Assembly (NCBI GenBank): GCA_048939245.1
Contig: JBHLPR010000015.1
Span: 1-42,277, forward strand
From: Promethearchaeota archaeon
GTDB lineage: Archaea > Asgardarchaeota > Hermodarchaeia > Hermodarchaeales > Hermodarchaeaceae
DNA length: 42,277 nt
Reading direction: 5' to 3'
Part shown: piece after piece, positions 1-42,277 of the stretch
Numbering within the stretch: position 1 is the first letter of the stretch
Layout of the letters: every line of letters starts with the position of its first letter
The notes under the pieces: model-generated
The model's database searches: none
What the model was told of the DNA's origin: nothing
The model's input: the letters and a program-made list of their open reading frames with translations, nothing else
Program-made: the position numbers and the translations under genes

Positions 1-148
1 TGATTGTATTGGCACTCATTTTCAGCCACTTTTCATCAAGTTTGAGTTCTTTGGGTGTTTTAGCAGTCTCTTCAGAAATGGCTCCCGCTTCTTTGAGTGT
101 CTTTTTAGTACGCTCCAATACCCATGCTGCATAAGCTGCTACTGCCAA
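1..148 (-). CDS. Small hypothetical protein, 5' part only (MAVAAYAAWVLERTKKTLKEAGAISEETAKTPKEL...), runs off the window
   Basis: TTG start at 148 preceded by a perfect SD AAGGAGGTGA (154-163); frame is open to the window edge; not in the ORF track. Confidence 0.7.
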   Translation of the reverse strand, partial: MAVAAYAAWVLERTKKTLKEAGAISEETAKTPKELKLDEKWLKMSANTI

Positions 149-181
149 TTGAGTCACCTCCTTATCCTGTCAATCTATTTA

Positions 182-391
182 TCAGTTCTTAGCAACGAAG
201 GTTCCCAGCTGCTCCGTATCATAATTGCAGAGTTCAATATGACGATCAGCACCATACCAAATATCTCTACACAAATTTACGATGCCAAAGGCTCGTTCAG
301 CAAAGATATGACCTTCTAGAGCTATCTCTATACCTACAGTAATGAAAAATCCTGCCACTACGAGCCATGCATATTCCCATTTTCTCATCAT
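182..391 (-). CDS. Possible small membrane protein or frameshifted remnant
   Basis: Hydrophobic N-terminus (WLVVAGFFITVGIEIAL); a second hydrophobic stretch lies in another frame. Confidence 0.3.
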   Translation of the reverse strand: MMRKWEYAWLVVAGFFITVGIEIALEGHIFAERAFGIVNLCRDIWYGADRHIELCNYDTEQLGTFVAKN

Positions 392-549
392 GAAAACCTA
401 AGCTAAGTTGCTCTAAACATTCTAGGTATTACAGATGCCTTTAAACAGCTGTGGATTAATTCTCCATAGCTTTCATATGTCGTGCTACGAAAAATTCATT
501 TTCAGAAACTTCTTTGTATTCCGAAGAAATCCACTCAAATGCTTTTTGT

Positions 550-1023
550 CTAAATTTTATGAGCCAGTACAGCGGCAATTTCATCTGTTAAATCTTCAAT
601 ATTGAGTCTATACTCACGTTGAGCCGCTGAACCCCGTCTTGTTAGATTTCCTTCTTTATGCATACGTGAAAGGTACGTTGATGCGGTGGCCAGTGGTATT
701 GGAGAATGAAATGTGTGATCGTATAGTTCTTGGATGTCCTTTGAAGTGAACCAACCGTGACGACAATTCCTCAAGACAATATAACGAACCTTTTGTCGGA
801 CGGTCCAGGAATCAACATCTAGAATTTCAGGTGGTGTTATGGTTGCTTCAGGTGATGAAACTGCTTCTTTGTTACTTTTTAGCGCGGTGGAAATAGAATC
901 GATGATAGAAGACGGAAGGCCATCGGTGAAGGTAATAGTTATGTCACACGTCTTTCCTTCTATGGCTAATCCTTCGATGGTGATTTTTTGTTTCCGTTTC
1001 TTCATTGATCCATACCCCGTCAT
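550..1023 (-). CDS. Protein with C-terminal winged helix-turn-helix, divergent from cdc6
   Basis: WFTSKDIQELY...LATASTYLSRMHKEGNLTRRG...REYRL has a wHTH pattern. Confidence 0.75.
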   Translation of the reverse strand: MTGYGSMKKRKQKITIEGLAIEGKTCDITITFTDGLPSSIIDSISTALKSNKEAVSSPEATITPPEILDVDSWTVRQKVRYIVLRNCRHGWFTSKDIQELYDHTFHSPIPLATASTYLSRMHKEGNLTRRGSAAQREYRLNIEDLTDEIAAVLAHKI

Positions 1024-1029
1024 AGTCTA

Positions 1030-1570
1030 ATTGGCTCTCCATATCCCATCTAGTTTGGCGTGTTCACAATAATAAAAGTGTGACGGTGTGAACTAATCTC
1101 TTAGTTACACAACCGCAATACCTAGAGCCGGGTTATTAAGCGTCTATCAAGGTTTAGATAATCTTAGAGATTCAAATTAGTAAAGGAGCAAAATAAGGTT
1201 TCTAAGGGTTTATTTTTGAATTCTAGGTGATTTTTCCAATATTTACGCTGGTTCACAAGTTGTTAACAGATACACAGTTTTTTCAACGTAAATGGGGCTT
1301 TAGAATATAGTTCCAGTGGAAATAAAGGGGGGAGTCAATGTTAACATAGAAATAATGATGAAATACAATTATTCATCCAAAATCTCTCGTTATTAGCCTT
1401 ATTGGTCAACCAAAGTTAACAACTTTCGCGCCAAATGTGAACAAATTAACTATTATTAATTAAAAAAACAGTTTGAGTAGTATCCTTTTCTACGAAACCC
1501 TAATATGGAAGGTAGTAGAATCTCCAAAAGAAACGCTAGTATTTCCTTTGCGTTGTTGTGGAGGACCACT
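1030..1570. other. Putative replication origin (oriC) upstream of cdc6
   Basis: AT-rich intergenic region containing a canonical ORB, immediately upstream of orc1/cdc6. Confidence 0.75.
1310..1332 (+). promoter_or_regulatory. Origin recognition box (ORB) with G-string
   Basis: GTTCCAGTGGAAATAAAGGGGGG matches the archaeal ORB consensus. Confidence 0.85.
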
Positions 1571-1574
1571 TGTT

Positions 1575-2810
1575 ATGGACGACCCTCGGCCTCTTGACCG
1601 TATTTTTGAAAGACTTAGTTCAGGTCCTACACTCATAGAAGATCGAAAAGTGCTCTGGCATTCATTCGTACCAGATGTCTTGCCTCATCGAGATGATCAA
1701 ATCACCCAAATTGGTAGTATACTGGCATCTGGTCTTAAAGGGAGTCGTCCGTCAAATGTGTTTGTCTATGGGAAACCTGGTACTGGGAAAACCGCTGTGA
1801 CTCGTTATGTACTCCGAGAGCTTGCTACAAAATTCGGAGAATTACAGTTACCGTTCAAAGCGGTTTATCTTAATTGCCGTAATGTTGATACCGATTATCG
1901 TGTACTTGCCAGAATATGCGCTGAATTGGGCCAAAAAGTACCCTTTACAGGTCTGCCTACCGATGAGGTACATTCTCGACTCATAGACTTGCTAGAAAGC
2001 CAAGATTTACTAACCATTATTGTGCTGGACGAAATAGACAGGCTTGTCTTGAAAAGTGGTGATGATACCCTCTACAAACTTACTCGAATCAATTATGACC
2101 TTTCCAAAGCACGTGTTAGTTTGATTGGTATCTCAAACGATTTGCGATTCCCCGAATATCTTGATTCAAGGGTGCTAAGCAGTCTAAGTGAGGAAAAAGT
2201 GATTTTTCATCCCTATACCGCTTTACAATTACAGGATATCTTACGACGTCGTAGTACGAGAGGCTTAAAGGATGGCATTTTGGAAGAACCTGGGGTGATT
2301 AACCTTTGTGCGGCTCTAGCAGCAAGGGAGGAAGGCGATGCTAGACGTGCGCTCGATCTCTTACGTGTCGGCGTGGAAATTGCCGAGAGGGAAGGTAGTA
2401 GTCAGGTGAAGGTAGAGCATGTAGAAAAAGCGCGTTTAAGTATTGAGCGTGATACTGTTCTCGAAGTGCTACGAACTCTCCCTGTTCAACAGAAATTGGT
2501 ACTCTATGCAGTGTATTTACTAGAACGTCATAAACATCCTCATCCGGTAACTGGGGAGGTCCAAGATGTTTATGGTGACCTTTGTACGCAGCTTGGTATG
2601 GATCCTTTGACACAAAGACGTGTAAGTGATCTCATAAATGATCTCGACGCCATTGGTCTTGTAAATGCAAAGGTTGTTAGTAAGGGTAGGTATGGGCGAA
2701 CAAAGAATATTCGACTAAGTGTGCCAAAGAAAATGGTTTCAGATGTACTGGAACGTGATAGTAGAATAAAGACCCTTTCCAGTTATGTGCCTAAAAACTT
2801 GGATAAATAA
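1575..2810 (+). CDS. cdc6: Orc1/Cdc6 replication initiator
   Basis: Walker A GKPGTGKT, Walker B IIVLDEID, GDARRA, C-terminal wH with GRYGRT; start moved to ATG 1575 after GGAGG SD. Confidence 0.97.
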   Translation: MDDPRPLDRIFERLSSGPTLIEDRKVLWHSFVPDVLPHRDDQITQIGSILASGLKGSRPSNVFVYGKPGTGKTAVTRYVLRELATKFGELQLPFKAVYLNCRNVDTDYRVLARICAELGQKVPFTGLPTDEVHSRLIDLLESQDLLTIIVLDEIDRLVLKSGDDTLYKLTRINYDLSKARVSLIGISNDLRFPEYLDSRVLSSLSEEKVIFHPYTALQLQDILRRRSTRGLKDGILEEPGVINLCAALAAREEGDARRALDLLRVGVEIAEREGSSQVKVEHVEKARLSIERDTVLEVLRTLPVQQKLVLYAVYLLERHKHPHPVTGEVQDVYGDLCTQLGMDPLTQRRVSDLINDLDAIGLVNAKVVSKGRYGRTKNIRLSVPKKMVSDVLERDSRIKTLSSYVPKNLDK

Positions 2811-2833
2811 CCAATCTACTAGGAGTCCATTTC

Positions 2834-3412
2834 ATGTATATTATACCACAAAATCCTCTCGCCTTGATAGCTTATGCATTTCGTGCACTGGCAAAAACCA
2901 AGATGTCAGTACAACAATTGGTATTCTTTATCTCCTTTGACCTGCGAAAACTTCCTCCCTCCCAGATTCGAAATCAAATACACATTCTTCATGCGAAAGG
3001 ACAATTAGAAATTGAAGACGACATGGTCCAGCAACCCTCCAAAGTGGACCTTGAACCTGAAGCATCTCCTCTAATTTCATCTAAGGATTTGGGACAGCAG
3101 CTTCGGCTTTTTGTAAGCTCTTCCCGTCTTTCTCGTGCAGTTGGTATGGATGATCAGGCCATCGAATTCCAGCGCCTTTCCAAAGTTCCTTTGAAAATCA
3201 AAGCCACCGTTCATGGATCGAGTGAATATATGCTCGAATTAGATGAGCAAGCAAGAAAGATTATCCATGACTGTCCTGACTGGAAAAGAGTGAGTGTCCT
3301 TCATAGGTTATGTAAACACGTAGCAAAGCTCATTTTATTATTAGAAAAGAATGAAGCCCTACGTATTCTCAAATCTCTGCAAGAAAATCCTTGGGAGTTT
3401 ATACAAGATTAA
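2834..3412 (+). CDS. SWIM-type zinc-finger protein with N-terminal helical (DUF2240-like) region
   Basis: HDCPDW...LCKHV SWIM-like motif. Confidence 0.7.
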   Translation: MYIIPQNPLALIAYAFRALAKTKMSVQQLVFFISFDLRKLPPSQIRNQIHILHAKGQLEIEDDMVQQPSKVDLEPEASPLISSKDLGQQLRLFVSSSRLSRAVGMDDQAIEFQRLSKVPLKIKATVHGSSEYMLELDEQARKIIHDCPDWKRVSVLHRLCKHVAKLILLLEKNEALRILKSLQENPWEFIQD

Positions 3413-4953
3413 GTGAAGTTTAATGTTTTAACATTCAGCGTTTTCAAGTTCACTAGAGGTACAATCCCTGGTGTAGGCTCGATTCCGATTAGTTTCTGAT
3501 ACTTGGTTTGACTCTGAAACGTTCCTGAGTTAATCAATAGAGTCTTCCGATAACTTCCTACGCTCATAACATGAATGTGACCACAGTGAAGAATGTCGGG
3601 AACTTCGTCAATGACCAACCAATCTCTAGGTTCTGCAACTATCGTTGTACTTTTGCCATAAATAGGGGCAAGATGTCGACCACGTAGCATCTCACGCATC
3701 GCTGCAAAACTTGCCTCCACTTCAGGTTTTGAAAGCGCCGCCATGATATCGACAAGGCTATCACCATGATAGATCATGAGGTTAACACCGTGAAGGGTTA
3801 CCTGAGCTGGACATCCTAGAGAGGTTATCGACAAACCTGAATCTCGTAATGGTTCTAAGAAACGATTCTCGATGGCTGGTCGTGGGATGGCTACACGGAC
3901 CCCATCATGGTTTCCAGGGGTAATGATGAGGTTAATGTGTTTAGGAATTTCTCGGAGGAATTGATGAAGTCCGTTAAATTGGCTGTCAAGATCAAAAAGC
4001 GTAATTTCAGATAGTTGGTTTGGGTATACCCCAATTCCATCAACCAGATCCCCGTTTATTACAATGTATTTCACAGAATCGGCTAGTTTCACATGTTCTT
4101 CATCACCTTCATTGCCCTGAAGCCAATCTATTAACCTTTGAAATACTTTGTCTAAGAAGTGCTGGCTTCCAAAATGGATATCTGAAAGAAGCAATACACT
4201 GAGATCTTCTTTTGCTCGATTATTTCTTCGGTTGGATGGAATATCTGGTAAGTACAAATCTTTTGCAATGAGTATTTCGGAGCTAATTGGGGTTCCTTCT
4301 ATAACGAGAACTTGGTCGAGTAAAATTAGATTCGCTTTATTCAATATTTTTGGGTCGCGTTGTTGGATTATTACAGTAATTCTTCCAGTCGGGTCTTCTA
4401 CTTCGAGTGCAATATTGCCACTTCTTGTGGGGGTTTTGTTGGTTACTATTCCGATGATTTTGACAGTCTTTTCTTTTACCTGAGATTTATTTGTCTCGCT
4501 TGCATATTTGATATCGATAATACCCTTTCCATCTACTCGCTGTGAAATGATATCTCGTAGCCTATAGTATCTGTCCAGAAAATTTTTGGAAAAATCATCA
4601 ATTGTACCTTTACTTTTTAGTTCTGGTGTAGGATCTTTTAGGACTTGGATATCAGCTTTGATTCCCTCAGCTAATCTCTTTGAGCTGGTAGGTTTAGGGA
4701 TTTGAAGTTCTTGGTCATTTTTCCCTTTTGGAGAATCAGTCTTTGTCGGTTCATGTACTGGACTCTGAAAATGTGATGGCTCTAAAACGGGTGTATCGGA
4801 AGGATGAATAAGATCCGAGGCTAGGAAGCGGTCGACAATTTGTTGTGGGGTTTTTTCCGATTGCAACATATCCAAAGTCTCTGGGCTAATTTGGAAACCA
4901 GCCTTGAGTAATTTCGAGATTGCTTTTTGGACATTTGGCTCCTTATTTAACAC
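3409..4953 (-). CDS. polB: DNA polymerase D small (proofreading) subunit DP1
   Basis: OB fold followed by calcineurin-like motifs SDIHFGS, GDLVDG, PGNHD, HLAP, GHIH. Confidence 0.96.
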   Translation of the reverse strand: MLNKEPNVQKAISKLLKAGFQISPETLDMLQSEKTPQQIVDRFLASDLIHPSDTPVLEPSHFQSPVHEPTKTDSPKGKNDQELQIPKPTSSKRLAEGIKADIQVLKDPTPELKSKGTIDDFSKNFLDRYYRLRDIISQRVDGKGIIDIKYASETNKSQVKEKTVKIIGIVTNKTPTRSGNIALEVEDPTGRITVIIQQRDPKILNKANLILLDQVLVIEGTPISSEILIAKDLYLPDIPSNRRNNRAKEDLSVLLLSDIHFGSQHFLDKVFQRLIDWLQGNEGDEEHVKLADSVKYIVINGDLVDGIGVYPNQLSEITLFDLDSQFNGLHQFLREIPKHINLIITPGNHDGVRVAIPRPAIENRFLEPLRDSGLSITSLGCPAQVTLHGVNLMIYHGDSLVDIMAALSKPEVEASFAAMREMLRGRHLAPIYGKSTTIVAEPRDWLVIDEVPDILHCGHIHVMSVGSYRKTLLINSGTFQSQTKYQKLIGIEPTPGIVPLVNLKTLNVKTLNFT

Positions 4954-5065
4954 CCTGTTTCGCCTTAGTGAGTAGGTTCTTTATTCTTTATGTAAATGTT
5001 TGTTGAGATGATATCATAAGGAACTTCGGAGATAAATACGTAAAGACAGTTCTTCGGTGGTATTT

Positions 5066-6022
5066 ATGGAAGCACGGAAATTACAGCGTGTTGGTGCATC
5101 GTATCTTTTATCAGTACCGAAACAATGGGTTGATACCAATGGCTTGAAAAAAGGGTCAATGGTATTGGTTCATGAACGAGCCGATGGTATGCTGATAATT
5201 GATCCTGGATTGGCTGAGAAACCACTCCGTCAACGAAGTAAGATTTCAGACCCCTCAAATGTGGGAAGAGAGATTCTTGCCGGGTATTTGGCAGGGAATG
5301 ACGTAATCGAGATTAATTTAGGCAAAGCAATGACTCCAGCCTTGAAACGAGAGGTTAAACGGATGGCTGGTTTTCTTGTGGGTGTTGAAATCATGGAAGA
5401 AGATGCGTCTAAGATGACTCTTCAATGCCTTATCCCGAGGAGTATTGATGCCATTACCTATCTGCGTCGCACATATGGTATCGCAGCAAAAATGCATGAA
5501 GATGCAATCCGCGCCTTTATCCGTAATGATCAAGAATTAGCCCAAGATGTAATCGAGCGAGACCGTGAAGTGGACCGTCTATATTTTCTCGTTGTCCGTC
5601 AACTTAGAAAAGCCATCTCATCTCCAATTGGAGATCTTCTCCTTTCGCCCCTAAACTTGTTAGATTATCGTCTTGTGGCTAAGGAAGTAGAGGCCATCGC
5701 TGATGGATGTGCAAGCATCGCTGAGCAAGTTCTTACAGCGGATTATCGGTTACCCCCTCCGCAGTTCTCACGTGTATTAACGAAATTAAGTGAACAAGTT
5801 ATTCAAGCACATCGTGAAGCAATAACTGCAGTTTTACAACAAGATAATGATCGAGCACGACTGGTAATCGCGTTACAAGAACCCATCAACACGCTTGTTA
5901 TTGAAAACACAGAGGTCCTTGCAAAACAAGATACCACAATATTACCTGTTTATGATCGTGTGGTTCATAACCTTGAACGCATTTTCGAATCCAGCATTGA
6001 CATTGCTGATTTAGTAATTTAG
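5066..6022 (+). CDS. phoU: PhoU-family regulator with N-terminal AbrB domain
   Basis: RKLQRVGASYLLSVPKQWV AbrB motif; DREVDRLYFL and LERI PhoU repeats (GTG at 5057 is an alternative start). Confidence 0.88.
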   Translation: MEARKLQRVGASYLLSVPKQWVDTNGLKKGSMVLVHERADGMLIIDPGLAEKPLRQRSKISDPSNVGREILAGYLAGNDVIEINLGKAMTPALKREVKRMAGFLVGVEIMEEDASKMTLQCLIPRSIDAITYLRRTYGIAAKMHEDAIRAFIRNDQELAQDVIERDREVDRLYFLVVRQLRKAISSPIGDLLLSPLNLLDYRLVAKEVEAIADGCASIAEQVLTADYRLPPPQFSRVLTKLSEQVIQAHREAITAVLQQDNDRARLVIALQEPINTLVIENTEVLAKQDTTILPVYDRVVHNLERIFESSIDIADLVI

Positions 6023-6032
6023 TAGACGCAAG

Positions 6033-6129
6033 TGGCGCGGAGTAAGGGATTTGAACCCTTGCGACCAAAAGGTCACTGGATGACTCGTTTCAACTCGAGT
6101 CCAGCGCGTTACCGCTCCGCCAACTCCGC
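6033..6129 (-). tRNA. tRNA-Ser(CGA) with 12-nt intron at 37/38 (6082-6093), CCA encoded
   Basis: Anticodon arm CTGGA-CTCGAG[intron]A-TCCAG, long variable arm, TTCAAAT T-loop. Confidence 0.93.
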
Positions 6130-6246
6130 AGAACACTAGATTATGATTTTCGTGCCCAATAAACATTATTTTCCTTTCCATAAAAATACGAAAACACCCA
6201 AAGACTTTACTTCAAGAGACCATTTTTCTCGATAGGGTGAACACCC

Positions 6247-7095
6247 GTGACTTTAACTAAAGATGTCATAGCTATTCAAAGAAAATACAAAATTATCGGA
6301 CGTGAACAAATCCTTACCCAATGTCTCGCCGCTGATAATGCGAACAAGCACTTACTCATCGAAGGGCCTGTTGGTGTTGGCAAGACCACTATCGCGTCTG
6401 CAATTGCAACACATTTAGGTCGAACGTTTCAACGCATAGATGGCGATGAACGGTACACATCCGCTAAGCTGGTAGGATGGTTTGATCCTCCAGTTGTACT
6501 GAAAGACGGGTATAACCGTGACACATTCATTCCCGGTCCCTTAGTCGAGACTATGGAAAGTGGAGGAATTCTATTCATTAACGAACTCAATCGTATGCCA
6601 GAAGCCACTCAAAATACCCTTCTACCAATTATGGACGAAAATCGTCTCCACGTCCCTAAACTAGGAAAAATAAATGCAAAGAATGGCTTCCGTATTATCG
6701 CAACACAAAACCCTGAAGCCAGTGTAGGCGTCACACCTCTGGGCGAGGCACTCCGTGACCGTTATGTATGGCTCTACTTAGATTATCATACTGAGGCAGA
6801 AGAGCGAGAAATTGTGAAAACCAACACAGGGATTAGAGATGAGACTGTGATAAACATTGCCGTAGCAATCTCTAGAGCTACTCGCGATTATACCGATATT
6901 CGGCGAGGTGCTAGTGTTAGAGGTGCCTTAGATATCGCGAGTCTCTACACTCAACTTCCTGGTGAAGGATATTCCATCTGGGAACAAGCCGCCATTATGT
7001 CTTTGGTGCCCAAAATCGAACTACACGATAATACTCAAAAGTCTCCAGTTGAAGTCGTCAAAATCTTGGTGAAAGCTGTTTTAGCAAATTTTTGA
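6247..7095 (+). CDS. MoxR-family AAA+ ATPase
   Basis: GPVGVGKT, ILFINELNR, IIATQNP, ALRDR. Confidence 0.92.
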   Translation: MTLTKDVIAIQRKYKIIGREQILTQCLAADNANKHLLIEGPVGVGKTTIASAIATHLGRTFQRIDGDERYTSAKLVGWFDPPVVLKDGYNRDTFIPGPLVETMESGGILFINELNRMPEATQNTLLPIMDENRLHVPKLGKINAKNGFRIIATQNPEASVGVTPLGEALRDRYVWLYLDYHTEAEEREIVKTNTGIRDETVINIAVAISRATRDYTDIRRGASVRGALDIASLYTQLPGEGYSIWEQAAIMSLVPKIELHDNTQKSPVEVVKILVKAVLANF

Positions 7096-8165
7096 CCACC
7101 GAGGAGGGTTCTCCCTCCGATGACGTGCCCATTGTGCTTTCCGGGGTTCTCTCTGATGAAAAGCTCTTCGAATCTGAAATCCGAGCCAACGGACGAGATT
7201 TTCAATACTACTTGCGGCTCGGACGTAGCTTTGATTATTCTACTACAAAACAAATGGCAGAAATCGCTATCGAACTTGGCAATGTCACCGCCCTACAAGC
7301 ACTTGCCCAGCTGCAACCCATAGCTACTAGCCAGGCAATCTCTACCCAAGATGGGGTCCACCTCCTTGCTAAATCCGCTCGCGATGGAAATGTCGCTGCC
7401 CCCCTTCTATTCTTTCAACTCCGAAATCAAATACGCGGGCAATATCGTCAAACTTTCCGACAATTGGCACGAGCGACAATCATCCACTCTGCACTCCGAA
7501 TAAGTGGAAGGGGTCTTCGGCCGGAAAGAATCAAACAGATCCCATTTCAACCAGGCCTCGACGAATTTGACCTTGATGCCACATTAGAAGAAACCTTACT
7601 GAAAGCAGACTACATGAATTACACTGACATTGTAGGTATTGAACGCGTTGCACGGAAAAAAGTTGGGACAATCATCCTCGATACTTCTGGCTCCATGGCT
7701 GGACCCAAGCTCTTAACCGCTGCTACAGCTGCAGCAGTCGCTGCTTACCATCTTCGCCACGACAAATATGCCCTTATCGTATTCAATACAGTAGCAAACA
7801 CTATCAAAACCATGGAACAACATACCACGATCGATCAGATTGTTGATACCATTCTCGACACCGAACCAGCGGGCTATACCAACATCTCCGACGCCCTCAA
7901 ACTCGCATATAACGAGTATCAACGTGCTCATCGATACGAATCATGGGCTATCCTCATCACCGATGGCATCGCAAACCGCGGTGGTTCTCCCAACCCTTGG
8001 GCCCGGAAATATCACAATCTCCACGTTCTCCAAACACCAGGAACACATCCCCAAGGAGAAGAAACCTGCCAAGAAATCGCCCGAATCGGTCGTGGCCGTC
8101 ATCTTAAAGTTAATTCCTATACAGAAGTCCCACGCGCTCTAAATCATTTGCTCAGACAAACCTAA
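7092..8165 (+). CDS. VWA-domain protein, partner of MoxR
   Basis: MIDAS DTSGS, TNISDAL, LITDG; overlaps the MoxR stop. Confidence 0.9.
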   Translation: MTTEEGSPSDDVPIVLSGVLSDEKLFESEIRANGRDFQYYLRLGRSFDYSTTKQMAEIAIELGNVTALQALAQLQPIATSQAISTQDGVHLLAKSARDGNVAAPLLFFQLRNQIRGQYRQTFRQLARATIIHSALRISGRGLRPERIKQIPFQPGLDEFDLDATLEETLLKADYMNYTDIVGIERVARKKVGTIILDTSGSMAGPKLLTAATAAAVAAYHLRHDKYALIVFNTVANTIKTMEQHTTIDQIVDTILDTEPAGYTNISDALKLAYNEYQRAHRYESWAILITDGIANRGGSPNPWARKYHNLHVLQTPGTHPQGEETCQEIARIGRGRHLKVNSYTEVPRALNHLLRQT

Positions 8166-8200
8166 CTGCACTTCACAAAAATAGAGTAACATAAAATCAA

Positions 8201-8239
8201 TTAAAGTGGACCAGGTTCATCACCAGGAGCTGGATACAT
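8201..8239 (-). CDS. Micropeptide P1 MYPAPGDEPGPL (12 aa)
   Basis: GGTGA SD 5 nt upstream, TATA-like ATTAAATA at 8271-8278, T-rich 3' end; similar to P2-P4 (in-frame GTGs at 8281/8284 are alternative starts). Confidence 0.55.
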   Translation of the reverse strand: MYPAPGDEPGPL

Positions 8240-8393
8240 ACACTTCACCAATGATGTCTGTCGAAATGGGTATTTAATCACCACAAATGTTTCGCACTAT
8301 AGTATCAAATTAATTCTATTACAAACAAGCATCACCAAAAAAGGCACAAAGCTTAAATCGACTACACGGGCTCATCTGTAACATTAATACACT

Positions 8394-8471
8394 AGCGGGG
8401 TGGGGTAGCCAGGATATCCCGCGGGGCTCATAACCCCGAGATCAGTTGTTCAAATCAACTCCCCGCTACCA
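8394..8471 (+). tRNA. Initiator tRNA-Met(CAT)
   Basis: A1-U72 pair, consecutive G-C pairs in the anticodon stem, CAT anticodon, CCA encoded. Confidence 0.96.
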
Positions 8472-8515
8472 TTGCCTTTTTTCAGCGCATTTCCACAGTT
8501 CACGCAAAAGAAATA

Positions 8516-8656
8516 GTGGCCGTGCCCGACTGCCAGACTATACACCCGGCACACTTCCGGACCCTCAACTGGCAGCCGGATCCCACAACGGGAGATGTGC
8601 AATCCGGAACCAACCAGGCATCCTATCGGTTTGTGAATTGCACACCGCGTAGCCAC
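8516..8656 (-). ncRNA. Unidentified structured ncRNA (four-way junction)
   Basis: Stems GUGGCU/GGCCAC, GGUGUGCAAU/AUUGCACAUC, UCCCG/UGGGA, CCGGCUGCCAG/CUGGCAGUCGG; G-U pairs favour the minus strand; TATA-like TTTATTATAT (8691-8700) upstream and a T-tract downstream. Confidence 0.6.
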
Positions 8657-8811
8657 CCGGATCACGATTAAACAGTCGTGTCACCATTCCATATAATAAA
8701 TCCTAGAAAAACTCCACATCACTAATTGGTTTTTAGCTCCGAATACTATTAAGAAGGTGCTCCCTATGTCCTCAAAGCTCATGGGAGAAATAGAACAGGA
8801 ACCTTTCATCA

Positions 8812-10545
8812 ATGACCCCCAAAACGCCTCCATCACAAGCAAATCCCCTCGATTCTTACAAAGCGGAAGTCATCAACACCTTCAATAATATCGAAACTAC
8901 CATTGAAACCACACTCGGATCCCCAGCTGTCGACCACTATACAACAATCACTTTCATACCTGTTCCCCTCAAACTCAGCGGACCCCGATTCGGTGCCACA
9001 GAACGGAAAGATATTACAAACCAATTAATTCTCGAACTCTCCCAAGAACTACTCACTCAATACTCGAAATACCTCAACCTAATTATATGGCGCGAAGCCT
9101 ATCTCCTCCATCTCCCTGAAAGCATCCGTCAAATCCCCCAAGCCGCTGACCTTGGGTTGTATTGCTACTATAGATATGCCCTCAGAACAAAAAAGCAGAG
9201 AAATCAGTTCCTCCAACTCTGGCAAACAGTTTCACCACCAATCGATTACACATTTTATCGCTATTACCCGACTGCAGGGTTTGAATACTTCGACAATCTT
9301 GTTGATGGAAATTTTCTTAAAATGGCAAAAAAATGGTTCAAGCCTTTCATCCAATTAACAACACCCATAGGCCAGGAAATATTCACGGAGAGTCTTGAGC
9401 GATGGATGTTCAATTATCATCGTATATTACGTCCAATAGAAATCAAAATCCTTCGTGGTTTGAATGATTGCCTGACCTGCTCGCAAATAGAATTAGCAGA
9501 CACTCTCAAACTCCGTCAACCCACCATTAGTCAGGTTATCAAAAGATTAGCAAAAAAGCACCTATTGCGATTCATTATTTTCGAAAATTATCCTAAACTT
9601 GGACTCCAACCAATTACAGTCAAATTTACCTCAAAGAAATTCAAAGTAATTGATTCTTTGACGAGGTTATTTTCAAGAATTCGTTACTCACTAGCTATGC
9701 AGGTTTTTGATGAACATCTTCTAGCTTCCTTCCTGATTCCAACTGAAAGAATAACAAGATTTCACCGATGGTTAAAACAGGTCTCATCAAGCTTTGATCT
9801 TTCAAGTCCAGAGCAAGGATTAATTTCAGAAAGAATGCATGCACGCAACTTTAACCTTTACAATCCTCAAACAGGAGGATGGTCATCAGAGACTGAATCG
9901 CTTATTGAAAATTTTTCAAGACTAATATCTGAAAAATTAGCGTCACATCTACCCCCAATCAATTCATTCAAATTAGCACCACCTCATATCAAAAGAATCC
10001 TTGAATTAAAACCGCAAGATTTCATCTATATTCAAAGAGCGACTGAAGCCTATCTCACCACCAGACATGTGAAATTCATTGAATCTCATGAATTGCGTGA
10101 AGCTGGCTACAAAGAATCAGAACATATGGCTTATCGACGTCGTGTAAAATATTTAGAAAAAAGTGAACTAATTAGTCCACCACTTGGAATCGGATTATTA
10201 AACATTGGATTGAATGCAATAATTCATTTATATCTTGATTCTTCAAAAGAGGAAACACGACGGATTTTTACAGCATTTCAGCTATTTCCACATCTTTCTT
10301 GTATGTTGTTGAATAATGGAACCGGTGTTGCGTCTCTTCCTGTTCCTTCATCAATTGCAATTTCATTAACGGTATCTTTAGAAGCTCTTTTTAGATCAAT
10401 AGGTATTCCTGCAGTCTTAACATTGAAACCCGCATGGAATGCTTATGGATGGAATTTTCCTCCAGTCTTAAATTCAACGAATTATGATTTCGAAACCAAC
10501 AGATGGATTTGGACCAAAGACACGTTGCCCACACCACGAATCTAA
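8812..10545 (+). CDS. Large multidomain wHTH transcriptional regulator, paralog 1
   Basis: Central HTH SQIELADTLKLRQPTISQVIKRL; motifs shared with paralog 2 (PRFGA, WREA, AADLGLY, LERWM, HMxYRRR, NYDF..W.W...TLP). Confidence 0.85.
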   Translation: MTPKTPPSQANPLDSYKAEVINTFNNIETTIETTLGSPAVDHYTTITFIPVPLKLSGPRFGATERKDITNQLILELSQELLTQYSKYLNLIIWREAYLLHLPESIRQIPQAADLGLYCYYRYALRTKKQRNQFLQLWQTVSPPIDYTFYRYYPTAGFEYFDNLVDGNFLKMAKKWFKPFIQLTTPIGQEIFTESLERWMFNYHRILRPIEIKILRGLNDCLTCSQIELADTLKLRQPTISQVIKRLAKKHLLRFIIFENYPKLGLQPITVKFTSKKFKVIDSLTRLFSRIRYSLAMQVFDEHLLASFLIPTERITRFHRWLKQVSSSFDLSSPEQGLISERMHARNFNLYNPQTGGWSSETESLIENFSRLISEKLASHLPPINSFKLAPPHIKRILELKPQDFIYIQRATEAYLTTRHVKFIESHELREAGYKESEHMAYRRRVKYLEKSELISPPLGIGLLNIGLNAIIHLYLDSSKEETRRIFTAFQLFPHLSCMLLNNGTGVASLPVPSSIAISLTVSLEALFRSIGIPAVLTLKPAWNAYGWNFPPVLNSTNYDFETNRWIWTKDTLPTPRI

Positions 10546-10617
10546 GTATAATTACAAGCGTTTCAATTTGTTGTCTGTCTGTTGCATAAAAAGACTCGTA
10601 GAAACTAGTTTTTTGTC

Positions 10618-10650
10618 CGATTTATTGCAGGCAATTTTTGGTCTTTAAAA
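10618..10650 (+). promoter_or_regulatory. Promoter and upstream motif of the P2/P3 transcript
   Basis: CGATTTATTGC-N14-CTTTAAAA; 23/33 ungapped identity to the P4 upstream region. Confidence 0.6.
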
Positions 10651-10688
10651 CAACCATTCAGAGTTGAGAACTTACTGAACATAAACGG

Positions 10689-10789
10689 AGGCATCCTATT
10701 ATGTGGCCCCCATCTCGTCCTGAACCATTCTAAAATTGAATTAAGAATTTATAGGCATCCTATTATGTGGCCCGCATCTCGTCCTGAAC
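10689..10789 (+). repeat. Two 37-bp direct repeats (10689-10725, 10753-10789; 1 mismatch; 64-bp period)
   Basis: AGGCATCCTATTATGTGGCCC[C/G]CATCTCGTCCTGAAC. Confidence 0.95.
10701..10733 (+). CDS. Micropeptide P2 MWPPSRPEPF (10 aa)
   Basis: GGAGG SD at 10687-10691; in-frame stop upstream, so 10701 is the only start. Confidence 0.65.
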   Translation: MWPPSRPEPF

Positions 10790-10803
10790 TTAATCAGAAA
10801 TAA
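10765..10803 (+). CDS. Micropeptide P3 MWPASRPELNQK (12 aa)
   Basis: Tandem duplicate of P2 with a weaker SD. Confidence 0.5.
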   Translation: MWPASRPELNQK

Positions 10804-10838
10804 AACTCAAACCGCGTATTACCTAAACGCTCTTGTAG

Positions 10839-10873
10839 AAGGGAACCCGATTTGGGTTCCTTTTCTCCTTTTT
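10839..10873 (+). terminator. Hairpin plus T-tract ending the P2/P3 transcript
   Basis: AAGGGAACCC-GATTT-GGGTTCCTTT followed by TCTCCTTTTT. Confidence 0.65.
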
Positions 10874-10997
10874 CGATAGGAAACTAACTATTTCCTCTTA
10901 AATCATGTTCCTAGTGATTCTTTATCAGCATTGAAATCGGAAAGTAGAATTACCCTCAATTCCTTGTATAGCCATTATCTGGATGGATGGCTAGCCG

Positions 10998-12734
10998 GTG
11001 TCATCTGAGTCTCGTGAGCTTACAAAAAAGTTTCATCGCAAACAAGAACAATTAGCCAGTAAGCTTAGCATTGAACCCCTACCTCGACAGAAAGACCGAA
11101 TTAGCCGTCTCAGATGGGGTACCACTCCCTTAAACTTTACACACCCACGTTTTGGCGCCGTCGAAACCCAATCGACCGACCGACCCCGTAGTTGGTGGCA
11201 TGTCAGTCTGGCCCAGGATCTTAATGATGTCGATGAATATATCTTGGATTGGGTGCTTTGGCGGGAAGCCCTCCTGAACTTTCTGCGGCCCCACCTACGC
11301 CATATCCCTGAAGCCGCTGATCTCGGTCTCTATGCTGGTCTCCAATACGGCGGTTACAAAGAATCCAACCTTGAAGCACTTACTGCACTCTGGAAACAGG
11401 TTTCCCCGCCTCAGCACTACCAGCATTACATCTACGATGGGCCATTTGGCTTTCCCCTTTTTGACCAAGTTGTATCAGGCACCTTCTTACACCGCGTCAT
11501 CCCCTGGCTCAATACCCTACGCCCAACAGCCACCAGTTTATGCTTACTCACCTCAACTTATACCGCAGCCTTAGAACGCTGGATGCTCGAAACCCATATC
11601 CCCCTCACCGAGTCCGAACACACTATCCTATTGACTCTCAGCCACCTTACCAAACCCCCCCACCAAAGTCGCCTTGCCGACCAACTGAACATGAGTATCT
11701 CCGGGCTCAGCCAACATCTTACCACCCTCGCTCAGCGCCACGCACTTCGACTTAACCATTTCATCAATCTCCCCCTCATTGGCCTCACTCCCTATGAACT
11801 CCTAATCCACACGCCCAATCATACTACCCGTAAAAAAGTAATTAATATTCTCAACCAAATTCCATACACTTGGTTCATCAACCCAATCCAAAATACTCGC
11901 CTCCATTGCCGCATCTTTATCCCTACCACTAATGCTACTGAATTCCAAGACTGGTTGACTACACTCGCTAGACACTACGATTTACACCCAATCGAGCTAT
12001 TTCGTACTGGTGACATAATTCAAACATGGAACCTATCCATTTACATTCCTAACCATGGATGGCTGAATGATTTAACATACCAACTGAACCAAATACATAA
12101 CATCTTCAACGACCAGTATGAATCCCCACTCCCCATCGCATCCCTATCAACGATGTCCTATGACCTCGTCGAAAACAGTCAACAATACCCGATTGCTTTG
12201 CGTCCAGAAGATTTTACCTACTTTCTTCGCGCTGCTGATATCCACCGAATCACCGATCGCATCACTCCCCAAGCTTCCAAGGAACTCCGCCAAGCCGGTA
12301 TCACTGATAGCGCCCACATGGTTTACCGACGACGTATTAAGCAATTAGAAAAAATGCAGATAAGCAGCTCAAAGGGAATGTGGATGCTACACATCGGTTT
12401 AGACACAATTATCCAGCTCTACATATTCGAACATCGCACCACCACGCTGCAGCTAATAAACACTTTACAACTGCTACCACGTCTAAACGGGTTGGTATTC
12501 GAAAATGGATATGGAGTCTTGTTCATCTTAACTCCAAATGAAATCGCTGTAGATGTACTATCATTTATTCGAAAACTCATTGTTCAAAACGATCTAAATG
12601 TCTTAATAATTACTAAACCTGCCTGGCAAGCCTCAAGCGGGTTTGGATATCCTGTCAACTTAGATAATTATGATTTTAATGAAAAAGGATGGAAGTGGGA
12701 ACGAACTACTTTACCAAATATTAGAGGTAAGTAA
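10998..12734 (+). CDS. Large multidomain wHTH transcriptional regulator, paralog 2
   Basis: HTH HQSRLADQLNMSISGLSQHLTTL; colinear with paralog 1. Confidence 0.85.
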   Translation: MSSESRELTKKFHRKQEQLASKLSIEPLPRQKDRISRLRWGTTPLNFTHPRFGAVETQSTDRPRSWWHVSLAQDLNDVDEYILDWVLWREALLNFLRPHLRHIPEAADLGLYAGLQYGGYKESNLEALTALWKQVSPPQHYQHYIYDGPFGFPLFDQVVSGTFLHRVIPWLNTLRPTATSLCLLTSTYTAALERWMLETHIPLTESEHTILLTLSHLTKPPHQSRLADQLNMSISGLSQHLTTLAQRHALRLNHFINLPLIGLTPYELLIHTPNHTTRKKVINILNQIPYTWFINPIQNTRLHCRIFIPTTNATEFQDWLTTLARHYDLHPIELFRTGDIIQTWNLSIYIPNHGWLNDLTYQLNQIHNIFNDQYESPLPIASLSTMSYDLVENSQQYPIALRPEDFTYFLRAADIHRITDRITPQASKELRQAGITDSAHMVYRRRIKQLEKMQISSSKGMWMLHIGLDTIIQLYIFEHRTTTLQLINTLQLLPRLNGLVFENGYGVLFILTPNEIAVDVLSFIRKLIVQNDLNVLIITKPAWQASSGFGYPVNLDNYDFNEKGWKWERTTLPNIRGK

Positions 12735-12761
12735 CTCGTTCCAAAAAAATCCAATTTAGTT

Positions 12762-12794
12762 TTATGAAGGAAACGGATCACGTTGAGGGTACAT
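12762..12794 (-). CDS. Micropeptide P4 MYPQRDPFPS (10 aa)
   Basis: GGAGG SD at 12806-12810 (GGAGGCAT as in P2); TATA CTTTAAAA ends 52 nt upstream of ATG (51 nt for P2). Confidence 0.65.
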   Translation of the reverse strand: MYPQRDPFPS

Positions 12795-12845
12795 TTTTCT
12801 TCATGCCTCCAAGGGTATTACTTAATCTTTTGGAGGAAATTTACT

Positions 12846-12878
12846 TTTTAAAGGTCGAAAAAGAGTCGCAAAAAATCG
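12846..12878 (-). promoter_or_regulatory. Promoter and upstream motif of P4
   Basis: CGATTTTTTGC-N14-CTTTAAAA on the minus strand. Confidence 0.6.
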
Positions 12879-12956
12879 ATTTACATCCTAAAAATATGGG
12901 GTTTTTTTTGCGGAAAATAACTTTGGTAAAAAAAATCAATGAAAAAGGAGTCTTGT

Positions 12957-13031
12957 ATAACGATCAGTGAAAATGACTTCGAAGATAGTAAACACTAACT
13001 TACTATTGCGCACTTCTCATCAGAACGCTAT
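12957..13031 (-). ncRNA. Candidate box C/D sRNA downstream of tRNA-Ile
   Basis: Terminal stem AUAGCG/CGUUAU, box C CUGAUGA (13017-13023), box D CUGA (12964-12967), internal hairpin, downstream U-tract. Confidence 0.6.
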
Positions 13032-13077
13032 GAAGCAGGGAGGAGCGTAGATTAACTTGGTTCCATTGAGAGAAAAA

Positions 13078-13182
13078 TGGTGGCTGGGACGGGATTTGAA
13101 CCCGCGACCACTCGGTTATCAGCCGAGTGCCCCACCAGGCTGCCCAGATACCCACAACAGGTATCTTCTAGGCCACCCAGCC
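13078..13182 (-). tRNA. tRNA-Ile(GAT) with 28-nt D-loop intron at 15/16 (13140-13167)
   Basis: CTCGG-CTGATAA-CCGAG anticodon arm; BHB-like GCCT/GGGC helix with an intron hairpin; 77 nt mature. Confidence 0.9.
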
Positions 13183-13254
13183 ACGAAACATGTGCTGTGT
13201 GGGGCGTTTGGTTGCTTATATGAGTTTTGCCAACGAATCAATCGGGAATTGGAG

Positions 13255-13329
13255 TGGTGGAGTGACCGGGACTTGAACCCGGAACCTCGTGCGTGCGAGG
13301 CACGCGATCTACCATTGATCTATCACCCC
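13255..13329 (-). tRNA. tRNA-Ala(CGC)
   Basis: G3:U70, CGC anticodon, CCA encoded. Confidence 0.95.
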
Positions 13330-13342
13330 ATGGGTTCCGAGG

Positions 13343-15754
13343 CTATTTGTGTGGAGGTATTTGTGTGTTATCCTTTACATGGAACTTTAATGCTTGGATA
13401 TTGTGCATGCGCTTGAGGTCCTCACTGTAAGGTTTGAGGAGGTTTGATGCTGTAACAGTGGTGAGGGTGTCTCTGAGGCTCATCTTATGGTCCTTTTTGT
13501 GCTTCCAGATATCAGCGTTGAATTGAGTGAGAGTGGCTGTTGGGTGCTCCTTGGATATGCCTTTAAGAGGTTCAGGAAAGTGGTGCTTGTGAATTGAGGT
13601 CTTTTTATCATAGAGTTCTCGGTGAATTTTATCAGTGATGTAGGGGCAGATGGGGGCGAGAAGCTTTAGGATAGCGTTGAGAACCTTATGTAGGGTATAC
13701 CATGCAGCGGCTCGTCCAGCTTCACTCTTCTCGGAATAGGCGCGCCCTTTAACCAGTTCTAGATAATGGCTGGCGAAGAGGTCCCAAGTGAAGGTGCGAA
13801 GTTCGCGGGAGGGAATGATGAAATCTAACTTGGTATAGCCTCTCTTTGACTTTTGGATGAGTTGGTTGAGTTCGGAGAGAATCCAATGGTCTGCGGGTTG
13901 AAGATCGATGTTTTTGTCAGTAGGTTGAGGAAATCCAGAGATGAATCGTGAGATATTCCAAAGTTTGGTAAGGAAGCGATGGGCACCGGCTAGGCGCCCT
14001 TCATTGAATCGAAAATCGGAGCCAAGGGAAGCTTCGAGAGCCCCCCAAAGGCGGAAGGCGTCAGCACCGTATTTGTCAATGAGGGGGTTGGGATCGATGG
14101 TGTTGCCACGGGATTTGCTCATGGCTTCACCTTTTTCATCGAGTCCATGACCACTGATCCAGACATAATGGAAAGCGGGGGCTTGGAAGAGTTGGTAAGT
14201 GCGGAGAATCGAGTAGTAGAGCCAGGTTCGGACGATGTCTTTGCCTTGGGGTCGGATGCTGGGGGGAAAGTGTGTCTGGAAGAATTCCTCGTCTTTAGTA
14301 TAGAAGATGGTGATGAGACCGCTGATTGAAGAATCCATCCAGGTATCTAGGGTTCGGGTTTCTCCTTCAAATTGCTTAGTAGCACCGCATTTCGGACAGC
14401 GGTCGATGGGAGGGGCGCTCTTCCAAGGTTGATAGTATGGACCTGGAGGAGGTACGATTATTGCATCGCATTGCTTACAGTACCAAAGGGGAACTTCAGT
14501 GCCATAGTATCGACGTCGACTGATAGGCCAGTCGCGGCTAATGCTATTAATCCAGTCCACCAGTATTTGTTTATTCTTCGGGGGCAAGAAAGTCATTTGG
14601 TCAATTATGATTCGGAGGTCATCGACGTATGGCAACTGCTTCAAATAATATTCAGGCATAGCGATGAATTCGATAGGGTTTCGTGTCCTCCAACAGGTGG
14701 GGGTCCGATGCATCGTAGTCTCTTCTTTTATTACGAGACCTTTCGCTCTTAGATCTTTTAAGATGGCTTTTCGTCCTTCTCTAACCGTTAGGCCGTTGTA
14801 GGGACCGGTTACTCCTGTGAGCTTTCCATCGTGACCTAGAGCGTTGATGGGTTCTAACTGTAATTCTCGGAATAATCGTACATCTGTATAGTCACCGTAA
14901 CTGCAGACCATGACCACACCAGTGCCAAATTCGATACGAGCTTCATGGTGAGGGATTATCGGAACGATTTTGTTGTATAAGGGGGTGCGTGCTGTTTTTC
15001 CGTGTAGGTGTGTATACCGTTCGTCATCAGGATTGACCAGAACGGCAGCACAGGCTGAAAGGAGTTCGGGTCGTGTTGTGGCAATGGGTAATACCTCTTG
15101 GGTTTCTTCGATGGTAAATTTCAAAGTTGAAAGTGTGGTTTCGATGTCCTTGTATTCGACTTCAGCATCGGCAATGGTGGTTCCGCATTCGGGACACCAG
15201 TTGTTAGGGCGGTCATCGATGTAGATGAGACCATTGTTGAAAAGCTCGATGAAGGTACGCTGGGTCACTGCACGATATTCAGGACTATCGGTGCGATACA
15301 CTTCATCGTCTTTGAAGGAATTACAACTAAGTCCAAGGCGTTGGGCTTGAGTAAGGACGATTTCTTCATTGCGGTCTAAAAATTCGGCACATAATTCCAA
15401 GAATCGTTGTCGGGGGATTTCGTGCATACTTTTTTTATAGGCTTTTTCGACTTGAACCTCAATCGGTAGTCCGTTTCGATCCAATCCCATGGGGAAAAGG
15501 ACTTCATTTCCCTCCATTCGTTTAGTGCGGGCAATCATGTCGATTTGTGCATAATGAATTGAGCCACCCACATGCCAGGGACCGCTAAGATACGGTGGTG
15601 GCGTGTCAACAGAAAAAATTGGCTTCTTAGTATCTTTTTTGAAAGCGTAAAGTTGCTCTTTGGTCCACAGTTCCAAAATTTCCTCTTCAATCTGTGGCTT
15701 CCAACGTTTTTCTTTTAACAGCATCTCGTGCCCCATTTTTTCCAACTTCTTCAA
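13343..15754 (-). CDS. valS: Valine--tRNA ligase
   Basis: DTPPPY, HVGG (HIGH-like), DWPISRRRYYG, AMSKS; start may be ATG 15736. Confidence 0.96.
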   Translation of the reverse strand: MKKLEKMGHEMLLKEKRWKPQIEEEILELWTKEQLYAFKKDTKKPIFSVDTPPPYLSGPWHVGGSIHYAQIDMIARTKRMEGNEVLFPMGLDRNGLPIEVQVEKAYKKSMHEIPRQRFLELCAEFLDRNEEIVLTQAQRLGLSCNSFKDDEVYRTDSPEYRAVTQRTFIELFNNGLIYIDDRPNNWCPECGTTIADAEVEYKDIETTLSTLKFTIEETQEVLPIATTRPELLSACAAVLVNPDDERYTHLHGKTARTPLYNKIVPIIPHHEARIEFGTGVVMVCSYGDYTDVRLFRELQLEPINALGHDGKLTGVTGPYNGLTVREGRKAILKDLRAKGLVIKEETTMHRTPTCWRTRNPIEFIAMPEYYLKQLPYVDDLRIIIDQMTFLPPKNKQILVDWINSISRDWPISRRRYYGTEVPLWYCKQCDAIIVPPPGPYYQPWKSAPPIDRCPKCGATKQFEGETRTLDTWMDSSISGLITIFYTKDEEFFQTHFPPSIRPQGKDIVRTWLYYSILRTYQLFQAPAFHYVWISGHGLDEKGEAMSKSRGNTIDPNPLIDKYGADAFRLWGALEASLGSDFRFNEGRLAGAHRFLTKLWNISRFISGFPQPTDKNIDLQPADHWILSELNQLIQKSKRGYTKLDFIIPSRELRTFTWDLFASHYLELVKGRAYSEKSEAGRAAAWYTLHKVLNAILKLLAPICPYITDKIHRELYDKKTSIHKHHFPEPLKGISKEHPTATLTQFNADIWKHKKDHKMSLRDTLTTVTASNLLKPYSEDLKRMHNIQALKFHVKDNTQIPPHK

Positions 15755-15861
15755 TACAGATCAGTTGAGGAATGAACTATGGCTTCAGAATGACTTTTTT
15801 CATTTCATTAGGAAACGGCATTCTTTCGCTTGCTAAAAAGGCTTTCTCCAAGTATTGTTGC

Positions 15862-17121
15862 CTATGTTTGCTCTGACCAACGAAGAATCGCAGCAATACC
15901 TCGAAAGGAGCTTAAGAGCTGTTTACCTTCTTCTGTCTCTGGAGAGATGATTTCAATTGTAGCTCCTGTTTCCTTTGCAGCTTCCTCAAGTTCCTCAATG
16001 ATGTCTTGGGCTTCGACAATCTGTAGAGACTGATTTTGACACTTTTCGCATTGTTGCGATTCCAATTTATTTTCTAGTTTGACAATATCCTCTGGAGCAA
16101 GGGTCTTTTCAGTTTTATACCCACAAGAACTGCACTCTACAGTGATACGGGAATAGTCAATTCCTTCTGATACAAGAAGGACTTCAACGGCACCTCGGTC
16201 AAGGGCCTCACGAACCTGTTTCTCACCATAAGTGGCAAGACCGGTGTCTCGGGCGATTTCACTTAGAAATTGTTGAACAAGCCGCTTTTCCTTGATTAAC
16301 CGTTGGTTTCGAAGAATATCTTCTGATTTTTCGACCAAAGCCCGGATTCCTTCTTCACCTGAATATGCGGTATCAAGAACAGCTAATACCTTTTCACTCA
16401 AAGGTGGTTTAAGATAGCCTTTGTCTGTAAAGGTTTCTTTGGTAAAGCCTGGTCCACCAATGATGATGCCCTTTAAATCCGGTACTTCTTCGAAGAATTC
16501 CCGGGTTAATTCTCCGGAACGGGTTAGAAACTCATGAGCAGCCTGCTCAATTAAACGTTCAAATCGTCGCTGGCTTTGTCCACCCGCCCGATGTTTTCCC
16601 ATTATTCCAGATTTCACGGTTTTTATTATATCTAAACTAGTTCCTCTAAGTAACGCCCAAGAGGCCGCACTGCGATCGATTGAGATTAACCCATAACTCT
16701 CCTTAGGTGAGAGCATATCACGAAGTGGGTCCAACCAGAACTCAGCTGCACACCGATAAATGTAAACGTTTACTTGTTCAGGAGGTTCTATAAGGTAAAT
16801 TTCCATTTTTTCGCTTCCAGGAGCACCATGTGGAATCGCCCCTGCAAAGACTGCTAGACCATTTGGTGGAGGGGTGGGAATGATTTTGAGCCGTTGAATT
16901 ACCGTCTGAATTGCATCCATTACGTTTTTGCGTGTTGATTTCGACTTGATATTGCTTGCTGTACCATATTCATTACGGAGTGTTCCTAGCACATCGCTCA
17001 TCTGTCGGTCGGGGGGAATGTAGAGAGTAATCAATTCAGTGTGAAGCCCCTTTTTCCGATCGAGCATTTCCACTACCTTCTTGAGCTTGAACCGCTGAAA
17101 TGATTCACTGGTAGTAGACAT
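15862..17121 (-). CDS. prf1: Peptide chain release factor aRF1
   Basis: TASNIKS, YxC, GGQS motifs; zinc-ribbon insert. Confidence 0.97.
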   Translation of the reverse strand: MSTTSESFQRFKLKKVVEMLDRKKGLHTELITLYIPPDRQMSDVLGTLRNEYGTASNIKSKSTRKNVMDAIQTVIQRLKIIPTPPPNGLAVFAGAIPHGAPGSEKMEIYLIEPPEQVNVYIYRCAAEFWLDPLRDMLSPKESYGLISIDRSAASWALLRGTSLDIIKTVKSGIMGKHRAGGQSQRRFERLIEQAAHEFLTRSGELTREFFEEVPDLKGIIIGGPGFTKETFTDKGYLKPPLSEKVLAVLDTAYSGEEGIRALVEKSEDILRNQRLIKEKRLVQQFLSEIARDTGLATYGEKQVREALDRGAVEVLLVSEGIDYSRITVECSSCGYKTEKTLAPEDIVKLENKLESQQCEKCQNQSLQIVEAQDIIEELEEAAKETGATIEIISPETEEGKQLLSSFRGIAAILRWSEQT

Positions 17122-17231
17122 GAAGATCAACTCCCTGTTCGCATAAAGCAAAAAGGCATGGATGCGTCATTAAGTGCGAGCAGCAACCGTTAAAGGTTAT
17201 GATAAACTTTTCGAACTACAAAGGTGTTGAC

Positions 17232-17921
17232 ATGAAGTTTGTCTTAAAAATTGGTGGGTCTCTCCTCTTTGATAGTGAACAAAATCTCAATATGGATCAC
17301 TTCAGTAAGATGGCAGAAGTCATTCAGCAACTAAAACACGAAGAACATGAACTAATTGTTGTAGTTGGTGGAGGAGTTTTGGCGAAGAAATTAGTTGAAA
17401 AGGGTAAGACTCTTGGGGCTAATCGCGATGCATTGGATCAGTTGGGTATCGCTGCAACTTGGGTTTGTGCACAGCTAATGATTGCCTCATTAGAGGAGAA
17501 TACCTATCCCAGTCCCATTATGACAGAGGAGCAATTAACAAGTTTAATAGACTCAAATAAATTACTCGTATTGGGTGGGCTTCAACCAGGACAATCAACC
17601 AACGCTGTTGCGGCGACGGTCGCTGAAATAATAGGAGCCGAGGTCTTAGTTAACGTAACCGATGTTGATGGGGTCTACGATCACGATCCTAAACAATCGT
17701 CTAAAGCCAAGCTTCTTTCTAAAATTACATTAAACGAATTACGAGTTATTGTATCTTCCTTAGCTAATGAACCGGGTTCTTACCCTCTGTTCGATAAACG
17801 TGCATTGGATATCATTGAACGTGCTGGGGTTGAAATCTGGTTTGTTAATGGAAGTAATCCCCAAAACATACTTCATGCAATAAATGATGGCAAAATTGGA
17901 ACCCGTGTAACCATTTCCTAA
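17232..17921 (+). CDS. pyrH: UMP kinase
   Basis: VLKIGGS, VVGGG, PGQSTNAVA, DVDGVYD. Confidence 0.95.
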   Translation: MKFVLKIGGSLLFDSEQNLNMDHFSKMAEVIQQLKHEEHELIVVVGGGVLAKKLVEKGKTLGANRDALDQLGIAATWVCAQLMIASLEENTYPSPIMTEEQLTSLIDSNKLLVLGGLQPGQSTNAVAATVAEIIGAEVLVNVTDVDGVYDHDPKQSSKAKLLSKITLNELRVIVSSLANEPGSYPLFDKRALDIIERAGVEIWFVNGSNPQNILHAINDGKIGTRVTIS

Positions 17922-18026
17922 CCCCCTCTTAAGCCCAAAATTTTTTTGGAGATAAGTTTTATTTCCTAAAGGCACCTCTGTATTGATAACTGGTTCCCGT
18001 TTTGAGCGGGGAGGTTGGCTACATCA

Positions 18027-18314
18027 ATGGGTCGGCTAAAAGAGTTATTTGGGGATACTCCTCAGGTCCGTTTATTAGAGGTGCTTATCGAACAGAAAGA
18101 TACCACCATGCACCTTTCGATGTTAGCCCGTCGTGCGAACGTGTCAGTTTCTTCAGTGGAACGCTGTCTACTCCCGCTCATTAAGGCAGGTATTGTCTCG
18201 GATATTCGATTCTTTCGAAGACGTCGAATTCTTCATCTTAACCCCAAGCATCCTGTAGCGCAATTATTAGTTAATTTCGTTCAAGAAATGCAAAATGATT
18301 GGGACTCTCGATAA
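18027..18314 (+). CDS. Small wHTH protein
   Basis: LFGDTPQVRLLE...LARRANVSVSSV; GGAGGT SD. Confidence 0.8.
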   Translation: MGRLKELFGDTPQVRLLEVLIEQKDTTMHLSMLARRANVSVSSVERCLLPLIKAGIVSDIRFFRRRRILHLNPKHPVAQLLVNFVQEMQNDWDSR

Positions 18315-18330
18315 ACAGATTCTAATTATT

Positions 18331-19470
18331 TTAAACTTCTGCGAGTTTTTTAATTCGTCCAAGCAGTTTCTTAGGGTGAAAAATTTCAGCCCACCGTAGT
18401 TTCTTTCCAATTTCAATATTTACGAGTGTCTCTGTTTTTCGAAATTGGCGTTGAACATATCCTAAGGCAATTCCTTTTCGAATCATCGGGGAAATTGAAC
18501 CGCTCGTAATTTCTCCGATTACTTCACCTTTTGCATAAATTGCGTTCCCTGTGCGTGGAATCCCTTTCCCAAGCATAATTAGCCCCACTCGTAGTCGCTG
18601 AGCTTTTTCCCGTTTCTCGACGACTAGTGCGTCTTTACCAATGAAATGTTCTTTCTTCAAATTAACTATAAACCCGATTCGAGCTTGGTACGGGCTTGTC
18701 TCCTCGTTGATATCATTACCGTAAAGAACCATACCCGCTTCTAATCGTAACGTATCACGCGCAGCTAATCCGACAGGGACAACTCCGTCAGATTTCCCTT
18801 CTCTAAGTATGCTTTCCCAAAGCTGAATCGCTTTACTGCGTTCCTTTGGTTTAATATCGATCTGGGCAATCTCAAACCCGTCTTCACCCGTGTAACCACT
18901 GCGTGTGGCAATGGCTTCAAAGCCATCAAGTTTTGTCTGAATAGCATTAAAACGCGGAACAGACGATAGATCTTCTGATGACAACTTCTGTAAGATCTTT
19001 ACAGCTTTGGGACCCTGCAATGCAAACATAGGTGTATTATCAGAAATGTTTGAGATATTCACTTCAAAGTCGGTACTATGTTTTTTCATCCAAGCAAAGT
19101 CTTTCTTACGATTAGCGCCATTTACAACCATGTAATACTTCGAATCTGCCAGACGGAATATGAAAAGATCATCAACGATACCTCCATCCTCGGTACAGAA
19201 AGCGCTGTAAGTTCCGGCTCCCTGGTCTAATCTTTGAATTCGTGTAGGTAAGAGATTCTCACAATACTCGGTTGCTTCTGGACCGGTAATCATGGCTCGG
19301 CCCATATGGGTCACATCAAAAAGGCCAGCTGCATTTCGGGTGGAAAGGTGTTCAGGGACTGCAGCCTGGTACCACAAAGGCATATGAAAACCGGCAAATG
19401 GTGCCATCTTAGCACCATTCTCGACATGCCATTTGTGTAAATGTGTTTTCAGTAATTGAGAGCCTGTCAT
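18331..19470 (-). CDS. gcvT: Glycine cleavage T aminomethyltransferase
   Basis: GLFDVTHMG, RSGYTGEDGFEI, ARDTLRLEAG. Confidence 0.95.
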   Translation of the reverse strand: MTGSQLLKTHLHKWHVENGAKMAPFAGFHMPLWYQAAVPEHLSTRNAAGLFDVTHMGRAMITGPEATEYCENLLPTRIQRLDQGAGTYSAFCTEDGGIVDDLFIFRLADSKYYMVVNGANRKKDFAWMKKHSTDFEVNISNISDNTPMFALQGPKAVKILQKLSSEDLSSVPRFNAIQTKLDGFEAIATRSGYTGEDGFEIAQIDIKPKERSKAIQLWESILREGKSDGVVPVGLAARDTLRLEAGMVLYGNDINEETSPYQARIGFIVNLKKEHFIGKDALVVEKREKAQRLRVGLIMLGKGIPRTGNAIYAKGEVIGEITSGSISPMIRKGIALGYVQRQFRKTETLVNIEIGKKLRWAEIFHPKKLLGRIKKLAEV

Positions 19471-19537
19471 TATGATGACATCCATGCAACGGTCGATTTC
19501 TTATTTAGCAAGTGGCATTAAGTTTTCGGTGACATAC

Positions 19538-20374
19538 ATGCCCGATATTCGATCTCGACTTGGCAACGTAATTGTTGGTGATAATTATCCTGTCGCAGTT
19601 ATGGGTGTCATTAACTTGGACCCTCAATCCTTCTATGAAAAATCATATTATCCGTCTGTTCAAGAAGCAATGAAAGCCGCTGAAAGAATGATCGAGGAAG
19701 GAGTCGATATTATAGATATTGGGGGTGTATCATCTGCCCCAGGTGCTTCCTCAGTCTCTTCTGAAGAAGAAACAAAGCGTATTCAGTCTGTGGTCAAGCG
19801 TATTTCTCAACACTGGAATATTCCTGTGTCTATCGATACACAGCGTTCGCAGGTGGCAAAGGTTGCGCTATCAAAAGGAGCTACAATAGTTAACGATGTA
19901 TCAGGTCTGAAATATGATTCTTCGATGGCAGCGGTCATTAAGGAGGCAGGGGCCGGCTGCGTCATCATGGCCACTAATTCGTTGCCGGGTGATCAAAAGA
20001 CAATTCCTGAAATTATTTCTGCGTTGCAAACAAGTCTTCGAATTGCTGAAATCAACGAAATTTCGAAGGACTTAATCGTTGTTGATCCGGGATTAGGATT
20101 TGGGAAACCAGTAGAATGTGATTTACAAATTATTCGAAACCTCAAAGCTTTTCGGGTTCTCAACAAGCCAATCCTACTTGGTGTTTCACGGAAAAGTTTC
20201 ATTGGGCAGGTGCTAGGGTATGAATCGGCGACTAATCGTCTTTTTGGTACACTTGCTTCTGCAACGGTTTCCATCCTTGAAGGTGTCCATATCCTTCGGG
20301 CACACGATATAAGAGCAAATAAAGATTGCATAAAGATGGTTGCGGCGCTTAAATCGTTTCGTGAGTGTGAGTAA
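19538..20374 (+). CDS. folP: Dihydropteroate synthase
   Basis: MGVINL, SIDT, NDVSG, DPGLGFGK, SRKSF, RAHD. Confidence 0.93.
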   Translation: MPDIRSRLGNVIVGDNYPVAVMGVINLDPQSFYEKSYYPSVQEAMKAAERMIEEGVDIIDIGGVSSAPGASSVSSEEETKRIQSVVKRISQHWNIPVSIDTQRSQVAKVALSKGATIVNDVSGLKYDSSMAAVIKEAGAGCVIMATNSLPGDQKTIPEIISALQTSLRIAEINEISKDLIVVDPGLGFGKPVECDLQIIRNLKAFRVLNKPILLGVSRKSFIGQVLGYESATNRLFGTLASATVSILEGVHILRAHDIRANKDCIKMVAALKSFRECE

Positions 20375-20375
20375 A

Positions 20376-21152
20376 ATGGAGCTATTCGGAATACAAACCC
20401 CACTAATCCAGCCAGGTGACAATTTAGTTAAAGTGCTCTCATCTGCAATAACTGAGAATGGATTTACTCTTGCTTCTCACGACATTATTGTCATTGCTGA
20501 GACTGTAGTTGCCACCTCTCAAAATCGAATCCGGAAACTGGCTACTGTGAATGTTTCATCGCGTGCCCAGGAATTATCGAAACGATACGAATTGGAAGCG
20601 CCGCTTGCGCAGCTTATTCTCGATGAAGCTGATGAGATTTTAGGAGGAGTACCCCATGTGCTCCTAACCATCAAGGACAATATTCTGATGGCAAACGCAG
20701 GAATTGATCGATCTAATGCTCCTAGTGGGCATGTGGTTCTTCTTCCATCGAATCCTCAAGAAACCGTGTGGCGAATCAAAGAAGCGTTTGAAAAGGAATT
20801 TGGGCGTGAATTGGGTGTAATTATTACTGATAGCCGTACCCAACCACTTCGACTAGGAACCGTGGGGCTAGCTCTTGCAGTTGCGGGATTTGAGCCAATA
20901 AAGGATTTTCGCGGAAAGCCGGATCTTTTTGGTCGACACTTACGCATTACTCGGTCAGCAGTTGCGGATAATCTAGCCTCAGCAGCTCAATTGTTGCTAG
21001 GAGAAGCTGATGAACGAATTCCTTCTGTGATCATTCGTGGCGCTCCAGTGAAATTTACCAAGAATCGCATTCTAACAGGAGAATTAACTCTCTCTAGGCA
21101 CGAATGTATGTATATGTCGGTTTTCCAGCAATACGTTGAAAAAAGGACATAA
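20376..21152 (+). CDS. cofE: F420-0:gamma-glutamyl ligase family protein
   Basis: ANAGIDRSN, ITDS, PLRLG, DLFG, ADNLASAA. Confidence 0.88.
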   Translation: MELFGIQTPLIQPGDNLVKVLSSAITENGFTLASHDIIVIAETVVATSQNRIRKLATVNVSSRAQELSKRYELEAPLAQLILDEADEILGGVPHVLLTIKDNILMANAGIDRSNAPSGHVVLLPSNPQETVWRIKEAFEKEFGRELGVIITDSRTQPLRLGTVGLALAVAGFEPIKDFRGKPDLFGRHLRITRSAVADNLASAAQLLLGEADERIPSVIIRGAPVKFTKNRILTGELTLSRHECMYMSVFQQYVEKRT

Positions 21153-21169
21153 TTTACTTCAAAAGGGGC

Positions 21170-21254
21170 GGAGAACGGCTCAGCACTCAAGATCCTTGTC
21201 ATCCCTAATACTAAGTTTTAGGTCTAAAGGGTCGGGTCGTCACTGCCATTCTCC
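21170..21254 (-). ncRNA. Box C/D guide sRNA
   Basis: 10-bp terminal stem GGAGAAUGGC/GCCGUUCUCC, box C GUGACGA, D' CUAA, C' AUGACAA, box D CUGA; guides look complementary to 16S rRNA and tRNA-Leu(CAA) motifs. Confidence 0.8.
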
Positions 21255-21302
21255 TTCCTTCTTCATGGTGTATACTCCTTTTATGCATTCGTAAAAAAGC
21301 GG

Positions 21303-21407
21303 TGGTGCGGCTTCCGGGATTTTCGGCGGTAAGATAAAGCTGACCTGCTTTCGAACCCGGGTCTCAGGCGTGGGAGGCCTGGATCATAACCACTAGATCA
21401 AAGCCGC
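21303..21407 (-). tRNA. tRNA-Gly(CCC) with 30-nt T-loop intron at 59/60 (21320-21349)
   Basis: CAGGC-CTCCCAC-GCCTG arm; BHB helix TTCG/CGAA. Confidence 0.92.
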
Positions 21408-21471
21408 TTCTTCGTAATTCACGAAATATCCATTCGCCCTAAAACAATTGTGGTATGTTATTGGTCAGAAA

Positions 21472-22905
21472 TTAGTTAGCATCACTTGTGGGTGGGGAAA
21501 AGCGGTAAAGCTGCTTGTTTTTAGCCTTTTCAATTGTTTCGGGGTCAATGCGTTTCAGTTCGCGTTCGGGGAATCTTGAGAGCATTTCCCAGCCCAAATC
21601 AAGGGTTTGCTCGATCGTTCGTTCTTCAAACTCACTCTGGTTAAGAAATTGCTGTTCAAATGTTTCAATGAAACTCAAATATACACGATCCCGGTCTGAA
21701 AGTGCTCCCTCACCGACAACGGCAACGAGGTCACGGAGGTCCGATCCTTCGCTTGCCGCATAATATAGCTGTGCTTGAACTTCATTATGATCTGCACGGG
21801 TATGTCCTTCACCGATTCCTTCCTTCATCAGCCGACTTAGACTAGGTGCGGGGTCAATGGGTGGGTAAATACCCTTGTTATGCAAGGATCGACTTGTAAT
21901 GAGTTGTCCTTCTGTAATATAGCCAGTTAGATCTGCAACAGGGTGAGTGATATCATCACCGGGCATTGTAAGAATAGGCATTTGGGTGATCGTTCCTTTG
22001 CGTCCAATAATCCTGCCTGCTCGTTCATAGATGGATGAAAGATCAGTGTAAAGGTATCCGGGGTATCCTCGCCGACCGGGTACTTCTTCTCGAGCCGCTG
22101 AGATTTCACGCAAAGCATTTGCGTAGTTGAGCATGTCTGTAAGAATTACTAGCACATGCATGTTTTGTTCAAATGCAAGATATTCGGCGATTGTGAGAGC
22201 CGTTCGGGGGGTGATAATTCGTTCAATGGGTGGGTCATCTGCTAGGTTTAAGACAAGGACGCTAGTAGCCAGCGCTCCTGTTTCTTCTAATGTCTTCATA
22301 TAGAATTGGGCAGTTTCGGCAGTAATTCCAATTGCACAAAGAATAACCGCAAACTGTTCTTCCTTCCCTGGGATTTTAGCTTGGCGAGTAATTTGTGCTG
22401 CAACTCGGTCGTGGGGAAGTCCTGATCCGCTAAAAATGGGTAACTTTTGTCCTCTAACTAAGGTGTTGAGTCCATCAATTACACTTAGTCCTGTTTGAAT
22501 AAATTCGCGGGGGTATTGTCGTGCATCAGGGTTCATTGGAGCACCATTAAGGTCTAACTCTTCATCAGGGACGATGGGCGGTCCACGATCGATAGGTGCG
22601 CCTGAACCATTTAGAATGCGTCCAAGTAAATCGCTTGTTACAGCGGTTTTCATGGTTTCTCCTGTTAGACGGACACGTGTGGATTTTGTGTCAAGGCCTC
22701 TGGTTCCTTCGAAAACCTGCACAATAGCACGGCCTCGCATCGCTTCTAATACGGTTCCTCGACGAATGGTCCCATCCGGCGCTGTTACTTCAACTAATTC
22801 GTTATATGCAACATCGCTGACTTTGTCGAGAATTAGGAGGGGTCCTGTAACAGTGGTTACGGTCTGGTAAGTAGGCTTCAAGGAGGTGGCTTGTCTTTCG
22901 GTCAT
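21472..22905 (-). CDS. atpB: A/V-type ATP synthase subunit B
   Basis: [29 protein letters not shown]. Confidence 0.97.
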
Positions 22906-22990
22906 TGTTACAGCCTCATGAATCCCTTTATTCTTATTTTGAGGGGTATCGAGCTTCGGTCACTAGGCTCGTGCAACTTTTAACTCTTAC

Positions 22991-24429
22991 TCACAAGGTA
23001 ATGCGTAGGAAAGCCCACATCCTTTCAGAGGGGATCAATTGTGTGGGGCTTAAAGCCGCCACACACCATACAACAGGTAGACCACACCGCGCCACCCCCA
23101 GCCGAACACTACCACCATCCTGCCGGAGCCCTCGATGTCGCATGACCCTCTCCAAAGCCGCCACCATTAAAGCCACCCGCACCGCCACCAAGGAAAGGCG
23201 ACGCCACCAGACCTGCCGAGTCTACCTAGTCAAGCTCTGCTACTCCCACCTCAGTCAGGAAACCCGCCACCACCTCCAGAGGCTCTTCCTGGAAGCCAAG
23301 TGGCTCTACAACCACCTCATTGACCAACCCGACCTCTTTGCCTTCGACTACAAAATTAAGGCGGTGCCAGTAAAGGTCAAAGGCAAGTTCGAGACCCGAC
23401 CCCTCCGTCATCTCTCCTCTCAGATGAAACAGGCCCTCTTGGACCGCGTAAGAGCGAACATACGCGGGCTAGCCCGAAGAAAAGCCAAGGGGCACCAAGT
23501 AGGGGCGTTGAAGTTTAAGAAGCGGGTGCGCTCCATTCCCCTCAAGCAATACGGCAACACATACACCCTCCTGAATAAGAAGTATGTACGGGTGCAGGGG
23601 ATACGGCAGAAGCTGCGGGTCAACGGATTAGCGCAGCTCCCCGACGGCGTAGAGCTGGCCAACGGGGTGCTGCTGGAGCGCCACGGCGACTATTACCTGG
23701 CTATCACCACCTTCCAGCCCGAGGGGCCGGTTTCACTCCCGCCCTTCAGAAGCGTGGGGATCGATTTCGGGGTGGCGACGCCGCTCACCCTCTCGGTGGG
23801 GATCGCCATCCGGTACACGGTGCCGATCAGCCTGAACCGACGGCTGAGACGGCTCCACCAGAAGTTGAGCCGGCAGACGCGTTGGAGTCGGAACTGGTGG
23901 AAGACACGCCGCCAGCTAGAGAAGGCCTACGCGCGGCTCAGCGCCATCAAACGGGACATCCGGAACAAGCTCGTCCACTTCCTCCGGATCCGGTTCCGGG
24001 TGGTCTGCTACCAAGCGGAGAATCTGCGGGGGTGGCAACGGCGGTGGGGCGCAACCCTCCTAGCTTCGGCCCTGGGAGGGATTATTCGGGCTATAGATGC
24101 TAGGGTGCATACGCCGGTGCGCGTGGATCGCTGGTTTCCCTCGACGAAGACCTGTTCAGGGTGTGGAGCCATCTGTGAGGTGCGCTTGGAGGAGCGGGTG
24201 TATTCCTGTTCGGTCTGTGGGCTGGTGATGGACCGGGATCAGAATGCGAGTCTGAACATTGAGGCAAAGGGCCTCAAGGATGTAGGTATGGGGCGTACCG
24301 ATTTGAAGCCGGTGGAGACCGGTGCCGCTACCCGTGCATGGGTGAACGCGCTTAGCCGTATTCCCTATGTCAGGGCAAGCCCAGTCTGTGAAGCAGGAAG
24401 CCTCACCGTTTCAGCGTGAGGTTGCTCAC
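22991..24429 (+). mobile_element. Non-autonomous IS200/IS605-family element (tnpB only)
   Basis: Related subterminal hairpins (from 23010 AAAGCCCACATCCTTTCAGAGGGGAT; from 24397 GAAGCCTCACCGTTTCAGCGTGAGG), right end TCAC, TTAC 5' of the inferred left end, higher GC. Confidence 0.8.
23142..24419 (+). CDS. tnpB: RNA-guided endonuclease TnpB
   Basis: RuvC GIDFG, ENL, DRDQNA; zinc finger CSGC/CSVC; ATG 23142 preferred over the long ORF start. Confidence 0.92.
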   Translation: MTLSKAATIKATRTATKERRRHQTCRVYLVKLCYSHLSQETRHHLQRLFLEAKWLYNHLIDQPDLFAFDYKIKAVPVKVKGKFETRPLRHLSSQMKQALLDRVRANIRGLARRKAKGHQVGALKFKKRVRSIPLKQYGNTYTLLNKKYVRVQGIRQKLRVNGLAQLPDGVELANGVLLERHGDYYLAITTFQPEGPVSLPPFRSVGIDFGVATPLTLSVGIAIRYTVPISLNRRLRRLHQKLSRQTRWSRNWWKTRRQLEKAYARLSAIKRDIRNKLVHFLRIRFRVVCYQAENLRGWQRRWGATLLASALGGIIRAIDARVHTPVRVDRWFPSTKTCSGCGAICEVRLEERVYSCSVCGLVMDRDQNASLNIEAKGLKDVGMGRTDLKPVETGAATRAWVNALSRIPYVRASPVCEAGSLTVSA

Positions 24430-24489
24430 CTTAACGCAACAAAACATTAAGCCTTTCCTTACTCACATCAGATGAAATAATTGTGAGTA

Positions 24490-25482
24490 TCAAGTTCTTA
24501 GAAGCAGAGCTGTCTTTGCGATACCACTATTATAAGATAACATCTCTTCCATTCGATCCAAGATTATCTGTGTAATTACCGAATCATCCATGACGTCGAC
24601 AATTGTTTCCGTTTGACGCTTCCATTGGCGTAAGAGTGGTATTTCACCTAATACTTGACGAACCATTTCTTGGTTGCGTTGGAGAAATGCTGAAATAGCC
24701 TTTTTGAGATTATCATGTACCTTTTTCAAAGCCGCTACAGCGAGCTTATTTTGGTCTTCAACGGGTTGACGCCGTGTGAGCGCTTCTGCAATATGTTGTA
24801 TATTTTCATGGATACTACTTAATTGAAGAATAAAATAGGAGGTATCAAAGATATTCGCCATTTCGAGCTTAAACCCAGCTGGCCGAATAATCATGGCTTT
24901 TCTTAACGCTCGTTGTGCTCTACGGTAGTTACCTCGTTGACGCCACCCTTCGGTAATTAACTCGTTTGCCACTCGTTCCGTCTCATCAGGTCCTGCCTCC
25001 AAACCCATGATGAGTGTCATAATACCTTCAATGGTGGCTCCTCCACTCATCTTGACAAATTCCATGATGTCTTGTCCACGAATTACACTAACCCCTTTGA
25101 TAACTATCTGGCGGTTAGTGCTTTCTAGGATTTCGAAACCTGGGAGCTGATTCACAATATTAGTGACAATTTTTCGAACCGATTCGTTTAGTCTTCGGCT
25201 GCTCTCTATTGTTAATTGATCATAACCCACAGTGTAATAGGTTTCAAGTATCGTTCTTAATGTCAGTTCATCCTGCTCTAAAAGGCGAATTGTAGCAACC
25301 TTTTCAGAAGGGGTTTCTTTAATTTGCAGCGGGGTGATACGTAATGAACCCTCAGGCTCTTCTTGTATATGAAGTTGTGATTCCGGTTTTATCCCATATT
25401 TCTTAATCCACCGACGAGGAAGGCTTACAACAAGGGTTTTGCTTCTCCCCCACTGGGTTGCTTTTCGGGTTTCATCTATCAT
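24490..25482 (-). CDS. Divergent AbrB-PhoU-like regulator
   Basis: TRKATQWGRSKTLVVSLPRRWI AbrB motif followed by helical PhoU-like repeats. Confidence 0.8.
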   Translation of the reverse strand: MIDETRKATQWGRSKTLVVSLPRRWIKKYGIKPESQLHIQEEPEGSLRITPLQIKETPSEKVATIRLLEQDELTLRTILETYYTVGYDQLTIESSRRLNESVRKIVTNIVNQLPGFEILESTNRQIVIKGVSVIRGQDIMEFVKMSGGATIEGIMTLIMGLEAGPDETERVANELITEGWRQRGNYRRAQRALRKAMIIRPAGFKLEMANIFDTSYFILQLSSIHENIQHIAEALTRRQPVEDQNKLAVAALKKVHDNLKKAISAFLQRNQEMVRQVLGEIPLLRQWKRQTETIVDVMDDSVITQIILDRMEEMLSYNSGIAKTALLLRT

Positions 25483-25552
25483 TCCAATACGCCTTTTCCC
25501 TAGTTGGGAATAATGGTAATCAAATACAGTTAACCTGGAACAGCTATTTTAT

Positions 25553-27328
25553 CTACTTTGCTTCAATGGACATAAATTCGTTGTTGATATCACTTTCAAG
25601 GTCCTTGAAGTATTGAAGCATGGCATTTTGGTCTTCGTGAGGTTGGACTTTCATTCGTGCAATCTTGCCAACAACTGGCAGTGAGATGATTCGTCGAAGC
25701 GGAATTCCCTCGTCAATTGCTTGGCGCATCTGTTGCCAAAAGGTCATAATTGTCTTTAGCATCCAATAACTCTTCGATTCAGGACAATATGTATCGATTG
25801 GATGAAGAGCAGATTGCATGAGATAATCTTCTTTGACCATTCGGGCAGCTTCTAAGATTGCCCTTTCGCGTTCCGGCAAAGCATCTGGTCCGACTAGCTG
25901 TACAATTTCACGAAGTTCTTTGTCGCGTTGAAGAATAGACAGGGATTCTTCTGTAAGTTCTGGCCAGTCTTGGCCCATGTTCTTCTGATACCAAGAAACC
26001 AAGTCGTCTTTGTATAATGAATAACTTTGAAGATAGTTGATTGCAGGGAAGAAACGCCGTGAGGCCATATCTTTGTCAAGCGCCCAAAATACTTTCGTGA
26101 TTCTTAATGTAGATTGTGTTACTGGCTCGGAAAAGTCACCTCCAGCTGGAGAGACGGCACCAGTAACAGTAACACTGCCTACGCGGTCATCAGTTCCTAA
26201 GGTCTGAACTCGTCCTGCTCGCTCATAGAAATCAGCTAGACGGCTTCCCAAGTAAGCAGGATAACCCTCTTCGCCTGGCATTTCCTCTAATCGTCCTGAA
26301 ATCTCTCGGAGTGCTTCTGCCCAACGAGAGGTACTGTCTGCCATTAGCGCTACATTATAACCTTGATCACGGAAATATTCAGCAAGTGTTATACCTGTGT
26401 AAATTGAAGCTTCTCGTGCAGCAACAGGCATGTTGCTCGTATTAGCCACAAGCAGCGTTCTTTCCATCAACGATTTGCCACTTTTTGGATCCTTGAGTTT
26501 GGGAAAATCTTCGAGGACTTCAGTCATCTCATTCCCCCTTTCGCCACACCCAACATAGACAATAATTTCAGCATCCGCCCATTTTGCTAGCTGGTGGAGG
26601 GTTACAGTTTTCCCGGTCCCGAACCCTCCTGGGATTGCTCCTGTTCCACCTTTAGCGACAGGAAAGAAGGTGTCGATGACACGCTGTCCGGTATATAGTG
26701 GCACTTCTGTACTAATTTTTGTTTTATAGGGACGACCGATTCGTACAGGCCATCGCTGGGTGAGTTTCAGGTCTTCTTTGCCCGAGGCGGTTTGGACTTG
26801 TGCGATGACCTCTTTGATCGTATAATCTCCTGCTGGAACGATTTTTGTTAGTTTTCCTTCTATTCCAGGGGGAACGAGGATTTTATGAAGAAATACACTG
26901 GTTTCTTGAACAGTTCCAAGCACATCTCCTTGGGATACGGTTGCTCCTTTCTCTACGGTGGGTTGGAATGGCCATTTCTTATCCGAAGGGAGGGGTTCTG
27001 CAGTTATTCCCCTTGTGATGAAGTCTCCGACCTCTTCCTTGATGCTGGGGAGGGGTCGTTGAATTCCGTCAAAAATAGATCCAACTAAGCCGGGACCCAG
27101 TTCCACATCAAGCGATGTTCCTGTTGCGACGACTGTTTCACCGGGCTTTAATCCTGAAGTTTCTTCATATACTTGAATGTAGGCTCGGTCACCAACTATT
27201 CGGTTTACTTCGCCAATCAGCTCTTCTTCTCCGACTCTACAGACTTCAAACATAGTTACTCCAAGAAGACCGTCTGCTTCTATAAGAGGTCCTGCTATTC
27301 GTTGAATAGTTCCTATTCGCGTAGTCAT
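25553..27328 (-). CDS. atpA: A/V-type ATP synthase subunit A
   Basis: [26 protein letters not shown]; no intein. Confidence 0.97.
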
Positions 27329-27414
27329 GGTCAATTCGCCTTAGTTCTCATTTCGCTTTTGGGTTCTCTATCTGCTATATTCTGTTGTTAAAATTCTTAT
27401 GGTAGTTGGGTGTT

Positions 27415-27738
27415 TCAAAATCCTTCAAGTTCAACCCCGATTGCACGTTTCACTAATCGGCGTACGGGGCTTTCTTTTCCTTCGAGACGACCGCTTTTGT
27501 CAGGAATTTCAACGATAACTGGATAGGGGCGTTCTGATACTGCTTCAATCGTTTCACGGATTTTTTCAGCCCAGCGTTCAGTAATGATGACGATTGAAAT
27601 CTTTGAATCATTGGAAAACGTATTTAGTGCTTGACGCGCTGCTGGGGCATCGGATGGTACACTAGAATTTAGAATGCCAGCTAATCGAAAACCTACTACT
27701 GTGTCAGTATCCCCGATGATTGCGATTTTATCTGTCAT
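27415..27738 (-). CDS. atpF: A/V-type ATP synthase subunit F
   Basis: KIAIIGDTDTVVGFRLAG, IVEIP, RAIG; start moved to ATG 27738. Confidence 0.92.
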   Translation of the reverse strand: MTDKIAIIGDTDTVVGFRLAGILNSSVPSDAPAARQALNTFSNDSKISIVIITERWAEKIRETIEAVSERPYPVIVEIPDKSGRLEGKESPVRRLVKRAIGVELEGF

Positions 27739-27739
27739 T

Positions 27740-28501
27740 TTATTTCTCGTCCCGTTTTTTTTCATTGGTGATTTGTTTTCGGAGAGCTTGCAGGCGTCGT
27801 AACATTCCTCCGACTGAATCCATTCGAGATATTGCCAGTGGTACCTGCCCTCTATTAGCAAGTTCGATTGCCAGGTAGTCGATTTGTTCTACACCATGTA
27901 GTACAAAAAGACTTGGTTTAATCTCACCTTTCAGGGCTATCATGGGGGACCGACCTGTTGAAACATTTACTAAAATAAGTGCCCGGTCTTCGGTTGCTTC
28001 GAACAGTTTGAGAAATCCGGTGCTTGATAATGCATCTAATGCCTCGCTCGTATCTACTGTCAGGTATCCAACAACTTCGCGATCAAGAAGGTCCTCACCT
28101 GCGACGACTTGTCCTCGTACACTTTCAAGGAATTCCGTAACAGTTACTCCACGATTGAACTCGCTGATATCTAGAATAATGTTGGTTGGGATTTCTGTAC
28201 CCATCATACGTTGGAACGCATTGACAACCTGTCCTCCATTTCGTTCATCCAAGGTGATGATGGTTTCGACAAATCGTTTGATGGTTTTTGTTCCAGGTGA
28301 TTGGCGGCGTCCACTTTCGTAATCACTTATTACTGAAGGTGATACTCCCAGAGTTTCTGATAATTGAATTTGTGGTATATGAAACATTTCACGCCATTTG
28401 CGCATGATATGGCCTGGGTTATCAGATAGGGAGATTTCTCCTGCTATGCGTCGGGCAAGACGTTGTCTGACCTGCGCCGCTACAGGCATAATTACTGGCA
28501 A
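27740..28501 (-). CDS. Archaeal XRE-HTH regulator with C-terminal DRTGG-like domain
   Basis: IAGEI.LS...RKWREMF, SPSVISDYESGRR, STGRSPMIA. Confidence 0.85.
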   Translation of the reverse strand: MPVIMPVAAQVRQRLARRIAGEISLSDNPGHIMRKWREMFHIPQIQLSETLGVSPSVISDYESGRRQSPGTKTIKRFVETIITLDERNGGQVVNAFQRMMGTEIPTNIILDISEFNRGVTVTEFLESVRGQVVAGEDLLDREVVGYLTVDTSEALDALSSTGFLKLFEATEDRALILVNVSTGRSPMIALKGEIKPSLFVLHGVEQIDYLAIELANRGQVPLAISRMDSVGGMLRRLQALRKQITNEKKRDEK

Positions 28502-28589
28502 CCCATTATCGTTTAAGTGTTTTACGCAATTTTACGAAAATTACGGTAACTGACGAATTTCAATTCTTGATAAATGATTTGATAGTGAT

Positions 28590-28788
28590 TGGTGGGCCGA
28601 CGGGGAGTTTCTCCAACAGGCGGCTACCGGTTGGTTTTGAACCCCGGATCTCACGGATTCTCGCCATGAAATTCGGAATTCCATGGTCCCGAACCGCGAA
28701 TCTTTGGTGGTTCGTAGGAACGTGTCCTCCTACCAATACCAAACTAGATCAGGAAAGCTGGTTTCCTGAGAATCTAGACCATCGACCC
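28590..28788 (-). tRNA. tRNA-Pro(CGG) with four introns (28742-28771, 28703-28735, 28658-28687, 28607-28635)
   Basis: Removing four BHB-flanked inserts (30, 33, 30, 29 nt) gives a canonical 77-nt cloverleaf with CGG anticodon and CCA. Confidence 0.88.
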
Positions 28789-28840
28789 AACGGTGCTGAT
28801 TACTGTGAATGGGCTCTTAAATTTTTTTTTACCATCAGCT

Positions 28841-29656
28841 CTATTTTCCTTTGAGATGTCCAAGCGTGCCCAATGGAGTGTGATCAAGCATTACAATTTC
28901 AGCGTCATCTAAGGATAGGTGGCGAAACAGTGGGGTGCCCAAGTATGAACTCGACGAATCTATATTAAGGATATGTCCTCGGAGTAAACTAAGGTACGCG
29001 GGAATAATTAGAATCTTCATTTGAAGAAGCCGTTGAATTACTGGTTTTTCATTTCTAATTGGCTCTTCTCCTAACCAACCTTTAATTGCCTCAATAATAG
29101 TGGGTTTCCATTTTGTTTTGACCCAGACCCGGTGGACTGCTACTTTTTCTTTTAACCTTGAAATAGAGATGGCGGGATGAATATGACCCATTAATAGGCT
29201 GTCACAAGTGAGTATGTCGGCTGAGGGTTTAGCATGGCCATGTAAAAGATATATCCGCTTGGATTTGAATTGGAGAAAAAAGCCAGCGGAAGAAACGATA
29301 CGTGCATCATCAGGGACAACTAATTCAATATCTGCATCGTGATTTCCTCGAACAATGATCACTGGCGCTTGTTTTTGCAGGTTAAATAGTAGTTGTGCAA
29401 CTTGTTGGAATTCTTGTCTGGAAAATTCGCAGAGAGAGTGCTTCAAATCGCCTAAAATGATGATTTCAGTAGGTTCAATCTTCGTGACCAGTTGCTCTAA
29501 CTGTTTTATTATTTGGTGAATAACGCTAGCTGAATGATACTCCTGTTTGAACAGAGTTTTTTCATATCCAATGTGTAAATCACTGAAAACTAGTACACGT
29601 CGTGACCCTTCATGGAGGAGGAGCGCAGGTTCGTTTTGAATGATTTCCAGATGCAT
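28841..29656 (-). CDS. Metallophosphoesterase (Lhr-associated type)
   Basis: SDLHIG, LGDLKH, GNHD, HGH, GHIHP. Confidence 0.9.
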   Translation of the reverse strand: MHLEIIQNEPALLLHEGSRRVLVFSDLHIGYEKTLFKQEYHSASVIHQIIKQLEQLVTKIEPTEIIILGDLKHSLCEFSRQEFQQVAQLLFNLQKQAPVIIVRGNHDADIELVVPDDARIVSSAGFFLQFKSKRIYLLHGHAKPSADILTCDSLLMGHIHPAISISRLKEKVAVHRVWVKTKWKPTIIEAIKGWLGEEPIRNEKPVIQRLLQMKILIIPAYLSLLRGHILNIDSSSSYLGTPLFRHLSLDDAEIVMLDHTPLGTLGHLKGK

Positions 29657-29719
29657 TCTTTATCATTAATACTAACTCGATAGATATTTTTTTCTTTACG
29701 ATAGGAGATTGTTGTAGGG

Positions 29720-30151
29720 ATGACAACCGAAATAGAAAACGCACTCAAATCCGTAAAAGAACATCAATGTATCTCCGGGTCCAACCTTCTAATTCTCACA
29801 AAACATTATGGGGAAAGATTCTGGAAAGCTCTTCTCGCAGTTGCTAATACCTGGGTGAAGAAATACATCTTCGAACCCAGTGGGAGAGAGGCATGGGTCG
29901 TTGTGGGGAAATCACGGGATTACCGTGTTCTATCTGAGATATACTGCGATTGTGAGGATTTTTACATCAATGTCATAGTAAAACGTAAAATCGATCGTTG
30001 TTACCATATTCTTGCTCAAATTCTTGCGGAAGCTCTTGGATCCTATTCAGAAATTCGCTTAGATGATATGAGGTATGACACGCTCCGAAATGAATGGGAA
30101 ATGCTAATGGAAAAATCTCCGCTAAAAAACCCCAAGAAAGGGAACCCTTGA
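29720..30151 (+). CDS. SWIM zinc-finger protein
   Basis: CDCEDF...CYH. Confidence 0.85.
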   Translation: MTTEIENALKSVKEHQCISGSNLLILTKHYGERFWKALLAVANTWVKKYIFEPSGREAWVVVGKSRDYRVLSEIYCDCEDFYINVIVKRKIDRCYHILAQILAEALGSYSEIRLDDMRYDTLRNEWEMLMEKSPLKNPKKGNP

Positions 30152-30197
30152 GTAAAGTTAAAAAGTAGTAAAGGAATCTGGCAAAACGGTTCTGCAT

Positions 30198-30305
30198 ATG
30201 AGTGTAATATACCAGATCTATTTGCTTGGAACTGTCGGGTTATCCATTCTTGCTAGTTTCTTGATTCTAGCTTATCACATTCTAAGTGGACGCGAGGAAC
30301 AGTAA
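30198..30305 (+). CDS. 35-aa single-pass membrane protein MSVIYQIYLLGTVGLSILASFLILAYHILSGREEQ
   Basis: Fills the intergenic gap; one clear TM helix; charged C-tail. Confidence 0.55.
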   Translation: MSVIYQIYLLGTVGLSILASFLILAYHILSGREEQ

Positions 30306-30310
30306 TTTTT

Positions 30311-33127
30311 CTATTCAGGTTTCGCTTCAGCCCACCATTCCCGCGTTCGGATGAATTGCTTTTCATTCTCTAAAATCAGACGGTAGAATTCACTTTTAGG
30401 TCGTTCATGGCTTCCTGCAAGGATTCGTTTCACTACCGTGGGTCCAATACCTCTACCAGCCATGGCAATCAACGCAGGCTTGCCATAATTTAAAACAACC
30501 TCAGCATTTTCTCGACCCTTACGCAGCGCTCGTTTTTCTTCTGGTGATAACTTCATCCCTGCTCGGTGTCGACGAATAGCCTGTTCTAAGAGTTTGTCAG
30601 TTGGAAATACTCCAGCGATTAATCTTGATTCACATTTCATACATTGAGGGTGCTCATCTAAGTGTTTGATTGTACGCACGCTAGACCATTGGCCACAATG
30701 TAGACACACCAAACGCACTCTGCGGTTTAAGAGACGCTTTTTTGTTTGTTCAAGGATATACGCTTCAGGTATTTGCGGTTCAAGAAACTCACCAAACCTA
30801 GCTAAGATTTGACGGGCAAATGGAGAGGGACGTTTGCGAAAAATTTGCTTTACTTTAATGGTTTTTGCTCGAATATCTTCTAAAAGTACTCGAGTGTTTT
30901 CTATATCCAGCTTATCTACATAGAATTCTCTGAGTGCTTCAGAAATGACAGGGGTGTCAACAAAATACTTCATGATTCGAAGAAGCTGGTTACTCCGGAG
31001 ACTAGCTTCTTTTGAGATAACTCCAAATCGTCGAGCCACGTGGAAGAAACGTCTTGCAAAATATGGGGATCGTAATAAGATTAGTTCCAGTAGTTCATCC
31101 ATGTGGTTTGGATCTAGCGATTGGAGACCCTCAAATAGGGTTTCGCCTACCACATAGCCTCCCCCACGTTCAAATCGAAAGAGAATCCGGTATTGATCAG
31201 CATGAAAGACAATTTCCCTTCCCAATTGAGATGTTAAGAGGGCTGCTAGTAGACGACCCAGCGTTTGGTTGATACGAGTTCCGTAGCATGAATGGATGAC
31301 TACTAGTTCAAAACCCACTTCAATGATAATATTATGTTTATCCGGGATAAATTCACTCTGAATCTGTTTGCTAATGGTCTTGCGTTGTACTTCTTTTGCG
31401 GCTTCATCTACATCAATACTATATGATAGGGATCTCGAACTGTCAATATTTTCTGCAATGCAATTCCAGAGAGTACCGACTCCCTCTGAAATCATTTTTG
31501 ATACAGGGATTAGTTCTCCGGTCCATCGGGGAATCCGACCCTTGGTTTGATGAATTGCTGTAACATAAACAACTTCTTCTTCTTGCTTCACAACCTCCCA
31601 TGGACGTCCACGAAGTACGAGGATATTACCAGTGTGTCCATATTCCTCAGCAAAGCCAGCGTCTAAACGCCCGACAGAACGGTTAGTAGCGACGTTTATC
31701 ACTCGATGGAATGGCGTGTCGGGAATCACGGAGAGATTTTCGAAGTAATAGGAATAGGATTTTCGTCGGGGACGTAAAATTACGTCATCAGATGAAATCA
31801 AACCTTCTCTTTGCAGAAATGTGATGACTTCAGCTATCTGTTCAATATCGAGTTTGTGATATGATGGTGCACGCCTAATGATTTTAATAGCGTCTTCGTA
31901 GGTGCGTGTCTTGTACTCAATGGCGAGACCAACTAATTGATGGGCGACGATATCAAGTGCATTATAGTGAATAGGAGGTGTTTCAAGACAGCCCTCTAAG
32001 GCTTTTTCAGCCACTACGATGCTCTCACATATGTCATCAAACTTAGTAGTTATGATGACTCCCTTTGATTTCTGATCAAGTTGATGGCCAGCTCGGCCAA
32101 CCCGCTGGAGTAAGCGAACGACCTGGCGTGGTGAACCGTATTGAATTACTAAATCGACAGATCCAATATCCAAGCCCAATTCCAAGGATGAGGTACAAAC
32201 CAAATAGGGGATTTCTTCGGCTTTGAATTTTTCTTCTGCCTCAATTCGTACCTCTCGGGAAAGGGAACCATGATGAACACCTGAGTCGTCACCATGAAGT
32301 TTGGCTAACCTAAGACTAAGAGCTTCTGCTGTTTGTCGTTCATTGCAGAATATCAAGGTTGATGAATGTTTGTTCACCAAGTCCCATATCCTTTCAGCAG
32401 GTCCATCGAGAGGGGTTTTTTCACTATCATTGTAGAAAAACGGACGATATTCTACACGAAAGCCAAAGTCCTTCGTAGCTGGAGATTTTATTATCTCCAT
32501 ATTTTCCTCTCCTTTCATGAAATCTCGAAGTTCTTGTGGGTTGCCAACTGTAGCTGACAATCCAATACGTTGAAATGGATTTTTCGTTAGTTCACGAAGT
32601 CGTTCTAATGCAACCATTAATTGGACTCCACGTTTGCTAGCAGCAAGTTCATGAATTTCATCAACAACCACACATCTAACGTTGCGAAGGTGTTCTCGAA
32701 TGCGTTTTCCTACCAAAATTGCCTGCAATGTTTCAGGTGTGATAATAAACAATTGAGGAGGATTTAGGGTCTGACGGCGCCGCGCTGAAGGGGGCGTATC
32801 TCCGTGTCTGACCTCAACACTGATTTGAAGTTGCTTAGCAATTAACAAAAGACGTCTAAGGATGTCACGATTAAGTGCTCTAAGAGGACTAATCCAAAGA
32901 TACCGAACACCATCAATTGATTCGTGGTTTTTGATCAGTTGATTGACCAATGGAAGAAACGCCGCTTCTGTTTTTCCGTGTCCTGTTGGGGCAATCAGGA
33001 GAACCGACTCTCCTTTAAGAATTCGTGGGATACTACGGCTCTGAATAGGTGTAGGTCTTCGAAATCCCTGTTTGTTAATTTCCTCAACAAGTTTTGGACT
33101 TAGTATTCCAAAGATATTCTTTCCCAC
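30311..33127 (-). CDS. lhr: Lhr-family SF2 helicase with C-terminal Cys cluster
   Basis: APTGHGKT, DEIH, HHGSL, QRVGRAGH. Confidence 0.93.
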   Translation of the reverse strand: MGKNIFGILSPKLVEEINKQGFRRPTPIQSRSIPRILKGESVLLIAPTGHGKTEAAFLPLVNQLIKNHESIDGVRYLWISPLRALNRDILRRLLLIAKQLQISVEVRHGDTPPSARRRQTLNPPQLFIITPETLQAILVGKRIREHLRNVRCVVVDEIHELAASKRGVQLMVALERLRELTKNPFQRIGLSATVGNPQELRDFMKGEENMEIIKSPATKDFGFRVEYRPFFYNDSEKTPLDGPAERIWDLVNKHSSTLIFCNERQTAEALSLRLAKLHGDDSGVHHGSLSREVRIEAEEKFKAEEIPYLVCTSSLELGLDIGSVDLVIQYGSPRQVVRLLQRVGRAGHQLDQKSKGVIITTKFDDICESIVVAEKALEGCLETPPIHYNALDIVAHQLVGLAIEYKTRTYEDAIKIIRRAPSYHKLDIEQIAEVITFLQREGLISSDDVILRPRRKSYSYYFENLSVIPDTPFHRVINVATNRSVGRLDAGFAEEYGHTGNILVLRGRPWEVVKQEEEVVYVTAIHQTKGRIPRWTGELIPVSKMISEGVGTLWNCIAENIDSSRSLSYSIDVDEAAKEVQRKTISKQIQSEFIPDKHNIIIEVGFELVVIHSCYGTRINQTLGRLLAALLTSQLGREIVFHADQYRILFRFERGGGYVVGETLFEGLQSLDPNHMDELLELILLRSPYFARRFFHVARRFGVISKEASLRSNQLLRIMKYFVDTPVISEALREFYVDKLDIENTRVLLEDIRAKTIKVKQIFRKRPSPFARQILARFGEFLEPQIPEAYILEQTKKRLLNRRVRLVCLHCGQWSSVRTIKHLDEHPQCMKCESRLIAGVFPTDKLLEQAIRRHRAGMKLSPEEKRALRKGRENAEVVLNYGKPALIAMAGRGIGPTVVKRILAGSHERPKSEFYRLILENEKQFIRTREWWAEAKPE

Positions 33128-33233
33128 GTTAGAGTGGCTCCTGATTTTCCGGTTCCATGGTGATGTTTTTAATACAATAGCTGTAAAAACCCTGTGATAT
33201 TAGTCCATCAACCTTGGGAGGCTGTTTTCACGC

Positions 33234-34970
33234 GTGCCACTTAAGCTTGCCGAAATTATTGATACGATTGTGACCAAATCAGGTAAATCCAAAGAGGATG
33301 TTTTACGCTTAATTGAAGCGAAAAAGAAGGAATTGGATGGCTATGTAACCGATGAGGGTGCTGCGTCCTTAGTAGCTCGCGAGCTTGATTTGGATCTATT
33401 TGAAAGCCAAGCTACACCTGAACTAAAACTCACTGTACGCGATTTAGTAGCTGGAATGACGGGCGTGTCATTAAATGTAAAAGTAGTTCGGATTTTTCCT
33501 GTGAGAACATTTCAAAGAAAACAAGGAGGAGAAGGGCAAGTTGCCAGTATAATCGGCAATGATGCAACAGGATCGATCCGCGTGACGTTCTGGAATAAAC
33601 ATACTCAACCAATAGAAGACAAAGAATTCGACGAAGGTGACATCGTCCGAGTTATTAATGGTCGCGTAAGGACAGGTCTTGGAGATCAGCTGGAACTTCA
33701 TTTAGGCGGGGGAAGCCGCATCATGGTCAATCCCCCGGATGTGGATCCTAAAGACTTTCCAGATGAAGTGGTAAAACTTACGAAATTACAGTCGCTTCAA
33801 GAGGGTATGAGTGATGTCTTTGTTGAATGCGAAGTCACTGCCAAATATCGAATCACTTCCTTTAGTCGGGGAGATTCTGAAGGAATTGTGGCTAACTTAG
33901 CAATTCAAGATGAAACCGGTCGTAGTCGACTCGTTTTATGGGACGAACAAAGTGACTGGTTTAACAAATTATCTGTAAATGATAGGATTCGCATCGAAAG
34001 TGGCTATGTACGCCTGGACCAAAATGGTAGGCCAGAAATTCATGTTGGACGTCGTGGTCGACTTACAGGACTTAGTTCTTCCAGTAAGTCTTCAATAAGT
34101 CCCACACAACCACAGAAGCTTAACAACCTCAAACCTGGTGATTTTGCGTCTACAGTTGCTGTCGTTGTGATGGAAAATCAAGGTATTAGTTCGTTCACTC
34201 GTCGAGACGGACGAGAGGGAAAACGGCTGGTCTTGATATTAGCTGATGATTCAGGAAGAGTTCGGACGGTGGCCTGGGGGAAGGCAGCAGAAAATCTTGC
34301 TGATCTCAAAGAGGGTACAAAATTATTGTTAAAGGGTGTTAGTTGTCGGTTAGGGCTTCGTCAAGACCTTGAACTTCATATAAATGAGTCCACGCAGGTT
34401 CTTCGAAATCCACCTGATTTGGAAATTAAAAGTACCTCCAATAAGTATCTGAAAACCGAACAAACAGAGGTTCCAAGTCAAGTTTTAGCAAAAGTCACAG
34501 AAGGTAATTTTGTAACCATACGTGGAACGATTGTTCAAGTAATTCATCAAAAATCTGTCTACGAGTCTTGTCCAAAGTGCTTCAAAAAAATCTCTCAAGT
34601 CAACTCGAAAATTACCTGCCCAAAATGTGGGGAAATTCCTAAAGCGGAACCAAGGCTAATTGCTAAAATTGTAATCGATGATGGAACAGAAAACATTCGG
34701 GCAAGCCTTATTGGGGACTCAGCTGAGAAATTATTTGGAATCACCAGTATTGACGCGAAGTCCCTAATTACCGAATCAGGAAACGAAGATGAACCGGTTC
34801 GTCAAGTGGAGGAAAAACTTCTAGGCAAAGAAATTAAATTATCAGGTCGAATCAATTTAAACAACTTCTCTAACGAGCTAGAACTCTCCGTTAACGAGGT
34901 TTCTGATATCGATGCACTTGAAGTTGCTAACCAGCTTATGAATGATCTTGAACGAAAAGCCCAAAGGTAA
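33234..34970 (+). CDS. rpa: Replication protein A large subunit (multiple OB folds plus Zn finger)
   Basis: Three repeated DxTG-containing OB folds; CPKC...CPKC; DDGTENIR. Confidence 0.9.
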   Translation: MPLKLAEIIDTIVTKSGKSKEDVLRLIEAKKKELDGYVTDEGAASLVARELDLDLFESQATPELKLTVRDLVAGMTGVSLNVKVVRIFPVRTFQRKQGGEGQVASIIGNDATGSIRVTFWNKHTQPIEDKEFDEGDIVRVINGRVRTGLGDQLELHLGGGSRIMVNPPDVDPKDFPDEVVKLTKLQSLQEGMSDVFVECEVTAKYRITSFSRGDSEGIVANLAIQDETGRSRLVLWDEQSDWFNKLSVNDRIRIESGYVRLDQNGRPEIHVGRRGRLTGLSSSSKSSISPTQPQKLNNLKPGDFASTVAVVVMENQGISSFTRRDGREGKRLVLILADDSGRVRTVAWGKAAENLADLKEGTKLLLKGVSCRLGLRQDLELHINESTQVLRNPPDLEIKSTSNKYLKTEQTEVPSQVLAKVTEGNFVTIRGTIVQVIHQKSVYESCPKCFKKISQVNSKITCPKCGEIPKAEPRLIAKIVIDDGTENIRASLIGDSAEKLFGITSIDAKSLITESGNEDEPVRQVEEKLLGKEIKLSGRINLNNFSNELELSVNEVSDIDALEVANQLMNDLERKAQR

Positions 34971-35031
34971 TGTAGTTCTTCTATCTAAATATCGTAAAAA
35001 TGTACCTTGTTAATCATGATTGGTGAATTTA

Positions 35032-35313
35032 ATGGGTCGACGAAGAAGAAAAGCAACTCCCCGCCGTCCTGTACGAACGATTCCATCCATTTTCAATTGT
35101 CCTCGGTGTGGCCGAAATGCGGTTCGGGTTGAATTAAACAAAAATATTGGTCAAGCCACAATTCATTGTGGTAATTGTGATGTTCAGGCGACAGTTAGAA
35201 TTACACCCCTGACTGAGCCGGTGGATGTGTATGGCGAATTCGTTGATATCTGTGCTAGCCAGTCGTCAACAACTACTAAATCATCCGATTCCCAGCTCTC
35301 CTCTAAAACGTAA
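35032..35313 (+). CDS. elf1: Transcription elongation factor Elf1
   Basis: MGRRRRK, FNCPRC, CGNC, EPVDVYGEFVD. Confidence 0.9.
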   Translation: MGRRRRKATPRRPVRTIPSIFNCPRCGRNAVRVELNKNIGQATIHCGNCDVQATVRITPLTEPVDVYGEFVDICASQSSTTTKSSDSQLSSKT

Positions 35314-35376
35314 CCTTTTTCATTTTTCACCTTGCTACGTATTCCTTCCTTGACTAATATTCTCGCGCTGGTGTTC

Positions 35377-36063
35377 ATGAAAATCTGTTGTATAATACCT
35401 GCTTACCAAGAATCCCGTGCAATCAAAAAGGTAGTGAATCTTTCTCAGAAATACTGTACATGTGTCATTGTAGTCGATGATGGGAGTACCGATGGCACAC
35501 ACCGTATTGCAGAAGAGTCGGGGGCAATTGTCCTTCGTCACTCCAAAAATCTTGGCAAGGGAGCTGCGTTAAAAACTGGATTTAATCATGCAATAGAAAT
35601 CGATTGTAAAATTGTCATCACATTAGATGGTGATTTGCAGCACAATCCCCATTCAATACCTCGGTTCATTAAAAAAATCGAAGAAGGATTTGATGTCGTA
35701 GTCGGTTCTCGTTATGCAACTAAATCTGAAGATATGCCCTTTGCGAGGAAGTTGAGTAATCTTATTACCACGCAAGCTTTACGTGTCTTTTTCAAAGTGC
35801 CAGTTACTGATTCGCAATCGGGTTACCGTGCATTTAGACAACAGGTGTTGGAGAAAATTCAAGTTCGAGATGCCGGGTTTGCAGCTGAAACAGAGATCCT
35901 CATTGATGCCAAACGGGCTGGATTCAAAATTGGGGAGGTTCCCATTGCCACTAATTACGGTGATGAAGAATCTAAAATTCGTGCGCGTAGAGATATTACA
36001 CGCTGGTTGCTAACGTTAAGTAGGAATCTTCTTTCTTCATTCTCGTTTCGTCTGCCAAAGTGA
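35377..36063 (+). CDS. GT2 glycosyltransferase (dolichol-phosphate sugar synthase-like)
   Basis: IPAYQE, VDDGSTDGT, DGDLQH, DSQSGYRA. Confidence 0.92.
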   Translation: MKICCIIPAYQESRAIKKVVNLSQKYCTCVIVVDDGSTDGTHRIAEESGAIVLRHSKNLGKGAALKTGFNHAIEIDCKIVITLDGDLQHNPHSIPRFIKKIEEGFDVVVGSRYATKSEDMPFARKLSNLITTQALRVFFKVPVTDSQSGYRAFRQQVLEKIQVRDAGFAAETEILIDAKRAGFKIGEVPIATNYGDEESKIRARRDITRWLLTLSRNLLSSFSFRLPK

Positions 36064-37011
36064 ATAGGCAAATACGACAATTCCTGCAACTAACACTATC
36101 GCTACGAAGATAATCATTATTTGTGTTGGATCTTGGACTAAGTCAATTGACATCCATCTGAAAATATTTAACCATAAAACACGATTATCCAAGGACTGGA
36201 ACCAGCTTTGATTAGTTCCCGCACATGTTGTATCAGAAAACATTGTGGTCGAAGAACAGAGCACAATTCTTGAGCTTCCAATCCTAAATGCTGACAACCA
36301 TCCTGGCTGATTCTGAATCACCTCACCGCTTAGGGCAACTGCTTGTGATGTTTCTGCACCACTTGAGATGATAAGATTTGAGTCATCTGTTGTCAGCGAA
36401 CCCCCTGCAACAATAACCGAATTTATACCAGTAACTAAAGTTTCACGATTCAGTTGAGAGTAAAAATACGAATTATTTACTTCAACGTTATATGGGAGAA
36501 TTCGAGAATTTTCTAAATCGATGATTGCATCGCCTTCGGAATTATTACCACTACTAAAGGTTGTAAATTCGATTCTTGCTTCGGTTAATCGCTGAAGAAT
36601 CATATTAACTGCTATCGGGTTTCCAATCGGTCTCCTTGTGGTCTGGTAATCACTTAAAAGAAATATTGAACCTCCGTGTCTCACATATTCAGAGATTACA
36701 TCCAGTTCAGAGGTAGAATAATTTTCCATCGGGTTTGGGATGACAAGAATGTGTGAACGAGATAGATTCGCGGCTGTTAATATCCCGTCTTCGAGTATCC
36801 GAATCTGGTATTCAGGATAATCCACAAAGTAACTTATGGCCTCAGTGAAATTTTGTCTTGTAACACTATAGGTTGCATTATGGCTAAAATCAAAAACAAT
36901 TGATATTTCTCCCTCTTCTCGTTGGGTTGATCCTCTCACCTGTGGTAAAACGCACAACAAAAGAATCACTAATAGCCCAATTATGATTTTTTTTCGGGAC
37001 GCTAAAGCCAT
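36037..37011 (-). CDS. Secreted, C-terminally anchored GldG/IFT52(GIFT)-like domain protein
   Basis: Signal peptide, FDFSH, YVRHGGSIFLL, C-terminal TM helix. Confidence 0.7.
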   Translation of the reverse strand: MALASRKKIIIGLLVILLLCVLPQVRGSTQREEGEISIVFDFSHNATYSVTRQNFTEAISYFVDYPEYQIRILEDGILTAANLSRSHILVIPNPMENYSTSELDVISEYVRHGGSIFLLSDYQTTRRPIGNPIAVNMILQRLTEARIEFTTFSSGNNSEGDAIIDLENSRILPYNVEVNNSYFYSQLNRETLVTGINSVIVAGGSLTTDDSNLIISSGAETSQAVALSGEVIQNQPGWLSAFRIGSSRIVLCSSTTMFSDTTCAGTNQSWFQSLDNRVLWLNIFRWMSIDLVQDPTQIMIIFVAIVLVAGIVVFAYSLWQTKRE

Positions 37012-37187
37012 CTGCCTGTTTCACCTATAACTGATAGGCAAAATTGACAAGAATCAAACCTTAAAGCCTTTTCCCAATAGGAGAAAGATAATTCTTTTTG
37101 AAATGCTTTGATAGCTGGAATTAAACAAAATTTATTCGCTGGTTCTGCCTAAACGCATAAGAATCATGAGCTTAGTCGGTTAGTGTA

Positions 37188-37889
37188 ATGGCCAATCAAA
37201 TTGTCACCACGGAGGTTCAGCGGAAATTATTTCACTCGCTCATGCTTCTTGTGGCCCTAGTAAATGCAATTGGGTTAGCATTATTTGGAATTCCGTATGG
37301 TCCACTTCTATCCATAGGTTTTACAGGCATTTGCCTCGTTTTCTTCTTGGGAATCGATGTAACCAGAATTCGTGTGTACGGATATTTTCCTCTCAAACGC
37401 ATTACAGACCGGGTTATGCGTCCTCGCGAGCGGACAAGATTAGGCGCCAGTGTCTATTTTGCAGTGGGGACCATGATAATTTTCTTGACACTCTATATTT
37501 TCAGTAATATCCTCTTAACATGGTTTAACTTGACTTGTATTTGGATGCTTTCAGGCTGGTTAGCTGTAAGTGCGGTTATGGTTGCAGCCATAGGGGATGG
37601 AATGGCAGCGATAATTGGAATACGCTTTGGTCGCCATCGTATCCGGAGTAACCGAACACTTGAAGGTTCGATTGCTGGATTTATTTTTGGATTCCTTGCT
37701 TTTCTACCTCTGTGGTTTCTCCTTACCATTCCACTAATATACGGGCTCGTTGCAGCACTGATGCTTTTATTCGTTGATTTCGCTGCTCCTCCCATCGATG
37801 ACAATCTTATTAATCCAATAGCCATTGGGTTGGTTTTAGCGTTTTTTGAACTCATGCTTGTAGTAGTTCTTATGGGAGGGCTGGGGTAA
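37188..37889 (+). CDS. Dolichol/phytol kinase-family membrane protein
   Basis: RKLFH, GDGMAAIIG..FG, RTLEGS, DDNL. Confidence 0.85.
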   Translation: MANQIVTTEVQRKLFHSLMLLVALVNAIGLALFGIPYGPLLSIGFTGICLVFFLGIDVTRIRVYGYFPLKRITDRVMRPRERTRLGASVYFAVGTMIIFLTLYIFSNILLTWFNLTCIWMLSGWLAVSAVMVAAIGDGMAAIIGIRFGRHRIRSNRTLEGSIAGFIFGFLAFLPLWFLLTIPLIYGLVAALMLLFVDFAAPPIDDNLINPIAIGLVLAFFELMLVVVLMGGLG

Positions 37890-40800
37890 ATGGATTATCA
37901 TGAATCCTATGTAAACGCGATTCGTGAAGAGATTCGACATATAGCAAAAGTTGCAGAGGCAGCTCGAAGTAAAGGACTAGATCCAACTAAGGACGTAGAA
38001 ATAAAACCCGCCGATGATGTTGCTGGACGGGTAGAAGGACTCGTAGGACCTCCCGGTGTGGCTGATAGAATTCGCCAATTAAGTGAAACAAAACCCGCTC
38101 ATAGTGTTGCCTTCGAGGTTGCTCAGGAAATTATTCAAAGCACGCAAGCAATGGGAGGGAATCTGGAAGAAGCCGCAGAACAAGCGATTCGAACGGCTTT
38201 AGCCATTCTCACCGAAGGAATTACTGCTGGACCTATAGAAGGGATAGCAACTGCAAAGATAAAAACTAACACTGATGGAAGCAGATATCTTGCAGTATAT
38301 TTCGCAGGTCCAATTCGCGCTGCAGGAGGAACTGAAGCAGCTCAAACTGTTATCGTTGCTGATGCTGTTCGGCAACAAATAGACTTAGACCGCTACAAAC
38401 CCTCAAATGAGAATGTTGAACGATATGTAGAAGAAGTTGATTTGTACAACCGTATATCCCATCTCCAATACCCCTCGCGACCTGAAGAAGTTCGCCTAGC
38501 AGCACGTAACATTCCCGTTGAGGTTACTGGAGAACCCACCGCTGAAGTGGAAGTCACAGGATATCGTGATCTTCCAGGGGTCGAAACTAATCGGCTTCGA
38601 GGCGGTGCAATTCTGGTTCTAAATGATAGTATTCTTGGTAAAGCTCATAAATTAGCAAACCAAGTAGCTCAACTCTCTTTATCCGGCTGGGATTGGTTAG
38701 AAAACTTGGCACCTCAAGAATCAGATGAAGACCAAATCGAACAACGGATTCAACCAAAGGAAAAGTATCTGGAAGATATTATAGCTGGTCGCCCTGTATT
38801 GGCTTATCCTTCTCGGAAGGGAGGGTTCCGGGTTCGATATGGTCGATCACGGAATACGGGTTTAGCCGCCCTTGGGGTTAATCCCGCAACAATGCTGCTT
38901 CTTGACAATTTCATTGCCTGTGGAACCCAATTAATAATCGAACGTCCTGGGAAGGGATGTATCGCAATGCCCGTGGATACCATTCACGGTCCGATAGTAA
39001 AACTCTACGATGGAAGTATTCACCGTGTAGATACTGTTGAAGAAGCTAAGAATCTCTGCGATTCAGTATCCAAAATTCTCTTTTTAGGCGATTTGTTAAT
39101 TGGATTTGGTGAATTTCGTGAAAATAATCATCTTTTAGTTCCATCAGGATTTTGTCCGGAATGGTGGGCTCAAGAAGTAATGCGTAAGTTTCTCGACGCA
39201 CCTTTACAAGGTCACCAAAAACTCTTCAAACAGATTGACAAACCAATCTTTAACAGATTAATAGCGCAACCACTCAATACTCAACCCGACTCTTGGCAAG
39301 CATTAACCATCTCAGAAATTCTCCATGCTCCACTCCATCCGCGCTACCTCTATTTTTGGGAAGATCTATCAATCCAACAATTACAAACGTTCAGTAACTG
39401 GATTAAAGAACTCAAACCAGATTATGAAAACGACCGGTTGGTGTCTTTACATGGAACTGTGGATGAAGATATCGAAGCCATAATAGACATTCTTTGTATT
39501 CCATGTAAAATTCAAAAGAACAAAATTTGGTTTTATGAAGCCGCCCCAATCCTTTTTGCCATTTTTCTTGGACCGAATAAATGTAAATTCTCAACATTGA
39601 ACGAAAGCGAAGGAGATGCATTAGACTACTTACAAGAAAACTGGACGATTCCTCTGCACCCCAAGGGAACCTTCTATATCGGTGCACGCATCGGGCGCCC
39701 TGAAAAGGCGAAACGCCGTGAGATGTCACCACCCCCTCATGGCATTTACCCTATTGGAAATGTCGGAGGATCAATGAGAGATATCCGAAAAGCAGAGAAG
39801 ACTCAGAGTGTGAACATAGAAGCTAACTACCGCCTTTGTCCACGCTGTGGAGAAACCACATTTTTCCGAATTTGCCCCAACTGTCAAATTGAAACCGAAC
39901 AGACCTACTGGTGTCCAATCTGCGCTTGTTCAAGTAAAACACAAAAATGCGCAAAATGTGGAAATCCTGCTAACACATATGGACCAATTGAACTCCAAAT
40001 CAAAGATGAGCTTAAGCGGGTTCGAACTAAGTTCGGAGGCAAACTTCCCACTCGAATTAAAGGCGTTAAAGGCTTGATGAGTAAAAACAAAACTCCTGAA
40101 ATTCTCGAAAAAGCGGTACTCCGCGCAAATTATGATCTTTTTGTCTACAAAGATGGCACAATTCGATTCGATATGACTGATGCGCCTCTTACTCATTTCA
40201 AGCCAAGCGAGGTCAATGTAACACCAACTCAACTCACAAGCTTAGGCTATCACTTTGACATCAACGGTGACCCCCTCACTGATAATGACCAAATTCTCGA
40301 ACTCAAAATCCAAGACATCATCGTACCCTTTAATTGCGCGAAGTATCTCTTTCGCGTCTCCCAATTCGTTGACGACCTACTCACCCAGGTCTATAATCTT
40401 GACCCCTTCTATAGCCTAAAAACACCCGAAGACCTCATTGGACACCTCGTCATCGGACTCGCCCCCCACACATCCGCAGGTGTCATCGGCCGCATCATCG
40501 GCTTCACACCCCTCAGAGTCTGCTACGCACACCCCTTCTGGCACGCCGCAAAACGCCGAAACTGCCTTCATGAAGAGGAAGAGATCCTCATCTGGGACAC
40601 TAAAGATCAACAACTTCTCAAACTTCCCCTCGGCTCAATCGTTGAAGAACTGCTCGAAAATGGAACACCCAAACAAATCGTCGATGATTTCGGGACACTT
40701 GCCATCGACAACCCCTACACTCATTGGCGAACCATTAGTCTCGACCCTAATACTCACCAAGCCGTCTATCAACCCATTAAACACTGGATTAAAGGCACAA

Positions 40801-42277
40801 GCCACCACTGGCTCAAGATCACTACACTCTCCGGACGCACCATCACCATGACCCCAGATCACAATGCCATGATCTGGAACCCAACCACGAAGACCATCGA
40901 ACGCATCAAAGCCCACCAACTCACAAACGGTGATCACATTCCTATTCTCGCCTCCATAGAGATCCCTTCGAACAATCCACCACAATCAATCAACATCCTC
41001 CAAGAACTATCAGACCGCCTTCCAAATACTGAAACATTCCAAACCTTCAAACACCAAACCCGGTTACGCAACGCCGAACCATGGATGCGAAAAACTCTCC
41101 ACCGATTCGCCGTATCACTTTACAATCAACAATACAATACTCACCATAGCACTCTCACGCAATGGAAACAAACCCACACCCTCAAACAATACTTCAGAAC
41201 ACTCATTCCCAAGAAGCGTCGCACTCCCCTATTTTCACCCGCTTGGTATCAATCCATCCCCTTAACCCACCTTGAAGTTCTCGAACACGCAGGCGTCTTC
41301 CACTGGAACGACATCCCCCACACCGCACACCTCGGCATGACCCGCGACGATCACACCATTCCACCCTACATTCTATTTGACTCAAATCTCGTACGCCTCC
41401 TCGGCTACTACTTCGCCGAAGGCTACATCCGCGACGAACCCACCTGCTACCAAACCAACTTCAGCGTCCCCCACCCCGCCCTCCGCACCCACCTCCGACA
41501 CCTCATCCACACAGTATTCGGATCCGACCCCTACTACAAACAAGACAACCACCAACTCGTCCACACCGGCCACATCCACGCCTATCTCCTCGCTTATGCG
41601 TGGAAAATCGGGAAAAACGCACTAACAAAACGCATTCCTAATTTTGTATATAATTTGCCTAGGGAATTTCGACTTCACTTCCTATCAGCCTTGATCGATG
41701 GAGATGGTTCCATTATCCCTCGGTCATGCAGAACTACAATTTACACTGCAAACGAAAAGCTCGCTAAAGACTATTCATTTCTTCTATCGACATTGGGTGT
41801 TTTTGCACGAATCCATCAAGCAAAGGGTGGACGGTTTGGTCAAGCAGTTTTAGAAAGATATGAGGAATTAGGTCTCGAACCCAAAAAAACAGAAGGCTTG
41901 TACCACGTAGATATTCCTGGTAGAGAAAATATTCCCTTCTTGGAAGATCTGTCTTTGATTAACTCCGAAAAAGACGAAAGAAGAAGAAAGATACTCGATA
42001 AGGGCTTTCCTAAAATCCAATTCTTAACAAAAATCGGAGAACACGTTATTCTTGATCAAGTAAAAGAAATAATTCCATCTCAAAACGATGATTCTTCATA
42101 TTGTCTAGAAGTCGTAAAAGAAGAGCATCAAAGCAATCTCTATAACAATATATCAACTGCTAATTGTTTAGTTTTTCAGTGTGATGGCGATGAAGATTCG
42201 TTGTTGCTGACGTTGGATTCGATGATTAATTTTTCGCGGGAGTATTTGCCGACGTCTCGGGGTGGTTCGATGGATAC
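37890..42277 (+). CDS. polC: DNA polymerase D large subunit DP2 with intein, truncated at the window end
   Basis: ILTEG, YFAGPIRAAGGT, GRSRNTG, GRPEKA, KDGTIRFD, HAAKRRN|CDGDED; not in the ORF track because there is no stop in the window. Confidence 0.96.
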   Translation, partial: MDYHESYVNAIREEIRHIAKVAEAARSKGLDPTKDVEIKPADDVAGRVEGLVGPPGVADRIRQLSETKPAHSVAFEVAQEIIQSTQAMGGNLEEAAEQAIRTALAILTEGITAGPIEGIATAKIKTNTDGSRYLAVYFAGPIRAAGGTEAAQTVIVADAVRQQIDLDRYKPSNENVERYVEEVDLYNRISHLQYPSRPEEVRLAARNIPVEVTGEPTAEVEVTGYRDLPGVETNRLRGGAILVLNDSILGKAHKLANQVAQLSLSGWDWLENLAPQESDEDQIEQRIQPKEKYLEDIIAGRPVLAYPSRKGGFRVRYGRSRNTGLAALGVNPATMLLLDNFIACGTQLIIERPGKGCIAMPVDTIHGPIVKLYDGSIHRVDTVEEAKNLCDSVSKILFLGDLLIGFGEFRENNHLLVPSGFCPEWWAQEVMRKFLDAPLQGHQKLFKQIDKPIFNRLIAQPLNTQPDSWQALTISEILHAPLHPRYLYFWEDLSIQQLQTFSNWIKELKPDYENDRLVSLHGTVDEDIEAIIDILCIPCKIQKNKIWFYEAAPILFAIFLGPNKCKFSTLNESEGDALDYLQENWTIPLHPKGTFYIGARIGRPEKAKRREMSPPPHGIYPIGNVGGSMRDIRKAEKTQSVNIEANYRLCPRCGETTFFRICPNCQIETEQTYWCPICACSSKTQKCAKCGNPANTYGPIELQIKDELKRVRTKFGGKLPTRIKGVKGLMSKNKTPEILEKAVLRANYDLFVYKDGTIRFDMTDAPLTHFKPSEVNVTPTQLTSLGYHFDINGDPLTDNDQILELKIQDIIVPFNCAKYLFRVSQFVDDLLTQVYNLDPFYSLKTPEDLIGHLVIGLAPHTSAGVIGRIIGFTPLRVCYAHPFWHAAKRRNCLHEEEEILIWDTKDQQLLKLPLGSIVEELLENGTPKQIVDDFGTLAIDNPYTHWRTISLDPNTHQAVYQPIKHWIKGTSHHWLKITTLSGRTITMTPDHNAMIWNPTTKTIERIKAHQLTNGDHIPILASIEIPSNNPPQSINILQELSDRLPNTETFQTFKHQTRLRNAEPWMRKTLHRFAVSLYNQQYNTHHSTLTQWKQTHTLKQYFRTLIPKKRRTPLFSPAWYQSIPLTHLEVLEHAGVFHWNDIPHTAHLGMTRDDHTIPPYILFDSNLVRLLGYYFAEGYIRDEPTCYQTNFSVPHPALRTHLRHLIHTVFGSDPYYKQDNHQLVHTGHIHAYLLAYAWKIGKNALTKRIPNFVYNLPREFRLHFLSALIDGDGSIIPRSCRTTIYTANEKLAKDYSFLLSTLGVFARIHQAKGGRFGQAVLERYEELGLEPKKTEGLYHVDIPGRENIPFLEDLSLINSEKDERRRKILDKGFPKIQFLTKIGEHVILDQVKEIIPSQNDDSSYCLEVVKEEHQSNLYNNISTANCLVFQCDGDEDSLLLTLDSMINFSREYLPTSRGGSMD
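40563..42179 (+). mobile_element. LAGLIDADG homing-endonuclease intein in DP2 (539 aa)
   Basis: Starts CLHEEEEI after KRRN, ends ...CLVFQ before CDGDED; LLGYYFAEG and FLSALIDGDG motifs. Confidence 0.93.

Follow-up and report, generated by a model that had tools for sequence, protein, structure and literature searches.

Bacterial small RNAs (sRNAs) can be encoded divergently from their own transcription factors, as in the OxyR-OxyS and GcvA-GcvB pairs, and four-way junctions with loop-bearing arms occur in natural RNAs such as the hairpin ribozyme and U1 snRNA. In the archaeon Methanosarcina mazei, the loops of two intergenic sRNAs, sRNA154 and sRNA41, mask ribosome binding sites, and two loops of sRNA154 contact its targets (PMC5867862). 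Our searches of the literature and of Rfam yielded no structured regulatory RNA specific to Asgard archaea. The locus analyzed here lies in a stretch of 42,277 nucleotides (the window) from the Hermodarchaeia genome G000 (2.5 Mb, 122 contigs, 88% complete), and combines features of these systems in a conserved module, namely, an RNA, the divergently transcribed regulator 1, its paralogue regulator 2, and proline-rich micro-ORFs of 10-12 codons.

The RNA gene and its predicted fold

The structured RNA gene is located on the minus strand at about 8682-8507 (~170 nt), and the element is single-copy in G000. It coincides with a GC-rich island that had been pointed out in a reading of the sequence alone (the sequence-only reading), with a GC content of 0.58-0.59 across 8500-8650 versus 0.32-0.41 in the flanks. 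The minimum free energy (MFE) of the minus strand of 8505-8690 is -79.3 kcal/mol (z = -3.5), and none of 200 shuffled sequences was as stable. The predicted fold consists of a 5' hairpin, a closing stem (P1) and three arms (P2, P3 and P4), two of which have basal stems of 10-12 bp, internal loops and apical hairpins (Table 1), in agreement with the architecture proposed earlier. The extent of ~140 nt given in that proposal matches the junction core (8657-8515, 143 nt), whereas the conserved RNA reaches ~170 nt with the additional 5' hairpin. As the plus strand folds with a similar z-score, the fold of a single sequence cannot decide on which strand the RNA resides.

We evaluated the structure on an alignment of 12 sequences, comprising 10 RNAs from the genus of the window (genus 1) and 2 from its sister genus. 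Standard pairs account for 91.2% of the pair cells, but for only 30-44% after the partners are slid by 1-3 columns. Sixteen pairs are changed on both sides, compared with 7.4 +/- 2.0 in shuffled alignments (0 of 500 shuffles reached this number), and the covariation score is 0.307 versus 0.222. Furthermore, the alignment contains 115 G-U cells and 17 A-C cells, and the pairing drops to 75.7% if the opposite strand is read; thus, the RNA is on the minus strand of the window. The sequence-only reading had described a structured non-coding RNA on this strand, and both the clear covariation among the 12 homologues and the excess of G-U over A-C bear this out. We are highly confident that this is a genuine structured RNA gene that has not been catalogued.

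The compensatory changes are concentrated in P2 and in the basal stem of P4 (6 of 14 pairs), while the 5' hairpin, P1, the upper stem of P4 and P3 show only alternation among G-U, G-C and A-U pairs or no variation at all. In particular, the changes in P1 are one-sided (G-U to G-C, U-A to U-G), and the pairs 8-25, 9-24 and 10-23 of the 5' hairpin are kept in 12 of 12 sequences with G-U/A-U alternation. P3, with 3-4 bp and no compensatory changes, is the weakest and least certain helix. Because P3 never covaries, the four-way junction claimed in the sequence-only reading is likely but is not proven over a three-way junction. The single-stranded elements are conserved as well: 6 of the 10 genus-1 RNAs share one P2 loop core, GGAUGCCUC, from which the other four, including that of G000, differ at 1-2 positions, and the internal loop of P4 has the conserved strands UUGAGGG (8568-8562) and UGUAUAGU (8544-8537).

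Upstream of the RNA, all genus-1 loci carry the element GTGGAGTTTTTCTA. Its aligned counterpart in the sister genus is GTGTGGTTTATTAG, and in both genera 20 nt separate the element from the 5' hairpin. It looks like an archaeal BRE/TATA element and may act as the promoter, with transcription predicted to start near 8682. The TATA-like box suggested earlier, TTTATTATAT at 8700-8691, is specific to G000 and is not the conserved element. On the other hand, the T-rich 3' end noted in the same reading has counterparts in nearly all homologues, where T-runs occur 5-25 nt past P1, and in the sister genus a U8 directly follows P1. In the sister-genus RNAs (loci L030 and L031), the 3' tail CCACCCGCC could take the place of P1 by pairing with the invariant CGGGUGG (GGUGGCUG/CAGCCACC), which suggests two mutually exclusive closing helices there; this pairing was not seen in the genus of the window.

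Table 1. Positions in the window of the RNA elements, regulator genes and micro-ORFs
Feature	Position	Strand	Remarks
Promoter-like element, BRE/TATA-like, GTGGAGTTTTTCTA	8717-8704	-	All 10 genus-1 loci, nearly invariant; two with T for C
5' hairpin CACGA...UCGUG, followed by invariant linker UCCG	8680-8663	-	In the MFE structure
P1 closing stem, 5' strand GGUGGCUACGC	8657-8647	-	10 pairs, 94% of cells paired
Arm P2: 12-15-bp stem, variable upper part, apical loop	8646-8594	-	10 of 14 pairs changed on both sides
P2 apical-loop element AUAGGAUGCCU, consensus UUGGAUGCCUCG	8626-8616	-	Candidate anti-Shine-Dalgarno site
P3 short hairpin UCCC-GUUGU-GGGA	8593-8581	-	Predicted; 3 pairs, 94% paired
Arm P4: 10-11-bp basal stem, 3-bp extension, internal loop, 5-bp upper stem, loop	8579-8526	-	
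P1 closing stem, 3' strand GCACGGCCACU	8525-8515	-	12-sequence alignment
T-run TTTCTTTT	8513-8506	-	Likely archaeal oligo-T terminator (termination predicted)
Regulator 1, 577 aa	8812..10545	+	Divergent neighbour at every RNA locus in both genera
Micro-ORF MWPPSRPEPF with leader GGAGGCAUCCUAU	10689..10733 (ORF 10701-10733)	+	Conserved in the genus
Diverged second MWP-type copy with leader	10753-10803 (ORF 10765-10803)	+	
Regulator 2, 578 aa	10998..12734	+	Paralogue, 30% identical to regulator 1
Micro-ORF MYPQRDPFPS with leader GGAGGCAUG	12815-12762 (ORF 12794-12762)	-	

Comparison with known RNA classes and coding potential

Searches with the Rfam 15 covariance models, run at gathering and at permissive thresholds, returned no match at the element with E-values up to 10 and none in 8 homologous loci with E-values up to 1, tRNAs being the only matches. 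The match to a known family that the sequence-only reading had named as evidence against itself thus appeared neither in the window nor in these loci, and its remark that recognisable hallmarks of tRNA, 5S rRNA, SRP helix 8, RNase P and C/D boxes are lacking agrees with the negative results from Rfam, ARAGORN and the motifs of the alignment. ARAGORN and Rfam together identified four tRNAs in the window, among them a tRNA-iMet (8394-8471) that is convergent with the element, but nothing at 8507-8682, and the T-loop motif is absent from the alignment; we therefore rejected a tRNA, including an intron-containing archaeal one. A multi-intron, split or permuted tRNA was rejected as well, since the acceptor partner and the T-arm are absent and the P1 pairing is well supported. 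A tRNA gene at 6033-6129 of the window, left without a name by ARAGORN but scoring 53 bits with the Rfam tRNA model, carries insertions of 16 nt in its anticodon loop and of 12 nt close to the variable region, which suggests an intron-containing archaeal tRNA.

The locus is not matched by the models of archaeal RNase P RNA (RF00373) or of archaeal SRP RNA (RF01857). A full-length RNase P RNA (167.5 bits) is present at C31:5750-6136 of G000, and an SRP RNA of ~340 nt is encoded elsewhere in 7 of the relatives that carry the element; as the normal genes are located elsewhere, we also rejected a type-T-like RNase P RNA and a reduced SRP RNA. SRP RNA itself had no match in the 88%-complete G000 but is present in 12 of the 14 relatives in the genus, most likely owing to an assembly gap in G000. 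A 5S rRNA was rejected on the lack of any covariance-model match under the above cutoffs at the locus and in the 8 homologous loci, and self-cleaving ribozymes of the hairpin and twister-sister types on the lack of Rfam matches in the same loci. The boxes C (RUGAUGA) and D (CUGA) of C/D box sRNAs are not conserved in the alignment. In archaeal H/ACA RNAs, the hairpin with the pseudouridylation pocket carries a K-turn or K-loop in its upper stem, and the pocket is followed ~14-15 nt further 3' by an ACA/ANA box. Inspected by eye, the alignment lacks a conserved ANA after either arm (GCACRG in genus 1 and GCUCCA in the sister genus) and contains neither tandem G-A pairs nor a K-turn or K-loop, and the distance from the 3' pocket to the stem end is ~19 nt. 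A guide RNA of a mobile element (an IS110 bridge RNA or a TnpB/IscB omega RNA) was rejected since the element is single-copy, has MoxR, VWA, tRNA and regulator genes as neighbours, and is syntenic across species.

We also considered whether the element could be protein-coding. The sole candidate ORF, running from an AUG in the P2 loop to a UGA in the P4 loop, is shifted in three species by a 2-nt indel in the P2 loop, its AUG is missing from the sister genus, and no reading frame is conserved in the 12-sequence alignment. Coding on the opposite strand is disfavoured by the G-U asymmetry.

Distribution and gene neighbourhood

The MoxR gene near the element has close homologues (80-87% identity) in MAGs labelled Hermodarchaeota, Hermodarchaeum or Promethearchaeota, which places G000 in the Asgard class Hermodarchaeia. 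By BLAST, the element was found in 9 of the 14 other genomes of the genus with 69-81% identity, the copies in the sister genus being more diverged, and a covariance model built from the genus homologues recovered full-length copies in 2 of the 4 sister-genus genomes. The RNA is thereby present in 12 of the 19 Hermodarchaeia genomes, which are the same 19 genomes at the family, order and class scopes. An improved covariance model gave no match in any of the 132 other Asgard genomes, and the RNA is found only in the class Hermodarchaeia. In a scan of metagenomes with a loose pattern, one weak match (23.9 bits), which is GC-rich and probably false, was seen among the at least 80 loci listed. Five genomes of the genus lack the RNA while keeping both regulators and tRNA-iMet in intact synteny, and in G007, where the RNA is deleted, a remnant of the promoter box (GTGGAGATTTCTTTAAT) survives. 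The RNA thus dates back to the ancestor of the class, with losses later on, which makes it accessory rather than housekeeping.

In both genera, the RNA adjoins regulators 1 and 2 at every locus whose flanks are present; G001 has the RNA at one contig end and the regulator at another. In G011 and G013, the block of regulator 2, regulator 1 and the RNA is inverted relative to the VWA and MoxR genes and abuts tRNA-Ile/Ala instead of tRNA-iMet. The divergent arrangement with regulator 1 recognized in the sequence-only reading recurs in 12 of 12 RNA loci. That reading had also raised a co-occurrence with the regulators or with tRNA-iMet: the regulator pair accompanies the RNA in 12 of 12 loci, whereas tRNA-iMet does so in only 7 of 12. 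The RNA and regulator 1 share a control region of 125 bp. In the leader of regulator 1 (8781-8811 in the window, and in homologous loci) there is a conserved block GGGAGAAAYA...ACAGGAACC. A short out-of-frame ORF (8757-8888), which begins at an ATG further upstream, overlaps the start of regulator 1 in most genomes; these may be a leader or uORF element.

The two regulators

Regulator 1 has only weak MarR/HTH matches in Pfam. Its AlphaFold (AF2) model has a pLDDT of 88, and in the model residues ~200-577 form two tandem Lrp/AsnC-like modules, each comprising a winged helix and a RAM-like domain. The fused Lrp-like protein NirDL is the best structural match over the full span, and single Lrp/AsnC regulators match each half. 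Residues 1-205, modelled alone with a pLDDT of 91, match the catalytic domain of M1 aminopeptidases and thermolysin-like zincins (Z scores of 10.0-9.4 over ~170 residues), and the pseudo-peptidase TAF2 is among the structural matches. The HExxH motif is absent from the sequence of regulator 1, where the invariant motif is WREA. A peptide-binding, non-catalytic role of the N-terminal domain is a reasonable inference from the model. Regulator 2 is a fusion of the same kind, with an N-terminal zincin-like domain and two Lrp/AsnC-like modules. We detected no RNA-binding domain in the regulators, whose modules are of the DNA-binding Lrp/AsnC type. All of the regulator homologues retrieved by a word-based search come from Hermodarchaeia-type MAGs; the regulator-1 homologues number 52 clusters. 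A distant third paralogue with 23-25% identity is encoded at G000:C9:64650-66107.

Micro-ORFs and their complementarity to the RNA

Every genome of the genus contains proline-rich ORFs of 10-12 codons between the two regulators and, convergently, after regulator 2. They are of the types MWPPSRPEPF, MWPPRRPDPH.. and MYPxRDPFPS, with synonymous differences among the relatives in the genus, and most of their leaders have the form GGAGGCAUC. The comparison took in loci L112-L120 and L138-L142. Tandem duplications of the micro-ORFs are seen in G000, G008 and G002/G005. In the clade without the RNA the micro-ORF type MQWPPVRPEPTP is seen, and a further type, MYP[AR]PGDEPGPL, lies beyond tRNA-iMet in the window (8239-8201) and in G007 (L136).

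The loop elements of the RNA are complementary to the start regions of these micro-ORFs. In G000, the P2 loop AUAGGAUGCCU is a perfect 11-nt complement of AGGCAUCCUAU, which occurs twice, at 10689-10699 and 10753-10763, just upstream of the MWP-type ORFs, and the 5' strand of the P4 loop, GUUGAGGGU, complements ACCCUCAAC at 12790-12782, that is, codons 2-5 of the MYP micro-ORF (also in G003). The loop GUUAGAUGCCUCC of G010 matches GGAGGCAUCUAAC over 13 nt, and in G011, G013 and G008 the matches extend over 11-12 bp when wobble pairs are counted. For the sister genus, the internal-loop strand of P4 GGGGGGUACAU matches AUGUACCCCCC over 11 nt in G017, and the P2 loop, which differs there (CAUUUUUCU), complements another part of the start region of its own micro-ORF (AGAAAAAUG). 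Searched over the entire locus of 6-12 kb, the longest matches are those at micro-ORF sites in G000 (an 11-mer, twice), G010 (a 13-mer) and G017 (an 11-mer). Over all sites, the longest antisense match of an RNA to the start regions of its own micro-ORFs has a mean length of 8.3 nt and reaches at least 8 nt at 13 of the 18 sites, compared with averages of 6.2-6.5 nt and 0-3 of 18 sites in the sense, reversed and complement-only controls. An accessible region complementary to the Shine-Dalgarno (SD) and start sequences, as expected of an sRNA that masks ribosome binding sites, is thus conserved across species at these 13 of 18 sites. The unpaired probability of the P2 loop element is 0.35-0.70, compared with a mean over the RNA of 0.25-0.37; the complementary elements are about twice as likely to be unpaired as the RNA average, and the duplex energies between loops and sites are in the top 0.2-1% of local windows in most genomes. 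Complementarity of the RNA to the start region of regulator 1 is weak (6.6 versus 5.4 nt).

Several results limit how specific this complementarity can be taken to be. Only 5-7 nt of complementarity are present at one site in G004 and G014 (site A) and in G012 and G000 (site B). The form GGAGGCAUC is kept by 13 of 22 leaders in the RNA-bearing genomes versus 1 of 11 in the RNA-less ones. Shared ancestry confounds this correlation, as three of the five genomes without the RNA belong to a single clade. When RNA and target were swapped between genomes, the preference for cognate pairs was not significant (p ~0.09-0.2), so that these data do not demonstrate co-variation between loop and leader inside the genus. 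In energy terms, the target is not exceptional in G000 as a whole, where many sequence windows equal or exceed its pairing with the 17-nt loop probe, and GGAGGCATC occurs 31 times, several times ahead of ORFs, one of them enolase-like, so the site is not unique. Moreover, the micro-ORFs persist in genomes without the RNA, which is thus dispensable for them. On contig C62 of G000 (~14169, minus strand), an ORF starting MTNPYIIKEVRAMEILDS, which we take to be an enolase-like N-terminus, has the leader GGAGGCAUCUAAAC, that is, the extended motif of the MYP micro-ORF leaders of the relatives; this leader may represent either an additional target of the RNA loop or a sequence context favoured for ribosome binding.

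A possible mechanism and its alternatives

As the most likely mechanism we tentatively propose, at a probability somewhat short of even, that the RNA is a locus-specific antisense sRNA, with its P2 and P4 elements directed at the SD and start regions of the micro-ORF mRNAs, and that it is controlled by the regulator from the shared 125-bp region. The RNA would be expressed from its own predicted promoter up to the predicted oligo-T terminator and would act in trans within its own locus. Its P2 apical loop would pair with the SD region (GGAGGCAUC...) of the micro-ORF mRNAs, and its P4 internal loop with the start codon and the first codons (AUGUACCCCC / ACCCUCAAC). Together, the two pairings, if formed in vivo, would control ribosome access, with either repression or activation as the effect. 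Judging from its position, the divergent regulator probably controls transcription of the RNA. A larger scheme, which we think rather unlikely, is a three-part circuit unique to Hermodarchaeia, with the RNA as its post-transcriptional arm: peptides of 10-12 residues with the pattern M-[WY]-P-P-x-R-P would be sensed by the regulators, in a catalytically dead aminopeptidase-like pocket fused to two Lrp/AsnC modules; the regulators would drive the divergent RNA gene; and the loops on two arms of its junction scaffold would clamp the SD site and the start codon of the peptide mRNAs, closing a feedback loop. Should this circuit exist, it would give archaea a new type of module for signalling or feedback by small peptides.

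Other readings of the same data have to be weighed against the antisense sRNA. The real targets of a regulatory sRNA might lie elsewhere, in a global or stress regulon, with the micro-ORF complementarity being incidental or one target among many. The anti-SD-like CCUC in the loop core fits this explanation, as do the 31 occurrences of GGAGGCATC, the many genomic windows that pair equally well and the nonsignificant swap test. We nevertheless regard it as improbable, given the strict synteny with the regulator and micro-ORF module over two genera and an inversion, the enrichment of antisense matches at the micro-ORF starts relative to composition-matched controls, and the second, independent element (the P4 loop) that matches the same mRNAs. 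The RNA might also be a protein-binding scaffold or decoy that forms a ribonucleoprotein (RNP) with, or sequesters, regulator 1, regulator 2 or another protein, the loop motifs (GGAUGCC; AGGG/GGUA) being protein sites. Such a role would not explain the complementarity between loops and leaders, the regulators persist in the five RNA-less genomes, and their modules are of the DNA-binding Lrp/AsnC type, with no RNA-binding domain detected beside them; we thus consider it unlikely. Nonetheless, an RNA of this size with a rigid multi-helix junction resembles the RNAs of RNPs more than it does simple antisense sRNAs, and the invariant single-stranded motifs, the loop-E-like internal loop and the obligate adjacency to a winged-helix protein gene are in its favour. 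If the RNA does bind a protein instead, its rigid junction scaffold would constitute a new RNP.

We attach very little probability to a divergent member of a known housekeeping or catalytic class (H/ACA, C/D, multi-intron tRNA, 5S, SRP, RNase P, or a hairpin or twister-sister ribozyme), which is largely refuted. The element does sit among tRNA genes, the internal loops of its two arms superficially resemble pseudouridylation pockets or hairpin-ribozyme loops, and the 5' strand of P1 (GGGUGGCUGAGCGGU) presumably recalls the 5' part of class II tRNAs. Against these likenesses stand the negative Rfam and ARAGORN searches, the RNase P RNA elsewhere in G000 and the SRP RNA elsewhere in its relatives, and the absence from the alignment of a conserved ACA/ANA box, of the GA pairs of a K-turn or K-loop, and of C/D boxes; besides, restriction to one class and deletion in 5 of the 14 other genomes of the genus do not fit a housekeeping RNA. 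That there is no RNA gene at all is extremely improbable. The element would then act at the DNA level, as an operator array for the regulators, or be a degenerate coding remnant, and its location in a control region beside a DNA-binding regulator and the recurrence of GGCATCC at the micro-ORF leaders would be compatible with such a reading. However, the helix-specific compensatory changes and the 115:17 ratio of G-U to A-C reflect selection on one RNA strand, and the RNA is framed by the T-runs and by a promoter-like box at a fixed distance.

Comparison with known systems

From sequence alone, the element defines a well-supported new RNA family, for which the helices, the candidate target sites and an obligate partner protein can be named, and offers a concrete and testable example of regulation by RNA in the lineage of archaea that is closest to eukaryotes. 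As in the hairpin ribozyme and U1 snRNA, its helices meet in a near-perfect junction that leaves almost no nucleotides as linkers, and two of the arms bear conserved internal or apical loops. The RNA differs from both in having no Rfam match and other conserved loop nucleotides, in that the loop-bearing arms are not adjacent at the junction, and in lacking an Sm site or a cleavage-site motif. The arrangement of the locus resembles OxyR-OxyS and GcvA-GcvB, in which the sRNA gene is likewise head-to-head with a DNA-binding regulator across a short shared control region. Unlike these bacterial pairs, it is archaeal, its regulator joins a zincin-like domain to two Lrp/AsnC modules in a fusion that is undescribed, and it is position that suggests control of the RNA by this regulator. 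With sRNA154 and sRNA41 of M. mazei the RNA shares no homology in sequence or structure; it is larger, is predicted to form a multi-helix junction, is confined to Hermodarchaeia, and has as candidate targets micro-ORFs of 10-12 codons in its own cluster. What it has in common with these two RNAs is that it is an archaeal sRNA, predicted to be transcribed separately, with exposed loops complementary to SD and start regions.
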